DNA of 64,000 nucleotides, from positions 10,010 through 74,009 of the forward strand of contig JBKHVI010000009.1 in assembly GCA_046570105.1 (NCBI GenBank), read 5' to 3'. Both the position numbers and the translations under genes were made by a program. Every line of letters begins with the position of its first letter. Within the stretch, counting starts at the first letter, position 1. The notes beneath the pieces were generated by a model. The model saw only the letters and a list, made by a program, of their open reading frames with translations, ran no database searches and was not told where the DNA came from. This document shows, piece after piece, positions 1 through 64,000 of this stretch. The DNA is from Bacteriovoracia bacterium. GTDB taxonomy: Bacteria > Bdellovibrionota > Bacteriovoracia > Bacteriovoracales > Bacteriovoracaceae.

Positions 1-92
1 TCTTGCAGACGTCCACGCGCTAATTCTTTGCCGTGACGATAAAGGGCCGCGTGAGCAGAAGAATTTCCAAAATCAAGAGTCAGTAGAATCAA
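1..92 (-). CDS. coaX: type III pantothenate kinase, 5' part (runs off window start)
   Basis: Not in the ORF track. A TTG start overlaps the panB TGA and is preceded by GGAG. It translates MILLTLDFGNSSAHAALY, matching the CoaX N-terminal hhhDxGN[ST] motif, and lies in a pan operon. Confidence 0.75.
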   Translation of the reverse strand, partial: MILLTLDFGNSSAHAALYRHGKELARGRLQ

Positions 93-844
93 GAGCGCTG
101 CTCCTTGAGATACTTATTAATAAGATCCAAGCGAGTTTGATAAAGATCGGCGATCGGTTTTACAAATTTAGGCGGAGTATGTTGACCCATTTTAAGTAAA
201 TCATTTGTGACGAGAACTTGGCCGCGCACTTTATCGCCTGAACCAATTCCGATGGTAGGAATTTCTAGGGCGCTGGTGATCTCGGCTGAAATTTCTGGCG
301 TGATACATTCCAGCACCAGACTAAAGCAGCCCGCATCTTGCAGGCGTAGGGCCTCTTCTTTTAATTCACGCGCGCGATCAGGAGTTTTTCCATGTGTGAA
401 GTAGCCGCCCATTTGATGTACTGATTGAGGAGTCAATCCAATGTGTCCCATCACCGCGACACCGACTTCAGTTAGGCGTTTGATGGTGGCAAGCTCAGTG
501 GCGTGAGCACCTTCTAACTTTACTGCTTCAGCATTGGTCGTTTGCATGAGTTTTGTGCCTGTGCGCAGACCCTGAGCGAGTGTCGTGTAAGAGCCAAAAG
601 GCATATCAATGATGAGGAATTTATCCGGTGCCCCTCTGCGAACGGCTTGACCAAAGAGACTCATCATTGAAGGAGTCACTGGTACGGTTGTATCAAGACC
701 TAGCACAACGTTTCCAAGCGAGTCGCCGACTAATAGCAGATCAATCTCGGTTTCATTAAGCAATTGAGCAGTTTGAAAATCATAACAGGTCAGCATCTGT
801 AGATTTTGACTTTTACGAATATCGCGAGTGGTGAGCTTTTTCAT
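89..844 (-). CDS. panB: 3-methyl-2-oxobutanoate hydroxymethyltransferase
   Basis: MLTCYD, LLVGDSLG, DMPFGSY, VKLEG, GHIGLTPQ and TIGIGSG motifs. Confidence 0.97.
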   Translation of the reverse strand: MKKLTTRDIRKSQNLQMLTCYDFQTAQLLNETEIDLLLVGDSLGNVVLGLDTTVPVTPSMMSLFGQAVRRGAPDKFLIIDMPFGSYTTLAQGLRTGTKLMQTTNAEAVKLEGAHATELATIKRLTEVGVAVMGHIGLTPQSVHQMGGYFTHGKTPDRARELKEEALRLQDAGCFSLVLECITPEISAEITSALEIPTIGIGSGDKVRGQVLVTNDLLKMGQHTPPKFVKPIADLYQTRLDLINKYLKEQRS

Positions 845-1809
845 TTTTGACCTTGTTGCATTTTTTCAATGGTCTGGCCGAAGGGATCCTTCTTCCAGCG
901 CTCGATAATATCATTGCGCATTTTTTCTACATCAACTTGAGTTGCTTCTCGGGCAAACTGACCGTTCTGAATATCAATGAGTAGACTTTGCATTTTTTTC
1001 TGAAAACTTTGATCACACAATAGAGCGCGGCCCTTTTCTGAACCAATCAGGGCGTTAGGACTAATCAAATGAAAAAAAGCTTCTGGTCCTTTATCCACCA
1101 TGGTGCGAACAATCAAACCGACTTCATGCCATAATTCAAAATAGGCGAGCTCTGCCGGAATACCTTTCTCTAAAAGCATATTGAATGACAGGCGACAGGC
1201 TTCAGGAATGACCGAACACAAGACAGCTTGTTCAGAAAATAAATCCGCTTCCATCTCTTGGCGCACACCCACAGAATAGGGACCCCAGGTAATACCTAAT
1301 GCGCGCGCTACTTTTAAGGTGAGTGCTTCAATGGATTTTTTTTCACTCTCAGCAACCAACTCAACTGAGTACACACCACCCAAGGCACGGCGATCAAGGT
1401 AAGTGGCGCGCACTTCTGTTCCAATCGCTTTTGGAGCAAGCAGCACATGATGAAATTGTGGAAATTTTTCGGCTAAGTTTTCTTCAATAGCGGCAAAGCC
1501 GTGCGCATAAAACAAAGTTGTACCCACCGGAATAAAAGCCGAGAGACTTGCCAGTGCGCCCGCGATTTCATGATCGGGAACCAAGAAAGCCATCGGCCTG
1601 CCAGAAAGAGGCGCCTGCCAATCGAGGAGTTTCAAGGGGGCCTGAATTTTTGCGCGTGAATTTGAATCAGGGCGCAACAGCACTGAGACCTTAAAGCCTG
1701 AGTCGGAGAGATTAGCGCACCAGGCCCTCGCCTGATTGCCGTATCCCACGATGGTTATGTCATTTTCAGCTATCAAAAAGGTCTCCTTTGGGGCACCTTT
1801 TCGTACCAT
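841..1809 (-). CDS. ilvC: ketol-acid reductoisomerase family protein (probably acting as ketopantoate reductase)
   Basis: IVGYGNQ Rossmann motif, AHGF, APK, DLFSEQAVLC and AYFELWHE motifs; overlaps the panB start. Confidence 0.88.
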   Translation of the reverse strand: MVRKGAPKETFLIAENDITIVGYGNQARAWCANLSDSGFKVSVLLRPDSNSRAKIQAPLKLLDWQAPLSGRPMAFLVPDHEIAGALASLSAFIPVGTTLFYAHGFAAIEENLAEKFPQFHHVLLAPKAIGTEVRATYLDRRALGGVYSVELVAESEKKSIEALTLKVARALGITWGPYSVGVRQEMEADLFSEQAVLCSVIPEACRLSFNMLLEKGIPAELAYFELWHEVGLIVRTMVDKGPEAFFHLISPNALIGSEKGRALLCDQSFQKKMQSLLIDIQNGQFAREATQVDVEKMRNDIIERWKKDPFGQTIEKMQQGQK

Positions 1810-2587
1810 GACCAGCGACTCTCGCCTAGCACAAGACCCATTCCGGCCACGCTCACGCGCCTTTCTTTTTGGTGAGTCGGTGTTTACTACCCTAAGAGTA
1901 GAAAACGGCGTGGTTTATTTTGCTGAAAGACACCTTCAACGCCTCAAGGAGTCCGCCGAATGGCTCTGGCCTGGCACAGTAGGTCAAATTGATGAGCTGT
2001 GGTCAAATTTAAAACCACCCGGAAAAAACGGTGTGTGGCGACTGACTTTGTTTGCCATGCAGATAGATAGGAAAATGCGCGTTGAAGAAATACCACATTT
2101 AGAAATTGATAGCAGTTGGAGTGAAGGCTTGCCGCAGGCAGGAAGTTTTTTAGCGAAAACAGTCAAAGCACCTGCTCGCGCTAAAGATTGGCCGCCATTT
2201 TTGAAAAGTGGCGATTATTTGTCGCGCTTAGTGGCCGCTCGTCATTTAGCAAAAAATGAAATTCCCTTGTATCTCGTTAATGATGAAGTGTGTGAGTTCC
2301 TCCATGCGAATCTTTTTTTATGGATTGATAATCAACTCTACACTCCGCCAACGGGGCCTGATGTTTTGGCCGGTTTGGGTCGAGAGCGATTAATGGAAGT
2401 GGCGACACAATTGGGAATACCCTGTGTTGAGAAAGTTCTTTTGTTGAATGATATAAAAGCAGCGCAATCAGTTTGGGCCATCAATGCGGTCCGCGGTATA
2501 GTTGAAGTGGAGGCCATTGACGCCAAGAAGGTCGAAGGCCATGCTTTAAAGGATTCACTCCAGCGAAATTTTTTTTCGAGGTCTTAA
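1808..2587 (+). CDS. class IV aminotransferase / aminodeoxychorismate lyase-like PLP enzyme
   Basis: [30 protein letters not shown] and INAVRG motifs; ATG at 1808 chosen over the upstream TTG. Confidence 0.8.
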
Positions 2588-2589
2588 GC

Positions 2590-2811
2590 GTGACTGATGT
2601 CAAAAAACCATTGAAAGTAAAATGTCCTAAGTGCAAAGAAGAATTTCTCTATTATTCTTCTGAGCATCGTCCATTTTGTTCGGAACGCTGTCGCATGGTT
2701 GATCTTGGCCATTGGCTAGAAGGAAGTTACGGAATTCCTGCCGAGAAAATTTCTGAAGAAGAAATGGAAGAGTTGATTCGCGTTGTGGAGACATCCGATG
2801 AAAAGCAGTGA
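2590..2811 (+). CDS. yacG: DNA gyrase inhibitor YacG
   Basis: CPKC...[16 protein letters not shown] zinc-finger signature. Confidence 0.93.
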
Positions 2812-3631
2812 GAGAGCAGCCGCTTTAAAATTCACGCTCAAGCTGGCCGATGAGGCCGGTAAAACGCTCTTGGGTTATTCACAAAAACTATTTCATAAAC
2901 CTTTGAAGCTAATTCATAAAGGCGCGCAAGGTTTGGCGTCGGAAGCTGATTTGAAATCAGAAGAACTTGTCATGCGTCGGATTGCTAAGAAGTATCCCAA
3001 GCATCGCATCCTTTCTGAAGAAGATAGCTTCACCAAAAAATTAAAGATTGAGGGCCCGGGTGATGACAAAGAGCTTACGTGGCTGATTGATCCTTTGGAT
3101 GGCACTAATAATTTTTTAAATGGATTACCGTTCTTTGCAGTCAGTCTCGCGCTGGTCGAAGGCCATGAGGTGCAAGTGGGTGTGGTTCACAATCCCATGC
3201 TGGGTGAAACTTTTTATGCCACCAAGAACGGCGGAGCTTATTTACGTCGTCGCTTTGGAAATCGTTATCTGACAAAAAAACTCCAAGCCTCGAAGGTTTC
3301 ACAACCTTTGAAAGACGCCTTGATATCTACCAACCTAGGATCAAGTCGCCACAATGCAGATCTCATTCGTAAATTTCCTGAAGTGCGTGCCTTTCGCCGT
3401 TTGGGTTCAGCCGCACTTGAACTCTCATATGTGGCCGCTGGTGTGCTTGATGTTTATTGGGAGTACCGTTTGCAGCCTTGGGATATCGCCGCGGGCGGTT
3501 TGATTTGCCAAGAAGCAGGAGTACCAATCTCTGATTTGCACGGTCAAGATTTTCATCCTTACACACCATCAGTTTTGGCGGCTCGCTCGCCACTTTATGA
3601 CGATCTCCTACAGATTTTGTCGGAGAAATAA
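2798..3631 (+). CDS. suhB: inositol monophosphatase family protein
   Basis: [25 protein letters not shown] and WDIAAG motifs; ATG at 2798 follows GGAG. Confidence 0.9.
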
Positions 3632-3653
3632 ATTTCCTAGAGTTTACGCTTAT

Positions 3654-3684
3654 TTGACAATGGTCGGCATAGGCTTGGTATAAT
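3654..3684 (+). promoter_or_regulatory. sigma70-type promoter (TTGACA-N19-TATAAT, with extended -10 TGn)
   Basis: TTGACA at 3654; TGG-TATAAT at 3676-3684, upstream of the 3741 CDS. Confidence 0.6.
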
Positions 3685-3740
3685 CTTTCCATGAGTTTAG
3701 CTCCCAATGACGGAGCGTTATTTTGTGCCAAGGATGGGCC

Positions 3741-4799
3741 ATGCTTGAATCGTTAATTACGACGCTCGATAAATTTACGCCAGAGATTCTGGTGATTCTT
3801 TCGGGCCTCCTAGTTATTACCACCACACTTTTTTTGTGGTTATGGTTTGCTAATCGCCGTACTTACAATTTACTCAAGCATCAACTGCCAGCTTCGGTGG
3901 TTAAAACTTATTTAGATTCAGTTATTCAAAACTCAAACTCGCTTAAGTCAGCTCTCTTCCGTGGTAACGATGGAGATGTCTCATTTTCGTCTATGCCGTC
4001 GAGCATGCCGCTCGTTGGTGGAGGGGAGAGTCTGGCGATTGCTAGTTCTGGCAATTCATCGGGTCAAGAAGCCGCTCTTCGTGAACAGCTTCAGCAAAAA
4101 CTTGCTGAGTTGGCCGCACTTCAGTCACAGCTCGCCGCTGCTAACAGTATAAAAAAAGAACTAGAGTCAGGACTCGCTGGTGCACAAGCTCGTATCAAAG
4201 AGTTGGAAGCACTCTTGGCGCAATCTGGAAAAGCAGTTCCTGCAGCCAGTGGTAACGATGCTGCTATCAAAGCTGAATTACAAAAAATCACTAAAGAGCG
4301 TGATGAACTTCGTGACCGTTTGAAAGAATACGAAATCATCGAAGACGATCTTGCAAACCTCAAACGTTTGCAGCAAGAAAATCAACAACTGAAACGTGCT
4401 CTGGGACAAGATCCTACTGACTCATCACCAGCGGCAGCAGCTCCAGTAGCTCCAGTAGCAGCACCACCCAAAGTGGCCAGTCCTAAAGGACAAGATCCAT
4501 TGGCAGGAGCGGCTGATTTGTTTGATGAAGTTCCTGTAGAAGATGCACCCACACCAGAGAGTGAAGTTGCGGAAGAAGCTGTTGAAGCAGCTGCTCCCGA
4601 AGAAGTGGCGGCCAGTTCAGAAGAAAGTACCACTGCTGAGCTCGAAGAGTTTTTAACGGGCGGAAGTGAAGCTGAAGCTCCGAAAGAAGTGGCGATGGGT
4701 GGTAGTGAGAAAGATGCTCCTGCTCCTAAGGCTGAGCCGACTGGAAATGAAAAAACACCTGAGGATCTTCTCAGTGAATTTGAAAAAATGTTGGGGTAA
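3741..4799 (+). CDS. membrane-anchored coiled-coil protein with acidic Pro/Ala-rich tail
   Basis: One N-terminal TM segment, long heptad region, low-complexity acidic linker, C-terminal EDLLSEFEKMLG. Confidence 0.8.
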   Translation: MLESLITTLDKFTPEILVILSGLLVITTTLFLWLWFANRRTYNLLKHQLPASVVKTYLDSVIQNSNSLKSALFRGNDGDVSFSSMPSSMPLVGGGESLAIASSGNSSGQEAALREQLQQKLAELAALQSQLAAANSIKKELESGLAGAQARIKELEALLAQSGKAVPAASGNDAAIKAELQKITKERDELRDRLKEYEIIEDDLANLKRLQQENQQLKRALGQDPTDSSPAAAAPVAPVAAPPKVASPKGQDPLAGAADLFDEVPVEDAPTPESEVAEEAVEAAAPEEVAASSEESTTAELEEFLTGGSEAEAPKEVAMGGSEKDAPAPKAEPTGNEKTPEDLLSEFEKMLG

Positions 4800-4804
4800 G
4801 ACAC

Positions 4805-5542
4805 ATGAAATTCATCCTGCTTTCTCTTGTTCTCACCACTTCAGTCTGGGCCGCTATCCCCGCTCAGAAATCCTCTCCTCTAAATGAAGTGCAACGTGCT
4901 GATCGCTTTGAAGAAGCCTTCAAAAATCCAACCATTGAAACTCAACGCCTTAAGATGATGGCGTTTTCATTGAAACAGAAATCAGTTCCAACTCTCATTA
5001 AAGTCATGAAAGACGGCAGCTTCCCAGAAAAAAATCGCTGGCAGGCCACCATGCTCTTAGGCCAAGTGATGGGTAAAAAAAGTGCGCCTTTCATTGCTAA
5101 ATTCGCCGATCATCCAGCGTGGATGATGCGTGTGGCGAGTCTCAAGGCACTCGCGGCACTTAACATGAAAGAATACCAAGCGGTTTATGCACGCGCTTTG
5201 AAGGATTCTTCTCTCATCGTTCGCGTGCAAGCGTTAGATAATATTTCGCACATGAAGATCAATGCTCTTGCTCCGAATGTTTGGAACATGATGTATGACC
5301 AAACCAACTACACTGGCAACGCTGGCAAACGTAAGCGCACTTCAATTGTTCGCTCAATCATTCGCACGCTAGGTGAGTTGAAGCACGCGCCGGCCAAGAA
5401 AGCTCTCGCTAAACTTATTCAGAAACCTAAGTATCAGGATCTCGCGCCTGATTTGAATTACTCACTCGAGCACATCACTGGCACGAAAGCTCCAGCGGCT
5501 ACCATCGTGGCGCAACGGGCGCATTGGTCGAAGAGTATTTAA
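4805..5542 (+). CDS. secreted HEAT-repeat protein
   Basis: Signal peptide (..SVWA); HEAT-like repeats WMMRVASLKALA and LIVRVQALDNI. Confidence 0.75.
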   Translation: MKFILLSLVLTTSVWAAIPAQKSSPLNEVQRADRFEEAFKNPTIETQRLKMMAFSLKQKSVPTLIKVMKDGSFPEKNRWQATMLLGQVMGKKSAPFIAKFADHPAWMMRVASLKALAALNMKEYQAVYARALKDSSLIVRVQALDNISHMKINALAPNVWNMMYDQTNYTGNAGKRKRTSIVRSIIRTLGELKHAPAKKALAKLIQKPKYQDLAPDLNYSLEHITGTKAPAATIVAQRAHWSKSI

Positions 5543-5546
5543 AGAA

Positions 5547-5595
5547 TTCAATTTTAACAGTATTAAACTGCGCCAGAATGAGACGGGCGAATTGA
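5547..5595 (+). repeat. internally deleted copy of the dispersed ~160-bp structured element
   Basis: TGCGCCAGAATGAGACGGGCGAATT (5569-5593) matches the 3' end of the reverse complement of element 51679-51839; degenerate left arm TTCAATTTTAACAGT. Confidence 0.7.
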
Positions 5596-5627
5596 GTTTA
5601 AATTGAAAAATTGGATACGTTTGAGAA

Positions 5628-6146
5628 TTAGAAACTCTCGAGCTGTTCTTTTTCGCGCGCTTTATCGATTTCTTTGAGCTTGTTATCAGTCTCAATTAAG
5701 CGACCGATGCGATAGAGGAGCGTCTGCTCTTGGGTGCCGTCGGTGGTGATCTCTTTCCAGCCTTGCAAGAAGTCTTGCTCTACCAACTGACGTTTGTAGA
5801 TGGTGACTTTGGAAACCTCAGAGGACGAGCGATAGCCTTTCACCACATTCACAACTAATTTGAAGCGCGCTGCTTTCACAGCGTCATTGGAGCCGAAGGA
5901 GTCAGTGAAATTGACTTCCATCGTATTATCCATCCAGCGCGTCTTAATATAGCCCGCTTCCTGGTTTTGCTGAGCAATGTCGTACTTCTTCATAACTTGG
6001 ATAACGGCCTGCCAAGTCTGGTTGAAGTCAGCTTTAAAGATCTTTGAAGGCATCTCGAGCTCTTCCGTGACTTGACGGAATTTTTCGTAAGAGGCGCAAC
6101 CTGTGATCGCCAAAAGCAATAGGATTTTGGTAAGTAGGGAAGACAT
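5628..6146 (-). CDS. lipoprotein (possibly BamC/NlpB-like fold)
   Basis: Lipobox ITGC; the QTWQAV..GYIKTRW pattern is reminiscent of BamC-like domains. Confidence 0.7.
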   Translation of the reverse strand: MSSLLTKILLLLAITGCASYEKFRQVTEELEMPSKIFKADFNQTWQAVIQVMKKYDIAQQNQEAGYIKTRWMDNTMEVNFTDSFGSNDAVKAARFKLVVNVVKGYRSSSEVSKVTIYKRQLVEQDFLQGWKEITTDGTQEQTLLYRIGRLIETDNKLKEIDKAREKEQLESF

Positions 6147-6182
6147 GGTTTAATAATAGCAGGAAACCGCCGCGAGGACACT

Positions 6183-7172
6183 ATGGACCATCTTTCACTT
6201 TTCAAGAATGTTTTAAGCCTGGAAGCCCAGGCGCTGAAGCTTGCTGAAAGTCGCCTGACTGCCCCGACGGTGGAATCATGTGTGCGCTTGTTTGAGTGGT
6301 TGACCCAAACTGGCGGTAACTTAGTTGTTACGGGTGTGGGTAAATCGGGGCACGTCGGGACCAAAATCGCGGCCACCTTTTCATCACTGGGGCTGCCGAG
6401 TTTTTTTCTTCATCCCACCGAAGCCATGCATGGTGATCTTGGCCGAGTAACAAAATCTGATGTCATGTTGCTTTTAAGTAAATCAGGAACGACAGAAGAA
6501 ATATTAGAGCTACTTCCATATTTGCAACTTCCACAAGAGCGCTTGATTGCCCTCGTCGGCAACGTGAAATCACCGATTGCTGAGAAGTGTGGAGTGGTGC
6601 TGGATTGCTCGGTAGAAAAAGAAGCGTGCTTGAATGACTTGGCCCCCACCACGAGTACAACAGTAACAATGGCGATGGGTGATGCCTTGGCGGTTTTATT
6701 TGAAGCCGTTAAAGGTGTTTCAAAAGAACAGTTTGCTCTTAACCATCCTGCCGGCCTCTTAGGTAAATCACTTTCTCTCACTATTGAAAAAGTGATGGTA
6801 AAGCCAGATCAGTGTCCACAAGTTCTGCCAAGCTCAACTCTACAAGATGCGCTTTTAGCGATGACCAAATTTCCAGTAGGTCTCTTGGCGATTACTCAAA
6901 GTGGAAAGCTTTTGGGAATCTTAGTAGAAGGTGATGTACGCCGGGCCTTGATGAAAGATCCTCAAGCGCTCTCGAAAGATGTCTCGCTCTTTATGAACAA
7001 ATCTCCACTCACCATTGCTCCTGGTTTATTGGCCTTTGAGGCGTTGCAAACCATGGAGAAGCGCGAGCGTCCGGTTTCGGTATTACCAGTGGTAGAAAAT
7101 GGTGAACTTAAAGGCGTCGTAAGGTTGCATGACCTTTTGAAGGCCGGATTTTCAACCACCACGACAAAATAA
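6183..7172 (+). CDS. kdsD: arabinose-5-phosphate isomerase (KpsF/GutQ family; SIS plus CBS domains)
   Basis: VTGVGKSGH, HPTEAMHGDLG, LAPTTST and HPAGLLG motifs; C-terminal CBS pair. Confidence 0.93.
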   Translation: MDHLSLFKNVLSLEAQALKLAESRLTAPTVESCVRLFEWLTQTGGNLVVTGVGKSGHVGTKIAATFSSLGLPSFFLHPTEAMHGDLGRVTKSDVMLLLSKSGTTEEILELLPYLQLPQERLIALVGNVKSPIAEKCGVVLDCSVEKEACLNDLAPTTSTTVTMAMGDALAVLFEAVKGVSKEQFALNHPAGLLGKSLSLTIEKVMVKPDQCPQVLPSSTLQDALLAMTKFPVGLLAITQSGKLLGILVEGDVRRALMKDPQALSKDVSLFMNKSPLTIAPGLLAFEALQTMEKRERPVSVLPVVENGELKGVVRLHDLLKAGFSTTTTK

Positions 7173-8709
7173 ACGCCACTGCTAAGAGTCCCCAAAGGCC
7201 TAAGAGCGGCAACATACCAAAGCGCTGATAAATAGTGTGGTCGGCTTTGAGTGGAAGCTCGAGATTAAAATCCAAAACATCTTGCTCACCGGTAAGAAGT
7301 TGTCTTCCCACGCGTCCATCAGGATAAATCACTGTCGTAATACCCGTATTCGTTGAGCGCACGATCGGACGTCTGAACTCAAGTGCGCGCCATTTCGCTA
7401 AAAATAGATGTTGGCGTGGTTCAGCGGTTTTGCCATACCAAGAGTCATTGGTGAGGTTGACAATAAAATCTGGTAGCACCGGCGCTTCATTTAATAGTTT
7501 AGCAACAAAAGGCGACTGTAAAATTTCATAACAAATCGGTGTGGTAAAACTCGCACCTGACTTAGTGATAAATGTAGGCGTGGCTTTCCCTGCGGCAAAA
7601 AATGAAACGGCGGGAAGCATTTTCGAAAGTGTCCGATTCATGGGACCAAAGGGCATGGTCTCGCCGAAAGGGATGAGAATATGCTTGCGATAAACTTCTT
7701 TCAGTTCACCCTGACTGCCAAATAAAAAAGCGGCATTGTATTCTGTTTCAAAATGATCGCCCCAGGGATTGCGCTCATCGTGATCGTATCCACCAATCAG
7801 AATTTCTGCTCCTGTGCGGGCGATAAGATCTCTAAAAATTGTTGGCGGCGTATCCACTCCAGCTTTGATTTGCGGAGTAGACATGGAAAAAGGATAAGCT
7901 GTTTCTGGCCAGATAATGAGATCTAGATTCTGTGGTTCTTCTTTAAGAGTGAGACGCTGATAGCGTGTCACCACATCTTCCACAGCGCCATCGTCACCAT
8001 TCTCAGATTGGATTTTAAGAAAATTTCCAACGTTGGCCTGCACCACGCGTATGTTGAGGGATTTTTTCTCAGGAGTAATTTGCCAGGCAGGAAGAATAAA
8101 ATGAATTCCTGCAAATACCAAGGCAGCAACAAGGGCACTTTTAGCGGGCGGATGACGTTGCAACAACGGTGCAAGTCCCAAAACAAACCACCACGTAAAA
8201 AACGAATAAAGTGCCACACCACCTACTGAAGCGAGAGTGAGCCACTCTGAAAAATGCATCCATAAATGCCCCGCATAGACCGGAAATTGCTGAGGCAGAA
8301 TGACTTCGACTGCTGTTAGGAAGACCGCTCCAAAGAAAGCATGCATGCCTTTCGTCCAGTCCAACACTCCCGGCAGACGGTTGCGATAGGAAAGCCATAC
8401 GAGCCAGCCCCACCAAGCAGGATTGAGCACAGGAGCTAAAAAAAGTGAAACTAAGTGCGAAGCACCAGGAGGAAGCCCGCCGAATTCTTCCAGCGTTCCA
8501 GGCACCCAGTAGAAACCGATGAGATTAAAGCCCGTTTGATGAAGGAGCACCGCCAGAACACGTGAGCGCGTCTTAGTGAGGCGCTCTAGTACCATCACCA
8601 TCGTCATGAGGGCGATGGGTGATAAAAAGAAAAAACCTTCATTAAGAAAGTTGGGCCAAGCAAAAGCATAAAGCCCTCCAGAGAGGAGGGCGATTAAGTG
8701 AATAAGCAT
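7108..8709 (-). CDS. lnt: apolipoprotein N-acyltransferase
   Basis: Multi-TM N-terminus; VQAN, IIWPETA, YRKHILIPFGE, ICYE, TNDSWY and RSTNTG motifs. Confidence 0.95.
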   Translation of the reverse strand: MLIHLIALLSGGLYAFAWPNFLNEGFFFLSPIALMTMVMVLERLTKTRSRVLAVLLHQTGFNLIGFYWVPGTLEEFGGLPPGASHLVSLFLAPVLNPAWWGWLVWLSYRNRLPGVLDWTKGMHAFFGAVFLTAVEVILPQQFPVYAGHLWMHFSEWLTLASVGGVALYSFFTWWFVLGLAPLLQRHPPAKSALVAALVFAGIHFILPAWQITPEKKSLNIRVVQANVGNFLKIQSENGDDGAVEDVVTRYQRLTLKEEPQNLDLIIWPETAYPFSMSTPQIKAGVDTPPTIFRDLIARTGAEILIGGYDHDERNPWGDHFETEYNAAFLFGSQGELKEVYRKHILIPFGETMPFGPMNRTLSKMLPAVSFFAAGKATPTFITKSGASFTTPICYEILQSPFVAKLLNEAPVLPDFIVNLTNDSWYGKTAEPRQHLFLAKWRALEFRRPIVRSTNTGITTVIYPDGRVGRQLLTGEQDVLDFNLELPLKADHTIYQRFGMLPLLGLWGLLAVAFILSWWLKIRPSKGHATLRRL

Positions 8710-8727
8710 GGGAAAAGTGTAAACGGA

Positions 8728-9804
8728 TTACTGAGCTTTGGCGAGTTTGCGACCTTCACCCAAGCGCTGCTCAACAGCATCGGCCATTTCTACAGCGCGA
8801 GCAGCATCAAGCTTGCCAGCACCGAGGATTTTGCCTTCAAAGTTCTTCACTTTTACAGAAGAGCTCAAGATAACGTTACGAACTTGTTCGTAGTTAAATT
8901 TTGTGTGCTTGGCCTTAATCAAAGCGACAACTCCAGAAACAAACGCCGTGGCTTGGCTCGTACCAGTCATATAACCCGCGCCGCCTTGTGGGATTGCGCT
9001 TTTGATACGGTGACCTGGAGCTGCGATATCAACAGAGTTCTTACCAAAGTTTGAGCTAGCGATGATTTGCATTTCTTCATCGTGAGCACCCACTGTGATG
9101 ATGTTCGAGAGACCGTAGCTAGCTGGGTAGTAAGCATTTTTCTTGTCATCGATGTTGCTGCGCTCGTTACCAGCAGCGGCTACGACGATGATACCTTTTT
9201 TCTCGGCTGCTTTAAGAACACGAAGTTCCTCAACAGATGGCTCAGGACCGCCGCCAGAGTAGTTGATAACATCAACATTCATACGAACAGCGTACTCAAG
9301 AGCTTTAATAGTGCTTTCAAGGTTCTGTTGACCAGAAGCTTGAGGATTGTAGTATTTCAACGCCAAGATTTTAACATCTGGGAAAACACTCTTAATGATA
9401 CCGGCAACGTGAGTGCCGTGACCGTGATTATCAACCGGAGCGTTCGTAACTGACTTACCAGAGAAATCTACGCCGTAGTTTGAAGCGCTCTTTTGACCAG
9501 AAACAGTGTGGATATTTCCTGCCAAGAAAGGGTGATCGTGTTGGATACCAGTATCGATAACAGCAACAACGATATCGCGGTTTTTCTTGAACTTCTTCCA
9601 AGAGTCTTTAACGTTAATTGAAGTGAGTGTCTTATAAGGATCAACACCCCAAGAAGCAAAGCGTGACTCAAGCAATGAAAGTGGGTAAGCCAGAGGAGCT
9701 TCAACGATCTTCGTTTGAGCCGCTTTTGGAGCAGCCGCATACCCTGGGTTCAACATAACCAGAGTTAGAAGGAGGCTGAGCATCTTTGAGGTAATCGCCT
9801 TCAT
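8728..9804 (-). CDS. secreted S8 (subtilisin-like) serine peptidase
   Basis: Signal peptide; catalytic triad in VAVIDTG, HGHGTHVAG and GTSQA; AAAGN. Confidence 0.93.
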   Translation of the reverse strand: MKAITSKMLSLLLTLVMLNPGYAAAPKAAQTKIVEAPLAYPLSLLESRFASWGVDPYKTLTSINVKDSWKKFKKNRDIVVAVIDTGIQHDHPFLAGNIHTVSGQKSASNYGVDFSGKSVTNAPVDNHGHGTHVAGIIKSVFPDVKILALKYYNPQASGQQNLESTIKALEYAVRMNVDVINYSGGGPEPSVEELRVLKAAEKKGIIVVAAAGNERSNIDDKKNAYYPASYGLSNIITVGAHDEEMQIIASSNFGKNSVDIAAPGHRIKSAIPQGGAGYMTGTSQATAFVSGVVALIKAKHTKFNYEQVRNVILSSSVKVKNFEGKILGAGKLDAARAVEMADAVEQRLGEGRKLAKAQ

Positions 9805-9870
9805 GCACTTATCCCTTTTCGCATACGTATCACAGGAACGGGCTTCGTCCTGCCTAGTTGGTAATTAATA

Positions 9871-9886
9871 AGCAATAGGGCCGCCA
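9871..9886 (-). promoter_or_regulatory. sigma54 (-24/-12) promoter of the S8 peptidase
   Basis: The minus strand reads TGGCGGCCCTATTGCT, i.e. TGGC-N7-TTGCT. Confidence 0.7.
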
Positions 9887-9936
9887 AAAAGACCTTAGGG
9901 GTATCAAGGGGTTAGGGGGTCTTTTGAGGGTTCTAA

Positions 9937-9972
9937 CGTCTGGATTTTTTGACAGTGTCAAGGTTTTAGACA
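9937..9972. promoter_or_regulatory. tandem palindromic sites, candidate enhancer for a sigma54 activator
   Basis: CGTC-N10-GACA followed by TGTC-N9-GACA, 50-85 bp upstream of the -24 element. Confidence 0.45.
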
Positions 9973-10094
9973 CATATCGCCAGCGGCCCGTGTCTCCATA
10001 ATTCCCTAACAAAACCCATAACTTCATCTAACACACACACTGTGAACTCCTCGCTATAAAGACCGGGACCTATAAACCTTATCCGGAGATTGCT

Positions 10095-11360
10095 ATGAAA
10101 ATGACCCTCGCACTCCTATCTTTTGTCCTCCCCACAGCACTTTTTGCAGCTTGTCCTCAAGGCACGACCCTAAAAGGTCAGCTTGAAGGCATGGATCTAT
10201 GTGCCTTGAAAGGGAAGTACTTAAATAGCGAACTACTTTTGACTGCCAACAATCGTTATCTAATTGAAGATGGCGTATTCTTCGGCGGCGACAACAAAGA
10301 GAATTCAACACTTCGTATCCAGGCCGGCACTACGTTGCACGGTAACCCAGGCGCTTTCATCGCTATCCTTCGCGGCTCAAAGATTTTTGCTGAAGGTACA
10401 GAAACTAAGCCGGTTGTTTTCACTTCACTCAAGCTTACTAATCGTAAGCGCGGTGAGTGGGGCGGTTTGGTAATCAACGGTAATGCTCCCATCAACGCTT
10501 GTAAGCCGGGTGCTTCCATCTGTGAGGCCATCTCAGAAGGCATCAAAGTTGAGCCAGTTAAATTTGGCGGTAACAACGCTGAAGATAACAGCGGTGTGCT
10601 TCGTTATGTGCGTGTTGAATTCGCAGGATACCCGATCTCTCAAGATAATGAATTGAACGGCATCACTTTTAATGCTGTTGGTAGCGGAACTGAAATTGAT
10701 TTCATCCAAGTGAATATGAATGCAGACGATGGAATTGAGTTCTTTGGCGGTACTGCTAATGCAAAACACGTTGTTCTCACAAATAACGAAGACGATTCTC
10801 TTGATTGGGACATGGGCTTTACTGGCAAAATCCAGTTCATGATTGTTGAGCAAGCTAATGACAGTGCTGATAACGGCATTGAAGCTGATAACTTGAAATC
10901 ACCAATGAACGCTCAGCCGCGTTCAAATCCTACTCTTTCAAACGTGACTTTCTTGGGTGGCAAAAATAGCGCTTACGGTATGCTCCTACGCAAAGGTACA
11001 TCAGCTCACGTGATGAATACGATCATCACAGGATTTGGCAAAGCTTGTATCAATATTGATGATGCTGAAACGTTCAATCACGGTGGACTCAAAATCGAAA
11101 ATACTTTGGTTGATTGCGCGAATAACTTCGCAGTGGATGCCTCTGATCCTTGGTCAATCGCCGTTTGGTTTAACACTTTGGGTGGCAACATGACTGTTCC
11201 AGCTCAACTCAATGGCTGGTTCCCAGGTGTGGCAAGTCCAGCTCGCGGTGCAGGTGTGACTCCGGAAGATTTGTTCTTTGATCCGGTTGATTACCTTGGC
11301 GCCTTTGCTGATGTGTCAGACGTATGGGCAATGGGTTGGACCTCTAACGTACTCGAGTAA
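10095..11360 (+). CDS. secreted beta-helix-like protein of the family encoded next to TonB-dependent receptors (possibly Caulobacter ElpS-like)
   Basis: Signal peptide; WGGLVINGNAPIN, DNSGVLRYVRVEFAG, NELNG, DDGIEFFGG and DNGIEADN motifs. Confidence 0.7.
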   Translation: MKMTLALLSFVLPTALFAACPQGTTLKGQLEGMDLCALKGKYLNSELLLTANNRYLIEDGVFFGGDNKENSTLRIQAGTTLHGNPGAFIAILRGSKIFAEGTETKPVVFTSLKLTNRKRGEWGGLVINGNAPINACKPGASICEAISEGIKVEPVKFGGNNAEDNSGVLRYVRVEFAGYPISQDNELNGITFNAVGSGTEIDFIQVNMNADDGIEFFGGTANAKHVVLTNNEDDSLDWDMGFTGKIQFMIVEQANDSADNGIEADNLKSPMNAQPRSNPTLSNVTFLGGKNSAYGMLLRKGTSAHVMNTIITGFGKACINIDDAETFNHGGLKIENTLVDCANNFAVDASDPWSIAVWFNTLGGNMTVPAQLNGWFPGVASPARGAGVTPEDLFFDPVDYLGAFADVSDVWAMGWTSNVLE

Positions 11361-11363
11361 AAC

Positions 11364-13874
11364 ATGATCTTCTTGCTTCTTATAGCGATGATGGACCCCG
11401 CACTAGCTGCGGGGTCTGTCGTTTCTGAAGAGGTGCAAGAAACGACCGTCCAAGCCCCCAAAATTCGCAATTCGTTTGCCTCTCTCTTGGAGCAGAGAAA
11501 ACAAAAATCAGTGGTCGCTGATGTTTTGAGCCAAGAGGCGATGGCCAGAAGTGGTGACTCCGATGCGGCCGCCTCTCTTCGCCGAGTGACAGGTCTTACT
11601 CTCGTTAACGGGAAATTTGTTTATGTGCGTGGTCTGGGCGAGCGCTACTCAAGTGTACTTTTAAATGGTGCTCAAGTTCCAAGTCCAGAGCCGAGCCGTC
11701 GAGTTGTCCCTCTTGATCTTTTCCCCATTTCGATACTTGAAAGTATCTCTGTGCAAAAAAGTTTTTCTCCCGACAAGCCAGCTGAATTTGGCGGTGGTTT
11801 GATTGAGCTCACCACTAAACCATTGCCTCGTGAATTTAATGCTCAGATTGGTATGGGTTTTAATGCCGATGTCTATCGCAAGGGAATTGATCACAAGGGC
11901 GGTGAGCGTGATGTGTGGGGAATGGATGATGGCAGACGCGAACTTCCAGGAAGCATTCGTAATGCGCTTAATGGCAGAAGAAAATTAGTTCCCAATAATC
12001 CTCCCGGCGTGACCGATGGTGTGAGTGTGGATGCGCTTACATCTATGGGACAATCGCTCCAAAACAACTACAACACTTCTGAGCAATCAGGTGAAACAGT
12101 ACCCAATTTTAATTTTTCAATCGGAGACGCCTTTAAACTCGGCGCAGGTCGAGTAGGGACATCTCTTGGTATTTTATATAACCAAAATGCGGATATTGGT
12201 GATCGCCAAGCGACGAGTTATAACGTGGGTGGCGATGGAGAGTTGTTGCGTGATGTGCGCTCCGATGTACGCTTCTCTGAGCGCGAAGTTCAGCTTGGAG
12301 CGGCACTTGATTCGGGCTATGAGTGGAAAAAAAACAGTGTGAAATTCACCTCACTTCTATTGCGAAATTCTACTCGTCGCACAGAAGAGCGTGTTTCCGT
12401 GGGCACATCAGATTCAGTTGATGCTCGCCGCACCAGCAATCTTGAATGGGCCGAGCGCCAACTTTTTTTAAATCAAGTTTCTGGTAAGCATGAACAAGAG
12501 AAATTTGATGTCACTTGGCGCCTCAATCAATCAACGGCCGGTCGTGAGAGCCCAGATCAACGTGAGTACACTTATCTTAAGCAAAATGGCACCTACCTTC
12601 TGAATACGGACACCACAGGTAATCGCCGTGTCTGGAGTGAGCTCGAAGACGTATCCCAAGAGAGAGCGGTAGAACTCAATCTTAAACTCATTGATGGTAG
12701 CAACAAACTTCATTGGAAAAATGGTATTGTTCAAAATACTAAAAACCGCACAGCGGATGTTTGGAGACTGCATCTTAAAAATAACTTTGCTCCAGGAACA
12801 ACGCCAGATTTGAGTCAGGCGCCGGAAGATATCTTTAGTGAAGGTAATATTGGACCTGATGGCTTTCAGGTTACCAATTTAACAGAGTCGGCCGATAGCT
12901 TTACCGGTGAACAAACGATTAATTCGATTTATTCTAGTGTGGAGTGGGCACCGATTGATAGTCTTGAGATGTTAATCGGTGTTCGTCAGGAAACATCTGT
13001 CCAGGAAGTAAAAACATTTTACTACTTTGCCCCGAACACTCCCACTTCGCGCGGTAAACTCGAGATGGAAGATCTACTTCCCTCAGTCAATTTAACCTGG
13101 AAACCCAATCGTTCTCATCGTGTGCGTTTTGGATATTCGGAAACACTCGCTCGTCCAGATTTTCGCGAACTCTCTTCGGTGCCTTATATTGAAGAAGAAA
13201 CAGGTTATGAGGTCGTCGGGAATAGCCTTTTAGAAGGCACTGTGATTAATAATTTTGATCTGCGCTGGGAATGGTATTTTGGCCCAGTTGACTATATTTC
13301 GTTTGGTGGCTTTTATAAAAAGTTCCAAAGTCCGGTTGAAGCCGTCTTTGAACCAGGTCCCAATCTTCGAAAAACTTTTGCCAATGCTGCTTCAGCGGAA
13401 AACCGTGGAGTGGAGCTCGAAGGCCGCTATGGGCTAATGAATATTTCGCGCTTTCTTCGTCGCTGGACGCTACAAGGCAACGTAGCGGTGGTTCAGTCAG
13501 AAGTGGCATTGAATGAAAAAGAAGCGGGCATTTTAACGTCGGAGAGTCGCCCACTGCAAGGTCAGTCTCCTTATGTCGCTAATATGCAAATCCTTTATGA
13601 TCGCCCGGCGCCGCAAATTACCGCAGGCCTAGTTTACAATATTGTCGGCAAACGTATCACTGAAGTAGGAACGAGTGAGCGCCCCGATATTTACGAGCAA
13701 CCTACTCATCAAGTTGACGCCATCTACTCTCAAAAAATAGGTAAAGACTGGTCATATAATTTGCGCGCCAGAAATTTACTTGATCCGGCCAACGAGAGCA
13801 CTCAAGGCGACAAAGTCGTACGTACAAGAAAACGAGGGAGAAGCTATGCGCTTTCTGTTACTCATTTCTTTTAG
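11364..13874 (+). CDS. TonB-dependent outer-membrane receptor
   Basis: Plug motifs LRRVTG, VRGLGERY, VPLDLFP and FGGGLIEL; ARPDFREL; NFDLRWEWY; RNLLD; C-terminal Phe. Confidence 0.95.
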   Translation: MIFLLLIAMMDPALAAGSVVSEEVQETTVQAPKIRNSFASLLEQRKQKSVVADVLSQEAMARSGDSDAAASLRRVTGLTLVNGKFVYVRGLGERYSSVLLNGAQVPSPEPSRRVVPLDLFPISILESISVQKSFSPDKPAEFGGGLIELTTKPLPREFNAQIGMGFNADVYRKGIDHKGGERDVWGMDDGRRELPGSIRNALNGRRKLVPNNPPGVTDGVSVDALTSMGQSLQNNYNTSEQSGETVPNFNFSIGDAFKLGAGRVGTSLGILYNQNADIGDRQATSYNVGGDGELLRDVRSDVRFSEREVQLGAALDSGYEWKKNSVKFTSLLLRNSTRRTEERVSVGTSDSVDARRTSNLEWAERQLFLNQVSGKHEQEKFDVTWRLNQSTAGRESPDQREYTYLKQNGTYLLNTDTTGNRRVWSELEDVSQERAVELNLKLIDGSNKLHWKNGIVQNTKNRTADVWRLHLKNNFAPGTTPDLSQAPEDIFSEGNIGPDGFQVTNLTESADSFTGEQTINSIYSSVEWAPIDSLEMLIGVRQETSVQEVKTFYYFAPNTPTSRGKLEMEDLLPSVNLTWKPNRSHRVRFGYSETLARPDFRELSSVPYIEEETGYEVVGNSLLEGTVINNFDLRWEWYFGPVDYISFGGFYKKFQSPVEAVFEPGPNLRKTFANAASAENRGVELEGRYGLMNISRFLRRWTLQGNVAVVQSEVALNEKEAGILTSESRPLQGQSPYVANMQILYDRPAPQITAGLVYNIVGKRITEVGTSERPDIYEQPTHQVDAIYSQKIGKDWSYNLRARNLLDPANESTQGDKVVRTRKRGRSYALSVTHFF

Positions 13875-14556
13875 TCTCTTATTTGCGTGCGGTAAGCATG
13901 AGCAAAAGAGCTCGGGCAGTCTCTTAGGAGGCGATGTGCGTGAAATCGGCGAAGCGCGCGGTGAAGAAGCTCTTATTCAAGCTATCAATGCGGATGATGA
14001 AGCGCGCTTAGAATTAGTCTTTGCAAGTGAATGGAAGCTCGATCAAAAATTAAAGAATGGCCGTTTGCCACTGACTGAGGCCTGTTCTCTTTTAAAGCTC
14101 AACTCAGTCAAAAAAATTCTTGAACTCGGAGCAGACCGAGATTTAAAAGACGACGAAAATAAATCAGGAGTTGATTACGCCCAAGAATCTGCTCGCCTCA
14201 AACGACTGTTTTATCCTGAAGAAGTTTTGCGCCAAGAAATGGAATTGGTGAAAGCAGTTCGATTAAATAAGTTTGCTGATGTGAAAAAGCTGCTCTCAAT
14301 TGGCGTTGATCCCAACTTTATACTTGATGTTGAACGCACTCCCTCAGAGGTGGAAGCGCATTTTGTAGGTGAGACCCCACTTACTTTAGCAGTTGTTGCG
14401 AATCTTCCCAATATCATACGGACTCTCTTAGGTCCTGGCAGCAGCACGGATGTCAATCTTCCCAATACCCGAGGCGAACGTGCGCTGAAGTTAGCGCGTG
14501 ACAGGAATTTAACCCCTATTGAAAAAATGCTGCTCCAGCGTGGAGCAATAGAATAA
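13846..14556 (+). CDS. ankyrin-repeat lipoprotein
   Basis: ATG at 13846 gives lipobox LFAC; ankyrin motifs GRLPLTEA, GETPLTLA and GERALKLA. Confidence 0.8.
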   Translation: MRFLLLISFSLLFACGKHEQKSSGSLLGGDVREIGEARGEEALIQAINADDEARLELVFASEWKLDQKLKNGRLPLTEACSLLKLNSVKKILELGADRDLKDDENKSGVDYAQESARLKRLFYPEEVLRQEMELVKAVRLNKFADVKKLLSIGVDPNFILDVERTPSEVEAHFVGETPLTLAVVANLPNIIRTLLGPGSSTDVNLPNTRGERALKLARDRNLTPIEKMLLQRGAIE

Positions 14557-14566
14557 GGATGAGAAG

Positions 14567-15193
14567 ATGAACGAAAGAATTTTTGCCATTGCTCACTATG
14601 TTGACCAAGGTGTGTTGTACCTTCTTTTGCTTTTGTGTTTTTTAAGTCTCTACATGATTACGGAGCGCTGGTTTGCGCTGCAAAAGCGCGTCCAGGTCAG
14701 CAAAAACGTGCAAAAGCGCCTAGGTTTGGCGCTCAAAGAGCAAAACTTTAAAGTGCTGGATGAACTGGCAAAGGAAGAAGGGCCAGAAGCTGAAGTGGTG
14801 CGTTTGGGGCAAGAGCATTTCAAACGCTATGGTAATTCTGGCGTTGATGAAATCTGTCGCACTGTCGGTATGGTTCAGAAGCCTACGCTTGAAAAATACC
14901 TCGGTTTTCTTGCCACCGTGGGTTCAAACGGTCCCTACATCGGATTATTCGGTACGGTTCTTGGTATTATGAAATCTTTTAATGATATGGGTGCAAGTAG
15001 CGGCGGAAATTCTTCTGTCATGGCCGGTATTTCATCTGCGCTCATTGCAACCGCGGCAGGACTGATGGTGGCGATCCCTGCGGTTTTGGCCTTCAACTTT
15101 TTTCAGCGTCAAGTGAAGTCAGTCTACGGCGGCCTTGAAGCCTGTAAAGAGATGGTTTTCCTCTGGGAAAAAACCATTAAGAAGGAGTCATAA
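14567..15193 (+). CDS. exbB: MotA/TolQ/ExbB proton channel protein
   Basis: PYIGLFGTVLGI and ISSALIATAAGL motifs. Confidence 0.9.
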   Translation: MNERIFAIAHYVDQGVLYLLLLLCFLSLYMITERWFALQKRVQVSKNVQKRLGLALKEQNFKVLDELAKEEGPEAEVVRLGQEHFKRYGNSGVDEICRTVGMVQKPTLEKYLGFLATVGSNGPYIGLFGTVLGIMKSFNDMGASSGGNSSVMAGISSALIATAAGLMVAIPAVLAFNFFQRQVKSVYGGLEACKEMVFLWEKTIKKES

Positions 15194-15194
15194 G

Positions 15195-15614
15195 ATGGGA
15201 GCTCCCGTAGGCGGAGGCGATCAAGACGCCATCTCCGATATTAATATTGTTCCCTTGGTCGATATCATCCTCGTGGTGTTGATTATTTTTATGGTGACGG
15301 CCCCTGCCAGCCAAACCAGTAAAATGGATGTGGATCTTCCTTCAAGCTCTTCGGGCGAATCAAGTGGGGGAGGTGATCCCCTGCAAGTGGTGATGACTGC
15401 CGAAGGCCGTATGTTGATTAACGGTGAAATGGTTTCAGAAAGTGGCCTGCGCTCACAAGCGATGGAAGCTGTTCGTCTGGATCCGAATACTCCCGCTATC
15501 ATTACTGCCGATAAAAATCTTCCTCACGGTGAAGTTATCAAAGTCATGGATACGCTCAAGAGTTCTGGTATTCAAAAACTCTCTGTCTCGACCACTCAAG
15601 GTCTGGAGGACTAA
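15195..15614 (+). CDS. exbD: ExbD/TolR family protein
   Basis: INIVPLVDIILVVLIIFMVTAP motif; ATG at 15195 follows AAGGAG. Confidence 0.9.
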   Translation: MGAPVGGGDQDAISDINIVPLVDIILVVLIIFMVTAPASQTSKMDVDLPSSSSGESSGGGDPLQVVMTAEGRMLINGEMVSESGLRSQAMEAVRLDPNTPAIITADKNLPHGEVIKVMDTLKSSGIQKLSVSTTQGLED

Positions 15615-16363
15615 TGAAATTTTTAATCGCACTTCTCGTCATAAACACGGCCTGGGCCAATCCTCAGAAAGTTTTAGAACTCCGCCAAGATGTGGAGCGT
15701 TTGGCACAGGAAGTAGAAGAAAAACAAAAAGAGAATCAAAGTACACTTGATGTTTATTTACAGCGTCGCCAAGAAATCCAAGCGCAACTTTTGCGCGAAA
15801 AGTTTCGCGCCGATCAGCTGCAAACACAAAAGGGGCGTTTGTCAGAGGCGCTCAAGAAAAATCGCTTGGATGCCTCTGGAAGCATCAAAGCACCAGAATG
15901 GTTTGCACCCCTTCTCAATCGTCTTGAAAAAGAACTCGCTCTTAATCTTCCTATGGGAGAGGCAAGTAACGAACTAGAAAAGATTCGCGGCACACTGGCG
16001 CAAGGAAAAACAACATTTGAGACAGCACTCATCCAAACATGGTTTTTGCTGGAAAACGCCATTCGCCGTCGCACGAGCTCAGAATATCTAATGACGACTG
16101 TTGAAATAGATCAGAAAAAAGAGCCGGCCGAGATTGTTCGCTTAGGAGATTTATTGGCCTATGTGCGCACCGCTGGTGGTGAGTATGGTCTGATGAGCCG
16201 TCAGGGCGACAAGTGGCAATTAACTCGTTTTGATGACAAGTCAAAACAAGCGCAAATTGAAAAACTTATTTCGCAGTATAAGCAAAATCAAAAAACCGGA
16301 CTTTACGAGTTGCCTGGCATGAAAGAATTTATCGCCACCATGAGCGCGGAGAAGAAAATATGA
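15614..16363 (+). CDS. DUF3450-like periplasmic protein (TtpB-like)
   Basis: Signal peptide, coiled coil, LPM..., VRLGDLLAYVRT; lies in the TonB operon. Confidence 0.65.
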   Translation: MKFLIALLVINTAWANPQKVLELRQDVERLAQEVEEKQKENQSTLDVYLQRRQEIQAQLLREKFRADQLQTQKGRLSEALKKNRLDASGSIKAPEWFAPLLNRLEKELALNLPMGEASNELEKIRGTLAQGKTTFETALIQTWFLLENAIRRRTSSEYLMTTVEIDQKKEPAEIVRLGDLLAYVRTAGGEYGLMSRQGDKWQLTRFDDKSKQAQIEKLISQYKQNQKTGLYELPGMKEFIATMSAEKKI

Positions 16364-17118
16364 AATGGTTTATTACTCTGCTGTTTCCTTTGAGTGTTTT
16401 TGCGAACGATATGCAAGCTGCTTACGATAAGGAGATTCAGTTCCTTGAAAAGCAGAAAGCGTCTCTCGTGCAGCTTAAAGATCGTGTAAAAAAAGATGCG
16501 ATGGAGCGTCGAGCACAAGGCGAAGCTGAAATCAAACGTCTTAATCTTGAGTTAAGTCAGCTCTCGATAAAAAATCTCACTGAGCAAGAAACTGTTCAGC
16601 GCTGGGAAAAGCTTTTAAAAGACGCTGCCAGCGGCGGCCCTCAATTAGAAAAAAATCTCCGACGTATGGAAGATCAGTTTCGCCAATTGCGTGAGAAGAC
16701 CCCTCTGCCAAGTTTTTCGATCACCAAAGGATCTACCATTGACCAGTTTCAAGCACGTCTTGAAGAAGGTCTGATGATCCTTTCTGCCTTGGGAGAGCCC
16801 AGTCTTCGTTCACATGCATTCCTCGACACAGATGAAAAGCTCGTAAAGGGTGATGTGCTCGCTCTTGGTCTTTTTGGTGCCTACGGTGTCCAAAACGGAA
16901 ATACCTTTATGCTCGCTCCCTATGATTCACAATGGCTTAAGGCGGTTGAGAAACTGGCCGGCAATGAGCTTTTGCTCTTTGATCCATCTTTTCAACAAAG
17001 TCCGCTTAAGACTCATGCCGGATGGAAAGAACGTGCCGCCGATATGGCACCAGGTCTTGTGATGGTTTTGATTATGCTCACAGTGGTTGCTCTCTTTGTG
17101 GCGCTAGCGAGGGCCTAG
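16360..17118 (+). CDS. periplasmic coiled-coil protein with C-terminal TM helix (resembles the TtpC N-terminal half, without the ExbB domain)
   Basis: Signal peptide, coiled coil, VLALGLFGAY, LFDPS, single C-terminal TM. Confidence 0.6.
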   Translation: MKWFITLLFPLSVFANDMQAAYDKEIQFLEKQKASLVQLKDRVKKDAMERRAQGEAEIKRLNLELSQLSIKNLTEQETVQRWEKLLKDAASGGPQLEKNLRRMEDQFRQLREKTPLPSFSITKGSTIDQFQARLEEGLMILSALGEPSLRSHAFLDTDEKLVKGDVLALGLFGAYGVQNGNTFMLAPYDSQWLKAVEKLAGNELLLFDPSFQQSPLKTHAGWKERAADMAPGLVMVLIMLTVVALFVALARA

Positions 17119-17742
17119 ATGAAGACTGCTCACTGGGGATTGCCCGCACTTATTTTGCCGCAAGCACTTGCTCTAGGAGTGCTCTTGGCGGTGGCGCGTC
17201 CTCCACACGAGCTTTTCCAGGCCATCAAGCCAGCGAAGAAAGTCATGGCACCGATTGCTGTTGAATTGGAAGAGATTAAAGAAGAACTTCCGCCACCACT
17301 TCCGCCACTCGCGGGCCTGGCCGATAGTCTGGCTCCCGCAACTGCGGGTGGAAGCGATGGACTCGCAAGCCTTACTGCCGGTGTGGTGTCTGACGGCGCT
17401 GGTCCCGGTGGAGTCGCGATGGCCCAAGGAGAAGTGCGTGCTGAAGCTTTGGTGCAGGAAGGTTCAGATGAAACTCGCGCGCCAAAACTTACTCGTTCAT
17501 CGCCGCCTCAATATCCAAGCCTCGCCCAGTCGCAAGGAGTGACTGGTTATGTTCTGTTGAGAGTGCAGGTCTTGGCCGATGGGAAAGTAGGGGAGATGCA
17601 AGTTCTTGAAGCCAAACCACCTGGAGTATTTGAGGCAGCCGCAAAAAAAGCCGTTCGCACATGGAGTTATCAAGCTGGAATTGAACAAGGCAAACCTTCA
17701 GTCATGTGGGTCAAACACAAGGTGAACTTTGAACTGGATTAA
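17119..17742 (+). CDS. tonB: energy transducer TonB
   Basis: N-terminal TM, Pro-rich linker, PQYPSLAQSQGVTGYV...FEAAAKKAVRTW C-terminal domain. Confidence 0.9.
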   Translation: MKTAHWGLPALILPQALALGVLLAVARPPHELFQAIKPAKKVMAPIAVELEEIKEELPPPLPPLAGLADSLAPATAGGSDGLASLTAGVVSDGAGPGGVAMAQGEVRAEALVQEGSDETRAPKLTRSSPPQYPSLAQSQGVTGYVLLRVQVLADGKVGEMQVLEAKPPGVFEAAAKKAVRTWSYQAGIEQGKPSVMWVKHKVNFELD

Positions 17743-18853
17743 AATTTTTATCTTATTATTCTCTTTTAGCGTGCGTGCAGCGCTCACTCCTGAGGAACTC
17801 AAAAGCTATGATGAGCTTGAAGGGGAGGCGTTTGTTTCACGCCTCACGCGTGATGGTAAATTTACTGAGGCCATTAAGGCCTATGATGATCTGTCAAAGT
17901 CTCTTCAGCAAAATCCCAAGGCGCTCTCAGCTCTTGGATATGCTTATGGAGGAGAAAAGAATTGGAAAAAGGCCCGTGAAGTTTTTCAACAAGGACTTGC
18001 TATACATCCTCAGTCTGAGGAACTCATGGCCGGTCTGGGTCTTGCTCATTTTAAATTAAAATCTCATTCAGAAGCTGTCCAAGGCCTTATGAAAGTAAGT
18101 GACAAACAATTAGAGTCTCGTCATTGGATGGCACTCTATCTTTCAGCACAATCCTCATCATTAGACTTAAAAGCAAAAGTTGCTTGGAGAAAGCCCTCAA
18201 TCTCTAATGAAGAAGTCGAGTTAACTCGCTGGGCGCTTTTGATTGATGTCGGTCTTGTTCTCGAGGCTCAAAGCTATATCAGAAGCCTCACACAGACTTG
18301 TCGCCAACCAACATTCTATTCTCGGCTAGTTGATCAGTTTGAGAAAAAGAAAGTGAATAGTGATGAGATTGTTGAGCAAGCTTTGGCCTGCTATCCAAAG
18401 AATAGCGATATGCTTCTTTTAGCGATTCAACAAAACTATAAGGCTTCAAGACTTCACACTGTGGTTGAGCTATTCGAGCGTCTCGCCCTGCAAGACCAAG
18501 TTTATCATCACCACGTTGCCGAATTCATGGGAAGTCTTGGTAAAAAAGAGAGTACCGTCTATTGGCGCTCAACCACACCAGAAGAAAATTTGAGTTTTAA
18601 GGCGCGCGCCGCTCAATGGGTGAATGAAGCACGTTTTCCTCATGTGATGGCGATGCGTGCTCATGTAAGCGATAAACTTTATGATGATCCACTCCGCTAT
18701 GCCACCGGCTTTGCTTTTTTCAAATATAAACTCTTAGCTGAAATGCCCGCTCCTTTGCAGTTGCTCAAATCAGATACCCTTAAGAAGCAGGGGATGCAGC
18801 TCATTGAACTGGCGAAGATGTGTCGTGAACAAAGCTGGCAGTGTCGACCTTAG
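17729..18853 (+). CDS. secreted tetratricopeptide-repeat protein (TtpD-like position)
   Basis: Signal peptide; TPR patterns ALSALGYAY and LMAGLGLAHF. Confidence 0.75.
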   Translation: MNWIKIFILLFSFSVRAALTPEELKSYDELEGEAFVSRLTRDGKFTEAIKAYDDLSKSLQQNPKALSALGYAYGGEKNWKKAREVFQQGLAIHPQSEELMAGLGLAHFKLKSHSEAVQGLMKVSDKQLESRHWMALYLSAQSSSLDLKAKVAWRKPSISNEEVELTRWALLIDVGLVLEAQSYIRSLTQTCRQPTFYSRLVDQFEKKKVNSDEIVEQALACYPKNSDMLLLAIQQNYKASRLHTVVELFERLALQDQVYHHHVAEFMGSLGKKESTVYWRSTTPEENLSFKARAAQWVNEARFPHVMAMRAHVSDKLYDDPLRYATGFAFFKYKLLAEMPAPLQLLKSDTLKKQGMQLIELAKMCREQSWQCRP

Positions 18854-19701
18854 CCTGGCACTTTTCCTTGTTTAAGCACTAATTGCAGATGAATAATATG
18901 ATCGTTGTGTTTGGTATCTAACTCATCTGATGAGCGGATCATCTCAAGCACTAAATTGAGATGCGATTCTATTAGATTGAGATAGCGCCACGAAATACGA
19001 CGAATTTGCATGCGTTTGATAACAGGAGTGAGATTAAATTTCTCACCAAAACTCAAATCCCACTCATCCATTTTTTTATAGAGCTCTTTAAGTGAATCAT
19101 CTTTCGGAAAGGTCACATCTGGAAAGGCCGCCTGGATTTTTTGATTCTGCAGAATAAGGATCTGTCCTTCTTCCATTTCATCAATGGCTTTTTGCAGTCC
19201 CGCATCTTTGATAAGTGATTTAAGCTCACTGAGTTCAATCGGTGTTCTGGCAAGCGTGAGCAGCACAAAGAGATGATAGTGTAATTGGCTGCGTCCGATG
19301 ACATCGACTTGGCGAAGAGTAAGGCTTTTTCTATCCAGCACAATTTTGGGCTCTTCCTTCTTTTTCAGCTTCACCAGATCATCGACTGGAAAGAGATGGT
19401 CATAATCAGGGAATTGATCTTGGCAAAAGGCCTTCACCAGTTCCTCACCCAAATGAGTTTTAATAATTTGTGCCATCTGATGAACAATTTCAGCGGATGG
19501 CAGAAGCTTGGCTTGCAAAATCCGCATGAAGTAAGGGTAATTGCACTCAAGGCCCCCACGAATTAATTCCTGGTGAAAAGACTTGGCCGAATAGTGGCCT
19601 TGTAGCGTTTGGATTTCTTTGAGCTTATGCGCCAGCTTCCCCATAAGTCTCTTGTCGGTAGATAGTCTAAAAACTTGAGACTTTGCTGGAGGCTTTTGCA
19701 C
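18850..19701 (-). CDS. TIGR02147/DUF4423-like putative DNA-binding protein (start uncertain)
   Basis: N-terminal HTH-like segment (YSAKSF...YFMRILQAKLLPS), winged-helix-like middle, C-terminal IHLQLVL; size fits the family. Confidence 0.55.
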   Translation of the reverse strand: MQKPPAKSQVFRLSTDKRLMGKLAHKLKEIQTLQGHYSAKSFHQELIRGGLECNYPYFMRILQAKLLPSAEIVHQMAQIIKTHLGEELVKAFCQDQFPDYDHLFPVDDLVKLKKKEEPKIVLDRKSLTLRQVDVIGRSQLHYHLFVLLTLARTPIELSELKSLIKDAGLQKAIDEMEEGQILILQNQKIQAAFPDVTFPKDDSLKELYKKMDEWDLSFGEKFNLTPVIKRMQIRRISWRYLNLIESHLNLVLEMIRSSDELDTKHNDHIIHLQLVLKQGKVPG

Positions 19702-19734
19702 AAGTAAAACGGCTCAACTTCAAAAAGGGTGCTT

Positions 19735-20130
19735 ATGCTCAAGCTTCTCGCCTTGTTCCTCATGCTCACAACCACAGCTTTTGCTTATGGTGACGGTAAT
19801 GGAATTGAGCGCGGGTCATACCGAGGCGAAAACCTTGCAGCACAAATTCCTACATACATTCTCGATATGATTGAGAAGAAGATGCTGAAAAATTGCGACA
19901 CTTCTCGTCTTTCAGTTATTCGAGTTGAGAGTGTTGAAATTCAGAAAGTAGTACTTGATCAGAATTTTGCTGATACCAGCTATACTGTCGTGTTGTGGGC
20001 CCCAGGAGATGACCAAGATAAGCGTGAGCGTATTTATGTAAACGTTTATGAGTTCTCGTTAGGTCTCGTTTACGAAGAAAACAAAACAATCACTATCGAC
20101 GTTGTCTCTGATGACGTCTATTGCGAATAG
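19735..20130 (+). CDS. secreted hypothetical protein
   Basis: Signal peptide ending TAFA; followed by a terminator. Confidence 0.7.
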   Translation: MLKLLALFLMLTTTAFAYGDGNGIERGSYRGENLAAQIPTYILDMIEKKMLKNCDTSRLSVIRVESVEIQKVVLDQNFADTSYTVVLWAPGDDQDKRERIYVNVYEFSLGLVYEENKTITIDVVSDDVYCE

Positions 20131-20160
20131 CTCTCTTTCTTTCTTTCTTTCCCCCCTAAT

Positions 20161-20197
20161 GCAAGAAGGCCCGCAAGATGCGGGCCTTCTGCTTTTT
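20161..20197. terminator. intrinsic terminator between convergent genes
   Basis: AGAAGGCCCGCA-AGA-TGCGGGCCTTCT followed by GCTTTTT. Confidence 0.8.
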
Positions 20198-20213
20198 AAG
20201 CTATATATTTCGA

Positions 20214-20585
20214 CTAAGCTTGGCGGAAGATTTGGGCTTCGGCGCGCTCTTTTTCCTCAGCATGCACGATGCAGAGTTCGGCCCATGGCTGATTCTCTAA
20301 GCGCTTCATGCCAATCTCATCGTCACACTCTTCACAATGACCGAAGGTGCCATCAGAAACACGCTCAAGTGCCATATCAATACGACGAAGTTTTAAAATC
20401 TCACGATCGCGAATCGAGCAGGAGATCTGCTGAGAGATAAGCGAGGTCGCAAGATCCGTCTCATCCGAGAGATCCTCTTCAGAGATGTGTAAGTCTTCTG
20501 AATTATTTAAAAGACCTCCACTCATGACCTGCTGGCGATGCTTAAGAAGTATCGCTTTGAAGTGTTCTAGCTTTTTCTTGTCCAT
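20214..20585 (-). CDS. dksA: DksA/TraR family transcription factor
   Basis: DETDLA (DxxDxA) tip; CEEC...LCIVH zinc finger; ATG at 20585 follows AAGGAG. Confidence 0.88.
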   Translation of the reverse strand: MDKKKLEHFKAILLKHRQQVMSGGLLNNSEDLHISEEDLSDETDLATSLISQQISCSIRDREILKLRRIDMALERVSDGTFGHCEECDDEIGMKRLENQPWAELCIVHAEEKERAEAQIFRQA

Positions 20586-20673
20586 AAAGACTCCTTCTTC
20601 CAATCACTTATCTCAGTAATCCCCTGACCCATCTATTCTAAGGGGTGACAGGGTTCACCTCAAGTGACCTGCC

Positions 20674-20701
20674 TTATCGGCAAGAAAGACCTAAAACTTC
20701 A
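20674..20701 (-). promoter_or_regulatory. sigma28 (FliA) promoter of dksA
   Basis: The minus strand reads TGAAGTTT-N12-GCCGATAA. Confidence 0.7.
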
Positions 20702-20804
20702 CCTTTTAAGGGTAAAAAATTACTCAAACGGCCTAGTTGTTTTGACAGGAATGGGGGTGCCTCGTTAAGGTGGCATTAGGACACACATTTACTAAGGGCT
20801 GACC

Positions 20805-22220
20805 TTGCATTTAACCAAGGCCACATGGCTTCATTTGCTGCCGCTTGCCCTGACCTTATTGGTCGGGCTGGGCTGTGGAAAGAAAGCAGAGATAAACAAA
20901 CGCGACCCAGTTCGTACTGTCGATCCTATTAATGGTGAGATGGAAGCGCTATTGATGAAGCAGACGGTGGATTGTGACAATGGTCTCGCCTGTCCTGGTG
21001 GCATGGCGAAAGTGGCCATCGTCGACAAAAACAAACTTAAATTCTGTACTGGTTTTTTGGTCAACTCAGTGACTTTGGCGACATCTTCATCTTGTCTGAC
21101 TCAGAGTTTGCGTCTGGCGACGGAAGAGAGTCGCTGCCAAAAAGATGTTCATGTGTTTTTTGCCCGCTCTGGTTTCAGCGAGTCTCGTCGTGTCGGTTGT
21201 AAACGATTGCTACTCGCAAGTCAGATTCCAGGCAATGACCCTATTTTATGGCGCAATGACATTAGCTATATCGAATTGAGTGAGCCGGTTTATCGCCGTT
21301 CATTTAGATTGAGTCGTGACGCTACCGAAGACAGAAAATATCTTACCATGTGGAAAGTTGATGCAGATAACGATGAAGTTGGCGTTATCCGTAAGCAAGA
21401 CTGCCAAATCGTTTTGAATAGTTATGTGAATCCCATTTCTAACACTGGTTTCTCGCCCGTGATGACTTTGAGTGGCTGTGATTTCAAAAAGGGTAACACC
21501 GGTTCAATCCTCTTGAGTCCGCAGGGCCGCTGGAGAGGGATGGTATCTCAGCCAGTGGATAAAACCTTAGTCGATTTTCTCAATAACTCAGGCCTTATGG
21601 TCGAACCTTTGGCCTCATTGGTTCACGCCTCGAGTGCTGCTTGTCTCCCATCTGTACTCGAAAGTGATCCGGTTACTGAACGTGATTGCTTTAAAGATTT
21701 AGATTATCGCCAAGTCGATCGTCAGCGCTCAGATATGCTGAATACAGAAGCTCCATACCAAGATGCCAGAGCCGAAATTGCCAAAGAAGTGAATACTCTG
21801 CGTCCGTATTTCAAGTGGGATGCTCAGCTAGTAAAAAATCAAAATGAAGCCAGCTATGGAATAAAGCTTGTGCCAGTTTGTATGAACAATATCAAAGCTT
21901 GGATTGATCAAGTTGGCCGTGGAACAAAACGCTACACCTACTCGATGGTTTTGCCGGCATGGAAACTTACTTTGGGTTTTGATCGCGGGGCCCGTCTAGT
22001 GAGTCGAGTTGAAACTGATGTAATGAATAAAATTTTTGTTCAATTCTCTCCGCGCATGGCTTGGAACACTGGGGACACGAATGTGTTTGTCTGGGCGGAA
22101 GGAAATCCAAGCACAGTCTATGATGATATTAAAGCATGCCCAGCAACTGATGAAGCTACTGTTTCAGCTGACGCCACGATTTCCCTGCACGATTTGAACG
22201 CTTCCTTTGCCACTCGTTAA
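20805..22220 (+). CDS. lipoprotein with degenerate trypsin-like domain
   Basis: Lipobox GLGC; FCTGFLV...ATSSSC, DISYIEL and GNTGS motifs. Confidence 0.75.
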   Translation: MHLTKATWLHLLPLALTLLVGLGCGKKAEINKRDPVRTVDPINGEMEALLMKQTVDCDNGLACPGGMAKVAIVDKNKLKFCTGFLVNSVTLATSSSCLTQSLRLATEESRCQKDVHVFFARSGFSESRRVGCKRLLLASQIPGNDPILWRNDISYIELSEPVYRRSFRLSRDATEDRKYLTMWKVDADNDEVGVIRKQDCQIVLNSYVNPISNTGFSPVMTLSGCDFKKGNTGSILLSPQGRWRGMVSQPVDKTLVDFLNNSGLMVEPLASLVHASSAACLPSVLESDPVTERDCFKDLDYRQVDRQRSDMLNTEAPYQDARAEIAKEVNTLRPYFKWDAQLVKNQNEASYGIKLVPVCMNNIKAWIDQVGRGTKRYTYSMVLPAWKLTLGFDRGARLVSRVETDVMNKIFVQFSPRMAWNTGDTNVFVWAEGNPSTVYDDIKACPATDEATVSADATISLHDLNASFATR

Positions 22221-23184
22221 CTGCCTCCACATGATCTTTATAGCTTTTGGTAAAGACATGAGTTCCATCATTCTTTGATACAAAAAATAAAAATTCGGTC
22301 TCTGCTGGATTCATCACAGCTTGAATGGCTTCAAGGCTGGGATTGGCAATTGGCCCCAAGGGGAGCCTGGGAATTTTATAAGTGTTGTAAGGAGTCAGAC
22401 GTAGCAGATCATCCTTGCGGATATTTCCGTTATAGTTTTCCCAAATGCCGTAGATCGTTGTGGGGTCACTTTCTAGTCGCATGCGTTTTCTTAAACGATT
22501 TAAAAATACTGATGCAATTTGAGGTCGCTCTTCTTTAGCACCCGTTTCTTTTTCAACAACCGATGCCAAAATCACCACTTCATGAGGCTTTAAGAAGGGA
22601 TGACCTTCAGCAATGGTTCCGACTTTTCGACGAAACAGTTGCACCATGCTAGTGAGAATTTCTCGCTCAGAAGTTCCTGGTGCAAATTTATAGGTTTCGG
22701 GGAAGAGGTAGCCTTCAAGGGTCGGACCCTCAACGCCTAGGCTCTGAATGAAGCTCGGGTCTTTCATGAGATCAATGAAACTCGCTTTAGTTCCAAATCC
22801 CGCTTCTTCTAGAAGGGTCGCGACTTGATACATGTTGCGACCTTCTGGAATGGTCACGCCACTCAAGTTCGGTTGCCCATAGACGAGAACATCGAGGACT
22901 TGAGGCATAGTAGAATTACTTGGAATTGTGAATGGACCAGCTCTCAGTTTTTCCATCACTTGTTTATAACGGGCCATCCAGTGAAACAAACGTGGATTAG
23001 AAATAATTCCTTGTTGGCTTAAGCGCGCATTCACTTGTCCGAAAGTATCTCCAGGACGAACAGTGAATACGACTTCAGGTCCTTGGTATTTTTGTTGGTA
23101 TAAAAACCAAACGGTCACTCCAATCAAAAGAGCAGCGGTCAGTGGTGCTACCACCAAGGTGAAGAGCAGAGTTTTTTTAATCAT
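22156..23184 (-). CDS. mltG: endolytic transglycosylase MltG
   Basis: TIPEG, LEGYLFPETY, LASVVEKE, SDPT, YNTY and LPLGPIANP motifs. Confidence 0.96.
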   Translation of the reverse strand: MIKKTLLFTLVVAPLTAALLIGVTVWFLYQQKYQGPEVVFTVRPGDTFGQVNARLSQQGIISNPRLFHWMARYKQVMEKLRAGPFTIPSNSTMPQVLDVLVYGQPNLSGVTIPEGRNMYQVATLLEEAGFGTKASFIDLMKDPSFIQSLGVEGPTLEGYLFPETYKFAPGTSEREILTSMVQLFRRKVGTIAEGHPFLKPHEVVILASVVEKETGAKEERPQIASVFLNRLRKRMRLESDPTTIYGIWENYNGNIRKDDLLRLTPYNTYKIPRLPLGPIANPSLEAIQAVMNPAETEFLFFVSKNDGTHVFTKSYKDHVEAVNEWQRKRSNRAGKSWRQLKQ

Positions 23185-23191
23185 GGATTAA

Positions 23192-23635
23192 TTATAAATC
23201 GGAGACGCCTTGCGCGCGTAAAAAATCTTCTAAGATAACAGTCGCTGAAACGGCATCTATCTCGGACAAGTTCACTTGGAAATTATAACGAGGGGAGCGC
23301 TTCATACGTTCTTCAGCTTCATAAGTAGAGAGAGTCTCGTCTTGCTCATGAATGCGCAGTGGGCAAACTTTGACGAGTTCATTCAAGAACTCACGGGCCT
23401 TATGAGTCGAAGAGCCGGCCTTACCATCGGTTAAAAATGGCACACCCACCACCACTTCATCGATTGATTCATTATCAAAAATCTTTTTGAGTTCGCGCCA
23501 CACATCAGGAAAAGCCCCACCTTTAATGCGGCCGTAAGCGAGAATCATGGGATCAAAACCCACATGGTGAGTGGCGATACCAATAAACTTTTCGCCCCAA
23601 TCAATTGCTAAGACTCGTCGTCCATGTAAATCCAT
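23192..23635 (-). CDS. ruvX: YqgF/RuvX RNase H-like nuclease
   Basis: LAIDWGEKFIGIA, VVGVP, DETLST and IDAVSA motifs. Confidence 0.92.
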   Translation of the reverse strand: MDLHGRRVLAIDWGEKFIGIATHHVGFDPMILAYGRIKGGAFPDVWRELKKIFDNESIDEVVVGVPFLTDGKAGSSTHKAREFLNELVKVCPLRIHEQDETLSTYEAEERMKRSPRYNFQVNLSEIDAVSATVILEDFLRAQGVSDL

Positions 23636-23644
23636 AGTGTCGTT

Positions 23645-24706
23645 CTACACTGCCATCTCAAGGGCGTCAAAAGAGAGCTGAGGGTTCTCTTCTGCAGGAC
23701 AAAATCGCACGCCAACTCCCAAGAGTCGCACAGGTGAGGGGTCACGTGTCCATCGTTCAAGATGAAGACTCCATGCTGTATCTAGGTCCACTAAACTTCC
23801 GGCCCGCTCAATGGTGGTTTGTCTGAAGTCATGGTATTTGATTTTTACTTGCAGACCATGGACTTTTTTATCAGAGTACTCCACCAGTGATCCTTGCAAA
23901 TCTTCCACTAGCTCATGCAAGGCCAATTTCATCTCATCGGGATCAGAGAGATCCTTGGCAAAAGTTGTTTCAACACTCAGGCTTTTGCGCTCCCATTCCG
24001 TAACAATTTCTCGCTCATCAATCCCGCGACACGCTTCAAAAAGCATATCGCCCAAGCGGCCCAGACGAGCCACTAATTCAAAACGTGAAAGTGGAAGAAT
24101 ATCTTTGCAGGTGAGAAAGCCCAGTTGTTTAAGATAGTCCGCTGTGACTTTTCCTACACCATGAATTTTAGCCAGTGGAAGATCATACATAAAAGCGGCT
24201 ACATCTTTGGGTGCCACTGTACATTGCCCATTGGGTTTGTTGCGTTCACAGGCGAGTTTTGCCAGTAGTTTATTAGGAGCAATACCAGCAGATGCTGTTA
24301 ATTGAGTTTTGGCAAAGATCTCTGCACGGATTTTTTCTGCCAAAAGAGTGGCACTACCATGAGGAAGATCGGCATCAGTTACATCAAGATAGGCTTCATC
24401 AATTGAAACCGACTGAACCTGATCAGTGTATTGATGGAAGATATCAAAAACAATCGCTGATGCTTCAGAATATTTGCGAGAGCTGTGTCCCACCACGACG
24501 AGGTTGGGACAAAGCTTTAAGGCCAGACCTGTTGCCATGGCCGAGCGCACGCCGAATTTGCGGGCCGGGTAGTTGCAAGTCGAGATCACTCCACGGCGAG
24601 CGGCAGAGCCTCCGACCGCCAGCGGAACATTTTTAAGGGCGGGATTTTCTCGCATTTCCACGGCAGCGAAGAAGCAGTCCATGTCGATGTGAATTATTTT
24701 TCGCAT
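23645..24706 (-). CDS. dinB: DNA polymerase IV
   Basis: MRKIIHIDMDCFFAAVE, NYPARKFGVRSAM, SIDEAYLD and NKLLAK motifs; start at 24706. Confidence 0.96.
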   Translation of the reverse strand: MRKIIHIDMDCFFAAVEMRENPALKNVPLAVGGSAARRGVISTCNYPARKFGVRSAMATGLALKLCPNLVVVGHSSRKYSEASAIVFDIFHQYTDQVQSVSIDEAYLDVTDADLPHGSATLLAEKIRAEIFAKTQLTASAGIAPNKLLAKLACERNKPNGQCTVAPKDVAAFMYDLPLAKIHGVGKVTADYLKQLGFLTCKDILPLSRFELVARLGRLGDMLFEACRGIDEREIVTEWERKSLSVETTFAKDLSDPDEMKLALHELVEDLQGSLVEYSDKKVHGLQVKIKYHDFRQTTIERAGSLVDLDTAWSLHLERWTRDPSPVRLLGVGVRFCPAEENPQLSFDALEMAV

Positions 24707-24712
24707 GAATTG

Positions 24713-24741
24713 ATTATACGGAAAAGGTACGGATGAGGCAA
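24713..24741 (-). promoter_or_regulatory. sigma70 promoter of dinB, leaderless configuration
   Basis: TTGCCT-N17-TATAAT-N6-ATG. Confidence 0.75.
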
Positions 24742-24797
24742 TAGACATAACATGCCGTAATAACAGGAGTGCTCGCAATTCAGGCTTTACGAGTTGA

Positions 24798-24826
24798 TTG
24801 ACAAAAGACCGTTCGCACTTCAAAAT
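24798..24826 (+). promoter_or_regulatory. sigma70 promoter of rho
   Basis: TTGACA-N17-CAAAAT. Confidence 0.55.
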
Positions 24827-24960
24827 AAACTCATTCGGTCATTCAACCGCGCTCGCTGCTCCCGATAAATTTGGCGCATAAAATTACCCCAATCATTTCC
24901 ATACATGATGAATTTCGAACCTATATTTGTTTTTGTTATTAAGTCTCAGCAGGAGAACCC

Positions 24961-26208
24961 ATGCACTTAAGTGAAATGCGCGAAAAAGACATCGAAGAAT
25001 TAACCAAGATGGCGGAAGAAGCTCAGATCGAGAACCCCGCTAACCTCAAAAAACATGAATTGATCTTCGCTCTTCTGACCAAGAAGGCCAAAGACAATAT
25101 CGAAATTTTTGGTGACGGTGTTTTGGAAATTCTCCCCGATGGTTTCGGTTTCTTGCGTTCTCCTTCATACAACTATCTTCCAGGTGCCGATGATATTTAT
25201 GTCAGCCCATCACAGATTCGCCGCTTCGGTCTTCGTACCGGTGACACCATTGAAGGCCAGATTCGTCCACCTAAAGAAGGCGAGCGCTACTTTGCTCTTT
25301 TGAAAGTTGATCACATCAACTACCAGTCACCAGACAATCGTCGTACCACCGTTCTCTTTGATAACTTAACTCCGCTCTATCCAAACAAGCGCATCAATCT
25401 AGAAAACAAACCTAATAGTTACTCGACGCGAGTGATTGATTTGTTTGTGCCACAAGGTTTCGGTCAGCGCTGTTTGATCGTCGCTCCTCCCAAGGCCGGT
25501 AAAACGGTTCTTATGCAGGATATTGCCAACGCTATTGCGGACAATCACCCAGAAGTAAAACTCATCGTGCTTTTGATCGATGAGCGTCCGGAAGAAGTAA
25601 CCGACATGAAGCGCACCGTGCGTGCTGAAGTTGTTTCATCAACGTTTGATGAACCGGCGACTCGTCACGTTCAGGTAGCCGAAATGGTCATCGAGAAAGC
25701 CAAGCGTTTGGTCGAAGCTAAGCAGCACGTAGTAATTCTCTTGGATTCAATCACGCGTCTTGCTCGTGCTTACAATACTGTCGTTCCACCATCTGGTAAG
25801 ATTCTCTCTGGTGGTGTGGATTCGAACGCACTTCATAAGCCAAAGCGCTTCTTTGGTGCCGCTCGTAATATCGAGAATGGCGGATCACTCACTATCATTG
25901 CCACATCATTGATTGATACAGGATCAAGAATGGATGAAGTTATCTTTGAAGAATTCAAAGGTACCGGTAACTCTGAAATTCAACTTGATCGCAAACTCAT
26001 GGAGAAACGTATCTTCCCATGTCTTGATATCAACAAGTCGAGCACTCGTAAGGAAGACCTCTTGATGGATCAGAAAGATCTTCAACGTGTCTTCGTTCTT
26101 CGTCGTGTTCTTCAACCGATGAACACGATGGATTCGATGGAATTTATCCTTGAGCGTATCAAGGATACCAAAACCAATATCGCCTTCCTTGATAAGATGA
26201 ACGGCTAA
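24961..26208 (+). CDS. rho: transcription termination factor Rho
   Basis: [38 protein letters not shown] and EFKGTGN motifs. Confidence 0.99.
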
Positions 26209-26209
26209 T

Positions 26210-27331
26210 ATGAAACTTTGGCGCCGCCTCACCCTCTTGGTCTCTAAACAGTACGCTGCGATTGGCGGACAGGCCGTGATCGAGGGTGTGATGATGCGTT
26301 CACCGAACGCTTTTGTCGTCGCGGTTAGAACTCCCGATGGCGCCATCCGTTTGCGTCGTGATCAGTGGTTCGGTCTCTCAAAGCGTTTTCCATTTTTCAA
26401 AAAACCGATTCTTCGCGGCGTTCTCATGCTGGTTGAAACGATGGCCAACGGGATTGTTTCCCTAAATTATTCCGCCAACGTTTCGATGGATGCTGAACTT
26501 AAGGCCAAAGCGCTTGCTAAAGGGAAAACGGAAGCAGAGTACGAAGCCGGCAAAAAGAAAACGGAGAAAGTCGATTTTGCCACTTTCTTCACCATGGCCA
26601 TCTCGATGGGCTTTGGGATTGCCCTGTTTGTTTTCCTTCCCCACGCCTTAACGGCTTTGTTAGGTGAGTACCTGGGACGTGATTGGGGACTTGATAGCTT
26701 TGCCTTCCACGCTGTCGATGGTGTGATTAAGGCGGCGATTTTTATTCTCTACATTTGGTTGATAGGTTTTATGCCCGATGTGAGACGTGTGTTTCAGTAT
26801 CACGGAGCCGAACATAAATCGATTTCGGTTTTTGAAGCCGATCTTCCACTGACTGTTGAGAACGCTAAGAAGTTTACGACTCAGCATCCTCGTTGCGGAA
26901 CTTCGTTTCTCTTCTTTTTGATTATTGTTTCAATCATTTTGTTCTCAGCGGTTTTCACTGTTGTACCTATCGGCCAGGGACTTCCGACGATTCTGCGTCA
27001 CGTCGTGGCAGCAGCTTTCAAAGTGGTTCTCATGTTACCTGTCGCAGGTGTGAGCTACGAAATTATTAAAGCCGCTGGTAAGTGTTCAACTGCTTGGTGG
27101 GCACGTGCTATGAGTGCGCCGGGGATGCTGTTACAGAATCTCACGACCCGTGAACCTGACGAGAAGCAATTAGAAGTGGCCTTGGCCTCGATTAAGGCCG
27201 TCTTGTTCTTAGAAGAAAAATACAACCTCAAAGACGCTGATAAAAAAGTGCTCTCACTAGAGGAAGTGGATCTTCAATCCTTGGGCGATATCGCCGATAA
27301 CAATTCCCGTTTAAAAGATTTTTTAGAGTAG
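26210..27331 (+). CDS. DUF1385 (YqhQ-like) membrane protein
   Basis: IGGQAVIEGVMMR, QYHGAEHK, HPRCGTSF and TTREP motifs; usual rho-prfA context. Confidence 0.9.
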   Translation: MKLWRRLTLLVSKQYAAIGGQAVIEGVMMRSPNAFVVAVRTPDGAIRLRRDQWFGLSKRFPFFKKPILRGVLMLVETMANGIVSLNYSANVSMDAELKAKALAKGKTEAEYEAGKKKTEKVDFATFFTMAISMGFGIALFVFLPHALTALLGEYLGRDWGLDSFAFHAVDGVIKAAIFILYIWLIGFMPDVRRVFQYHGAEHKSISVFEADLPLTVENAKKFTTQHPRCGTSFLFFLIIVSIILFSAVFTVVPIGQGLPTILRHVVAAAFKVVLMLPVAGVSYEIIKAAGKCSTAWWARAMSAPGMLLQNLTTREPDEKQLEVALASIKAVLFLEEKYNLKDADKKVLSLEEVDLQSLGDIADNNSRLKDFLE

Positions 27332-27345
27332 TTAGGAGTTCTTCT

Positions 27346-28419
27346 GTGTTCGATAAAATTGATGCTGTCGTAAGACGCTATGAAACGTTAACTGAGCGCT
27401 TGGGAGATCCAAGTCTCTATGATCGTACCGATGAAATGCGCCAGATTAACCAAGAGCGCTCATCGATTGAGCCCTTAGTTATCAAATACCGTGAATACAA
27501 AAAGCTCGTCGCCGACATCGCTGGCAATAAAGAAATTCTTCAGACTGAAAAAGACGAAGACATGCGTGATATGGCGAAAGAAGAGCTCGCAGAGCTGGAA
27601 GCAAAGCTTCCTCCCATTGAGCAAGAACTCAAACTCTTGCTTCTCCCAAAAGATCCGGCCGATGAAAAAAACGTAGTGATTGAATTGCGTGCCGGTGCCG
27701 GTGGAGATGAAGCCAGTATTTTTGTAGGAGAATGTTGGCGCATGTACCGTCAATACGCTTCGACACAAGGTTGGCGCGTTGATGTGCAATCGATCTCTGA
27801 AGGTGACCGTGGTATCAAAGAAGTCATTGGCACCATTAGCGGTGAGAAAGTTTATTCTCGTCTGAAATACGAATCGGGCGTTCATCGCGTTCAGCGTGTT
27901 CCTGAAACAGAAGCGCAAGGGCGCGTCCATACCTCAACCATTACTGTGGCGATTATGCCGGAAGCTGATGAAGTGGGAGATGTGGAAATCAATATGAACG
28001 ACGTTCGTATTGATGTGTATCGCTCAGGCGGTTCAGGTGGTCAGTCAGTTAACACGACAGACTCTGCTGTTCGTTTAACTCACATGCCGTCGGGAATTGT
28101 GATTGCTATGCAAGATGAGCGCTCACAGCTAAAAAACAAAGACAAGGCCTTCAAAATTCTGCGCGCCAAGCTCTATGATATGGAAGTACAAAAGCGCCAC
28201 AATGAAATCGCTTCAACTCGTAAGGGTCTCGTCGGCACGGGTGATCGTTCAGAGCGCATTCGTACTTATAATTTTCCGCAAGGTCGCGTATCGGATCATC
28301 GAATCAATCTCACCGTGTTTAATATTGATGCCATTATGAATGGTGATCTTGATGGTGTGATTGAGCCCTTGATTGCTCATAACCAAGCTATCTTGCTTCA
28401 GGGTGAAGGGGACATGTAA
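27346..28419 (+). CDS. prfA: peptide chain release factor 1
   Basis: RAGAGGDEA, PET specificity motif, GGQ, RIRTYNFPQGR. Confidence 0.98.
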   Translation: MFDKIDAVVRRYETLTERLGDPSLYDRTDEMRQINQERSSIEPLVIKYREYKKLVADIAGNKEILQTEKDEDMRDMAKEELAELEAKLPPIEQELKLLLLPKDPADEKNVVIELRAGAGGDEASIFVGECWRMYRQYASTQGWRVDVQSISEGDRGIKEVIGTISGEKVYSRLKYESGVHRVQRVPETEAQGRVHTSTITVAIMPEADEVGDVEINMNDVRIDVYRSGGSGGQSVNTTDSAVRLTHMPSGIVIAMQDERSQLKNKDKAFKILRAKLYDMEVQKRHNEIASTRKGLVGTGDRSERIRTYNFPQGRVSDHRINLTVFNIDAIMNGDLDGVIEPLIAHNQAILLQGEGDM

Positions 28420-29213
28420 TGAACTGGCGCTCTTTTTTTGAAGAGCATCGAGTTCTTCTACAAAGTAACTACCCAGGTCTGACACTAGAAAGATTTCTGC
28501 GTGAAGCCCAAGAGATCGGTGGCGATGGCTCAGAGTTTCTTAAAGGCACTCCCTTTGCTTATCTTTTAGGTTACGCCGAATTCGCTCACATCAAACTTAA
28601 AGTCACTCCTGATGTTTTGATTCCGCGCATGGAAACGGAACTTCTATTTGAGAAAATATCTGCTCTCATCCAAAAAAATCCTCAATGGAAGCGCTTGATT
28701 GATGTGGGGACGGGTCCAGGCACACTAGGACTCTCACTTAAGCATCAATACCGCCAAATGCAAGTCACTCTGACAGACATCTCACCAGAGGCCTTAAAGC
28801 TTGCTCAAGAGAATGCCGAGAGCTTGAAGCTCGAAGTAGCAACGATGGAGAGTGATCTATGGAAAAACATCACCGGACTTTATGATATGATTGTCTCTAA
28901 TCCTCCGTATATTCCCAGCTCGTTCTCGCAAAAAACCGTGCATCAAAAGACTCATCAGTTCGAGCCTCATCTCGCTCTCTATATTGATGACTCTCAATAC
29001 GAAGTTTTTTTCCGCCGACTCTTTCACGGAGTGGCCCGCCATATCACCGCCGACGGTGTGTTTATGATGGAAGGCCATGAAGACAAAATGCAGCTCTGTG
29101 CCCAATGGGCGAGAGAAGAAAAACTCACAAATGTACAAATAGAGAAGGATCTAACTGGACGTGAGCGCTTCCTCATCGCTTTTGCGCCGCGCGCTCCCAT
29201 GGGGACAGCTTAA
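28419..29213 (+). CDS. prmC: release factor glutamine methyltransferase
   Basis: VLIPRMETE, DVGTGPG and SNPPY motifs; directly downstream of prfA. Confidence 0.93.
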   Translation: MNWRSFFEEHRVLLQSNYPGLTLERFLREAQEIGGDGSEFLKGTPFAYLLGYAEFAHIKLKVTPDVLIPRMETELLFEKISALIQKNPQWKRLIDVGTGPGTLGLSLKHQYRQMQVTLTDISPEALKLAQENAESLKLEVATMESDLWKNITGLYDMIVSNPPYIPSSFSQKTVHQKTHQFEPHLALYIDDSQYEVFFRRLFHGVARHITADGVFMMEGHEDKMQLCAQWAREEKLTNVQIEKDLTGRERFLIAFAPRAPMGTA

Positions 29214-29276
29214 TTCTTAGCTGCTTTTCACTCTCACTTGAAGCTAAGATAAGCACAAACTTTTACCGGATGATTT

Positions 29277-30539
29277 ATGGATAAATTACTCGTCACAGGC
29301 CCTGGTCGCTTAAACGGAACTGTCACTGTATCGAGCGCTAAGAACGCGACTCTTCCGATATTGGCCGGCGCTCTTTTATTTGAAACTCCGGTGAAGCTTG
29401 CCGACATTCCTAAACTCAACGACGTCGCCACCATCATCAAGCTGCTTGAGAGCATGGGTGTAAAAGTTGAGCGTGATGGCAAGAACATGACCCTTGATAG
29501 CTCGAACGTGCATAACTTAGTCGCTGACTATGCTCTGGTTAAAACCATGCGCGCATCGGTTTTGGTTTTGGGACCACTTCTCGCGCGTTTTGGTAAAGCC
29601 AAAGTTTCTCTACCCGGCGGTTGTGCCATTGGTGCACGTCCGGTGGATATTCATCTCACCAATCTAGAAAAGATGGGTGCTAAGATTCAAATCGAGCAGG
29701 GTTATATTTTAGCCGAGTGTGAGCGCTTGCAAGGTTGTGAGTTATCACTTTCTTTCCCATCAGTCGGTGCCACTGAAAATTTAATGATGGCCGCTGTCTA
29801 CGCTGACGGTGAAACGATTATTGAAAACGCCGCTCGTGAACCAGAGATTGTCGATCTCGCTAATTTCCTCATTCACTTTGGAGTGACAGTGGAAGGTGCG
29901 GGGACTTCACGCATTCGTATAATTGGAACAAACACACAAAAGAAATATGCAGCGACGAAACCTTATCGCCCGATCGGGGATCGCATTGAAGCGGCGACGT
30001 TTATTATCGCCGGTCTCATGGCGAACTCAAATATTGTCGTGAATGGCTTTGAGCCATGGACATTAGAAGCTGTGCTTGAAACCTTAGAGAAGATGGGTGC
30101 GAAACTCACGCGTTTAGAAGACGGAGTAGAGGTTCATCCCTCAGGTCGCTTGAAAGGCGCGGTGATTGAAACAGCTCCTTTCCCAGGATTCCCAACTGAT
30201 GTTCAGGCACAGATGATGGCACTGATGTGTCTCTGTGATGGAAACTCGATTATTACAGAGCAAATTTTTGAAAATCGTTACATGCACGTACCAGAACTTA
30301 TTCGCATGGGCTGTAAAGTAACACTCAAGGGCAATGCCGCTTTGATTGAAGGTGTGGAATCACTTTCAGCTGCTCCGGTTATGTGCACCGATCTGCGCGC
30401 CTCAGCTGCATTGGTGCTGGCCGCGCTCACGGCTCATGGACAATCAGATATCCAGCGCATCTATCATCTGGATCGTGGTTATGAAGATCTTGAAGCGAAG
30501 TTTAAAGCGTTAGGTGCAAAGGTTGAGCGAGTTAAATAA
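29277..30539 (+). CDS. murA: UDP-N-acetylglucosamine 1-carboxyvinyltransferase
   Basis: KNATLPI, LPGGCAIGARP, SVGATEN, PGFPTD and DLRA motifs. Confidence 0.98.
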   Translation: MDKLLVTGPGRLNGTVTVSSAKNATLPILAGALLFETPVKLADIPKLNDVATIIKLLESMGVKVERDGKNMTLDSSNVHNLVADYALVKTMRASVLVLGPLLARFGKAKVSLPGGCAIGARPVDIHLTNLEKMGAKIQIEQGYILAECERLQGCELSLSFPSVGATENLMMAAVYADGETIIENAAREPEIVDLANFLIHFGVTVEGAGTSRIRIIGTNTQKKYAATKPYRPIGDRIEAATFIIAGLMANSNIVVNGFEPWTLEAVLETLEKMGAKLTRLEDGVEVHPSGRLKGAVIETAPFPGFPTDVQAQMMALMCLCDGNSIITEQIFENRYMHVPELIRMGCKVTLKGNAALIEGVESLSAAPVMCTDLRASAALVLAALTAHGQSDIQRIYHLDRGYEDLEAKFKALGAKVERVK

Positions 30540-30575
30540 CCCGCAACCTTTAAGCATTTGCATAAAATCCCGCTC

Positions 30576-30795
30576 CCCATTAAAATAAAAAAACTGGTGA
30601 GGGATAGAACCCCATGATGCCGGCATGGGCCCTCACCAGAAATCATCCTTACATTCATAAGGGATTTTTGATAAGGCCATAGAGCAACTCACGGGCCACC
30701 TCCTAAATTCTTAAGACATTAATTTGTTTGAACTCCGAACACTTTGCGTTGGAAAATATTCATCGCGCGATGGAAAAAAACGGACGTCAAAGCTG
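30576..30795 (-). repeat. tandem unit 1: structured sRNA / small-ORF transcription unit
   Basis: Homologous to 30817-31035 (period 240-241 bp). SD AGGAGG, GTG-start ORF 30633-30692 (MSCSMALSKIPYECKDDFW), three hairpins, and CTGGTGAGGG/CCCTCACCAG stem followed by T7 on the minus strand. Confidence 0.85.
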
Positions 30796-30816
30796 AGATT
30801 GCGCAAAATTAAATTA

Positions 30817-31035
30817 CCCCTTAAAATAAAAAAACTGGTGAGGGATAAACCCCATGGGCAGTACATGGGCCCTCACCAGAAATCATCCTTACATCCGTAA
30901 GGGATTTTTGATAAGGCCATAAAGCAACACATAGGCCACCTCCTAAATTTGTAAGCCAAAGAAAATGCAATACTTCGAATGCAATGTGTTGGAAGAAATT
31001 GACCACACGAAGGAAAAAATTGGCTAAACTAGCTC
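30817..31035 (-). repeat. tandem unit 2: structured sRNA / small-ORF transcription unit
   Basis: SD AGGAGG, ATG-start ORF 30873-30932 (MCCFMALSKIPYGCKDDFW), same hairpins and terminator as unit 1. Confidence 0.85.
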
Positions 31036-31057
31036 CATAAAATACTGAGGAGCAGTG

Positions 31058-31393
31058 ATGGACGATTGTTTGTTTTGCAAAATTTTTCAAGGCAAGATTC
31101 CCTCGAAAAAAGTCTATGAAGACGACAACGTCTTTGCTTTTTTAGACATCAATCCTTTGGCGAAAACCCATATTCTTTTTATTCATAAAAAACATACTGA
31201 AAACGTTAATGGACTCTCGACCATTCACGTGGGGCAAGTCTTCACAGCGATTAAAAATTTCACCACCGGAACTGATTTAGAAAAGAAAGGTTTCCGTGTC
31301 GTCACCAATTCAGGCGCTGATGCCTGTCAGACGGTTTTTCATGCGCACTTTCATGTCTTGGGTGGTGAGAAGCTCGGTGGCTTTGGAAAATGA
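31058..31393 (+). CDS. hinT: HIT family nucleotide-binding protein
   Basis: CLFCKI, AFLDINP and QTVFHAHFHVLGG motifs. Confidence 0.92.
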   Translation: MDDCLFCKIFQGKIPSKKVYEDDNVFAFLDINPLAKTHILFIHKKHTENVNGLSTIHVGQVFTAIKNFTTGTDLEKKGFRVVTNSGADACQTVFHAHFHVLGGEKLGGFGK

Positions 31394-32016
31394 TCACGGA
31401 CAAGCGCCGGCCGTATTTTGATTTCTTTCACGGCTTTCAATCACCGCTCTTAAATATTACCTGGGAAGTGGAAACAGAAGATTTCACTGCGAAATGTAAG
31501 CGCGAAGGTGTCTCGAGTTATCAATGGCTCGTGTATTCTCTTTGTAAGGCCTGCTTGGAAGTGGAACCATTCCTATGGCGTCTCGATGATAAAGGCGAAC
31601 CAACCAAAGTCTCAACCCTCACGCCTTCCTACACAGTCATGAAAGAAGATGGAAATTTCAATTTTTGTACGGTTCCATATCAAGCCGACTTTAAAAAGTT
31701 TATAGAAAAGAGTTTAGCGGTTAAAGAGGTGGCACAGAAACATCCGGATGGACTCACGAACGATGAGCCAGGCAGAATTGATTATCTATTTATTACATCA
31801 ATTCCGTGGATGAAGTTCACTTCGATCCAGCACCCGGTGTTTGATATTAAAAATGTGCATGTACCAAGTTTTGCTTTTGGAAAGTTTCAAGTGGAAAACG
31901 GACGTATCCGTTTCCCATTCTCAGTGCAAGGCCATCATGGCTTTATCGATGGCCTGCATATGCATCAGTTAGAAGTCGCACTAAAGAAAGCGCTCAATGC
32001 CCCTGCATCCCTTTAA
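31390..32016 (+). CDS. CatA-like O-acetyltransferase (chloramphenicol acetyltransferase fold)
   Basis: R.YFDFF, TSIPWMKFTS, FGK and HHGFIDGLH active-site motif. Confidence 0.85.
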   Translation: MITDKRRPYFDFFHGFQSPLLNITWEVETEDFTAKCKREGVSSYQWLVYSLCKACLEVEPFLWRLDDKGEPTKVSTLTPSYTVMKEDGNFNFCTVPYQADFKKFIEKSLAVKEVAQKHPDGLTNDEPGRIDYLFITSIPWMKFTSIQHPVFDIKNVHVPSFAFGKFQVENGRIRFPFSVQGHHGFIDGLHMHQLEVALKKALNAPASL

Positions 32017-32767
32017 AGAAAGCGGCAAATAAACTGCGCTGAAGTTGAGTCAGGGTGCTTGTGCGCGCCATGAAAATTAGCGGGCTTTTATCGATCATAA
32101 CGGTTGCAACAAAGCGCGCTTTTTTCTGATCCCACTCGGTCACTTCAAATTGCTCATTCCACTTGTCGAGATACTTATCCATCAAGACCGCTTCTTTGCC
32201 AGCGCCAGTGACGAAGTTGGCTTTTTTAGTGCCCGTCAAAAGTGATTGAGTAAGTTTAGGCTTCTGCTCTTTTTGGCCTTCTTCATTTTTTTGCTCGGAC
32301 TGAATTACATCGTTAAACACGATAGAGAGATCAGTGGCGCCGAGGTTGCGCTTCATCCAGTACCACATCTCTTCGAGGAAACTGATACGGTCTTTGTGCC
32401 ACAACACACGCATGTGGGTGGTGAAGGCAAAAATTTCTTCGAGAGATTGATAGTTATGTGACAGCTGCCAGCGAGAAACAACTTTTTCACCGAGCTCTTT
32501 AAATTGAAACGCCGGCATATCTTCAAACACACTGTAGCCCAGATCAAAAGTCTGACCTTCAATGATCGGGTAGTGCGATTTCTCTTTATCTAGGAGGCCC
32601 AAGAGTTGTTGGAAGTGATCAGTTTGTCCGACAAAGAGGCCTTGAAGGTTTTGATCAGGTAAATCGGTGGCATCAATCAGACGAGTTGAGACTTTATTTT
32701 GTTCCCAATCCAGATCTTTGAGCAAAATTTGAGAAGTTGAACGAACATAACCGAGAGTCAGTTGCAT
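31994..32767 (-). CDS. hypothetical protein
   Basis: 257-aa ORF with SD AAGGAG; no family recognised. Confidence 0.7.
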   Translation of the reverse strand: MQLTLGYVRSTSQILLKDLDWEQNKVSTRLIDATDLPDQNLQGLFVGQTDHFQQLLGLLDKEKSHYPIIEGQTFDLGYSVFEDMPAFQFKELGEKVVSRWQLSHNYQSLEEIFAFTTHMRVLWHKDRISFLEEMWYWMKRNLGATDLSIVFNDVIQSEQKNEEGQKEQKPKLTQSLLTGTKKANFVTGAGKEAVLMDKYLDKWNEQFEVTEWDQKKARFVATVMIDKSPLIFMARTSTLTQLQRSLFAAFFKGMQGH

Positions 32768-32797
32768 GGAGTCTCCTTAGCGCAGTATGATAGGTGT

Positions 32798-33433
32798 ATG
32801 CGCCTTGCGATACTCAGCGTAGCTATGATGGCCTTATTTGTGAACCCCGCTCGTGGGCAAGATGAACGTTTTTGGCGCAAAATGCTCTCCGGCGAGCTGA
32901 CGCGGGAAGAGGTGAAGCCTGAGCCTGAGCCAAAATGGGTTTTCGAGAGCCCGGCCTACCATTTCGACCTTAATGGCGATGGGCACGAAGAAGTCCTGAT
33001 GGTGTACAAACGCGACGGCATGGACTGGCTCGACGTCATGGGTCACGATAAAACTTCGCTCTTTAAGGGCAAACTTTGGGCGATGGGTTCCGGTTCGGGC
33101 GTCTATCGTTTGAGAATTGTCGATCTATCAGAAAAAGTCCGCGCCATCGTGATTTATTTGTATGAAGGCAAAACGGAATCCAAAAGGCTCGAGGCCAGCG
33201 CCCGTTTGTACTTTCTCACATTCGAGAACAAAGATTTTGCCACTTTTAAATTAACCGCTGGTCCGCGCTACTGGCATGAGTACGAAGGTGTGCGCGATCA
33301 ATATTGGCGTCGAATTTATAATCTCAACATCAAAGACTACGACGGAGATGGCACGAAAGATCTCGCAGTCGAGTTCAACCACATTCAATCCATCTGGCTC
33401 TATCGTGGCCAGGGTCTTTGGAAGAAAATGTGA
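32798..33433 (+). CDS. secreted protein with DxDGDG (FG-GAP-like) motifs
   Basis: Signal peptide from ATG 32798; DLNGDG and DYDGDG motifs. Confidence 0.75.
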   Translation: MRLAILSVAMMALFVNPARGQDERFWRKMLSGELTREEVKPEPEPKWVFESPAYHFDLNGDGHEEVLMVYKRDGMDWLDVMGHDKTSLFKGKLWAMGSGSGVYRLRIVDLSEKVRAIVIYLYEGKTESKRLEASARLYFLTFENKDFATFKLTAGPRYWHEYEGVRDQYWRRIYNLNIKDYDGDGTKDLAVEFNHIQSIWLYRGQGLWKKM

Positions 33434-33446
33434 TGTGTCGAATCAC

Positions 33447-33494
33447 TCAATTCACCCGTTAGAGAGAACAGAATTTACCCACGGGTGAATTTGA
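33447..33494. repeat. minimal copy of the dispersed element (arms only)
   Basis: TCAATTCACCCGT-N21-ACGGGTGAATTTGA; same arm family as 51679-51839, with a compensatory G-C to A-T change. Confidence 0.7.
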
Positions 33495-33495
33495 A

Positions 33496-33936
33496 CTAAG
33501 ACGCTTTCTTGATCTTGTCTTCGTCCGTCTTCTGCGTGCGAGTAGGCAGAGGAGTGACGTTGTCGGGAAGATCGGCGACGGCTTCGTCTTTCTTGAGGTG
33601 GCGCATGGTGAGTGACCATGTCACGACAGGAAGAGCGAGGATGACGAGTGCGCCAAACCACGCTGACAGCGGCCATGCGGAACTTGGAACAGTAGCAGTT
33701 GTTGTCGGTTTAGCCTCAGGCGCTTTACGGATTTCGACATTTGATTTTTGATCGGCCGGGCGTTCTTGGTAGCTCTTAACATCTTCTTGGAAGTTAAAGA
33801 GGGCATGGGTGCCTTCCGGCGTAACATCAGGTTCCTGATTCTCAATCCCTACAAAATCCTCAACGGCAGGACCTCTGGCATGGGTGCCAGTTAGAGTGAG
33901 AACAATAGCTAAAATCAGGAAACTTAAGGATTTCAT
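33496..33936 (-). CDS. exported protein with C-terminal TM helix
   Basis: Signal peptide MKSLSFL...THA, TM AWFGALVILALPVVTW; SD GGAGG. Confidence 0.75.
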   Translation of the reverse strand: MKSLSFLILAIVLTLTGTHARGPAVEDFVGIENQEPDVTPEGTHALFNFQEDVKSYQERPADQKSNVEIRKAPEAKPTTTATVPSSAWPLSAWFGALVILALPVVTWSLTMRHLKKDEAVADLPDNVTPLPTRTQKTDEDKIKKAS

Positions 33937-33960
33937 AGTCTTTCCTCCAGACACCCCAAC

Positions 33961-34030
33961 TTATCGTCATTTGTGGCCCGGGCCTGATAGTTATTTAAGT
34001 CTTCAAGTTTTGAGCAGGTCCTGCCGATAG
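33961..34030. promoter_or_regulatory. back-to-back sigma28-type promoters
   Basis: Plus strand TCAAGTTT-N12-GCCGATAG (34003-34030); minus strand TCAG-N15-GACGATAA (33961-33987). Confidence 0.6.
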
Positions 34031-34067
34031 AAGACAAAGGAACTCCATCTTGCTTGGGACCGAAACT

Positions 34068-34775
34068 ATGACAAAGACAGTATTTACATGGCTCTTACTC
34101 TCTACTGCTTGGGTGACCGTCGCCTGGAATTGGGGACGTTTTGACTGGTCTGTAGGTCAAAAAGTTTCACAAACTTGGGGATATGAAAAAGCTGCTCTTA
34201 AACTTGCGGCCGAAAATCGTGCACTCACGGCCAAGGTTTCATCACTTGAATACAAGTTAGGCTTACTTGAAACAGAAAAAAGTGTGCTCGCTGCTCAGGT
34301 GAAAAATCAAGGTGCCGCTCGTACGATCGCCAGTATTCCAAAACCCAAAGTAAATGATCTCGTGAACTATGATGTTTACCGTTGGACCCCAGAGAAACTT
34401 TTAGCGATTGGTGAAAAAGAACTTCATTTTAAAAACTACGCTAAGAGTGCTCAGTTCTATCACGAATTGGTGAAGCGTTTTCCGGAGAGCAAACTCGTCT
34501 CTGATAAAACGCTCTTTGGTGCCGGCATTGCGGCCTACGAAGCCAAACAGCATGACTGGGCGATTCAGCATCTTTCATTGCTGGTTGAGAAATATCCTAA
34601 ATCGACATTTTATCGTGGTGCCAAGCTATGGCTGGCCTTATCTGAATACAACACAGGTAACCATCGTAAGTTTGCAAGCACGGTTGAAGAGTTCCGTTTG
34701 AAATATCGCAACACCGAAGAATGGAAAATATTGAGTAAATACTATGAAGACATCAATTACAAATTCAAAAAATAG
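34068..34775 (+). CDS. membrane-anchored coiled-coil plus TPR protein (CpoB/YbgF-like architecture)
   Basis: N-terminal TM, coiled coil, TPR with LVKRFPES and LVEKYPKS patterns. Confidence 0.75.
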   Translation: MTKTVFTWLLLSTAWVTVAWNWGRFDWSVGQKVSQTWGYEKAALKLAAENRALTAKVSSLEYKLGLLETEKSVLAAQVKNQGAARTIASIPKPKVNDLVNYDVYRWTPEKLLAIGEKELHFKNYAKSAQFYHELVKRFPESKLVSDKTLFGAGIAAYEAKQHDWAIQHLSLLVEKYPKSTFYRGAKLWLALSEYNTGNHRKFASTVEEFRLKYRNTEEWKILSKYYEDINYKFKK

Positions 34776-35757
34776 TTTCTTCTTCCTCGCACTCTTTCTC
34801 TTGCCTGGTTTGGTTCATGCCAAGCTTGTTGGGAAAGTTCATGCCGTGAAAGGAGAGTCGTTTGCACTTATCGACGGTAAAACCCAGCGTCTGGTTAAAG
34901 ACATGGATATCGCGGATGGTGCGCAATTGATGGTGAGTGACGACTCACAAGTTACAATTGGTGATTTTTATGATCGCCGTTTTCATCTTCTAGGTGGCTC
35001 ACATTTTGTTATGAGTGATCGTTCGCATGTGTTGCAGAAAGGTGGTCTATGGTCACAGGCGCATGCCTCAAAGGCGAGTGTCAGTGTGAGTACTGCTAAT
35101 CTTCTCATGAATGCTTATCAAGCCGAATACATCGTGACTTACGATCCTATTAGCAAGAAAGGTCAGTTGAGTGTGATCAACGGTGAAGTCGATGTGGCGA
35201 GTCCGATGGAGCCAGCTTTCCGTTATGCGATTGTGGCCGGTCAATTCACGACAGCTCACCCTGAAGTTGATGAAGGCTATCCTCGTGCCCCAACGAAATT
35301 GGGTCAGGATTCACTCATGAAAATGGTCGCTCAGTTCCCAGGCATCAAGTCTTGGGATGCCGGTGTTGCCCATGTGCAAACGCAAAAAGCCGCTCGAGGG
35401 ATTGCTTCGGCCCAGGAATCTAGTCCCAAGGCGGGCGAAATTATCTATATGAAGACCTATCAAGGTGCCCAAAGAGTACCTGCTTCGGCCTCAGGTGAGG
35501 CCCAGAAGTACTACTTGAAGCTTCGCTCAAAGCCAGTGAAGCAAGGAACTGTCGCTAAAGTTAGGGTACTAGGTTATCAAGAGGTTACAAAAACGACCTC
35601 GCGCAACCCTGCGTCAGCAGGCAAAGCCCAAACTAAAGATGCTCAGAAAAGCGTCAAGAGTTCGGAATTTCTTAAGTCTTACGAGGTACATCAGCAGAAA
35701 CAGCCGGTGTATTCTAAAGAAGTGCAAAGATTAATTGACGATCTTAAGAGCTACTAA
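34744..35757 (+). CDS. exported FecR-like domain protein
   Basis: Signal peptide ..VHA; VHAVKG...SQVTI...LSVINGEVDV FecR-like beta pattern; low-complexity tail. Confidence 0.65.
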   Translation: MKTSITNSKNSFFFLALFLLPGLVHAKLVGKVHAVKGESFALIDGKTQRLVKDMDIADGAQLMVSDDSQVTIGDFYDRRFHLLGGSHFVMSDRSHVLQKGGLWSQAHASKASVSVSTANLLMNAYQAEYIVTYDPISKKGQLSVINGEVDVASPMEPAFRYAIVAGQFTTAHPEVDEGYPRAPTKLGQDSLMKMVAQFPGIKSWDAGVAHVQTQKAARGIASAQESSPKAGEIIYMKTYQGAQRVPASASGEAQKYYLKLRSKPVKQGTVAKVRVLGYQEVTKTTSRNPASAGKAQTKDAQKSVKSSEFLKSYEVHQQKQPVYSKEVQRLIDDLKSY

Positions 35758-35919
35758 ATATCGTACTGGTATTTGACACCCCAAACACTCTTCAGCAAAA
35801 CTGAAGAGTATCAACCACTTCCCAGTCTTAAAGTCCTCTTTTCAATCTCAAGATAACTTCAGTTAACGCCTTTCCCTAACTTTGTTTAGAATGAGCCTTA
35901 AGACAAAGGGAGACGTGTT

Positions 35920-36582
35920 ATGCACGTGACTATTATCGACGACAACAGAGATGTGCTCGAGACCTATAAAACGGCTCTCGAGGGCAAGTTTAGTTGTGAA
36001 ACATTTTTCGAACCAGAGCGCGCGATTGATTTTGTTAAACACAATCACACTGATGCGGTCTTGTTGGATTTACATATTCCACAGAAAGATGGTTTTCAAG
36101 TTTACGAAGAAATCCGTCGTGCTAAAAGTTTTGTCCCTATTCTCTTCTTAACCGGTGACGGAACATTACCAGCGAAACTTCGTGGTCTTGAAATGGGTGT
36201 TGATGATTTCATCACGAAGCCTGTTGAGATCGAAGAGTTGGCTGCGCGTATTCGCAATCGTGTTCAATTGACGAAGAAAAATTTCCATTTGAATAAAACG
36301 ATTCAGTTTAAAGACCTGGTGATTGATCTCGATGCTCATCAAGTCATGCAAGGTGGTCACCCGGTGAAGCTCACCCCTAAAGAGTACCAGTTGCTCTTGG
36401 TGCTGGCGCAGAACCCGAATCGCGTGATTCACAAGGACGACCTTCTAACGATGTTGTGGAAAGATGTGCATGTTGAGGTCAATAACCTTGATACTCACTT
36501 CTCTAATCTTCGCCGTAAGCTCAAACCGTTCTCAAACCACGTCAAAACCCTGAAAAATTTAGGGTATGTGCTCCGCATATAG
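35920..36582 (+). CDS. OmpR/PhoB-family response regulator (no kinase in window)
   Basis: IIDD, LLDLHIP..DG, DDFITKP and LTPKEYQLL winged-helix motifs. Confidence 0.93.
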   Translation: MHVTIIDDNRDVLETYKTALEGKFSCETFFEPERAIDFVKHNHTDAVLLDLHIPQKDGFQVYEEIRRAKSFVPILFLTGDGTLPAKLRGLEMGVDDFITKPVEIEELAARIRNRVQLTKKNFHLNKTIQFKDLVIDLDAHQVMQGGHPVKLTPKEYQLLLVLAQNPNRVIHKDDLLTMLWKDVHVEVNNLDTHFSNLRRKLKPFSNHVKTLKNLGYVLRI

Positions 36583-36661
36583 GGAATAAGCTCCCTTTCT
36601 CTTGCTAAAGCCTCTCTGAATGGCCATAACTTTAAGGCATATCACTTCAAAGGGTATGCCC

Positions 36662-38125
36662 ATGTTTTATTCCCAAACAGATGCTTTAACTTATGACGAC
36701 GTTTTGTTGGTGCCCGGCTATTCCGAGGTTCTGCCATCAGACGTTGACCTCAAATCTCGCTTCTCGCGCAACATTACGGTGAATCTACCGATCGTCTCTT
36801 CGGCGATGGATACTGTCACAGAATCTCGCACGGCGATTGTCATGGCCCAAGAAGGTGGCCTCGGTGTGATTCATAAAAACTTCAAGCCCGACGAACAGGC
36901 CTTTGAAGTTGAGAAAGTAAAAAAATACGAATCGGGCATGGTGGTTGATCCATTTACTGCCCACCCTGATCAAACACTTTCAACCGTGTTTGATATGATG
37001 AAAAAATATAAGATCAGCGGCTTCCCAGTGGTCGATGATCAAAAACGCTTAGTCGGAATGATCACCAATCGTGATCTGCGTTTCCAAAACGATGGCTCGA
37101 AAAAAGTTCGTGATGTCATGACCGCGAAAGACATCATCACCACTCACGAAGGCACAAGCTTCGAAGACGCTAAAAAAGTTCTGCAAGAACATCGCATCGA
37201 AAAACTTCCCGTCGTTGATAAGAGCGGAGTCTTAAAAGGGCTCATCACTGTCAGCGATATCGAAAAAACCATTCAGTATCCGAACTCCAACAAAGATGCC
37301 CTTGGGCGTTTGCGTGTGGCCGCTGCCATGGGAGTGGGTGATAAAGAACTCAAACGCGCTGAACTGCTTATTAAAGCTGGAGTTGATGCTCTGGTGATTG
37401 ATACGGCTCATGGACACTCAAAAGGTGTCATTGAAATGGTGAAGCTCGTTAAAGCCATGAGCAAAACAGTGGATGTGGTCGCCGGAAACGTCGCCACTGC
37501 GAAAGCTTGTGAGGATCTCATCAAGGCCGGCGTCGATGGTATCAAAATCGGTATCGGTCCAGGTTCAATTTGTACCACTCGCGTAATCGCTGGGATTGGT
37601 GTTCCACAAATGCAAGCTCTCTTGGATTCTCGTGAAGTGTGCGAGAAGGCGGGCGTTCCATTTATCGCTGATGGTGGCATTAAGTATTCTGGTGACATCG
37701 TTAAGGCCCTTGCTAGCGGTGCCGGCTGTGTGATGATCGGCTCGCTCTTTGCTGGCACTGATGAAGCTCCCGGTGAGATGGTCTTGTATCAAGGTCGCGC
37801 TTATAAAATTTATCGCGGCATGGGTTCAATGGGCGCCATGGAGCGTGGCTCGAAAGATCGCTACGGCCAAGGGGCGGTAGAAGAAGTTTCAAAACTTGTT
37901 CCAGAAGGCATTGAAGGCCAAGTTCCTTACCGTGGTCCACTCTCGCAAAACTTATTCCAGCTCGCTGGTGGTATTCGCGCAGGTATGGGCTATGTCGGCT
38001 CGAAAGATATCAAAGAGCTGAGAGAAAAAGCGCGCTTCCTACGTATTACGGGGGCCTCTCTCAAAGAGAGTCATCCTCATGATATTACCATCACGAAAGA
38101 AGCTCCTAACTATCGCCAGTCATAA
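36662..38125 (+). CDS. guaB: IMP dehydrogenase
   Basis: [19 protein letters not shown] pair, [11 protein letters not shown] and YRGMGS motifs. Confidence 0.98.
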
Positions 38126-38134
38126 AGGTCAATC

Positions 38135-39676
38135 ATGTCGGTTTGGATTGTTGATTTTGGTTCTCAGTACACGCAACTCATTACGCGTAAAATGCGTGAG
38201 CTAGGTTTTGCTAGTGAGATCATGACGCTGGAAGAATCGCTTGAGCGGCTTAAAAAAAGTAAACCACGCGCACTCGTCCTCTCTGGTGGACCGCAGAGTG
38301 TTTTTGAAGACACCACTGATTACTCACCATTTTTTGCCGATCACAAACTTCCTATTTTGGGTGTCTGTTATGGCATGCAGATTCTAGGTCAGTTCTTCGG
38401 CGGCAAGGTGGAGAAGGGTGTGCAAGGTGAATACGGTCCAGCATCTATTCACGGAGTGAATGATTTTAAAATTCCGGGCTGTCCAAGCTCCCACGATGTG
38501 TGGATGAGTCACAGCGATCATGTGGCCGTCACTCCTAAAGAGTTTACCAAGATTTTAGAGAGCCATAACGGTCTGACTGCCGGCATCCAACACAATTCTC
38601 GTCCGATACTCGGATTACAGTTTCACCCAGAAGTGCAAAACACTGTTCATGGAAAAGAGATCTTGGGCTATTTCCTCAAGCAAGTGGCGGGGCTCCAAGA
38701 GGACTGGAACGGCCAGGCGATGCTGCAAGGGTGCCTGGATGAAGTCGCCAAAGTCAAAGGCCAGAAAGTGCTCTGCGCTTTTTCTGGTGGAGTTGATTCT
38801 CTCGTGGCGGCCATGCTCACTCATAAAGTCATCGGCACTGATCTCTACTGCTTCTTTGTAGATAATGGTCTCCTTCGTCCGCAAGATCTTCACCACATCA
38901 AACTTCTTAAAGAGAAAACGCCACTCAATATCGAAATCATCGATGCCAAGGCAGAATTTTTAGGAAATCTTGCTGGCGTGAAAGATCCAGAAGAGAAGCG
39001 AAAAATTATTGGTAAAACCTTTATTGATATTTTCGAGAAGAAAGTGAAGTCCTACGCTGACTCGCATGGGATTCATTTCGATCATCTCTTGCAGGGAACT
39101 CTTTATCCAGATGTGATTGAATCACTTTCACCGCACAAGAAAGGCGGTAAATCTTCAACTATCAAAAGTCATCACAACGTCGGCGGCCTTCCTGAGCGCA
39201 TGAAGTTGAAGCTTCTTGAACCTTTGCGCTTTCTTTTTAAAGACGAAGTGCGCGCCATGGGTGAAGAGCTGGGCCTTCCTCATGATTGGGTTTGGCGCCA
39301 TCCGTTCCCGGGACCTGGTATCGGTGTGCGCGTCTTAGGTGCCATCGATGAGAAGAGTGTGGTGAAGGTTCAGCTCTCAGATCAAATTCTTTTTGAAGAA
39401 CTTAAAAACCATAATCTCTACAGCTCGACTTGGCAGGCGTTCACGGTACTTCTTCCAGTTAAAACGGTGGGAGTGAAAGGTGATGGCCGTGTTTATGAAG
39501 AAGTCATTGCTTTACGCTTAGTGAACTCGCAAGACGGTATGACCGCCACTGTGACTGAGATGCCCTGGAGTGTGCTGGCTAAAATCTCTAGCCGCATCTG
39601 TAACGAAGTCGCCGGCATCACCCGCGTGGTTTACGACCTCACGCCGAAGCCGCCGGGGACGATTGAGTGGGAATGA
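38135..39676 (+). CDS. guaA: GMP synthase (glutamine-hydrolysing)
   Basis: DFGSQY, GVCYGMQ, QFHPE, SGGVDS, KSHHNVGGL and KPPGTIEWE motifs. Confidence 0.98.
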   Translation: MSVWIVDFGSQYTQLITRKMRELGFASEIMTLEESLERLKKSKPRALVLSGGPQSVFEDTTDYSPFFADHKLPILGVCYGMQILGQFFGGKVEKGVQGEYGPASIHGVNDFKIPGCPSSHDVWMSHSDHVAVTPKEFTKILESHNGLTAGIQHNSRPILGLQFHPEVQNTVHGKEILGYFLKQVAGLQEDWNGQAMLQGCLDEVAKVKGQKVLCAFSGGVDSLVAAMLTHKVIGTDLYCFFVDNGLLRPQDLHHIKLLKEKTPLNIEIIDAKAEFLGNLAGVKDPEEKRKIIGKTFIDIFEKKVKSYADSHGIHFDHLLQGTLYPDVIESLSPHKKGGKSSTIKSHHNVGGLPERMKLKLLEPLRFLFKDEVRAMGEELGLPHDWVWRHPFPGPGIGVRVLGAIDEKSVVKVQLSDQILFEELKNHNLYSSTWQAFTVLLPVKTVGVKGDGRVYEEVIALRLVNSQDGMTATVTEMPWSVLAKISSRICNEVAGITRVVYDLTPKPPGTIEWE

Positions 39677-39677
39677 A

Positions 39678-40016
39678 CTATCGCGACAGAGCCCAACCCC
39701 AGTCATAATCCAGAGCGAAGGGATTAGTGTCTTTCACGATTTTGTAAGTAATCAGTGTGCGACTTGAGCGTGGAGGAAGAACCTCGATGAAAGGGTAGCG
39801 GTAGGTGAGTTCGACATTTTCAATCCGCTGAATTTGAATCACGACCTTAACGGCATTCTCTGTGGGGTTGATGGCGACAATTCGACTCTCATCAGTGAAG
39901 ACACAAACCTCATCTTTCACCATGCCCGTCGGGCAATTAAGGGCCACTCCCGCAGGGCGCGGAGGCTGAGGCGCCAGTAAAATACTGACAGTTAAGAATG
40001 CGAGCAAAAAACTCAT
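39678..40016 (-). CDS. small exported hypothetical protein
   Basis: Hydrophobic N-terminus; follows the GATase gene. Confidence 0.6.
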   Translation of the reverse strand: MSFLLAFLTVSILLAPQPPRPAGVALNCPTGMVKDEVCVFTDESRIVAINPTENAVKVVIQIQRIENVELTYRYPFIEVLPPRSSRTLITYKIVKDTNPFALDYDWGWALSR

Positions 40017-40018
40017 CC

Positions 40019-40678
40019 TTAAATCCTAGCAAGAATTCCGTGGTGGTGAAAGAAAGACCTGACAAGTTTCATCCCATCAGTTTGCACAGATTCAACATCA
40101 GCCGAGTTATCCATCAAAGCTTCAGTGGAACAAAAGTCGACGGAGGCTTCGGCATGGGGTTGGGAGCCTAAAAAAGGGAGAGTTTTGTGGCGAATCAAAT
40201 CAAATCTCAGTCCCACGCCAATTTCTTCCAGTTCAGGTGGCAGAACCTTCACTACCTGGCGATGGCTGACGGCCATTTTAAGAACAGTTCCGGATTTTAA
40301 TCCAAACACATCCTGAGTGATTTTAACCTCGCGAGGCCCAGTGAGTTTGGTTTCGTCAGGAGCATAATAATCCACTACGCCTCCAAAGCGCTGACACATT
40401 AACTGATGGCCAAAACACAAACCCAAGACCGGGCGTTTTTCATGGAGCACATTAAAAAGAAAGTCTGCGAGTGGTTGGTGCCAAGGAAGATTTTGAAATA
40501 CATGGGAGGCACTTCCCAACACGATATAGGCGTCGGCCGGTGCCTTCTTAAGCGTTGTTATGCCCTGCAACTGAGGTTGATGGTACTGCAGCTTTGCATC
40601 CAGGCTTTCTACCAAGCGATTAAAGCAGGGAAGAGCGGGGCTCACGATAAACGGATCGATCACAGCTATCTTTTTCAT
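40019..40678 (-). CDS. class I glutamine amidotransferase-like protein
   Basis: IVLGS, LGLCFGHQL and QPHAE triad motifs; start MKKIAVID at 40678. Confidence 0.85.
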   Translation of the reverse strand: MKKIAVIDPFIVSPALPCFNRLVESLDAKLQYHQPQLQGITTLKKAPADAYIVLGSASHVFQNLPWHQPLADFLFNVLHEKRPVLGLCFGHQLMCQRFGGVVDYYAPDETKLTGPREVKITQDVFGLKSGTVLKMAVSHRQVVKVLPPELEEIGVGLRFDLIRHKTLPFLGSQPHAEASVDFCSTEALMDNSADVESVQTDGMKLVRSFFHHHGILARI

Positions 40679-40736
40679 CTGCCAAAGGCCTCTTTGAATG
40701 TTATGCTCCCGGCCATTGTGCATGAGGAGAAAGGTG

Positions 40737-41105
40737 ATGAAAAGTTCCCTGCTTTTAGTTTTATTCGTGGTCGCTTTTGTGACGGGGTGCACCCGTAAGT
40801 ACACCGACTATGACGTCATCCATAAATTACAATTCCGCGACAATCCAGAAGCTCGCCCGATCGCTCCGGTCATGGCGAAAAGTCATCGTGATGATGTGGC
40901 CGAATGTTTTGGCCAATGGCTCTTCTTTAATAACGCCGAAAAAGAAAAAGACCGCTATTTGCCGGCCCTCGTGCAAGTGCTGTGTCCGGGCTCTGAATAT
41001 CTCTTGGACACCACCATCACTCATCAGTGGTGGACGACGATTGTTTACAGTCGTTCATGTGTGGAAGTGAAGGCCCATTGCCCAGTGAAAAAACCTAAAA
41101 AATGA
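40737..41105 (+). CDS. lipoprotein
   Basis: Lipobox VTGC from ATG 40737. Confidence 0.7.
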   Translation: MKSSLLLVLFVVAFVTGCTRKYTDYDVIHKLQFRDNPEARPIAPVMAKSHRDDVAECFGQWLFFNNAEKEKDRYLPALVQVLCPGSEYLLDTTITHQWWTTIVYSRSCVEVKAHCPVKKPKK

Positions 41106-42067
41106 TTCTTGTTCTCGCGCTCATAAGCCTCTTCTCAGCTCACGCTTTTCATCAGGTGGAGGCACACTTAAGTCACCAATCCATTCTCGTTCGTCTTGAT
41201 CCGGGCCATGATTTTATCAAGGGTGATCGGGTGGTGATACTGACAAGCTCGAAGCAAGAATTGTCCGCGATAGGCATTGTAAAAGATGTAAACAAAGATG
41301 AATTTCCACCTACCGCCAAAGTTGAAATTAAAGAATTAATCGGTCGCCAGATGGTGCTGGTAGGCGATCCGGTGGAGCGCCTCACAGAAGAAGTGCTTGA
41401 GCAGTATCATGTCTCGGGCCACATCAGTTTGCTCTTAGGAAAAGACGATGAGATCTCTTCGCGTTTTAAAGAGCTGCCTTACTTAGGAGTCTTTAACTCC
41501 GATGGACACACGCTCGCTAAAGATGAATGGTTAGTGTCGATTCCACAAATTCAATATGGCATTGGCGAAAAATTCACCGTTAAGGTTTTAACAGGTCTCT
41601 ACTTAGATGGTTTTGCCAATATCGGTGGCAAATATAAACTGATGGAGACACAGTGGGGCCATCTCACATTTAACAGTCTAGTCAGTCGACAAGTCGATCG
41701 TTCAGATTGGGCGGTGTTGAGTGGTCTGGTGCTCACGCTTCCATCAAATGAAAAATTTCAATCTCACTTAGTTATCAACGTGCGAGTTGAAGGAATTGAA
41801 GAAGACAATCCTGAAGTCGACAAACTCAATCTCTTCCCGGCGTCTGATATCAGAACCATTTATGAATATGTCACCGACGACTGGGACCGCTGGTTATTTG
41901 GTCCACTTTTTAATTTCGAAACCCAAACCGTCGGCGGCACTCTGAGCCACATGTGGATTTGGGATACATTCCATCTCAATCTCGGTTTTGCAACGAGCGA
42001 CGTGAGTGAAGTCGAATTCCGCGAAGACGGCTACTACCTCGTCTTCGACTTTTTCTGGCGCTTCTAA
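41102..42067 (+). CDS. putative outer-membrane beta-barrel protein
   Basis: Signal peptide AHA; amphipathic strands; C-terminal FDFFWRF BAM-signal-like motif. Confidence 0.7.
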   Translation: MILVLALISLFSAHAFHQVEAHLSHQSILVRLDPGHDFIKGDRVVILTSSKQELSAIGIVKDVNKDEFPPTAKVEIKELIGRQMVLVGDPVERLTEEVLEQYHVSGHISLLLGKDDEISSRFKELPYLGVFNSDGHTLAKDEWLVSIPQIQYGIGEKFTVKVLTGLYLDGFANIGGKYKLMETQWGHLTFNSLVSRQVDRSDWAVLSGLVLTLPSNEKFQSHLVINVRVEGIEEDNPEVDKLNLFPASDIRTIYEYVTDDWDRWLFGPLFNFETQTVGGTLSHMWIWDTFHLNLGFATSDVSEVEFREDGYYLVFDFFWRF

Positions 42068-42089
42068 AAGGTGTCATGCACTTTTTGGA

Positions 42090-43094
42090 CTACCAGCGAT
42101 AAAGCGCGCCACCCCAAGCAAAGCCTGAGCCGAAAGCCGCGCTGGCAACTAGAGAGCCTTTTTTGAGCATGCCTTTTTTCTGCGCTTCATACATCCCGAT
42201 AGGGATCGTCGCAGCGGTAGTGTTGCCGTAGTACTGAATGGTGTTTAAGACTTTTTCGGGTGGGATTTTTAATTCCTGTGCCACCATTTCGTTGATGCGC
42301 ATGTTGGCCTGGTGAAAGAGAAAGAGATCAACGTCGTTGATGGTGACTTTGTTGTGAGCGAGTGTTTCATGAATGACTTCGGCCATGCGGCGAATGGCGT
42401 GGGCGAAAACTTTTTTGCCATTCATTTTAGGGAAGTGCAGTCCTTCAGCGAGCATCTCCGGTGAAACGCGCTTAGCACCCAGGTTCATACCAGGGCCTGG
42501 AATCCAGAGGTCTTCAGCGAAAGCACCATCGGCGTGAAGATGAGTACTGAGCACGCGTGATGAGTTGTTAACGTCAGTTCTTCTCATGACAACAGCACCG
42601 GCACCATCTCCGAAAAGAACGGCGATGTCACGGCCATTGTTAGAGAGATCAAGGCCTTTAGATTGGACTTCGGCACCGACTAACAGAACAGTTTTGTACA
42701 TGCCACTCTTGATGAATTGATCGGCGATGGAGAGGCCATAGATAAAGCCACTGCAGGCCTGACGGATATCGAGGGCCGCACAGCCTGAGAGACCGAGTTT
42801 AGTTTGGAGAAAACAAGCGGTGCCAGGAAAGTCGTGATCACCGGAAATAGTAGTGACGATAATGAGATCAATTTCTTCTTTGGAAATTTTCGCTGCTTCA
42901 ATGGCCTGCAAGGATGCCTTGAGACCTAGATCACTGGTGGTGGTGTTGGCATCGACCCAGCGGCGCTCTTTGATGCCTGAGCGTTGGGTGATCCATTCAT
43001 CGCTGGTTTCCATCCACTGAGAAAGATCATTGTTAGTGATCACGCGATCTGGAACACACATACCAACAGAAATGATTTCTGAAGCAAAGCTCAT
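42090..43094 (-). CDS. fabH: 3-oxoacyl-ACP synthase III
   Basis: WITQRSGI, ACSGF, LFGDGAGA, HQAN and YGNT motifs. Confidence 0.95.
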   Translation of the reverse strand: MSFASEIISVGMCVPDRVITNNDLSQWMETSDEWITQRSGIKERRWVDANTTTSDLGLKASLQAIEAAKISKEEIDLIIVTTISGDHDFPGTACFLQTKLGLSGCAALDIRQACSGFIYGLSIADQFIKSGMYKTVLLVGAEVQSKGLDLSNNGRDIAVLFGDGAGAVVMRRTDVNNSSRVLSTHLHADGAFAEDLWIPGPGMNLGAKRVSPEMLAEGLHFPKMNGKKVFAHAIRRMAEVIHETLAHNKVTINDVDLFLFHQANMRINEMVAQELKIPPEKVLNTIQYYGNTTAATIPIGMYEAQKKGMLKKGSLVASAAFGSGFAWGGALYRW

Positions 43095-43141
43095 GAGGAC
43101 TCCTTCCAAGTTAGTACCTAGATTTTAGAGGGAGATCAGGT

Positions 43142-43774
43142 TTAAGCCAAGTAAGGAAGAATAACTCCGACGAGACCACTCAGTTTCACGGCGAGAAGCC
43201 ATAAAATGATAGCGAGAGTGCGCTCAATGGGTTTTTGTGCGGCAAGGAAGAGCTGTTGCACTTTAGTTTGGGTGAAAAAGCGGGTCACCAAGCAGAACCA
43301 TGCGGCGGTGAGAGTCACCATGAGAAGGACGGCGATGAGACGAATATTAAGATCAATTTCGGGTGTGAGGACGTTGACGAGAAGACTGATGAAAAAAAGC
43401 ATCGCTTTAACATTGAGAAGATTGGTGATGAGGCCTTCGCGAAAAGAAGCGAAATTACTTTGTGTCTGTTTTTGCGTTTGCTGTTGAAATTGAAAAGGGG
43501 AGGAGTTCCAGGATTGCCAACCTAAATAAGCGAGATAGATGGCGCCGCCGTACTTAAGGATTTCAAGAAAGAGTGGGAATTTTTCGAGGAGAAAACTTAA
43601 ACCTAAAAGACCCCAAGTAAGATGGAAGGCGACACCAGCGGCAAAACCCAAGGCGGTGAAGTAGCCGTCACGGCGTGATTTTCCGAGAGCGTTGCGGATG
43701 ATGAGGACGAAGTCGGGACCTGGTGACATGAGTGCCATCAAGTGAGTCAAGGCCACAGTCCAAAGTAGACTCAT
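43142..43774 (-). CDS. LysE/RhtB family amino-acid exporter
   Basis: MSPGPDF, GAIYLAYLG and FREGLITNLLN motifs. Confidence 0.92.
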   Translation of the reverse strand: MSLLWTVALTHLMALMSPGPDFVLIIRNALGKSRRDGYFTALGFAAGVAFHLTWGLLGLSFLLEKFPLFLEILKYGGAIYLAYLGWQSWNSSPFQFQQQTQKQTQSNFASFREGLITNLLNVKAMLFFISLLVNVLTPEIDLNIRLIAVLLMVTLTAAWFCLVTRFFTQTKVQQLFLAAQKPIERTLAIILWLLAVKLSGLVGVILPYLA

Positions 43775-44427
43775 AGATTGAAATCCGCAAAACTGGTGAT
43801 CGCTTGGTGAGTGGTAGGTTGAATGCCATCCCGGAAAACTTGCACAGTTTCTAGGCCCGCAAGTCTGGCAGCATCGAGTTCTTCTTTGATGTCAGAGAAG
43901 AAGATGATTTCGGTTTTGAGTGTTTCTTTGATGGTTTGATAGCTCTTCGCTTCGCGCTTACCACCGACTTTGGTATCAAAATAATTTGAGAGATGAGCGG
44001 TGAGATCTCCTGCTGTTGAAAAACGAAAGAGCAGCTTTTGTGCTGGCACTGAGCCGGAAGAATAGATGGCGAGTTGATGGCCTTGTTTTTTCCAATTAAG
44101 CCAAGCGGGAAGAACGTCAGAGTAAACATGGCCTTTGAATGCACCTGACTCGTAGCCTTTCAGCCAGATTTCACCTTGCAGCGTTTTGAGAGCACTCTGT
44201 TTGCGATCAGTTCTGATCCAAAGTTTAAGCGCCTCGATGACGTCAGTCAGGGAAGCCTGCATATTTCTCTCTTCAAGCAGAGTAACTCTGACTTGATTGA
44301 TGGCAGGATGATGGGAGTTCTCACGCACATAAGTTTCGATGCGCTCGAGGGAATAGGGGAAGAGCACTTTATGGACAAAAGCAATATCAGTGGTCGTGCC
44401 TTCAATATCAAAGAGCAGCGTTTTCAC
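43771..44427 (-). CDS. mtnC: enolase-phosphatase E1 (acireductone synthase)
   Basis: DIEGTT, LFPYS, LKTLQG, YSSGSV.AQ and FSD motifs. Confidence 0.95.
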   Translation of the reverse strand: MKTLLFDIEGTTTDIAFVHKVLFPYSLERIETYVRENSHHPAINQVRVTLLEERNMQASLTDVIEALKLWIRTDRKQSALKTLQGEIWLKGYESGAFKGHVYSDVLPAWLNWKKQGHQLAIYSSGSVPAQKLLFRFSTAGDLTAHLSNYFDTKVGGKREAKSYQTIKETLKTEIIFFSDIKEELDAARLAGLETVQVFRDGIQPTTHQAITSFADFNL

Positions 44428-44942
44428 AGGATGTACTTTTTCTCAATGCCTGATTCGGTGTAGCGAGCGACCCAACCTTCTTTGGTCATAAACACACGAA
44501 TAGCCTTGACGTGGTATTTCGGAGCGAGATCAAACCAGTGCTTGTAGCCTTTTGGCACAGAAATAAAATCACCTTTTTGGCAAAGAAGTGAGAAGACTTC
44601 ACCGTGGTTAAAGAAAAACTCGCCTTGGCCGTCGACAAAAAAACGTACTTCGTCTTCGTCGTGAGTGTGCTCGGCTAAAAACTTCTTTCTGATTTCTTCA
44701 ATGTTTGGCGTACCTTTATGGACATTGATGACATCGGCGTTGTTGTAACCGTGTTTCGCCATATAGGGACTTAAGGAATGTTGATAGGCTTCGAGAATGG
44801 TTTCTTGATCGTCTTCGTCATTGAGTTCTTTAGAAGATTCCCATTGCTCGAAAATAATCCCACGCTCATTCATGAACTTCTTGATCTCTTTAACGTCTTT
44901 GATCAGTTTATTTTTCTGATCGAGTAGCTTGAGAACCGCCAT
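44424..44942 (-). CDS. mtnD: acireductone dioxygenase
   Basis: FLAEHTHDEDEVRFF...HWF motif. Confidence 0.95.
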   Translation of the reverse strand: MAVLKLLDQKNKLIKDVKEIKKFMNERGIIFEQWESSKELNDEDDQETILEAYQHSLSPYMAKHGYNNADVINVHKGTPNIEEIRKKFLAEHTHDEDEVRFFVDGQGEFFFNHGEVFSLLCQKGDFISVPKGYKHWFDLAPKYHVKAIRVFMTKEGWVARYTESGIEKKYIL

Positions 44943-44944
44943 GT

Positions 44945-45571
44945 CTATGCTCCTAAGCGTTGGAGTTCAAATAAGAACTCAAAAGTTTCGATATGTCTTT
45001 TGGCTTCGGCGACTGTCTTACCCCAAGAATAGAGTCCGTGGCCCGCGATCAGAAAGCCGTGAGGTTTTAGAGGCCAGTGCTGCTCCATCTCGGCAAGAAT
45101 ACCTTTCATGTCTTGGTTGTTAGAAACAACAGGAAGGGCGATTTCAGCAAAGTGGGTATCAATTCCAGTCAGGCCTTTCAAAATTTCCCAACCTGAAAAT
45201 TTGATTTCAACACTCTTGGCATTTTTTTGGCCGATCCATGTTCCCAGCACTGAGTGTGTGTGGAGGACACAATTAATTTCCGGGAAGCGCTTATAAATGG
45301 CGGTATGAATTTCAGTTTCGGCCGATGATTTGATGCCCGAACCTTGTGAGCGAGCGAGAACAGTTCCGTTGCTATCGATTGAGATGAGATCCGTCGCCTT
45401 GAATTGAGATTTATCTACGCCTGAGCGAGAAATAAGAATTTCTCCGGGAGCTTCCAGACGAATGGAGTAGTTGGTTGAGGTCGCTGGGCTCCAGTTTTTT
45501 TGCGAAAAAAACTGAATCGCCTCCAGCAGCTCCTGTGCCTGACCCTGGTCTTTAAAGCTCAAATCGGTCAT
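44945..45571 (-). CDS. mtnB: methylthioribulose-1-phosphate dehydratase
   Basis: WSPATSTNYS, SGVDK, SAET, HTHS and HGLY motifs. Confidence 0.93.
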   Translation of the reverse strand: MTDLSFKDQGQAQELLEAIQFFSQKNWSPATSTNYSIRLEAPGEILISRSGVDKSQFKATDLISIDSNGTVLARSQGSGIKSSAETEIHTAIYKRFPEINCVLHTHSVLGTWIGQKNAKSVEIKFSGWEILKGLTGIDTHFAEIALPVVSNNQDMKGILAEMEQHWPLKPHGFLIAGHGLYSWGKTVAEAKRHIETFEFLFELQRLGA

Positions 45572-45715
45572 GAAATTTGTCCCTTTTTTATCCTCTTGGT
45601 GTCGCTAAAAAATCATTCTCTGAAAAGTCATATTTTATTAAGTAAATAACGCCGGGAGTCTAATGGGTTTACCCTCACTTGGAGAGGAGGTGATTTTTGT
45701 CAGAAAACAGCAAAA

Positions 45716-48700
45716 ATGGCATTCTTAACAGACACACGGCCAAGGAAGGCCTCGAAAATCGAGAGATTATCTATGAAGAACCCCTTCCTTGGAAGTCAAT
45801 TCCAGTCCACTCACGCCGACAGTTTTGTCCATTTGCATCTCCATACGCAATACAGTTTGCTCGATGGTGCCATTCGTTTGGATGATTTGTTCAAGAAGGC
45901 GAAAGAAATTGGTGTTCCCGCCATCGCCAGTACCGATCATGGCAACATGTTTGGGGCCATTGATTTTTATACGCGTGCTTTGCAGGCCGGCATTAAGCCG
46001 ATTTTAGGATCAGAGATTTATTTTACGCCGGGCTCACGTTTTGATCGCCGTCCGCCTAAGAATTCTAAGACGCTTGATTCCCAAGATGAAACCGAAGCTA
46101 AGCACCAAATTCACCATTTAATTTTGTTATGCAAGAACCTCACAGGTTACCGCAATCTTTGTAAGCTTCTCACTAAGGCCTATCAAGAAGGGTTTTACTA
46201 CAAGCCCCGCGCTGATGTGGATCTACTTAAAGAATATTCAGAAGGCCTCATTGCCACTTCGGCCTGTTTGAAAGGGGAAGTGGGTTTTAATCTTTTCACC
46301 GGCCAGGATGATCGCGCTTATGCAGCCGCGATGAAGTTCAAAGATATCTTTGGAGATGATTTTTATCTCGAGATTCAAGAGAACGGCATTCCTGAGCAAG
46401 TCGATGTGAATAGAAAAGTTGTCGCCTTCGCTAAAGAAAATAATATTAAGCTCGTGGCAACTAATGATTGTCACTATATCGATCGCGAAGATGCGGCCGC
46501 CCAAGAAGTTTTGATGTGTATTCAAACGGGTAAAACCTTTGAAGATGAAAAGCGCATGAAACTCACCACTACCGAGTTTTTCTTTAAGACTCCCGCTCAA
46601 ATGCGTGAAGCCTTCAGCTATATCAAAGAGGCATGTGACAATACCTTAAAGATTGCCGATGAATGTAATCTCGAACTCACTTGGCAAGATGAAAAAGGTA
46701 AACAGATTTATCATTTGCCTAAATTTGATATTCCTACTGAAGAGAGCGAAGAAGAATTCTTTGCTCGCGCCTCGCTGGAAGGACTTGAGAATCGTTTTGC
46801 CGGACCACATTTTCGTGAATTGGTCGTCAAAGAAAATTGGGCGACTGAGCTTCGCCCGCGCTATATCGATCGCTTAAATGAAGAAGTGCGTCTGATTAAG
46901 CAGATGGGTTTTACAGGTTACTTCCTCATCGTATCGGACTTTATTCGTTGGGCCAAGGCCCATGATATTCCAGTCGGTCCAGGGCGAGGTTCGGGTGCCG
47001 GTTCATTGGTGGCGTATAGTTTAGATATCACCAACATCGACCCCCTTCCGTACAATCTTCTCTTTGAGCGATTCATAAATCCTGAACGTATTTCCATGCC
47101 GGATTTTGATATCGACTTCTGTCAGGATCGCCGTCAGGAAGTGATCGCGTATGTAACTAAGAAATATGGTGAAGAACGCGTCGGTCAGATTATTACCTTT
47201 GGTAAACTCCAAGCCAAAGCGGTTATCCGCGATGTCTCGCGCGTGTTTGCTCTTCCTTATTCAGAAGCTGATGCTCTAGCGAAACTCATTCCTGATGAGT
47301 TGGGAATTGAACTCCAAGAAGCGATCGATAAAGAGCCCAAGCTCAAAGAGCTAGAAGACAACGATCCTAAGATTCGCCGAGTGCTACAGATTTCAAAACG
47401 CCTCGAGGGACTCTATCGTCACGCTTCGATTCACGCTGCTGGTGTTATTATCACCAACGAACCACTGGTGACTTACTGTCCGCTCTACAAAGGGCGTGAG
47501 GGTGAGCAAGTTGTTCAGTTTGATAAAGACTTCTCCGAAAAAATTGGACTGGTTAAGTTTGACTTCTTGGGACTAAAAACTCTGACGGTGATTGATAATG
47601 CCGTGAAGTTTGTTCGTCGTGACCACGATAAGAGTTTTAATATTGAAGATATCTCCATGACTGATAAGTCAGTGTTTGACTTGATCGGGGATGGCGATAC
47701 CACGGGTGTTTTCCAGCTTGAATCTTCAGGCATGAAAGATCTGTGTAAGCGTATTAAACCCGACTCGATCGATGATATCACTGCGATTAACGCTCTTTAT
47801 CGTCCGGGCCCGATGGGTTCAGGGATGCATGATGAATTCGTGGAAATCAAACACGGCCGCAAACCAGAGCAGTACTTGTTCGAAGAATTGCGTCCGGTTC
47901 TAAAAGATACTTACGGTATTATCGTTTACCAAGAACAGGTCATGAACATCGCTCGTACCATTGCGGGCTTTTCGCTTGGTCAAGCGGATATGCTTCGTCG
48001 AGCCATGGGTAAGAAAAAACCTGAAGAGATGGAGAAGTACAAAAAAATCTTCATCGAAGGCGCGAGTGCTAAGGGCTTTGATGTTGATAAGAGTATTTAC
48101 CTCTTTGATTTGATGGCGAAATTTGCGGAGTACGGCTTTAACAAGTCTCACGCCGTGGCCTACGCGGTGATTGCTTATCAAACCGCCTTCTTGAAGCGCT
48201 ATTATCCGGCCGCATTCTATGCTGCTCTTCTCGGTACCGAGATCAGCAATATGGATAAAGTCACCATGTATGCACAAGATGCCCGTGAGCATGATATTGT
48301 TATCCTTCCACCTGATGTGAATGAATCTCTCTGGCTGTTTAACGTCATCGGTAACACCATTCGTTTCGGTATGGGGGCGATTAAAAACGTCGGCGAGGGT
48401 GCTGTTCAGGCGATTATTAAAGAGCGTGAAGAAAATGGACCATTAAAGGGTCTCATTGATTTCTCTGAGCGCGTGAATCCGAAGGAAGTGAACTCGCGCG
48501 TGATGGAATCACTCGTGAAGGTCGGTGCTTTTGATTCGGTTGAAAAGTACAACCGCAAAACGCTTCTTGAGAACCTCGAAATGATCACTGCTTACGGTGC
48601 CCGCAAGCAAGAAGAGAAGAGTATGGGGCAAACCAATCTCTTCGATATGGGTGGCAGCTCGGAAGCTTCGGCGGAAGAGGCCTTACAGATTCATGAGACA

Positions 48701-49423
48701 GAAGAGTTTACCGAGAAAGAACGTCTCTCAACAGAAGCTGAACTTTTAGGAATCTATATTTCTGGTCATCCGTTGAATCGTTATCAGGATATTTTAACCA
48801 AACTCGCCAGTATGCCGATCGCCGATGTGCAGGCGCTTCCGATGGTCAGTCGTCCTGAAGGTTTCAACCCACGAGGCCAGGACGCTGATCCGAGTCGTCG
48901 CCCAATGGTGCTGGGTGGTCTGATCACAGGTCTTAAAACCATTATCACTAAGAAAGGTGATAAGATGGCGTTTCTCACTCTAGAAGATTTGACTGGAAAA
49001 ATTGAATGTCTCATTTTTCCTCGCATCTATGCTGAGTTTGAAGCGATGCTTTCTAGTGATGAACCTATTCTCATGAGTGGACAGGCCAGTCTTTCGGAAG
49101 ATCCTAAGAAATTCTTCCCCGATAAAATTACAGCTCTCAAAGAAGCCTCAGATGATCGCGTGACAGCTGTTCGTGTGAATCTTCCGATGGAGCGCTTGAA
49201 TCCTCATTCACTGACTCGCGTGCGCCAAATCCTTTTAAGCTACCGTGGCACAGTCCCGATCCATTTTGTTTTTGAAACTCAAGAAGGCCGCGCGCGCCTA
49301 CCACTGGATGATAATTTCTTAGTGGCACCCTCGCCGCAAATGGCCGCGAAGATTAATGAAATCCTTCAACATAATTCTGTGAGCTTTATTGTTGATGGTC
49401 GCGCCGAAGAGGTTCGTTCATGA
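45716..49423 (+). CDS. dnaE: DNA polymerase III alpha subunit (start could be 45773)
   Basis: PHP domain HLHLHTQYS; GPGRGS, PDFDIDF, KFDFLGL and YGFNKSH motifs; OB fold. Confidence 0.98.
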   Translation: MAFLTDTRPRKASKIERLSMKNPFLGSQFQSTHADSFVHLHLHTQYSLLDGAIRLDDLFKKAKEIGVPAIASTDHGNMFGAIDFYTRALQAGIKPILGSEIYFTPGSRFDRRPPKNSKTLDSQDETEAKHQIHHLILLCKNLTGYRNLCKLLTKAYQEGFYYKPRADVDLLKEYSEGLIATSACLKGEVGFNLFTGQDDRAYAAAMKFKDIFGDDFYLEIQENGIPEQVDVNRKVVAFAKENNIKLVATNDCHYIDREDAAAQEVLMCIQTGKTFEDEKRMKLTTTEFFFKTPAQMREAFSYIKEACDNTLKIADECNLELTWQDEKGKQIYHLPKFDIPTEESEEEFFARASLEGLENRFAGPHFRELVVKENWATELRPRYIDRLNEEVRLIKQMGFTGYFLIVSDFIRWAKAHDIPVGPGRGSGAGSLVAYSLDITNIDPLPYNLLFERFINPERISMPDFDIDFCQDRRQEVIAYVTKKYGEERVGQIITFGKLQAKAVIRDVSRVFALPYSEADALAKLIPDELGIELQEAIDKEPKLKELEDNDPKIRRVLQISKRLEGLYRHASIHAAGVIITNEPLVTYCPLYKGREGEQVVQFDKDFSEKIGLVKFDFLGLKTLTVIDNAVKFVRRDHDKSFNIEDISMTDKSVFDLIGDGDTTGVFQLESSGMKDLCKRIKPDSIDDITAINALYRPGPMGSGMHDEFVEIKHGRKPEQYLFEELRPVLKDTYGIIVYQEQVMNIARTIAGFSLGQADMLRRAMGKKKPEEMEKYKKIFIEGASAKGFDVDKSIYLFDLMAKFAEYGFNKSHAVAYAVIAYQTAFLKRYYPAAFYAALLGTEISNMDKVTMYAQDAREHDIVILPPDVNESLWLFNVIGNTIRFGMGAIKNVGEGAVQAIIKEREENGPLKGLIDFSERVNPKEVNSRVMESLVKVGAFDSVEKYNRKTLLENLEMITAYGARKQEEKSMGQTNLFDMGGSSEASAEEALQIHETEEFTEKERLSTEAELLGIYISGHPLNRYQDILTKLASMPIADVQALPMVSRPEGFNPRGQDADPSRRPMVLGGLITGLKTIITKKGDKMAFLTLEDLTGKIECLIFPRIYAEFEAMLSSDEPILMSGQASLSEDPKKFFPDKITALKEASDDRVTAVRVNLPMERLNPHSLTRVRQILLSYRGTVPIHFVFETQEGRARLPLDDNFLVAPSPQMAAKINEILQHNSVSFIVDGRAEEVRS

Positions 49424-50718
49424 AAAAAATTGGCTGGCTCATTATTGGTTCTCTTTTAGCCATTTTTCCTATTTTAATGGCGCAAGCAGGTACGGTTTCT
49501 GTTGAAATTCCTGCACACGAAGCTCCGGAAGAGGAAATTCGCCAAGCGCTTTTACGCGCGGCCACTGAAAAGCTCGTTGCTGAAAGCATGAAGGGCCGAA
49601 ACCTCAATGAAGCCGTCTATCAGGAAGCCTTGACTCAGAAATTTGATCCTTGGTTTGCTGAAATTGAAAAAAGACTCAGAGAAGAATTAACTCAGAAAAA
49701 CACTCCGGCCGAGCAGATTGAGCAAAAACTTGTCTGGGAGAAGTCTAAGAGTCGTTTCACTTTTGCTAAGTTAGATAAACTGATTAAGCGCTACACCATC
49801 AAATCCTTTTCGGCCCATCCTGAAACAGTGGGCGTTTGGCAGATGACACTAGAAGGGGAGGTTGACGAAAATCTCTTACCGATTCATGTGCAACGTATGC
49901 AAGATGAGTCGCGCGCTTTTCGCCGACTTTGGATTTATCCGCAAATACGATTGGATAACTTTAGCTGGGAAGACCTGAAGCTTTCACAAGCTTCAGATTT
50001 CATGACACCTGTTCAGAACGAATGGCTAAAGTGGTTTCAAGATCGCCCACCTGGTGATGTAGAAGACATTGCGATTTGTGATGAGGCCTGTGAAAAGCTT
50101 TTAGAAAAATGGCGTGCCCACGATGAAAAAAATATGGGCAGCTTTGTTGAGCCTGAACTCATTGGTGGTCTCTTGTTAACGGTAAATATTAATTTGAGCC
50201 GTGAGCAATTGATGGGTGCAGTGAAAGAATCAAAGATCACCTACAGCGGAGGTTTGATTCTACAAGATCTCAACACCAAGCGTGTCCTCCATTGGGCCGA
50301 TTTGCCCAAAGAGATTCAAACTCTCAAACTTAAAGAACAAAAGAAATTCAACTCGGGCCTTGCCACCCAGACCTATCGTTATCCCTTGGGTAAGTTTGAA
50401 GAGGTAAAAACCCAAGTAGGGAAGTCGGTCTCCTTAACGAATTCCATTGTCCTTCGCTTGGTTAATGCTCGCCATCTAGGAGAAGCGATGCGCTTAGTGG
50501 AATGGATTCGCGTGAAAGGTGCCCCTATGCAGGCCCAGGGCAAGCTTGATTCCTTCAATTCTAAGAATGCCCGAATCCTGGTGCACTTTCGCGGAGAGGG
50601 AAACAAATTCAAGGCTTTGGTGTCAGGCGTAAAAGAGTTAGAATCAGAATGGGGCCGTCCCCTCGCGATTGAAGAACAAAGTAACGAACTCGTCATTACT
50701 TTGGAATCAAAACCGTAA
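49420..50718 (+). CDS. exported hypothetical protein
   Basis: Signal peptide ..AQA; ATGA overlap with the dnaE stop. Confidence 0.75.
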   Translation: MKKIGWLIIGSLLAIFPILMAQAGTVSVEIPAHEAPEEEIRQALLRAATEKLVAESMKGRNLNEAVYQEALTQKFDPWFAEIEKRLREELTQKNTPAEQIEQKLVWEKSKSRFTFAKLDKLIKRYTIKSFSAHPETVGVWQMTLEGEVDENLLPIHVQRMQDESRAFRRLWIYPQIRLDNFSWEDLKLSQASDFMTPVQNEWLKWFQDRPPGDVEDIAICDEACEKLLEKWRAHDEKNMGSFVEPELIGGLLLTVNINLSREQLMGAVKESKITYSGGLILQDLNTKRVLHWADLPKEIQTLKLKEQKKFNSGLATQTYRYPLGKFEEVKTQVGKSVSLTNSIVLRLVNARHLGEAMRLVEWIRVKGAPMQAQGKLDSFNSKNARILVHFRGEGNKFKALVSGVKELESEWGRPLAIEEQSNELVITLESKP

Positions 50719-50749
50719 ACGTTTAACGGCCCACCAAAGGTGAGCCGTT

Positions 50750-51673
50750 ATGACAAAAATTTTGTGTTTAATTCTTCTCATCACTTCCTGTGCAGCACCC
50801 ATTCGACGCACACCACTTGATCCTGGTCGCATGACTAATCAAAACACTAATCGCAATGTAAAAGACTTCAATCCCATTCGTAAAAAAATCGCACTCTTGA
50901 GTTTCTATAATGAAGCTCCTTTCGGCGGTGAAGACTTGGCGATTCAAGCGACTGAAGAGTTTCGTCGAGAAGTGATGCGTTCACGTGACTATCTGGTTGA
51001 TCCCACTGCCGCACAAATCTTTGGTAACTCAAAAGAAATTTATTCAGGTGGGGGAGTGAAGCTCGCTCAGCTAACTCGTAAAGCAAAAATGGCCGGCGTG
51101 AATTTGGTTATTTTTGGACGTATTGTTGATGCTCGTGTTCGCCAGGCCTCTGATGAAATTGGTTTTGTGAGAAAGACAAAAGCTCTCGCTGAAACAAAAG
51201 TAGAGATCAAAGTTTTTGATGTGATCTCAAGTAAAGAGCTATTGAGTGACACGGTTGATGGCACAGTTCACGACGATAACTTTCGTTTTCATTTATCTGA
51301 AGAAGAAGAGAACTTGGCCTATCGCCAGGATCTGATGCGCTATTCAACTCGCGTAGCTGTTCGTAAGTTTCTCCCACGCTTAATTAGCCTTGGTTCAAAA
51401 CTCGACTGGACCGGGCGAATCGCTAAGATTATCGGTACAAAAGTTTACATCAATGCCGGCCGCGATAGCGGAATCAACATCGGTGATATTTTAAAAGTTA
51501 TTACTGAAGGCCAAGATGTCTATGACCCTGAAACAGGCGCACTCATTGGTATCTCCAAGGGGGATATCAAAGGCACGCTTGAGGTGATGGATTATTTCGG
51601 GCCAGATGGGGCGATTGCCATTCTTCACTCGGGTGGTTCAGTCACTGAGGGTGATTTCGTACAGCTTTATTGA
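50750..51673 (+). CDS. lipoprotein, CsgG-like domain plus FlgT-C-like domain
   Basis: Lipobox ITSC; KKIALLSFYN; WTGRI...VYINAG..SGI.IGD. Confidence 0.7.
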   Translation: MTKILCLILLITSCAAPIRRTPLDPGRMTNQNTNRNVKDFNPIRKKIALLSFYNEAPFGGEDLAIQATEEFRREVMRSRDYLVDPTAAQIFGNSKEIYSGGGVKLAQLTRKAKMAGVNLVIFGRIVDARVRQASDEIGFVRKTKALAETKVEIKVFDVISSKELLSDTVDGTVHDDNFRFHLSEEEENLAYRQDLMRYSTRVAVRKFLPRLISLGSKLDWTGRIAKIIGTKVYINAGRDSGINIGDILKVITEGQDVYDPETGALIGISKGDIKGTLEVMDYFGPDGAIAILHSGGSVTEGDFVQLY

Positions 51674-51678
51674 TTATT

Positions 51679-51839
51679 TTCAAATTCGCCCGTCTCATCC
51701 TGGCGCACAGAACTTCTTAAGTAATGAAATTCAAGCCAGGATGAATCAATCATTAAACGAAGACTGCACGAGGCGTCCTCAAGATGTTTGTCGCTACTAA
51801 ATAACATACTTAGCTTCGGACTTTACGGGCGAATTTGAA
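51679..51839 (-). repeat. full copy A of the dispersed structured element
   Basis: 15-bp perfect inverted arms TTCAAATTCGCCCGT / ACGGGCGAATTTGAA; internal boxes shared with 56013-56178. Confidence 0.85.
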
Positions 51840-51856
51840 TGGCAAAAAACTACAAA

Positions 51857-52525
51857 TTAAACGTACGGAATCGGATCTTTCATGCCAGCTTCAGTAAAGC
51901 CGCGCATGCGAAGGGCGCAGGAATCACACACACCACAGGCCTTATCTGAACGTGCGTAGCATGACCAGCTCAGCTCAAACGGAGCTTTGAGTTTTACTCC
52001 CAGCTCAACAATTGCTTTTTTCTTTAAGAGAATAACCGGCGTCTCGATCTTGATGTGGCTGGCCTTAGTACCAAGGCCCACCAATTTATTAAAAGCTTCA
52101 TAGTATTGCGGACGACAATCGGGGTAGCCGGGAGAATCTTCCCAGTTCGCACCGATGTATAAAATGCCCGCACCGACAACTTCCGCCCACGAGACAGCGA
52201 GTGAAAGAATGATCGAGTTTCTGAAAGGCACGTAGCTATCAGGAATAAGATCTGAGTCGCCTTGATAGTCTTTCACACTGATCGAAGCATCAGTCAGAGA
52301 GCTGCCGCCGATCTGTTGCAGAAAGCGCATATCAATAATTTTTCGCAAATGTTTGGGGATCTGATAGTGATCAGCGATTTTAACAAATGAGTCGTACTCA
52401 CGAGAAGAAGTCTTCTGGCCATAATCCATATGCAAGAACGCCACTGACTTGTGCTTTTTGACAGCTTCAGCTGCACACACAAGAGAGTCCATTCCACCGC
52501 TGACCAAGACAATGGCATCAACCAT
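51857..52525 (-). CDS. queC: 7-cyano-7-deazaguanine synthase
   Basis: SGGMDS, YGQK, YVPFRN, YPDCR and SWSCY...CGVCDSC motifs. Confidence 0.96.
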   Translation of the reverse strand: MVDAIVLVSGGMDSLVCAAEAVKKHKSVAFLHMDYGQKTSSREYDSFVKIADHYQIPKHLRKIIDMRFLQQIGGSSLTDASISVKDYQGDSDLIPDSYVPFRNSIILSLAVSWAEVVGAGILYIGANWEDSPGYPDCRPQYYEAFNKLVGLGTKASHIKIETPVILLKKKAIVELGVKLKAPFELSWSCYARSDKACGVCDSCALRMRGFTEAGMKDPIPYV

Positions 52526-52526
52526 A

Positions 52527-54260
52527 CTAAACCTCAGCGCACGTCGCGAGGACAAAATCAGTAATCTTTTTGATTTTATCTTGTGCGCGTTTCTTCTTAT
52601 CGGCGAGGCTGCCTTCGTGCTCGCCTACCATGATATAAAATTTAATCTTGGGCTCTGTTCCTGAGGGACGCAAGAAAAGTTGATCGCCGTTTACAAAAGT
52701 AAAACCTAAAACGTTGCTTGGTGGCAGACCTGATTCAGGTTTTAAAAAGTCGGTCAGATTTTTAATCTTAAGCGAAACGATCTCAGGATATTTGTAATGA
52801 CGGAAGTGCTCCATGATACGCTTAATCTTTTTGCCGCCTTCGATACCTTCGTAATCGAGAGACACGAGATGCTCCATAAAGAAACCATACTCGTTGGCGA
52901 TTTCATCCATGGCGTCCATAAGAGTCATGCCGCGCGTTTTGTAATGAAGCGCAATTTCACACATCAGCGCCATCGAAGAGACGCCGTCTTTATCGCGAGA
53001 AGCATTGTGAGGCATATAACCAAACGACTCTTCTGAAGCGAAGACAAAGTTATAAGGTGATTTCTCAACTTCCAGGCGACGAATGAGATCGGCCATCCAT
53101 TTAAAGCCGGTGAGGGTCGCCATGATGGTGCCACCGAATTTTTTGACGATGGTGTCTTGCACCGGTGACGTCACAATACTTTTCACCACCAGTGGATTTT
53201 TAGGCAAAAGGTTTTTAGCTTGGCGAGTTTTGAAAACGTAGTGCAAGAACAGAGCACCCAGTTGATTACCGTTAATATAAAACGGCTCTCCTTTGTGGTT
53301 TCCTACGACTCCTAGGCGATCACCATCCGGGTCACTGCCGAAGACGATATCGGCATTGGTGGCGAGCATTTCATCGACTGCCATTTTAAGAGCGGCAGGC
53401 TCTTCCGGATTTGGATATTTAACGGTTGGGAAATTTCCATCTGGTTTTGCTTGAGCGGCAATAGTTGTGAGTGTGGTGAAGCCTAAGCGTTTCACAATAG
53501 TTTCACACGGGACAAGTGCTGTTCCGTGAAGTGGAGTGAAGACGACTTTTAATTCTTTCCCGCGTGACTGACAGAGTTCGCGATCAAGAATCACAGTCTC
53601 TTCGATCATTTTATAAAAAGCTTCGTCGACTTCAGGACCTGTATCACTGACGAAACCTTGGGCTTTTGCTTCAGTGAAACTCATGTATTTGAGCTCTGAC
53701 CAATCCGTGAGCGAGTTGTAGCTATCGATGATTTCTTGATCCATGGGAGGCACCACTTGGCCGCCATCACTCCAGAATACTTTGTAGCCATTGTACTTAG
53801 GAGGATTATGACTGGCGGTGACCATCACTCCGCCTTGAGCGCCGTAAAAGCGGATGGCGAAAGAGAGCATGGGAGTCGGAGTGAGAACCGGGAAAATACG
53901 GCCCTTGATACCGAAGGCCGCCATGACGCCCAGAGTTTCTTCGGCAAATTCTCGCGAGCCATTTCGACAGTCATAAGAGACCACGATACTGGCACCAGTG
54001 GGATAGTGTTTTTTGAGGGTGAGTGCAAACGCCTGGGCCGCGCGACGAACGGTATAGCGATTGATGCGATTTTCGCCCATTCCGAGCACACCTCGCAGGC
54101 CTCCGGTGCCAAACTCAAGGCCTTTGTGAAAGCGCTCAGTGAGTTCACTCTCTGTTTGAGGGAGATTTTTGAGTAAATCCAGGATTTCTTGGCGGTCGTT
54201 TAGTGCGATCGCCGGATGATGACCCCAGGCCTCTGCCTTGCTGATAATCTCTTTAGACAT
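52527..54260 (-). CDS. pgm: phosphoglucomutase / phospho-sugar mutase
   Basis: FGTGGLRG, TASHNP, DPDGDR, EESFG and RPSGTEPKIK motifs. Confidence 0.92.
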   Translation of the reverse strand: MSKEIISKAEAWGHHPAIALNDRQEILDLLKNLPQTESELTERFHKGLEFGTGGLRGVLGMGENRINRYTVRRAAQAFALTLKKHYPTGASIVVSYDCRNGSREFAEETLGVMAAFGIKGRIFPVLTPTPMLSFAIRFYGAQGGVMVTASHNPPKYNGYKVFWSDGGQVVPPMDQEIIDSYNSLTDWSELKYMSFTEAKAQGFVSDTGPEVDEAFYKMIEETVILDRELCQSRGKELKVVFTPLHGTALVPCETIVKRLGFTTLTTIAAQAKPDGNFPTVKYPNPEEPAALKMAVDEMLATNADIVFGSDPDGDRLGVVGNHKGEPFYINGNQLGALFLHYVFKTRQAKNLLPKNPLVVKSIVTSPVQDTIVKKFGGTIMATLTGFKWMADLIRRLEVEKSPYNFVFASEESFGYMPHNASRDKDGVSSMALMCEIALHYKTRGMTLMDAMDEIANEYGFFMEHLVSLDYEGIEGGKKIKRIMEHFRHYKYPEIVSLKIKNLTDFLKPESGLPPSNVLGFTFVNGDQLFLRPSGTEPKIKFYIMVGEHEGSLADKKKRAQDKIKKITDFVLATCAEV

Positions 54261-54362
54261 AGATATTTCCTTAATGCACCGTAGCGTAGTCCACACAGGA
54301 CTTGTCGAGAACGGCCATCCTCCTTATAGTGAGTTTTTTACAATAACATGGCAGGAGAGACC

Positions 54363-54611
54363 ATGGCGAACCCCAAGAAAAAGCACGAAAAAAATATTCC
54401 CGGCGCCTTTTATTGCACCGACCCCGATGATGATGCGGGTGAAGGGTGTATTGCCTGTAACGTCTGTTATTCTGGAGCCCCAGAATTCTTTGCAGAAGAT
54501 GATAACGGTAATGCCTACGTCAAAAAACAGCCGACCAATCCTAAGGAAATCGAGCTGTGCCAAGAGCAAATCGACGCATGTCCTGTGAACTCGATTGGCC
54601 GTGACGGTTGA
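54363..54611 (+). CDS. ferredoxin
   Basis: CIACNVC...CPVNSI; SD AGGAG. Confidence 0.9.
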   Translation: MANPKKKHEKNIPGAFYCTDPDDDAGEGCIACNVCYSGAPEFFAEDDNGNAYVKKQPTNPKEIELCQEQIDACPVNSIGRDG

Positions 54612-54658
54612 TCAGGCTTTAAGCTTTTTTAACAATTATATTTCCGCATAAAATTCAT

Positions 54659-54692
54659 CCTTAAGTTAAACTAGAGATAGTCTAACTTAAGG
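54659..54692 (+). promoter_or_regulatory. hairpin / palindrome overlapping the SD of the antiporter gene
   Basis: CCTTAAGTTA-a-ACTA-gaga-TAGT-c-TAACTTAAGG; the right arm contains the start of AAGGAG. Confidence 0.55.
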
Positions 54693-54699
54693 AGCCCAA

Positions 54700-55980
54700 A
54701 TGAACCCTAGTCTCGTAGAGTTGGGAGCGACCATTATTTTCGCGCTCGCCATCTTGCACACCTTTATGGTGTCGAAGTTTGCAGAAATGGCCCATCACTA
54801 TCCGGAAGGATCAATGGGTGAAAACTTGTTTCACTTTTTAGCTGAAGTGGAAGCCGTTTTTGGTATGTGGGCAGCTGTCTTTATCGTCTATATGGCAGCC
54901 GTTGCCGGAGTGAGTGCTCCAATCCCTTATCTTGAAAGTTTGAATTACACCGAGCCAGCTTTTGTTTTCGTCATTATGGCGATGGCGGGAACTCGTCCGG
55001 TTATTAAGCTCGCAGAAAAAGTGATTGTCTTGATTTCAAGTTTGCTACCTATTCCAAAAAAGATGGCCTTCTTCCTCACTGCCTGTGTGGTCGGTCCTCT
55101 TTTGGGATCATTCATTACAGAGCCTGCGGCGATGACAGTCACTGCGCTTATCTTGCAGAAGAACTTCTTCTCTCGTGAAATGAGCACCAAGTTTAAATAC
55201 GCCACAATTGGTTTGTTGTTTGTGAACATTTCAATCGGCGGAACGCTGACTCACTTTGCCGCTCCTCCTGTTCTTATGGTGGCCGGTAAATGGGGTTGGG
55301 GTATGTCTCATATGATGACTCAATTCGGTTATAAAGCCGCCATCGCTTGTATCATCAGTGCCTTGACGATTACGTTTATGTTCAAAAAAGAATTGGCCGG
55401 CAGCTTTGAGCTACGTGCTGAAAGTGGCGATAAGATGCATCCACCAGTTTGGGTCACCATCATTCACTTGATCTTTTTGGCGATGGTGGTTTTAACTGCT
55501 CACCACATGGTGTTCTTCATGGGTCTCTTCTTGTTCTTCCTAGGTTTCACAACAGTGACGCAAGAATTCCAGGATGATCGCATCAAGATTAAAGAATCAT
55601 TGATGGTTGGTTTCTTCTTGGGTGGATTGATTGTGCTTGGATCTCTTCAGAAATGGTGGCTCCAGCCGTTGATTTCATCATTGGGTGACCAAGCGCTCTT
55701 CTTTGGTGCAACTGGTTTGACGGCGATTACCGACAACGCCGCTTTGACTTACTTAGGCTCGTTGGTTGAGTTGAGTGATTCTGCGAAATACTTCTTAGTT
55801 GCTGGTGCAGTGACGGGGGGTGGTTTAACGGTTATCGCTAACGCTCCTAACCCAGCAGGCTACGGAATCTTGAAAGAGAACTTTGAAGGTGGAAATATTT
55901 CACCTTTCGGTCTTTTGAAAGGTGCTCTCTTCCCAACAGTGGTAGCGATTATCTGTTTTGAAATTCTGCCAAATCTCTAA
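54700..55980 (+). CDS. putative Na+/H+ antiporter (DUF1504 family)
   Basis: LAEVEAVFG.W, GSFITEPAAMT, NISIGG.LT.FAAPP, TDNAA and GGGLTVIANAPNPAG motifs. Confidence 0.88.
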   Translation: MNPSLVELGATIIFALAILHTFMVSKFAEMAHHYPEGSMGENLFHFLAEVEAVFGMWAAVFIVYMAAVAGVSAPIPYLESLNYTEPAFVFVIMAMAGTRPVIKLAEKVIVLISSLLPIPKKMAFFLTACVVGPLLGSFITEPAAMTVTALILQKNFFSREMSTKFKYATIGLLFVNISIGGTLTHFAAPPVLMVAGKWGWGMSHMMTQFGYKAAIACIISALTITFMFKKELAGSFELRAESGDKMHPPVWVTIIHLIFLAMVVLTAHHMVFFMGLFLFFLGFTTVTQEFQDDRIKIKESLMVGFFLGGLIVLGSLQKWWLQPLISSLGDQALFFGATGLTAITDNAALTYLGSLVELSDSAKYFLVAGAVTGGGLTVIANAPNPAGYGILKENFEGGNISPFGLLKGALFPTVVAIICFEILPNL

Positions 55981-55983
55981 ATG

Positions 55984-56011
55984 AAAAGGGCCTCGAAAGA
56001 GGCCCTTTTTT
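55984..56011 (+). terminator. intrinsic terminator
   Basis: AAAAGGGCCTC-GAAA-GAGGCCCTTTTTT. Confidence 0.9.
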
Positions 56012-56012
56012 A

Positions 56013-56178
56013 TTTTTACAAATTTGCCAGTAAAGTCCGAAGCTAAATCTCATTTATATTCGAAGATTATTTAGAGGACGCCTTAAGCTTTCTACTAGAA
56101 AAGATAAGTTCATCCTGGAAGCCAATCCAAGCATTTAACTTCTACATAGCCAGGATGAGACTGGCAAAATTGTAAAAA
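56013..56178 (+). repeat. full copy B of the dispersed structured element
   Basis: 19-bp arms TTTTTACAAATTTGCCAGT / ACTGGCAAAATTGTAAAAA (1 mismatch); boxes AAAGTCCGAAGCTAA, GAGGACGCCT, TTCATCCTGG and GCCAGGATGAGAC. Confidence 0.85.
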
Positions 56179-57258
56179 TTAATACTCGATTTTCGGAACA
56201 AACGTCAGCCAACCTTCCGGTGGTGGTACGCGGCCTGCCTGCACACCCTGCAACTCTTCTTTAAGTTCTTTGGAGAGTTTTCCTTCCGGCTCACGTAAGT
56301 GATAGGTGCTGCCGTCTTTGAATTTAAGGCTGGCGATGGGAACAAGCACTGAAGCTGTGCCACAGACAAAGGCTTCACTACATTCACCTGATTTAATTTT
56401 AGCGAGGAGATCATCAATATGGATGCGCTCTTCAATCACTGGCCATTTGCGGCGCTGAGCAAGCTCCATGAGTGATCGGCGTGTGACACCTTCCAAAATA
56501 CTGTCAGAGAGTGGAGGAGTGACAAAAGTATCGTTGATGACAGCAAAGAAATTCATGCCGCTCATCTCTTCCACGTAAGCATGCTCTTTCGAATCAAGCC
56601 ACATGGTTTGATCACAGCCTTCATTCAATGTGCGTGCGTATGAGTGCAAACTGGCGGCATAGTTACCACCCGTTTTGGCAGCACCAATTCCACCGGTAGC
56701 TGCGCGGACTTCATCGCGCTCTACATACACCTTCACGGCTGGATTACTAAAATAGTTTCCTGAAGGTGAGGCGACGACACAGAAAAGAAATTCTTTCGAT
56801 GGCTTAATTCCTAACCCTGCTTCTGAGGCAATCATGAATGGACGAAGATAAAGTGACTCACCTAAGCGGCGAGGAACTAAGTGATGAGAATAAGCAGTAA
56901 GAGTGGCACAGGCCTCGACAAATAGGTCTTCGGGAAATTCCGGCATCGCCATACGACGAGCTGAAAAATTAAATCGGCGAGCGTTATGTTCTGGTCTAAA
57001 TAGGCTGATCTCACCTTCGGGGTGGCGATAGGCCTTAAGGCCTTCAAAAATTTCTTGAGCATAATGAAGAACTTTGGCGCATGGATCAAGTTGGAGGGGG
57101 CCGTAAGGGATCAGTGCGACCTTGCCCCAAGTGCCTTCTTTGTAGTGACACGTCACCATAATCGGCGACATATATTTTCCAAATCCCAAATTTACGTCGT
57201 TAATTGTAAATTTTTTTACGATCTCGACAGCTTCTGGGTTGATTTCAATTCTTTTCAT
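56179..57258 (-). CDS. ilvE: branched-chain amino acid aminotransferase
   Basis: LHYAQEIFEGLKAY, LYLRPF, AKTGGNYAA, EEMSGMN, ILEGVTR and GTA motifs. Confidence 0.95.
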   Translation of the reverse strand: MKRIEINPEAVEIVKKFTINDVNLGFGKYMSPIMVTCHYKEGTWGKVALIPYGPLQLDPCAKVLHYAQEIFEGLKAYRHPEGEISLFRPEHNARRFNFSARRMAMPEFPEDLFVEACATLTAYSHHLVPRRLGESLYLRPFMIASEAGLGIKPSKEFLFCVVASPSGNYFSNPAVKVYVERDEVRAATGGIGAAKTGGNYAASLHSYARTLNEGCDQTMWLDSKEHAYVEEMSGMNFFAVINDTFVTPPLSDSILEGVTRRSLMELAQRRKWPVIEERIHIDDLLAKIKSGECSEAFVCGTASVLVPIASLKFKDGSTYHLREPEGKLSKELKEELQGVQAGRVPPPEGWLTFVPKIEY

Positions 57259-57314
57259 AGGGAACCTCATTCTATAATCAGGGGTATCTTACCCCTGTTG
57301 GGAGCACTTTTGGC

Positions 57315-58055
57315 ATGAAAAACCTCAAAAACCTTTCTCTTTCCTCAGGAATTACTCTGGGCATCATGTTTGTCGCCATGCTGGGCTACAAGACGATTCC
57401 AGAGGGAAATACGCTGCACCGTTTGATGCAAGTCATCGGTGGAGATATTGTCGGTGGTGGCTACATTCAAGCGCTGACTTATTTTGCTTTTTTCTTGGCT
57501 CTTTTTGAAACGCGTCGAAGAATTCGTGGTGTCCATCGTGAACGTCGCGCTTTTACCATGAACGTTATTCCTACCAATGAGAAAAATGTTTTTCTTCCTA
57601 ACGATATTAACAATCTTAAATTTAAATTAGTGGAGCTAGCGAAAAAAGATCGCTTCATTTTGATCGATCTATTGAAAAAAACCTGCACCAAGTTTCGAAG
57701 TGCGGACAATCTGGGTGAGTTGATTGATATCGTTTCTATGCAAGTAGAAATTTATCAAGACAAAGCTGAGTCTGATCAATCTGTTATTCGTTATTTAGTT
57801 TGGGTTATTCCATCGCTGGGATTTATCGGTACCGTTATCGGTATTTCCATGGCGCTGGCGATTGCTAACTCAGGTGACATGGAAGCGATTACTACGGCCC
57901 TCGCTGTCGCATTCGATACCACTCTGGTGGCACTTGTGTTGTCAGTCATCATCATGTGGTACTTGCATGAGTTGCAAGAAAAGTACGACAAACTTCATTC
58001 TGATTTGAAAGAATTTGTTATTGAAAACTTTATTAACAAAATTGAGCTTAACTAA
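57315..58055 (+). CDS. MotA/TolQ/ExbB proton-channel family protein
   Basis: 4 TMs; IPSLGFIGTVIGI and LAVAFDTTLVAL motifs. Confidence 0.88.
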   Translation: MKNLKNLSLSSGITLGIMFVAMLGYKTIPEGNTLHRLMQVIGGDIVGGGYIQALTYFAFFLALFETRRRIRGVHRERRAFTMNVIPTNEKNVFLPNDINNLKFKLVELAKKDRFILIDLLKKTCTKFRSADNLGELIDIVSMQVEIYQDKAESDQSVIRYLVWVIPSLGFIGTVIGISMALAIANSGDMEAITTALAVAFDTTLVALVLSVIIMWYLHELQEKYDKLHSDLKEFVIENFINKIELN

Positions 58056-58919
58056 ATGCCTCGTCGTCGCGAGATAAATGCTTTTAGCTTGTCCTTTCTG
58101 GATATCATCTCAGGTGCCCTAGGTGCGGTGATTATTCTTTATGTCGCGGTTCCTAAAGGTAACCCACAAAACGATACAACCAAAAAGATCGAAGAGCTGG
58201 TGAGAGCGAAAGATGCGCAAATGCAGGAAATGCAAAACGAGCTAGCGGAACTACGTGAGCTGCGTGAGAGTGCGAAGCTTGCTATCCAAGAAAATGAAGC
58301 CCTCAAGACTCAGGTAGCTGCGACTCCACCTGTAGAATCGAAAGAGCCTACTGAAGATATGACGGGAATGGATGTCGGCTTTAAGTTTAAAGGCAGAAAT
58401 ATTGTTTTCATCGTCGATACTTCTCGTTCGATGTTAGACGAAGATCGCATGGGGCAAGTGAAGGCCGGTCTTAAAATGCTTTTGACTTCCATGCCACCAC
58501 AATATCGTATTGAGATTGTGCAATTCCCTAATGGTTCTCGTTCTCCTTACCGTGCTTTGTTTAAAGAGATGAAAGAGCTAGGGACGGAGACAAAGCTTGA
58601 TGCCTTCGATTTTATCTATGCTATGAAGCCTGATGGGGCGACACCGACGCGCGATACGCTCAACTATATTTTTAAAAATTATATGCAGATGACGGACATC
58701 GTTCTTTTAACTGATGGGGAACCCAGTCTGCATCAGTCACCTATTAAGGATGATATCTACGATTTGTTGGGTCACATCCGCGAGCTGAATAAAATCCTCA
58801 AAGTGCAAATCAACACAATTGGTGTTGGCCAAGAAGTCCTGCACGACAAAACCGGAAAGCCTTATCAGTTTCTACGAATGTTAGCTGAGCAAAATAGTGG
58901 ATTTTTCGTCGGTTTCTAA
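58056..58919 (+). CDS. MotB/ExbD-like TM helix plus coiled coil plus vWA domain protein
   Basis: FSLSFLDIISGALGAVIILY TM containing Asp; MIDAS DTSRS...T...LLTDG. Confidence 0.85.
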   Translation: MPRRREINAFSLSFLDIISGALGAVIILYVAVPKGNPQNDTTKKIEELVRAKDAQMQEMQNELAELRELRESAKLAIQENEALKTQVAATPPVESKEPTEDMTGMDVGFKFKGRNIVFIVDTSRSMLDEDRMGQVKAGLKMLLTSMPPQYRIEIVQFPNGSRSPYRALFKEMKELGTETKLDAFDFIYAMKPDGATPTRDTLNYIFKNYMQMTDIVLLTDGEPSLHQSPIKDDIYDLLGHIRELNKILKVQINTIGVGQEVLHDKTGKPYQFLRMLAEQNSGFFVGF

Positions 58920-59008
58920 TTTAACCTAAATTTAACCGGTGTAATTTGCCCAAGCCTTGCACAAACTCTTGGCGGCAGAGATGCTATGAGTGACGCTAGG
59001 AGGCGCTC

Positions 59009-59911
59009 ATGCGTTTTATTTTACCTTTATTCATTATTGTTTCGAGCTGTGCTCACCAACCGGTCACCGGCTGGAATCCGCAAAAAAATGCGGCCACTCA
59101 AAGAGTACACGAAGAGACACTCAAGGCCTTGGCCGATGATGGGCGAGTGCCTGCATCACCAGTGCCGGATCTCTCAGTCAGTCTGAGTGATCTAAATCGC
59201 GTGAAGCCTGGAAAATTTGAAGTCTATGTTTTCCCAAAGGTGAGCGGGATACAAAATAAAACATCTGATCCAACGGATGTTTATTTAAGTCAGCCTCGCG
59301 CTTTTGAAGTTTCAGTGATTGCTGAAAATCCTTGTCGCCAGTTTATTCAGCGTGGGCTTTTCGCCAGTCTCAAACCGAAAGATGTATTCCCTCAAGCTCT
59401 TGCAGAGAACGCCACTCGCCGCTGTGCCATTATTGAAGTGACTGATAAACGTCTTAAGGCAATTGGTCGCGGAGAATTGAAAGCAAATGATCAATTGAGT
59501 ATGCGTTTATTTGTTGATGACACTTACCGCGTTCACGCCGTTGACAGCACACTTTATGAAACACCAAGCAAAAATCGAGTTGTTCGAATTGTGAACGAAG
59601 AAAATCTTTCGGCTTTTTCTGGTTTGTCTTTGTTCCCAGTTGATCTCCCATCAAGTCGCGCTAAGTTTGTTGCTGGTAAACCCAGTGAACAATTTAGTTT
59701 GTTAGATGGAGTAGCAGTTCATCAAATCCGCAATCGCTTCTCTCGTAATTTCTCTCCTGTACAGTGTGATGGAGGCGTAACGACTGAGCGTGATGATTAT
59801 GGATCACTGGTTAAAGTGGGTTGGTGTAAAGGTATGCCATGGCCTTCCTATACAGAGAATGCCAGGTTCTTCTCAGTCACCCAGCCGCTTTCAGTAGGAG
59901 GTGCTCGATGA
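59009..59911 (+). CDS. lipoprotein
   Basis: Lipobox VSSC; SD AGGAGG. Confidence 0.75.
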   Translation: MRFILPLFIIVSSCAHQPVTGWNPQKNAATQRVHEETLKALADDGRVPASPVPDLSVSLSDLNRVKPGKFEVYVFPKVSGIQNKTSDPTDVYLSQPRAFEVSVIAENPCRQFIQRGLFASLKPKDVFPQALAENATRRCAIIEVTDKRLKAIGRGELKANDQLSMRLFVDDTYRVHAVDSTLYETPSKNRVVRIVNEENLSAFSGLSLFPVDLPSSRAKFVAGKPSEQFSLLDGVAVHQIRNRFSRNFSPVQCDGGVTTERDDYGSLVKVGWCKGMPWPSYTENARFFSVTQPLSVGGAR

Positions 59912-61317
59912 GAACTTTATTATTGGCACTCTTCTTATCTACCAGCGCCCTAGCACAAGACACGGGTGGCTTTGAGATCACAAAAAACAGTTTCAAAGAC
60001 CTTTATAATCAACATCGTATTGCTCAACCCAAAATTACTCCTTGGGCAGGCAACTTCTTTCCTTACTCAAGTAAGGGGACTGCCATCAAACTTGATAAAG
60101 ACGGCAATGATGACAGTGCTGGTCGCTCGCCGATGGAAGTCTATGGTGTGCTCGCTCGCATTGGTAAAGAAGCCCATGATTGGGAAAAAGAAAATCACAG
60201 CTGTGACAATCTTACGGGAGAGTTAAAAAAATCATGTGAATCATGGTGGGGCCACTGTAATGGTTGGTCAGCTGCTGCCATTAAAGAGATGGAGCCTCGT
60301 AAAGCGATCAAAGTGGGAGCTCAAACTCTGAGTGTCGCCGAACAAAAAGGGATTTACACTGAGCTCTGGCTCTCAAGTGCGAGTCTTAATGCTGGCTGGA
60401 CAGATAAAAATAAAAAGACCGGTGCTTGGGTGCATGATCACAATCGCCCAACGGAATCTTATAAGATGTTCTGGGACGTTAGTCCTCGAGCGTTCTTTTT
60501 AATTTTCACCAACTATGTCGGCGCACAAAAAACCGGTGTTGTTGTTGATCGTTTTACTGGTGATGAAGTATGGAACCAACCGATTGTTGGTCACCGATTC
60601 TTGCCCATCAGAAAAGAAGATATCTCGCAGGTTCGTGACGGCTCTCGCAGCTACTGGAGTGCGCTTATTCGTGTGAAGATTTACTGGGCCAACGATCTAG
60701 GAACTGCTCCAGGACATATCAGTAAGCCCTTTGATATTAAGAAAGTGAAAGACACTGAAGATGTGGAGTATTTTGGTGAAGACTACGAGGGCCGCTACTT
60801 GGCTTTCCGATTGAACTTCGACAAAGAACTCGTGATGTCGGCCAATGGCACGACAGTAACTTCAGTGGGTCGCATGATTGGTGATGGTATTTGGGAGCAC
60901 CAAGAAAATTCTCGCCAAGCGGGAAATCTGGATGAAACACATCCTGATTTTATTTGGCTACCGACTGATCCGATTCAAGATTACAACGGCAATTACGGCA
61001 ACCCGTATATGGATGCTTCGGTTGTCGCAAAAATTTCACGCGGTCAACCTCCAGCGCCATCGACCCCAACTGCTTCGCAGTTACGTCTGATTTTCCCTCC
61101 GCGTGCTTTCGGTGGAGCACCACTTGAAGCTGAAGATGTGAAGAAAGCCGTTACGAAAGTCATTCGTCGTGAGGCGATTAAGCATGCGATCTATCTTAAA
61201 GATATCGAGATTTCGCGCAATCGCGTTCTTGTCCCAGTGCGTTTCCCTCAGGGAGTAAACGCTAAGGCACTAGAATCGCTATTCAAAGCTGCCGAAATGG
61301 ACGTTCGCATAGAGTAG
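59908..61317 (+). CDS. secreted transglutaminase-elicitor (Phytophthora GP42-like) family protein
   Basis: ATG at 59908 gives signal peptide ..ALA; PWAGNFFP, WWGHCNGWSAAAI.E.EP and VWNQPI motifs. Confidence 0.78.
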   Translation: MRTLLLALFLSTSALAQDTGGFEITKNSFKDLYNQHRIAQPKITPWAGNFFPYSSKGTAIKLDKDGNDDSAGRSPMEVYGVLARIGKEAHDWEKENHSCDNLTGELKKSCESWWGHCNGWSAAAIKEMEPRKAIKVGAQTLSVAEQKGIYTELWLSSASLNAGWTDKNKKTGAWVHDHNRPTESYKMFWDVSPRAFFLIFTNYVGAQKTGVVVDRFTGDEVWNQPIVGHRFLPIRKEDISQVRDGSRSYWSALIRVKIYWANDLGTAPGHISKPFDIKKVKDTEDVEYFGEDYEGRYLAFRLNFDKELVMSANGTTVTSVGRMIGDGIWEHQENSRQAGNLDETHPDFIWLPTDPIQDYNGNYGNPYMDASVVAKISRGQPPAPSTPTASQLRLIFPPRAFGGAPLEAEDVKKAVTKVIRREAIKHAIYLKDIEISRNRVLVPVRFPQGVNAKALESLFKAAEMDVRIE

Positions 61318-61335
61318 TTTTATACTTAACCCCGT

Positions 61336-62016
61336 ATGAAGGCATGTTTACTTGCCTTCTGCGGGGTTTTTCTATTTATGACTACCGCAGAAGCACAAAA
61401 AGTTGATTGGCGCGAATTTTCTCACACGGTGGGAATCGCGATTGAAAAGGCCGGCGGCCCCACGACTTGTTCTGGAATTCTTATTTCTCCCACCGTCGTT
61501 TTAACTGCAGCTCATTGTGTGGATGGTTTTCTCAAAGCGCGCGTGACCACTGAGCGCAGTTTGCGCAAACAAGATGTGAAATTCATCGATGTCACCCGTG
61601 GTTCAATGCATCCCGGTTATCGCGGCAATCTGCCTGGCGGAAGTGTTGATGTGGGCCTGTTATTTTTAAAAGAAGCCATTCAAAACGAATTTAATCCTAC
61701 TCAAATCGGAACACTTAAGACGGATCTTCCGTTTGAGCGTATTGGGTTTGGAGGACGTGCTGGAGAAAATATTCGTACTTGGATTCTCTCATTCTACGAA
61801 GGTGAGTTCGGCGATTATCTACGTGCCCGCGATGAGCTGGGTGTGTTAGGTGATTCGGGGGGACCTGTATTTCAGCGCCAAAAAGAGGGCCTGCGACTGA
61901 TTGGTGTGCATACAGGTCGAGAGATTGCCACCAGTGGTATGCTCACAAATATTTCTTATATCCAGCCACTGACATCTAAAGTTTTAAGCTGGGTGACGAG
62001 CGAACTTAATAAGTAG
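61336..62016 (+). CDS. secreted trypsin-like (S1) serine protease
   Basis: CSGILI, LTAAHC, DVGLL and GDSGGP motifs. Confidence 0.92.
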   Translation: MKACLLAFCGVFLFMTTAEAQKVDWREFSHTVGIAIEKAGGPTTCSGILISPTVVLTAAHCVDGFLKARVTTERSLRKQDVKFIDVTRGSMHPGYRGNLPGGSVDVGLLFLKEAIQNEFNPTQIGTLKTDLPFERIGFGGRAGENIRTWILSFYEGEFGDYLRARDELGVLGDSGGPVFQRQKEGLRLIGVHTGREIATSGMLTNISYIQPLTSKVLSWVTSELNK

Positions 62017-62436
62017 TTACTCGTCGACTTCGGTGCGCAGTAATTTTCCATTTTCTGCATTCACAATATAATCCACGTTCTTTTTATTCTCGATACCTTC
62101 CAAATCATAGAGCCAGTCACCATCGTCACTTTGCTCAAAGATCCATTCACCTTGTAATGTTTTGCCGGCTTTCTTAAGGGCAGCCACAACATCTTTCAGT
62201 GGCAAACGCTTTTCACCAGGTTCGAAGACATCACCTTTTTCAGCTGATAATCCTGAAGCTTCTTCCAGGTCACCGTCTTGATCAATCCCAAGTTCCACTT
62301 CAGTATTTTGAGCAGTGGTGACTTTAATTTCAAAGCTTGTTTTGGATTTTATTTTTCCACCAGGCACGAGCTTCAATGCATCGACATCGGCAAAGGCGGG
62401 GAGAGAAATAAGAGTGAAGATTACGGGCCAGAACAT
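62017..62436 (-). CDS. secreted PepSY-domain protein
   Basis: Signal peptide AFA; C-terminal WLYDLE...YIVNAENGKLL. Confidence 0.75.
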   Translation of the reverse strand: MFWPVIFTLISLPAFADVDALKLVPGGKIKSKTSFEIKVTTAQNTEVELGIDQDGDLEEASGLSAEKGDVFEPGEKRLPLKDVVAALKKAGKTLQGEWIFEQSDDGDWLYDLEGIENKKNVDYIVNAENGKLLRTEVDE

Positions 62437-62479
62437 GAGGGACTCCTTGTAAGAAATCCCTCATAGGCTAAATGAATTT

Positions 62480-62626
62480 CTACTGGTTGAACAGACCGTT
62501 CATTTCTCTTTGGTAGTCACGCTGTTCTGTTTGTCCTTCAGCATCAGATGCTGGATCACGATCAGACAAAGAGGCGCAGGCCGTGAATGCAAAAAGTGTT
62601 AAGAGTACTAAAATTTTGTGTGCCAT
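62480..62626 (-). CDS. small 48-aa lipoprotein (below the ORF-track cut-off)
   Basis: SD AAGGAGG; MAHKILVLLTLFAFTACASLSDRDPASDAEGQTEQRDYQREMNGLFNQ; lipobox FTAC; TATAAT upstream. Confidence 0.75.
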   Translation of the reverse strand: MAHKILVLLTLFAFTACASLSDRDPASDAEGQTEQRDYQREMNGLFNQ

Positions 62627-62738
62627 AAACCCTCCTTCCTAGATTGGTTCTTTAGGTCATGGCCTATTATACAACAGTTTAGGAAAAATCACTTAAAGAA
62701 GCAGTAAAGTTAAGGTTAATTCTAGGCCGCAAAATGGA

Positions 62739-63569
62739 TTAGTTGCCTGGTGAACTCGGTGATTTCTGAAGAGCAGTTTCTAAGTCTAATAAAACACGTT
62801 CACTCTCTTCGGGGTAATCGTCAGGCGTAATAAGAATGGTTTCAATCTGGGCAAGCGTAAGCTCTTCCATTAATTCATCAGTATGCAGACCACCGACAAT
62901 GAGAATCGGATTCTCTGCGCGGTATTTCACCAGCATCTTTAAAAAAAGTGTATTGCGCTCACTGATAAATTTTCGAAAATTCGCCAATTCAATCCGACCT
63001 TGCTCCCGTGCAGAATTGATAGGATCAGCGGTTTTCTTTTTGTGGGCTTCTTCCAGTGCTTGGTGATAGCGCTTAAACATCACTGTGCCAGGCTTCGCTT
63101 CTGTGAGGCGAATATAAAAACCAAGATTGCCTTTGGCATCACTCAAAGCGCGCTGATTTTCAGTAATCAACTTCATATCATCGGCACAGATGGCTTTTAC
63201 TTGCTGAGGGAATTTGGCACGCAGCTTTAGTGGGATGGAGGTAATGATATCTGCATAGTCACGACGAGAACTATAGCCTTTCAGCAAATCGTAACTCCAA
63301 CCATTCACCGCCACAAAACCTTTTTCAACGGGAAGTTCGGCCTGGCAACCTTCCACTAATAATGTGATGGCTCCTTTGCTCTCAATTTCACTGACGAGAT
63401 AATCGTAAATTTCTTTTTGGTTATTATATTGTGGAAGTTCGCGGCTGGCAGTCACATCGGTAGTTTGAGTTGATGGAGAAGCATGCCATTGCTTGATGAG
63501 TGTAACTGTTCCTGGGGGATTTTGCTTATGACTGCAACTAAAGAGAATGAGAAGGACTAGAAAACGCAT
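62739..63569 (-). CDS. lipoprotein, hypothetical
   Basis: MRFLVLLILFSC lipobox from ATG 63569; QWH, LVEG and VGGLH motifs. Confidence 0.7.
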   Translation of the reverse strand: MRFLVLLILFSCSHKQNPPGTVTLIKQWHASPSTQTTDVTASRELPQYNNQKEIYDYLVSEIESKGAITLLVEGCQAELPVEKGFVAVNGWSYDLLKGYSSRRDYADIITSIPLKLRAKFPQQVKAICADDMKLITENQRALSDAKGNLGFYIRLTEAKPGTVMFKRYHQALEEAHKKKTADPINSAREQGRIELANFRKFISERNTLFLKMLVKYRAENPILIVGGLHTDELMEELTLAQIETILITPDDYPEESERVLLDLETALQKSPSSPGN

Positions 63570-63582
63570 GCATCCCTTAGTA

Positions 63583-63999
63583 TCAAGTGTGATGTGTTTG
63601 GGCCTTTGTCTCTGGATGATCTTCACGCCATCCGACACCCGCAATCACACCAAGAAGAATAAAAACTAAACTTAGTTTTATCTTAAGTTCAAGCTTGTAT
63701 TCAATCAAGAAATAACTCAAGCACAGCACCACCGCTAAAAGTGTTCCGCCCCATCTTTTAATTGTCGGCGCCGGTTTTACTTTCGGCAGCGGCTGCCAAA
63801 GTTTGGGAGCGAACATAATGAAGTTTGAACTGAAAGGATTCACTCGCTCTTTAATTCCACGAATACCATAACGAACCGGCTCATTTTCTGGTTCATAAGT
63901 GCCAAAGATATAATCCCAAATGCTAATGAGGCCTGCGAAGTTTTTGTCGATGTACTGGGAATTTTTGCCGTGATGAACACGGTGATGTGAAGGTGTAAC
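63583..63999 (-). CDS. sterol desaturase / fatty-acid hydroxylase family protein, 3' part (starts beyond window end)
   Basis: The frame reads VTPSHHRVHHGKN.QYIDKNFA...WDYIFGT and is continuous with track ORF 63583-63843. Confidence 0.88.
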   Translation of the reverse strand, partial: VTPSHHRVHHGKNSQYIDKNFAGLISIWDYIFGTYEPENEPVRYGIRGIKERVNPFSSNFIMFAPKLWQPLPKVKPAPTIKRWGGTLLAVVLCLSYFLIEYKLELKIKLSLVFILLGVIAGVGWREDHPETKAQTHHT

Positions 64000-64000
64000 C

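Follow-up and report, generated by a model that had tools for sequence, protein, structure and literature searches.

Two tandem units at the murA-hinT junction

The stretch of DNA that was analysed, referred to here as the window, is 64,000 nucleotides long, and the locus of interest within it is an intergenic region flanked on the left by a plus-strand open reading frame (29277..30539) which we take to be murA-like. The right flank is a plus-strand gene of the HIT family (hinT-like; Pfam PF01230) at 31055..31393, on the 3' side of which lies a gene of the chloramphenicol acetyltransferase family (PF00302; 31390-32016, plus strand), with similar open reading frames in that place in relatives. 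An earlier note on this DNA had described a tandem pair of ~240-bp units in this region, and the pair is real: the units are spaced by 240-241 nt and are 91% identical over 95 nt and 81% identical over 206 nt. The left edge requires correction, however, as the first unit begins not at 30576 but further left, at the -35 box of a promoter (30558).

Read on the plus strand, unit 1 opens with a sigma70-type promoter, TTGCAT-17-TAAAAT (30558..30586; -35 box 30558-30563, -10 box 30581-30586), followed by an A7 discriminator. The RNA predicted from this promoter would be ~77 nt long (30593..30669, plus strand; fold z -3.41), with its ends placed by the promoter and by a U-run, and would consist of a hairpin B, an AAAUCA linker, a hairpin A and the U-run. 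Hairpin B (30594..30639), which is defined by the fold and by covariation, has a 10-bp outer stem, a 7-nt bulge and a 6-bp inner stem, and carries a copy-specific loop with a conserved GC (30617-30623); the same hairpin is the terminator stem of an RNA predicted on the minus strand. Hairpin A (30646..30664) has a tetraloop that reads AUUC on the plus strand, as it does in 37 of 46 copies of the family, and GAAU on the minus strand, and its G·U wobbles are biased towards the minus strand; it likely terminates the plus RNA and, in the minus RNA, forms the hairpin at the 5' end. The predicted minus RNA would be ~86 nt long (30587..30672; fold z -3.21), running from a +1 at 30672 to a U7 tract at 30587-30593. 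Upstream of it are a sigma54-type -24/-12 motif, TGGC-N7-TTGC (30684..30698, minus strand), and, ~88 nt upstream of the -24 element, a putative enhancer box (30772..30784, minus strand), 4th of the 36 intergenic sigma54-like sites in a ranking described below. The sigma54-type motif overlaps the supposed start codon of a 19-codon open reading frame (30633..30692, minus strand) which is preceded by a Shine-Dalgarno-like AGGAGG (30699-30704) and which we judge to be incidental.

Unit 2 repeats this arrangement, with a sigma70-type promoter, TTGCGC-17-TAAAAT (30799..30827, plus strand), and a predicted sigma70 RNA of ~76 nt (30834..30909, plus strand; fold z -5.37; ends predicted) containing hairpin B (30835-30879, loop 30857-30863) and hairpin A (30886-30904). 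On its minus strand are a predicted sigma54 RNA of ~85 nt (30828..30912; fold z -4.55), running from a +1 at 30912 to a U7 tract at 30828-30834, the sigma54-type motif TGGC-N7-TTGC (30924..30938), a putative enhancer box at -88 (31012..31024; 3rd of the 36 sites) and the corresponding 19-codon open reading frame (30873..30932, AGGAGG at 30939-30944), likewise judged incidental.

Much of the anatomy given in the earlier note is confirmed. On the minus strand an AGGAGG, six nucleotides and a start codon (GTG or ATG) are present in both units, the TGA lies within the 10-bp outer stem and is followed by T7, and the inner CCCATG/CATGGG stem carries the loops CCGGCAT and TACTGCC. These loops do differ between the units, but they are not swapped, as had been suggested, and a central GC is common to both. 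A GGCC..GGCC hairpin, which does occur in some minimum-energy folds, lies outside the predicted transcript and within the sigma54 promoter motif. The proposal that the RNA is structured holds, as each of the cores has a more stable fold than any of 200 shuffles, whichever strand is taken (z -3.2 to -5.4).

A family with a covarying fold and copy-specific loops

The core of the family is ~85 nt long and is present in five copies in this genome. BLAST (E < 1e-6) detects it in six of ten other genomes of the genus, and a search with covariance models, which the earlier note had recommended, finds the family in 15, and later 20, of 151 Bacteriovoracaceae genomes, two of the 20 looking spurious. 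A strand-neutral pattern which requires neither pairing nor the loop motif has matches in 45 of 237 Bacteriovoracaceae genomes and in 7 of 69 genera (a reversed control gives two matches), and nearly all of its matches show an inverted repeat and a GC loop. The family provides more than 70 natural variants with covariation. In the alignment fitted to the model 92.8% of cells are paired and both partners vary in 21 of 25 pairs, figures to be read in the knowledge that such an alignment leans towards its model; in a plain MAFFT alignment both partners vary in 10 of 15 predicted pairs. The loop of hairpin B reads GC[AG] in 70 of 74 copies, compared to 39.8 expected.

A search of Rfam yielded nothing at or near gathering score, with only weak off-domain matches far below it, and for nine homologue loci it returned two tRNAs only. 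With its covarying fold, its five copies here and no Rfam match, the element agrees with the earlier suggestion that the units belong to a multicopy family of structured RNAs not described before, with loops specific to each copy. No published account of the family was found in the literature, and the main text of two ncRNA-discovery papers contains no Bdellovibrio or Bacteriovora term, while their supplements could list the motif. The family is uncatalogued, mobile and, on sequence grounds, non-coding.

The family varies in several respects. In G005 there are four tandem units of 131 nt, each comprising little beyond promoter and core, and two of the five copies in the present genome (C17 and C32) have neither the sigma54 motif nor an intact hairpin A. 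The divergent members L138 (in G004) and L159 (in G011) keep the promoter, the linker and the AUUC hairpin, and have a hairpin B that is expanded into a branched structure.

The samples behind the counts in this work differ slightly. Three of 49 model matches without an anchor were dropped from the promoter count, and three weak or partial matches (L156, one L134 copy and one L034 copy) were omitted from the counts of fold energy, sigma54 motif, open reading frame, and U-tract and loop. L146, which lacks an anchor, was omitted from the sigma54-motif count onward, and four later matches were added there. The spurious match e43 was dropped from the clustering, loop-duplex and hydrophobic-ORF analyses; the model matches in G170 and G158 and the pattern match in G172 look spurious and remain in the tallies.

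Distribution and mobility

In five of the ten other genomes of the genus murA adjoins the HIT gene directly, so that the junction is empty; it holds one unit in G006 and two in the present genome, and no target-site duplication is evident there by eye. The number of copies per genome ranges from 0 to 8, the maximum being found in G350, and no match was found in the complete genome G111 or in the 100%-complete G345, both of which come from carrier genera. No fixed partner gene emerges, as no neighbouring family recurs among 62 flanking proteins, and the downstream genes vary in family and orientation.

Outside the Bacteriovoracaceae the family is found in three of 124 genomes, from two other families of the phylum, and all three carry it in one ~1.15-kb cassette of ~99% identity (L169:8256-9410 in G280, L170 in G277 and L171 in G226). 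This cassette bears a lincosamide-nucleotidyltransferase-like gene that falls below the curated Lnu cut-offs, and in G280 it lies between 154-nt direct repeats, with ISCR, floR-like, tet(G), mph and aadA-like genes nearby. In genus g56 copies are located in cargo islands, some of them ~245 nt from degenerate tRNA-His-like remnants, and there is no general linkage to tRNA islands, a tRNA or remnant being present within about 1.5 kb in only 16 of 76 loci. The islands at L172 (G069), L202 (G350), L205 (G322), L170 (G277) and L171 (G226) contain degenerate repeats that align to the reverse complement of tRNA-His and are also punctuated by a recurrent terminator-like repeat, with an integrase gene at L172:1447-2550; the pattern as a whole looks like tandem cassette accretion at tRNA-His. 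Phage and plasmid collections yielded no match to the family, six pattern matches in viral contigs were rejected on the ground that the family profile does not recognize them, and four of 70 metagenome loci found with the pattern are members (E < 1e-4). The unit is best described as a patchy, accessory and mobile module that was inserted into the murA-hinT junction.

Transcription signals on the plus strand

Of 46 copies, 42 have a TAnnnT box 5-9 nt upstream of the stem, and 40 have in addition a TTG 16-18 nt further up, where 2.9 would be expected; the search model that was used to collect the copies does not extend to the -35 box. The promoter is kept in 26 of 27 copies after clustering at 75% identity, and its consensus is retained while the spacer sequence diverges. 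The stem and T7 tail which the earlier note had read as a minus-strand terminator do have that character, but the tail doubles as the discriminator of the plus-strand sigma70 promoter, a second role that had been missed. Because this promoter is conserved, a second RNA complementary to the first is predicted. On the plus strand hairpin A is followed by a U-run, with four or more U in 6 nt, in 55 of 57 copies, and the plus RNA is accordingly predicted to start at the foot of hairpin B and to end at hairpin A and the U-run. At L036:2684-3044 (G003) the sequence past the U-run can pair with the 3' arm of hairpin A to form an alternative hairpin that might alter plus-strand termination.

Transcription signals on the minus strand

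The minus-strand U-tract (at least 5 T in 6 nt past the stem) is present in 43 of 46 copies, compared to 13 of 575 other sigma70-like sites in the genome, a count that is partly circular in that both the model and the pattern favour the run. The wobble pairs of hairpin A favour the minus strand. Pairs with G·U on that strand exceed those with G·U on the opposite one by 33 to 11, by 28 to 7 after clustering at 80% identity, by 16 to 6 at 75% (p 0.053, which is borderline) and by 21 to 2 among 33 copies collected with the strand-neutral pattern. The bias elsewhere is modest in the inner stem (19 to 9) and does not reach significance in the outer stem (8 to 5), and the folding energy of the whole RNA does not pick a strand, the plus strand being lower in 17 of 43 copies.

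In this genus the TGGC-N7-TTGC motif is present with 8 of 8 positions in seven copies, 7 of 8 in two and 6 of 8 in two, at 27-33 nt before the GAAU loop and with a variable N7; the background rate of an 8/8 match is 0.035% per segment scanned. The copies that carry it are confined to this one genus and represent about five lineages. The standard -12 rule, applied to the sequence, places +1 12 nt after the -12 GC, at 30672 and 30912, both positions lying 3' of the start codons, on the boundary of the conserved core. RpoN is present in the genome, along with 12 matches to PF00158 (enhancer-binding proteins). Among intergenic sites a spacing of 7 nt is more frequent than any other (36 sites, compared to 12-21 for other spacings), and genome-wide the motif is not enriched (149 vs 125-163). 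When an enhancer-like matrix built from the copies in other genomes is used to rank the 36 sites, the three sigma54 copies of this genome are 2nd to 4th, all with the box at -88; the ranking is partly circular for the pair in the window and independent for C103.

In copies that do not have the sigma54 motif a TGnTA box is found at the matching distance in 30 of 45 cases, compared to 3.0 expected, and in none of ten sigma54 copies. The TGnTA boxes that were inspected do not have a T at -7 and so do not represent a standard sigma70 box. A FliA promoter, which has the form TTAAG-N16-CCGATA in the consulted part of PMC3627812, was considered for TGnTA and rejected, as no convincing -35 box could be seen by eye. 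Matches to an IHF site near the element are within the null.

Two observations concern sigma54-like sites elsewhere. A TGTC-N9-GACA palindrome occurs upstream of many intergenic sigma54-like promoters (G000 C1, C2, C9, C12, C16, C47, C82 and C122) and likely marks an enhancer regulon distinct from the box at the RNA element. The best match to the element's own upstream box is at a sigma54-like site in L220:1-1100 (G000:C17 near 38792), before a gene for a putative HExxH metallopeptidase (a weak Pfam match) and one for a His-rich membrane protein resembling a cation-efflux transporter. This site is a lead to the inducing signal.

Proposed mechanism

The reading that we tentatively favour is that each ~240-bp unit specifies two fully complementary RNAs of ~80 nt, transcribed from facing promoters, with the sigma70 plus RNA acting as the antidote to an inducible minus RNA in a type VIII-like arrangement. 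The components of this reading differ in strength. Judging from the signals conserved on each strand, both strands are probably transcribed; antisense neutralization is fairly likely; and a toxic or addictive function is possible but somewhat doubtful. Toxicity is the least supported part, and what suggests it is the selfish-looking distribution.

In the proposed mechanism an enhancer-binding protein and sigma54 would, in this genus, activate transcription of the minus RNA, which has the more constrained fold and would be the inducible effector, and the sigma70 plus RNA would be the standing antidote. Cognate RNAs would meet loop to loop, with the copy-specific loops insulating siblings at this first step, after which the pair would zip into a full duplex to be cut by RNase III, an enzyme that is present in the genome; the convergent polymerases would also interfere with each other. 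Predicted loop duplexes range from -6.2 to -11.0 kcal/mol for cognate pairs vs -1.2 to -6.2 kcal/mol for non-cognate pairs, but since non-cognate RNAs, too, form highly stable duplexes over their full length (-74 to -130), any insulation would have to be kinetic. Minus RNA in excess would engage a cellular target through its GAAU and YGC loops. This target is probably a protein, a conclusion reached by elimination only, because no trans mRNA target stood out and neither Hfq nor Ro60 was found: a seed scan of 2817 translation-start regions did no better than 11 shuffled controls, which is a small control, and the 88%-complete genome yielded no match to Hfq or to Ro60 (TROVE).

A more far-reaching version, which we regard as doubtful, is that the family is a mobile, protein-free, multicopy addiction or switch module of a new type VIII-like family, in which co-extensive ~80-nt RNAs, the effector under sigma54 (or TGnTA) control and the antidote under sigma70 control, are kept apart from their siblings by orthogonal kissing loops, and which either stabilizes cargo and resistance cassettes or gates dormancy in predators whose genome yielded no Hfq.

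Alternative readings

An enhancer-controlled sigma54 promoter would be unusual for a selfish toxin and would suit a regulator of the host, which counts against the toxin reading; a pair that regulates without being toxic comes close to that reading in plausibility, if in itself rather unlikely. The same two RNAs would then act on behalf of the host, as sibling sRNAs that titrate a protein by means of their conserved loops, and the opposite RNA would turn them on or off in response to a sigma54 signal or to the predator life cycle. All of the evidence for two promoters fits such a pair, as do the covarying stems and the conservation of the GC[AG] and AUUC loops; the tandem amplification in G005 to four promoter-bearing units suggests an effect of dosage, and an enhancer-like box is shared with the sigma54-like site before the putative metallopeptidase gene. 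The distribution is harder to reconcile with a host function, since the family is patchy within genera, was not found in the complete genomes, has no conserved neighbour among the 62 flanking proteins, and travels in cargo islands and a resistance cassette. The candidate protein partners fare no better: CsrA is present but just 5 of 46 copies have a GGA loop, and the 88%-complete genome gave no Hfq or Ro60 match.

It is improbable that the plus sigma70 RNA is the sole gene, the minus-strand U-tract being then an A-rich discriminator or the terminator of a neighbouring gene, and the sigma54 and TGnTA motifs serving something else. The plus promoter is indeed the most universal signal, the U-run after hairpin A is nearly constant, and at some loci, such as C17, a minus-strand gene ends just upstream. 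The window, however, has no upstream minus-strand gene to terminate, the sigma54 +1 coincides with the core boundary, and the wobbles that favour the minus fold by 21 to 2 leave A·C mismatches in the plus terminator.

The same preference for G·U over A·C, which is a signature of RNA, speaks against a function at the level of DNA. On that view the unit would be a short mobile element, non-autonomous, or a site for recombination, comparable to a REPIN, a MITE or an att site; it would spread in trans, and its promoter would be incidental. In favour are the insertion into an operon junction, the proximity (~245 nt) of some copies to degenerate tRNA-His-like repeats in islands, one of them with an integrase, and the eight Y1-transposase-like matches in the genome. 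The promoter consensus is kept while the spacer diverges, however, only five copies occur here and none is on a contig with a Y1 match, a tRNA or remnant is near only 16 of 76 loci, and no target-site duplication is evident by eye at murA-hinT, so that we consider a DNA element still less probable than a lone plus-strand gene.

The 19-codon open reading frames translate as VSCSMALSKIPYECKDDFW (30633-30692, minus strand) and MCCFMALSKIPYGCKDDFW (30873-30932, minus strand), each followed by a stop. The observation in the earlier note that the RNA is more constrained than the peptide is upheld: three of the four internal codon differences between the two are non-synonymous while the stems covary, and the open reading frame with its Shine-Dalgarno sequence is kept in only four of 46 distinct copies, namely the window pair and their orthologues in G007, having already been lost from the orthologous copy in G006. 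Among homologues all three reading frames are used, or none, most copies having no open reading frame, and a hydrophobic small open reading frame is found on the minus strand within 450 nt in none of 75 loci. The start codon lies inside the sigma54-type motif, with the predicted +1 18 nt downstream of it, so that what had been seen as an occluded start region is reread as a promoter. These results tell against the dual-function RNA or peptide-based type I system that the note had considered, and the open reading frame is judged to be incidental rather than a conserved feature of the family, with the proviso that its absence from the other members of a set of 46 or 75 loci shows only that no peptide is conserved. 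It is very improbable that the minus RNA serves as the message for a peptide of 19 aa, be it an atypical type I toxin or the product of a dual-function RNA, and is kept silent by the plus RNA, as the intact AGGAGG, 6-nt spacer, start and 19 codons in both units and the G007 pair, together with an antisense promoter, are all that such a peptide would explain.

Returning to the favoured pair of sense and antisense RNAs, its interest lies in the fact that very few RNA-only toxin-antitoxin pairs are known (SdsR/RyeA and CreTA) and that little is known of RNA regulation in predatory bacteria. The question can be tested directly, given the many natural variants (more than 70), the candidate promoters mapped on each strand and the predicted ends. 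If the module is addictive, it could explain the persistence and movement of accessory and resistance cassettes among predators, and its copy-specific loops would provide orthogonal antisense switches of natural origin; should it instead be a host regulator, it would tie a sigma54 enhancer signal to an RNA-binding target.

Comparison with known systems

Several classes of element were considered and rejected. A CsrA sponge of the CsrB/RsmY type would require a GGAU loop, which is present in 5 of 46 copies compared to 37 with GAAU, although CsrA itself is present. A sibling sRNA that pairs with mRNAs with the help of Hfq is disfavoured by the lack of an Hfq match in the 88%-complete genome and by a seed scan no better than 11 shuffles. 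For a tRNA-derived, tRNA-like or Y RNA, the best local alignment to the 29 tRNAs of the genome is within the shuffled range and there is no TROVE match; relaxed ARAGORN tRNA calls across the region were taken as noise. The REP/REPIN-RAYT class is not indicated by five copies of which none is on the eight contigs with Y1 matches, and no Y1 family was seen among the flanking proteins scanned. A riboswitch or leader attenuator does not agree with downstream genes that vary in family and orientation.

The type I loci ibs/Sib, ldr/Rdl and Fst consist of multicopy tandem units with a short antisense RNA that has its own promoter, with copy-specific loops and a patchy spread. The toxin-antitoxin-like layout proposed in the earlier note is found here in the tandem units, the copy-specific loops and the opposing promoter signals, and the family resembles these loci in being multicopy, tandem and patchy; a candidate antisense promoter has its consensus in 40 of 46 copies. 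It differs from them in having neither a conserved small open reading frame nor a hydrophobic peptide, whereas the type I class, as defined in the consulted part of PMC8610362, is set apart by its small, usually hydrophobic toxin; here the 19-aa open reading frame is present in 4 of 46 copies, and a hydrophobic small open reading frame on the minus strand in 0 of 75 loci.

Qrr1-5, GlmY and Pxr are short sigma54-dependent RNAs under enhancer control, which are conserved core regulators without a full-length antisense partner, and Qrr needs Hfq. The present RNAs are likewise short and multicopy, with predicted enhancer-controlled sigma54 signals, but they have a predicted full-length antisense partner, no Hfq was found, and there is no Rfam match. 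With CreTA, in so far as the source describes it, the family would share a small RNA toxin and an RNA antitoxin, as proposed here; it differs in that no CRISPR-Cas gene is present among the flanking proteins scanned and that there is no conserved mini-ORF with a Shine-Dalgarno sequence and start codon.

In the related predator Bdellovibrio bacteriovorus, APsRNA1-7 and merRNA are described, in the part of PMC3627812 that was consulted, as single RNAs, 98-655 nt long, that have no homologues elsewhere and of which several are driven by FliA. Like these, the present RNAs are intergenic and structured and are predicted to use an alternative sigma factor; going by those descriptions, they are set apart by their predicted pairing and by occurring outside their own family only in three of 124 genomes by way of one cassette.

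The closest parallel is SdsR/RyeA of Escherichia coli, in which, according to the sections of PMC6610125 consulted, a sigma70 and a sigmaS promoter converge and interfere with each other and RNase III takes part in the decay of the duplex, and which is classed as a type VIII toxin-antitoxin system in the corresponding section of PMC8610362. Homology is not indicated, there being no Rfam match at or near gathering score and no sequence match to SdsR or RyeA. The predicted RNAs here are co-extensive at ~80 nt, while in E. coli, on the same partial account, RyeA encompasses the shorter SdsR; in place of sigmaS there are a sigma54 motif and an enhancer-like box; and the present family is mobile, with up to eight copies and copy-specific loops, and with no Hfq and no mRNA targets found. 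What the two would have in common, as far as those sections go and as predicted here from promoter signals, is a pair of opposite-strand small RNAs of which one depends on sigma70 and the other on an alternative sigma factor, a convergent layout that would allow interference and duplex decay, and a design with no protein toxin. Candidate promoter and terminator signals are conserved on both strands, as would be expected of opposite-strand genes, and the family, while not filed as type VIII, is likened to that type in its layout and, by analogy, would work like it.

Follow-up and report, generated by a model that had tools for sequence, protein, structure and literature searches.

The window, that is, the whole 64,000-nt stretch of DNA that was analysed, contained a short dispersed element in two full-length copies and two remnants. 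Copy A, a 161-nt core-only unit on the minus strand at 51679-51839 (151.2 bits with the covariance model), was located between convergent genes, the left one having its stop codon at 51671-51673 and the right one ending at 51857; the right-hand gene is presumably QueC-like, as judged by eye from its C-terminal motif. Read along the minus strand, copy A consisted of TTCAAATTCGCCCGT, AAAGTCCGAAGCTAA, 29 nt, GAGGACGCCT, 25 nt, TTCATCCTGG, 31 nt, GCCAGGATGAG and ACGGGCGAATTTGAA, exactly the arms, boxes and spacers that the initial annotation had described. The 5' arm of the outer stem P1, TTCAAATTCGCCCGT (51825-51839), pairs with its 3' arm, ACGGGCGAATTTGAA (51679-51693), and each of the 14 P1 pairs was changed on both sides in some copy of the family. 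Box 1, AAAGTCCGAAGCTAA (51810-51824), comprised the junction AAA, the 5' strand of stem P2 (GUCC, 51818-51821) and a conserved GAA. Box 2, GAGGACGCCT (51771-51780), comprised a conserved GA, the 3' strand of P2 (GGAC, 51775-51778) and a conserved CGCC. The 5' strand of stem P4 was formed by box 3, TTCATCCTGG (51736-51745), and its 3' strand, together with the junction to P1, by box 4, GCCAGGATGAG (51694-51704).

Copy B was a full core-only unit on the plus strand at 56017-56174 (129.8 bits), with its outer boxes at 56032-56046 and 56149-56159. As the initial annotation had stated, its four boxes were identical to those of copy A letter for letter, while its spacers of 27, 25 and 30 nt showed no evident likeness to those of copy A; its arm pair also differed from that of copy A, with complementarity intact. 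The unit began immediately 3' of a hairpin resembling an intrinsic terminator, followed by a T run (55989-56016), and lay 4 nt from the end of the convergent gene. The same terminator, which belongs to the upstream gene, was also observed in the genome G006, where the element is absent.

Four copies had originally been counted in the window, all of them between convergent genes. Copies A and B were indeed full length, but the other two were remnants. One, at 5563-5596 on the plus strand, began with the start of an outer terminal repeat, TTAAACTGC, joined to the last ca. 27 nt of the core; the other, at 33446-33495 on the minus strand, retained only the P1 arms around a 21-nt loop. Convergent context was supported by ORF calls for copies A and B and was judged by eye for the two remnants. 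At the site of the first remnant G006 carried a full framed copy (L058), and at the site of the second G007 carried a full copy (L057). The arm, allowing at most two mismatches, occurred three times in the window compared with 0.30 expected, a number reached by none of 100 shuffles. Relative to 200 shuffles, the fold of copy A had a z score of -7.41 as RNA and -6.19 as DNA, and that of copy B -4.07 as RNA. Elsewhere in the window, at 30558-30958, two tandem units of ca. 240 nt shared a 95-nt block with 91% identity and a 55-nt block with 80% identity, and showed no Rfam match at gathering score.

The source genome (G000), a 3.02-Mb assembly of 131 contigs that is 88% complete, contained 31 full-length copies at E<1e-8 when searched with a profile built from copies A and B, and a covariance model (R1) added three degenerate copies. 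The element was thus short (155-161 nt) and multi-copy, as is typical of miniature inverted-repeat transposable elements (MITEs), and it had no conserved reading frame, since the spacers were free in sequence. Searches with R1 recovered it in 4 of 11 genomes of the same genus and, within a second genus of Bacteriovoracaceae, in 5 of 26; a broader model (R2) detected it nowhere in a sample of 150 other genomes from the phylum. A search with lax filters of three congeners that were not carriers (G008, G005 and G001) detected it in none of them. A loose pattern scan of genome contigs matched at least 114 stretches; of the 80 loci tested with the model two were real, both in one metagenome-assembled genome titled Bacteriovoracaceae bacterium. 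A single locus emerged from a strict pattern scan of metagenome contigs, and it was not confirmed by the model.

The description of the element as new held for Rfam 15, as checked for copies A and B and the window. No match reached gathering score anywhere in the window, and none was obtained over copy A at E<=10. Over copy B there were only chance matches below gathering score; the best of them fell on the upstream terminator hairpin, while a few, at 13-20 bits (His_leader, U4, psm_mec, snoR144 and others), overlapped the element. No relevant description was found in the literature on Bdellovibrio- and Bacteriovorax-type bacteria or on MITE covariation and convergent genes.

Copies of the element occupied tiny gaps at the 3' ends of genes. 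According to crude ORF calls, the contexts in the source genome were convergent for 20 copies, tandem sense for six, tandem antisense for two and divergent for one; the corresponding counts for 31 copies in other genomes were 15 convergent, three tandem sense, seven antisense and three divergent, with one neighbour missing in a further three. Seven copies in the source genome were located just 3' of terminator-like hairpins of upstream genes. The 3' flanks of the 31 copies contained no consistent T run, and because no T run follows P1, the element itself was not comparable to an intrinsic terminator.

Several other repeats were observed close to copies of the element. A second short family, a G+C-rich palindrome of ca. 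50 nt, adjoined several copies and was also present upstream of one Y1-like gene (G000:C28:18882-18917, C44:18170-18239, C12:51072-51126 and C60:8772-8828, as well as three tandem units at G007 L038). One copy in G007 (L054) was nested within a longer palindrome bearing CCAACAC/GTGTTGG, and the same word flanked one RAYT-like gene of the source genome (flanks of C8:19745-20080). The commonest arm of the element matched a tRNA-like T-arm/acceptor sequence at 14 of 15 positions, a similarity judged possibly due to chance; such T-arm-like sites were located at G000:C21:753, C21:14868, C107:3226 and C113:2768, and two of them resembled duplicated tRNA 3' ends, as at integrated elements.

Folding of the 31 copies from the source genome with RNAalifold recovered P1 (14 pairs, in the arms), P2 (GUCC/GGAC) and P4 (UCAUCCUGG/CCAGGAUGA), and 18 of the 27 pairs showed a compensatory change among these copies. 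The core was a three-way junction, with a P1 of 15-18 bp, a P2 of 4 bp and a P4 of 9-10 bp. In an alignment of 81 copies from two genera, which was fitted to the covariance model and for that reason leans towards structure, 96.1% of 2,184 cells were paired, compared with 78.1% after shuffling and 24-48% when the partner was slid; double-sided changes were present in 25 of 27 pairs (14 of 14 in P1 and 8 of 9 in P4), and none of 500 shuffles reached any of these measures. In P2, U:A was replaced by C:G in 18 copies and C:G by U:A in five and in one. Compensated variants of P2 included GCCC/GGGC, GCCU/AGGC, GCUC/GAGC and GUCU/AGAC. Those of P4 included CAUUCUGG/CCAGAAUG and GAUUCUGG/CCAGAAUC, and one of the second-genus genomes had a wholly different 10-bp helix as its P4. 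An alternative hairpin, UUGAGG-ACG-CCUCAA, was rejected, as the variants compensate in P2 and not there. The unpaired junction nucleotides were conserved across the two genera, and G-A was kept on both strands beside P2 (GAA and UNGA), an arrangement that could form a tandem G-A motif.

Of the multi-way junction proposed in the initial annotation, P1, P2 and P4 were therefore supported by covariation, but no middle hairpin was consistent among the copies. The contrast it had drawn between boxes and spacers, as opposed to uniform decay, was upheld, with the stems maintained by compensatory change. The segments between the stems, of about 37, 30 and 32 nt, kept their length and were free in sequence. 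Local folding of the spacers, which had also been suggested, was not borne out, as the mean z score against shuffles was -0.09, -0.04 and 0.01 for the three spacers over 62 copies. Nor did the idea that the spacers serve as guide or specificity segments gain support: they matched their own flanks no better than the flanks of other copies, and against the rest of the genome they yielded nothing beyond matches of 15-19 nt (E 0.002-0.05), about a third of which lay in other copies of the element.

Comparison of copies at the same site in related genomes showed how these changes were distributed. In the closest pairs between G000 and G007 (L011/L033 and L007/L046), 0 of 17 and 0 of 18 differences fell within the 54 paired columns. 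Overall, same-site copies in these two genomes differed mainly in the spacers, and compensated double changes were present in other pairs. At the C22 site, which was colinear in three species, P1 had changed at about half of its positions and was fully paired in each. At one shared site, the core was found in opposite orientations in two species, indicating that repeated insertion into the same gaps occurs; divergence at a shared site is therefore not proof of compensation in place.

The element was mobile, inserted DNA, as demonstrated by sites that are empty in relatives, by duplicated targets, by remnants left after deletion and by its patchy occurrence. The sites occupied by copies A and B were empty in G006 and G001. 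At the site of copy A in G006, the two convergent genes shared stop codons, and at the empty site of copy B the T run of the terminator directly met the stop of the other gene. The longest word common to both flanks of copies A and B was 5 nt. The earlier statement that target-site duplications are lacking consequently stood for these two copies but failed for the family, in which three clean empty sites revealed duplications of 12 bp (C44:11597 of the source genome, 173 bp inserted, empty in G007), 13 bp (C49:592, 164 bp inserted, empty in G007) and 10 bp (C1:32532, ca. 167 bp inserted, empty in G006). Flanking direct repeats of 9-13 nt were present at 6 of the 31 copies in the source genome, while repeats of at least 8 occurred in 2.15% of 930 control flank pairs. 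One of these repeats, of 10 bp, flanked a copy on contig C38, for which G007 held only an arm remnant 9 bp away, and one copy in G006 had a 13-nt flanking repeat.

Over five core-only units, the duplications measured 10, 10, 12, 13 and 13 bp. The inserted units ran a few nucleotides past P1, and these extra ends were dissimilar between units; all five insertion sites contained a YAGK word, a tentative observation. Terminal inverted repeats were provided in every copy by the P1 arms of 15-18 nt, the sequence of which varied in the core-only form. Some copies consisted of the 3' part only, and remnants of the 5' arm alone also occurred.

A second form of the element was framed by additional sequence. 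In the second genus (g48), the core was bordered by ca. 28 nt on the left and ca. 50 nt on the right, both sides ending in inverted repeats that follow the pattern T[A/G]AACTG[A/C]CCC...TGGTGTTG (ca. 25 nt). At least five copies in G003 and G006 had such outer repeats directly beside the core, while pattern and profile searches located them around 0 of the 31 full copies in the source genome. In a pattern search with spacings assessed by eye, pairs of outer repeats ca. 236 nt apart enclosed the framed core and pairs ca. 175 nt apart enclosed a variant lacking P4; pairs 1,037 nt apart were found twice in G081 and once in the source genome (C3:76583-77619, outside the window). In both genomes the pairs 1,037 nt apart enclosed a 294-aa ORF. 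The C3 copy lay exactly at the stop codon of a gene and had a perfect 9-bp duplication as judged by eye, which fits IS1, whose target duplication is 9 bp. A second copy of this insertion sequence (IS) was located at C11:56856-57940, also outside the window. The 294-aa protein matched NCBIfam transpos_IS1 at E 6.5e-9 (36 bits, below the cut-off of 100) and the IS1/IS1595 zinc domain at E 0.052; it had no match in Pfam, and no match was obtained in a plasmid collection.

Framed copies shared with this IS its terminal repeats and part of its right subterminal sequence. Among five framed copies in G128, two had 9-bp and one had 8-bp duplications, and two framed copies in G074 had 9-bp duplications (all by eye); the G074 frame was a different repeat from the IS1-like outer repeat. 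The core was not found inside the 1,037-bp IS, and the ends of the core-only copies resembled no IS end found. All four carriers of the same genus encoded a transposase with at least 58% identity to the protein of C3, as against none of the seven non-carriers, which had only a transposase clade of at most 49% identity or nothing. As these carriers may be a single clade, this co-occurrence is not independent evidence. In the second genus, two of five carriers had a C3-type transposase and three of five lacked it at E<=1e-8. The initial annotation had reported no transposase in the window, and our results did not contradict this; a related IS is located elsewhere in the genome. Its proposal that the element is the substrate of an enzyme encoded elsewhere gained support in spirit, in that the element is mobile and its framed versions share repeats with an IS outside the window.

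The level at which the fold is required was addressed through the kinds of pairs tolerated. A strand-specific RNA should tolerate G:U far more than A:C. Among the 2,184 cells of the 81 copies, however, there were 30 G:U and 25 A:C (16 and 20 in P1, 8 and 1 in P2, and 6 and 4 in P4), and tandem contexts in the source and other genomes were split evenly, with nine sense and nine antisense by crude ORF calls. That G:U was no commoner than A:C and that orientation was unbiased argue against a strand-specific RNA. Pairing that was almost purely Watson-Crick, together with random orientation, suggested instead that it is needed on DNA or on both strands. It could still be that the core is a functional structured RNA riding on mobile DNA, be it an sRNA, a 3'-end or processing element, or else a self-cleaving ribozyme of a new kind, with the conserved junction nucleotides and the G-A loop as RNA tertiary or protein-binding motifs. 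The persistence of these nucleotides and of the G-A bases beside P2 across two genera is consistent with such an RNA, as are the occurrence of one core in two different frames and unframed, as if it were cargo, the excess of G:U in P2 alone and the full pairing of the much-changed P1 at the C22 site. Nevertheless, we consider a functional RNA fairly unlikely given the overall pair counts, the balanced tandem orientations, the lack of any Rfam match for copy A at E<=10, the location of seven copies just downstream of terminator-like hairpins and the unstructured spacers, owing to which the 4-bp P2 would close a loop of ca. 43 nt. Hammerhead, twister and hairpin ribozymes, K-turns, retrons and attC sites were also weighed by eye by their consensus features and set aside, as the covarying P2 or the dispersed context did not fit.

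Also considered was an HUH/Y1 enzyme that recognises structure and moves the core-only form while it is folded and single-stranded, in the way that RAYTs are presumed to move REPINs. The source genome contained 11 Y1_Tnp-like genes, two of them RAYT-like and nine belonging to a family of ca. 210 aa. The members of this family, located on contigs C14, C2, C62 (two), C33, C72, C59, C63 and C4, had a weak Y1 (HUH) signature, a basic N-terminus and no conserved flanks; further members were present in G003, G006, G007 and G008, in two genomes of the second carrier genus, G144 and G160, and in G044 of another genus. The family was found in all four carriers of the same genus but in only one of seven non-carriers, one member in the source genome had the core's 3' half immediately after it, as did its G007 ortholog, and the pairing constraint was restricted to Watson-Crick pairs, all of which would agree with such an enzyme. 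Nevertheless, the remaining 10 of 11 Y1-like loci had no adjoining core, including both RAYT-like genes, G008 had five genes of this kind and no element, and the family was missing from three of the five carriers in the second genus. Single-strand transposition of the HUH type (IS200/IS605) is not expected to produce target duplications, which makes those of 10-13 bp unexpected. Movement by an HUH/Y1 enzyme therefore appeared quite improbable, and the REP/REPIN-RAYT connection raised in the initial annotation was not sustained, given the 10 genes without a core and the existence of duplications. A derivative of IS200/IS605 (PATE, omega/reRNA) was likewise rejected, as the 88%-complete source assembly yielded no TnpB domain and duplications are present.

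Alternatively, the core-only form could spread through an RNA copy in the manner of a SINE-like retroposon, its fold being the recognition site of a reverse transcriptase. This would account for variable duplications and loosely defined ends, since duplication length ranged over 10, 10, 12, 13 and 13 bp, termini were unconserved and short unpaired tails were present, and some copies had kept only their 3' part. However, RVT_1 was not matched at E<=0.001 in the 88%-complete source assembly, remnants of the 5' arm alone exist as well, and the pairing showed no strand asymmetry. Spread by retroposition is therefore highly improbable in our view.

Taken together, the findings in this study make it reasonably probable that the element represents a previously undescribed MITE-type non-coding family with a structure-constrained core of ca. 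160 nt, distributed in two genera of Bacteriovoracaceae. The framed form would be moved in trans by the IS1-like transposase, while pairing within the core would be required in DNA or on both strands, where a hairpin or cruciform might, for instance, bring the two ends into contact or serve as a binding site for a protein. The copies in the window are of the unframed, core-only form, which has duplications of 10-13 bp and no conserved terminal sequence. Because the termini of this form are dissimilar and its duplications measure 10-13 bp rather than 8-9 bp, the IS1-like enzyme may not be what moves it. That the constraint is on Watson-Crick pairs alone, and that neither strand nor orientation is biased, speaks for a need on DNA or on both strands rather than for a single functional RNA; an RNA or cargo reading is still kept alive by the conserved bases of the junction and by the use of one core in different frames. 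A more far-reaching version, in which the folded core itself is recognised by the mobility machinery, with ends set by the limit of P1, duplications of 10-13 bp at YAGK sites and capture of the core by at least two unrelated frames, is decidedly unlikely. If the fold were recognised in this manner, the element would be a structure-specified mobile element of a kind undescribed in bacteria, or else a module of RNA or DNA, whether selfish or useful, that travels as MITE cargo.

Bacterial MITEs are mostly regarded as decaying leftovers of insertion sequences. In this family, a three-way junction with invariant junction bases persists across two genera, in different frames or in none. The family therefore provides a tractable case for studying the role of a conserved fold in a mobile element, whether by joining its ends, binding a protein or acting as RNA, and for asking whether structure rather than end sequence can specify transposition. 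For annotation, it accounts for about 35 blocks of intergenic DNA in each genome of these predatory bacteria, and the covariance model is now available for masking or studying the copies.

Several known systems resemble the element in part. MITEs derived from insertion sequences have lost the transposase gene and are moved in trans by the parent IS. The framed copies are similar in that they carry IS ends and have 8-9-bp duplications like the IS itself, but their interior is a conserved folded module and not IS sequence, and the copies in the window lack IS ends although the core-only form of the family has been inserted with duplications. Like the element, the REP/REPIN-RAYT system has scattered non-coding palindromes that are enriched where genes converge, Y1-type genes in the genome and a pairing constraint that need not act at the RNA level. 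In contrast, the core described here is not found flanking the RAYT-like genes and is accompanied by target duplications; it greatly exceeds a REP doublet in length, and its fold is a three-way junction and not a simple hairpin.

SPRITE, a terminator-like repeat of Streptococcus pneumoniae situated close to convergent genes' 3' ends, shares with our element a preference for convergent gene ends and the prediction of a stable fold (Delihas 2011, PMC3184786). As far as SPRITE is characterised in the part of that publication drawn upon here, our element differs in having no T run after P1, with several copies situated just after a separate terminator. The same source describes bcr1 of the Bacillus cereus group, a transcribed, MITE-like repeat of ca. 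155 bp with a fixed 5-bp duplication (Delihas 2011, PMC3184786). On the strength of the relevant portion of that account, bcr1 is comparable in its size, its non-coding and dispersed nature, its differing distribution between relatives and its direct-repeat flanks, and also in its multi-armed fold maintained by compensatory base changes (PMC3184786). Compared with the fixed 5-bp duplication reported there, however, duplications in our family measured 10-13 bp in the core-only form and 8-9 bp in the framed form (PMC3184786), and, relative to bcr1 as that portion presents it, the element in Bacteriovoracaceae is distinguished by three spacers that are free in sequence and kept in length, and by a core carried in two different frames.

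Follow-up and report, generated by a model that had tools for sequence, protein, structure and literature searches.

A lineage-restricted family of small, folded and probably mobile DNA elements in Bacteriovoracaceae

We report that a structured repeat of 166 nt, situated between an antiporter gene and an ilvE-like gene in a 64,000-nt stretch of Bacteriovoracia DNA (the window), is one of 32 full-length copies in its genome, with further copies in three sister species, and that together these copies probably represent a lineage-restricted family of small mobile DNA elements. Considering all lines of evidence jointly, we find it likely that the element is a lineage-restricted, mobile, folded DNA element in which the outer helix P1 closes a three-way junction, that it is mobilised in trans, and that it resides at gene 3' ends. 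Comparison of orthologous sites, family-wide covariation and the distribution of the copies among genes provide the evidence, and they also bear on whether the resident copies might serve the host.

The whole inserted element, here called copy B, occupies 56013-56178 on the plus strand (166 nt), where it is flanked by the antiporter terminator and the ilvE-like stop codon, and the covariance model matches it at 56015-56176 of the window with 131 bits (Table 1). It ends one base before the stop codon, the ilvE-like ORF lying at 56179-57270 on the minus strand. An earlier note on this DNA had described 56013-56178 as the second full copy of an element, opposite in orientation to copy A (51677-51841, minus strand), and this is what direct reading, the inverted-repeat pairs and a profile search gave. 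The arms of copy B on the plus strand are TTTGCCAGT (56023-56031) and ACTGGCAAA (56160-56168), those of copy A on the minus strand are TTCGCCCGT and ACGGGCGAA; read directly, they differ by C>T together with G>A and by C>A together with G>T, and both changes are compensatory, as the note had proposed. The two copies are 64% identical over the alignment and follow the same plan. Because the stem of copy B comprises 18 pairs and a single bulge (TTTTTACAAATTTGCCAGT / ACTGGCAAAATTGTAAAAA), the interval 56013-56178 chosen by the earlier reader corresponds to the full stem. The order on the plus strand is TTTTTACAAATTTGCCAGT, AAA-GTCC-GAAGC, a variable part, TAGA-GGAC-GCC, CTTAAGCTTTCTACTAGAAAAGATAAGT, TCATCCTGG, a loop, CCAGGATGA, G and ACTGGCAAAATTGTAAAAA. 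Folding of copy B gave z = -5.1 as DNA and -4.9 as RNA, and none of 200 shuffled sequences folded equally well.

The terminator scan and the ORFs likewise bear out that copy B starts after a complete antiporter terminator and stops at the ilvE stop codon: the scan of this junction found only the separate hairpin at 55983-56010. The signature of an intrinsic terminator (a stem and then a U run) was not found in copy B itself, as no T run follows its stem on either strand, and T runs after P1 were not found in any of the 32 copies.

Table 1. Positions of the parts of copy B, of its neighbours and of other family features in the window, and insertion sites with target duplications in G000 (contig:position)
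Feature	Position	Strand	Remarks
P1 5' arm, copy B (TTTTTACAAATTTGCCAGT)	56013..56031	+	pairs with 56160-56178; P1 columns covary family-wide
AAA-GTCC-GAA: junction, P2 5' strand (56035-56038) and 5' side of conserved GA/GA internal loop	56032..56041	+	columns invariant or nearly so
Variable P2 extension and loop	56042..56073	+	mean column identity 0.57; fold differs in each copy
GA-GGAC-GC: 3' side of internal loop, P2 3' strand (56076-56079), start of junction	56074..56081	+	conserved
P2-P4 junction with half-conserved CTYNAGCTTTCTA motif	56082..56109	+	local hairpin in copy B; no family-wide stem
P4 hairpin: TCATCCTGG (56110-56118), variable loop, CCAGGATGA (56150-56158)	56110..56158	+	99.4% of cells paired
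Conserved G, then P1 3' arm ACTGGCAAAATTGTAAAAA	56159..56178	+	direct reading, fold of copy B, family alignment
Intrinsic terminator of antiporter gene	55983..56010	+	12 pairs, loop of 4, then T run; outside the element; kept in relatives without the element
Antiporter ORF	54700-55980		Pfam Na_H_antiport_3, E 4e-175
ilvE-like ORF (class IV aminotransferase)	56179-57270	-	Aminotran_4, E 2.5e-33; stop codon 56179-56181
Copy A as mobile unit	51669..51855	-	187 nt, 3 nt joint ambiguity; core matches model at 51677-51841
P1-only miniature (TCACTCAATTCACCCGT ... ACGGGTGAATTTGA around 21-nt loop)	33443..33494	+	full copy at same site in G007
3'-end remnant of a copy (TGCGCCAGAATGAGACGGGCGAATT)	5569..5593	+	full copy at orthologous site in G006
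Insertion with 12-bp duplication TAGGGAATCTTA	C44:11600 (G000)		empty site G007:C208, single copy of repeat
Insertion with 15-bp duplication TCAGTAAGCGGCGCT	C1:104443 (G000)		empty site G007:C6, single copy of repeat
Insertion with 13-bp duplication CTAGGGACGCTCT	C49:594 (G000)		empty site G007:C117, single copy of repeat
Insertion with 10-bp duplication GTCAGTGAAC	C1:32537 (G000)		empty site G006:C89, single copy of repeat

Iterated nhmmer searches of the genome (G000; 3.02 Mb in 131 contigs) gave 35 matches; three are partial, and the other 32 each span over 140 positions of the 156-position profile; these copies, and those in the sister species, uphold the view that the element is an independent entity. 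The core is approximately 155 nt and the copies as inserted measure 166-187 nt, with loop lengths that differ among copies, suggesting that the element carries no gene. Pairwise identity (496 pairs) averages 58% with a maximum of 82%; the copies are old and diverse. The mean column identity is 0.86-0.96 in the core motifs, about 0.72 in the P1 arms and 0.57-0.62 in the loops, and the near-invariant motifs are AAAGTCCGAA, GAGGACGCC, TCATCCTGG and CCAGGATGAGAC.

The family has a narrow taxonomic range. Among 11 genomes of its own genus the covariance model matched 35 stretches in G000 (one being a reverse-strand duplicate), 19 in G007, 11 in G006 and five in G003, with no matches in the remaining seven; nor were there matches, under stricter filters, in 60 other genera of the family represented by one genome each. 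A pattern scan covered 185,579 species genomes, and when 80 stretches among the matches listed were scored with the model, the matching ones were labelled Bacteriovoracaceae, Bacteriovoracia and, once, Halobacteriovoraceae. Viral contigs gave no matches and JGI metagenome contigs 11 matching stretches. Membership of a known RNA family was rejected, self-cleaving ribozymes and RNAs associated with transposons included, as no Rfam 15 family matched the whole window at the gathering threshold; copy B gave nothing relevant at E values up to 10, and seven other copies a single match of 23.8 bits, which is below threshold. A search of a limited literature collection found no description of such an element in Bacteriovoracaceae, or of MITEs with such properties.

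RNAalifold applied to the 32 copies predicted three helices, P1 (15 pairs), P2 (GTCC/GGAC) and P4 (TCATCCTGG/CCAGGATGA), with changes on both sides in 19 of 28 pairs. In the individual copies P1 is an outer stem of 13-25 perfect pairs that closes a three-way junction with the arms P2 and P4. A fourth helix (P3) between P2 and P4 was considered and rejected: its end-to-end pairing (3.5) is no better than that across mismatched copies (3.46), and the junction is therefore three-way. The covariance model aligned 72 matches (59 distinct) from the four genomes and public records. Of the 1652 cells in the alignment of the 59 distinct sequences, 97.2% hold standard pairs, compared with 81.2% in shuffles and at most 50% in slid controls, and 21 of the 28 pairs change on both sides (253 cells); none of 500 shuffles reached any of these measures, and the counts lean towards structure because the alignment is model-fitted and the sequences are related. 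P2 covaries as GCCC/GGGC, GCTC/GAGC, GCCT/AGGC and GTCT/AGAC, and P4 as CATTCTGG/CCAGAATG and CAAACTGG/CCAGTTTG, while the variety of P1 (CTTTCAGGT/ACCTGAAAG, TAGACCAT/ATGGTCTA and GAGCAGG/CCTGCTC) is present already in the raw MAFFT alignment.

The cells that are not Watson-Crick comprise seven G-T, 11 A-C and 36 others (of 1652), and wobble pairs thus have no privileged status on either strand. This points to a constraint that acts on the DNA, or on both transcripts. Since the pairing is strictly Watson-Crick in this sense, covariation alone is not proof of an RNA, a caution that applies to covariation as evidence for RNA genes in general; the absent wobble preference offers a simple sequence test that sets a DNA-level or two-strand constraint against ordinary RNA structure. 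The earlier proposal that the entity is structure-dependent agrees with the family-wide changes on both sides of pairs and with compensated changes between orthologous copies.

Six orthologous pairs with both flanks matched could be compared, four of them between G000 and G007 and one each with G006 and G003. In the four G007 pairs, substitutions numbered 2/164 in the core, 65/363 in the loops and 13/120 in P1 (core versus loop, Fisher p = 1.6e-9); the corresponding numbers are 1/41, 53/89 and 12/30 for the G006 pair and 10/40, 59/92 and 14/30 for the G003 pair, the loop figures being derived from the model-fitted alignment and maybe inflated. Pairwise alignments gave about 11 loop differences per pair, and two pairs had none in the core. 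The copies on C19 and C14 each show two compensated pairs in P1 relative to G007, the copy on C35 shows two in P1 and one in P2 relative to its G006 orthologue, and C22 also has compensated P1 changes between orthologues; the decayed G003 orthologue has a wholly different but perfect 15-bp stem. As judged from these substitutions the core is under constraint, and the compensated P1 changes together with the static core at orthologues show maintenance at fixed loci, not just along transposing lineages. The very different rates of evolution of loops, arms and core at orthologous copies are useful for asking how such elements move and whether the host uses them.

At the antiporter-ilvE junction of five genomes of the same genus (G006, G010, G009, G002 and G005) the terminator hairpin and its T run lead straight into the ilvE stop codon with no element, and compared with these five junctions copy B forms a clean extra block of 166 nt in G000. 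By coordinates alone, the junction is also about 150 nt shorter in G001 and G003. This shows that the junction acquired the element by insertion, with the antiporter terminator on one side and the ilvE stop codon on the other, and that termination there does not depend on it, and the suggestion that the antiporter gene does not need copy B as its terminator holds: all five aligned relatives lack the element and keep the terminator directly against the ilvE stop.

For copy B the target duplication is compatible with either 0 or 3 bp (TTA), while other insertions in G000 are flanked by longer duplications whose empty orthologous sites hold the repeat once (Table 1). At the C89 site the repeat on the right measures 17 nt and that on the left resembles the same word minus 7 nt, and at the C13 site (G006:C27) the duplication is 13-14 bp. 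In a control in which left flanks were compared with the right flanks of other copies, the repeats of at least 12 were at or above the maximum seen. The length of the duplication is thus variable, from at most 3 bp (copy A) to 15 bp and possibly 17, and the bases between the duplication and P1 vary in both length and sequence among copies. A cut at a set distance from the core was rejected, as the core-to-end distances are not fixed (18-31 nt at the 5' end, 15-23 nt at the 3' end). The target sites that bear duplications are unrelated to one another. Both convergent genes at C44 remain intact because the 12-bp duplication contains both stop codons.

The site of copy A is empty in G006 and G003; in G008 it carries a 1-kb insert with two small non-transposase ORFs. 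In sequencing run X1, a 3622-nt contig joins 51668 to 51856 with no differences across 3.2 kb of flank and with ATT (3 nt) shared at the joint; this contig is not independent, because X1 may be the source of the window itself. An allele without copy A exists in the X1 sample, and it may be ancestral or may have arisen by a precise (hairpin-promoted) deletion between the 3-nt repeats. A contig from run X4 joins 56011 to 56179 without copy B, and contigs from runs X2 and X3 continue through copy B. As a contig-level lead, an X4 contig that spans the copy A site seems to carry the element there in opposite orientation. No orientation flips were found between orthologous copies in the six pairs, and a search of G000 found no donor of the 17-nt 5' extension of copy A. 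The earlier description of the element as probably mobile gains support from orthologous sites that lack the element and hold the target duplication once, and from the presence and absence of copies A and B among closely related metagenome contigs. Presence and absence of one copy within one sampled population, together with insertions and empty sites in sister species and with deletion derivatives, provide material on how such elements move and whether the host uses them.

For the gene context of the copies, genes were called by a greedy and rather crude ORF procedure that gave 2736 ORFs, and 29 full copies could be scored; three more lie at contig ends. Junctions of convergent ORFs hold 21 of the 29 copies, compared with a background of 473/2615 (18%; binomial p = 2.4e-10), and divergent junctions hold none, compared with a background of 17% (chance of none 0.005). 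The other eight copies lie at tandem junctions, six of them co-oriented with the genes. These data show that members of the family insert at the 3' ends of genes, for the most part at convergent junctions.

Copies are also lost by internal deletion, which leaves P1-only hairpins or single arms, as shown by sites where a relative retains the full copy. Besides the miniature and the 3'-end remnant in the window (Table 1), a similar miniature lies between 13-bp repeats on C13, where G006 has a full copy, and single arms are left at three sites (G000 C6:22200, G007:C349 and G007:C447). That P1 was a pre-existing REP hairpin invaded by the interior was rejected, there being only two P1-only hairpins with consensus arms compared with 15 full copies; since P1-only hairpins are rare and G007 has a full copy at the site of one of the two, the miniatures represent deletion products.

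With respect to mechanism, the element would move as DNA, aided in trans by an enzyme encoded elsewhere, and this putative enzyme would read the folded shape and the core motifs and not fixed terminal sequences. The Watson-Crick rule might arise if the element folds as single-stranded or cruciform DNA; alternatively, a copy between convergent genes may be transcribed both ways and would have to fold in both RNAs. Resident copies would be tolerated, or kept, as hairpin modules at 3' ends. Two observations sit uneasily with this explanation: variable duplications and unfixed termini misfit an ordinary cut-and-paste transposase, and strong core conservation at orthologues is unexpected for purely selfish, decaying copies.

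No mobilising protein was identified among the candidates examined, in genomes that are all incomplete metagenome assemblies (77-99% complete), a type of assembly from which insertion sequences are often missing. The assembled G000 contigs contain no longer element with the same ends. With regard to a retroelement-derived (SINE-like) repeat, the reverse transcriptase domain RVT_1 was not found in the incomplete assemblies of G000, G006 and G003, and its one match in G007 has an internal TGA. DDE_Tnp_1 is present only in G007 (one of five genomes), and rve domains number two in G000, five in G007 and one in G006, with none in the contigs of G003 though copies are present there. An IS5-like transposase gene 210 nt from one G007 copy was rejected as a candidate, as it lies outside the element and beyond a terminator. 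All four genomes with the element encode a divergent RAYT-like family, which is expanded in G000 (approximately 10 loci) and is also present in one of the seven others in the genus (G008) and in six other genera that lack the element. One of its genes (C33:17232-17864) has half a copy, namely the P4 hairpin and the 3' arm, directly behind it, likewise in the G007 orthologue. The RAYT-like genes carry an upstream motif of their own (CATATGCCCCWWTCAA), unrelated to the element, and were rejected as partner because the protein family is wider in range than the element. A link of the target duplications to the GTGTGTTGG REP family, based on the word TCAGTAAGC that both contain, was likewise rejected; no REP is present at any element site and the shared word is ascribed to chance.

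Other explanations account for parts of these data. That copy B is a locally evolved ilvE terminator or spacer with no independent existence, which a hairpin at the 3' end of ilvE might suggest, is refuted by the 32 full-length copies in the genome and by the five relatives that lack it at this junction, where a shared hairpin serves both genes; it is further at odds with the missing T run on both strands, and we regard it as having practically no chance of being correct. The family could instead act mainly as a functional RNA, either a structured element of 3'-UTRs or a small RNA, that is read from one or both convergent genes and protects or ends transcripts or binds a protein, its mobility being merely the way it spreads. 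The retention of core motifs and pairing at orthologous loci would fit such a module, as would the bias towards gene 3' ends with its co-oriented tandem copies, the stable RNA fold of copy B and the persistence of P1-only miniatures, and transcription from both sides would account for the restriction to Watson-Crick pairs. However, intolerance of wobble on either strand is unusual for an RNA family, the usual signature of an intrinsic terminator is missing after P1, and the G003 orthologue has lost a quarter of its core (10/40 columns), so that this reading is possible but doubtful. A related proposal is that the module is useful to the host on both strands, being transcribed both ways or extruded as a cruciform, that its core binds a host factor and is kept by selection at fixed loci, and that a structure-specific nuclease or template switching spreads it. 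Only Watson-Crick pairs would then be allowed because the module is read both ways or forms a cruciform, and the variable target duplications, unfixed ends and self-correcting arms would follow from a route of spread that needs no canonical transposase. The element may have a host role; the proposal as a whole we consider rather unlikely.

Mobility by known routes can be weighed in the same way. An ordinary MITE, derived by deletion from an insertion sequence and moved by a DDE transposase that binds the terminal inverted repeats, would have the terminal inverted repeats seen here (P1, 13-25 bp, in all 32 full copies), the direct repeats, the small size, the many copies and the lack of a gene; empty sites confirm duplications of 10-15 bp, and rve-type domains are encoded in G000, G007 and G006. 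Yet the terminal repeats vary and covary among copies instead of being conserved, neither the termini nor the duplications (at most 3 to 15 bp) are fixed, no parent element with these ends was found in the incomplete G000 assembly, DDE_Tnp_1 is confined to one of five genomes and rve is absent from the element-bearing G003, and the IS5-like gene lies past a terminator; we therefore think this origin improbable. Strict Watson-Crick hairpins would also suit an element that an HUH (Y1) tyrosine transposase of the RAYT or IS200 kind moves as folded single-stranded DNA, with P2 and P4 in the place of the subterminal hairpins of REPINs or IS200/IS605 derivatives, and the RAYT-like family, found in every element-bearing genome and in one of the seven others, includes a gene that adjoins half an element in two species. 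The same family is present without the element in G008 and six other genera, and its upstream motif is unrelated; the sole adjacency represents one orthologous event that might be due to chance, as the element lands beside stop codons. To our knowledge IS200/IS605 and REPIN insertions produce no target duplication, whereas duplications at unrelated targets are present here, and we attach a low probability to this route. A mechanism with no dedicated enzyme, in which template switching during replication at hairpins copies a donor into a stalled site and quasi-palindrome correction keeps the arms complementary, would explain the variable duplication length, the variable end bases, the copy-specific outward extension of P1, the fast compensated change of the arms between orthologues (P1 13/120, core 2/164), the lack of G-T excess over A-C and the frequent deletions between short repeats. 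It leaves unexplained the near-invariant core and its conservation in place, as well as the narrow taxonomic range combined with long persistence (mean identity 58%), and the P1 arms are about 130 nt apart, which is far for known quasi-palindrome corrections; we judge it improbable too. A folded DNA element mobilised in trans remains our preferred explanation.

The closest described analogue is bcr1, a repeat found in the Bacillus cereus group (Klevan 2007 and Kristoffersen 2011, in Delihas 2011, PMC3184786) and described in that review as a mobile repeat of approximately 155 bp with a 5-bp direct repeat, transcribed, and with a predicted cruciform-like fold that shows compensatory changes. 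Taking that account as a basis, the present element resembles bcr1 in being about 155 bp, dispersed and gene-less, in occupying positions not conserved between relatives, in being flanked by direct repeats and in keeping its pairing by compensation. It differs in that the bcr1 duplication is fixed at 5 bp, compared with at most 3 to 15 bp here, and that bcr1 is reported to be transcribed, whereas the present element is known from DNA sequence; moreover, wobble pairs are not favoured in the present element, and the two have no sequence similarity (no Rfam match).

REP units measure 20-40 bp with a GTAG or CGTC head, and a REPIN consists of two inverted REPs (in part after PMC3733652). REP, BIME and REPIN sequences are, like this element, extragenic, concentrated between convergent genes and built from compensated hairpins, and movement as folded single-stranded DNA has been proposed for them. 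A classical REP/RAYT pair and the divergent RAYT-like family are both present in G000. Unlike REP and REPIN, the element has a non-palindromic 130-nt interior with conserved motifs of its own, three helices and target duplications, and it does not flank RAYT genes, the RAYT and RAYT-like genes being flanked by other motifs. It also differs from palindromes derived from IS200/IS605 by its target duplications and by the lack of a fixed short target.

The Correia/NEMIS, ERIC, RUP and BOX repeats have conserved terminal repeats that match a parent insertion sequence and a duplication of fixed length. In comparison with MITEs of the Correia/ERIC type, the terminal repeats of the present element covary, its ends vary, and the G000 contigs yielded no parent. 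As far as the account in Delihas 2011 (PMC3184786) extends, Correia/NEMIS, ERIC, RUP and BOX are intergenic MITEs of up to 200 bp with terminal inverted repeats, target duplications, no transposase and RNA foldability, and these traits, size and sites included, are shared by the element. SPRITE of Streptococcus pneumoniae (Croucher 2011, cited in PMC3184786) is there said to mimic a Rho-independent terminator, whereas the element has no U run and copy B has a separate, complete terminator next to it.

Small structured repeats are common in bacteria, and how most of them move and whether the host uses them is a question that this family can address; for genome annotation in Bacteriovoracaceae, the covariance model flags, in each genome, about 30 sites between genes that without it would resemble candidate small RNAs or terminators. 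REP/REPIN, the Correia/ERIC-type MITEs and SPRITE each share single traits with the element, which is set apart from these and from bcr1 by covarying terminal repeats, variable duplications with unfixed ends, the lack of a wobble preference and a core conserved at orthologues. The element is thus a new, lineage-restricted member of the known class of structured, MITE-like repeats.

Copy A is the element at window positions 51669-51855 (-). In the contig of the public sequencing run X1 that is without copy A, QueC and the upstream ORF converge on TTAA, where their stop codons overlap; with copy A present, the stop codon of the upstream ORF differs (TGA) and is contributed in part by the inserted sequence. 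For the same-genus genomes G006 and G003, QueC apparently reads on into the neighbouring gene.

Around two element copies in another same-genus genome, G007, lies an additional inverted repeat of greater length (GAGTGTTGGT ... ACCAACACTC), which suggests either that these copies are nested in another palindromic element or that the stem has grown outwards. The antiporter terminator hairpin preceding copy B is repeated elsewhere in the genome holding the window (G000; one further occurrence is C51:14758-14790) and in its relatives, with 87-97% identity over 30-42 nt, and may be no more than a terminator type in common use. Separately, units of ≈240 nt, two in tandem, are present at window 30558-30958 between an EPSP-synthase-family ORF and a HIT-domain ORF; a 55-nt block shows 80% and a 95-nt block 91% identity.

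Features in the window and in contigs of G000 and G007
Feature	Location	Remarks
Antiporter terminator hairpin	window 55983-56010	GGGCCTC GAAA GAGGCCC + T run
EPSP-synthase-family ORF	window 29277-30539	one side of tandem-unit gap
HIT-domain ORF	window 31055-31393	other side of tandem-unit gap
QueC C-terminus	window 51857-51873	
Element copies inside further inverted repeat	L127 (G007:C238) 1470-1720; L136 (G007:C453)	
RAYT-like paralogues	G000 C33:17232-17864, C72, C4, C62 (two loci), C59, C14, C63, C2	
REP/REPIN family	G000 C8:18430-20240 and ≈10 others (C15, C46, C54, C61, C104, C121)	

The G000 genome also has a classical REP/REPIN family, GGTTCCAACACACTTATCAGTAAGC...GCTTACTGATAAGTGTGTTGGAAC, which flanks a canonical RAYT gene (C8:19745-20080). 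In addition, it encodes a divergent Y1 (RAYT-like) protein of ≈210 amino acids, which scores 21.9 bits against Pfam Y1_Tnp, i.e. under the cut-off. A CATATGCCCCWWTCAA..GGAGG motif is conserved directly upstream of the start in each paralogue of this protein, and in the same-genus genome G008 the motif is present as an inverted pair. The RAYT-like protein has ≈10 paralogues, an expansion that is unusual for RAYT-type genes.
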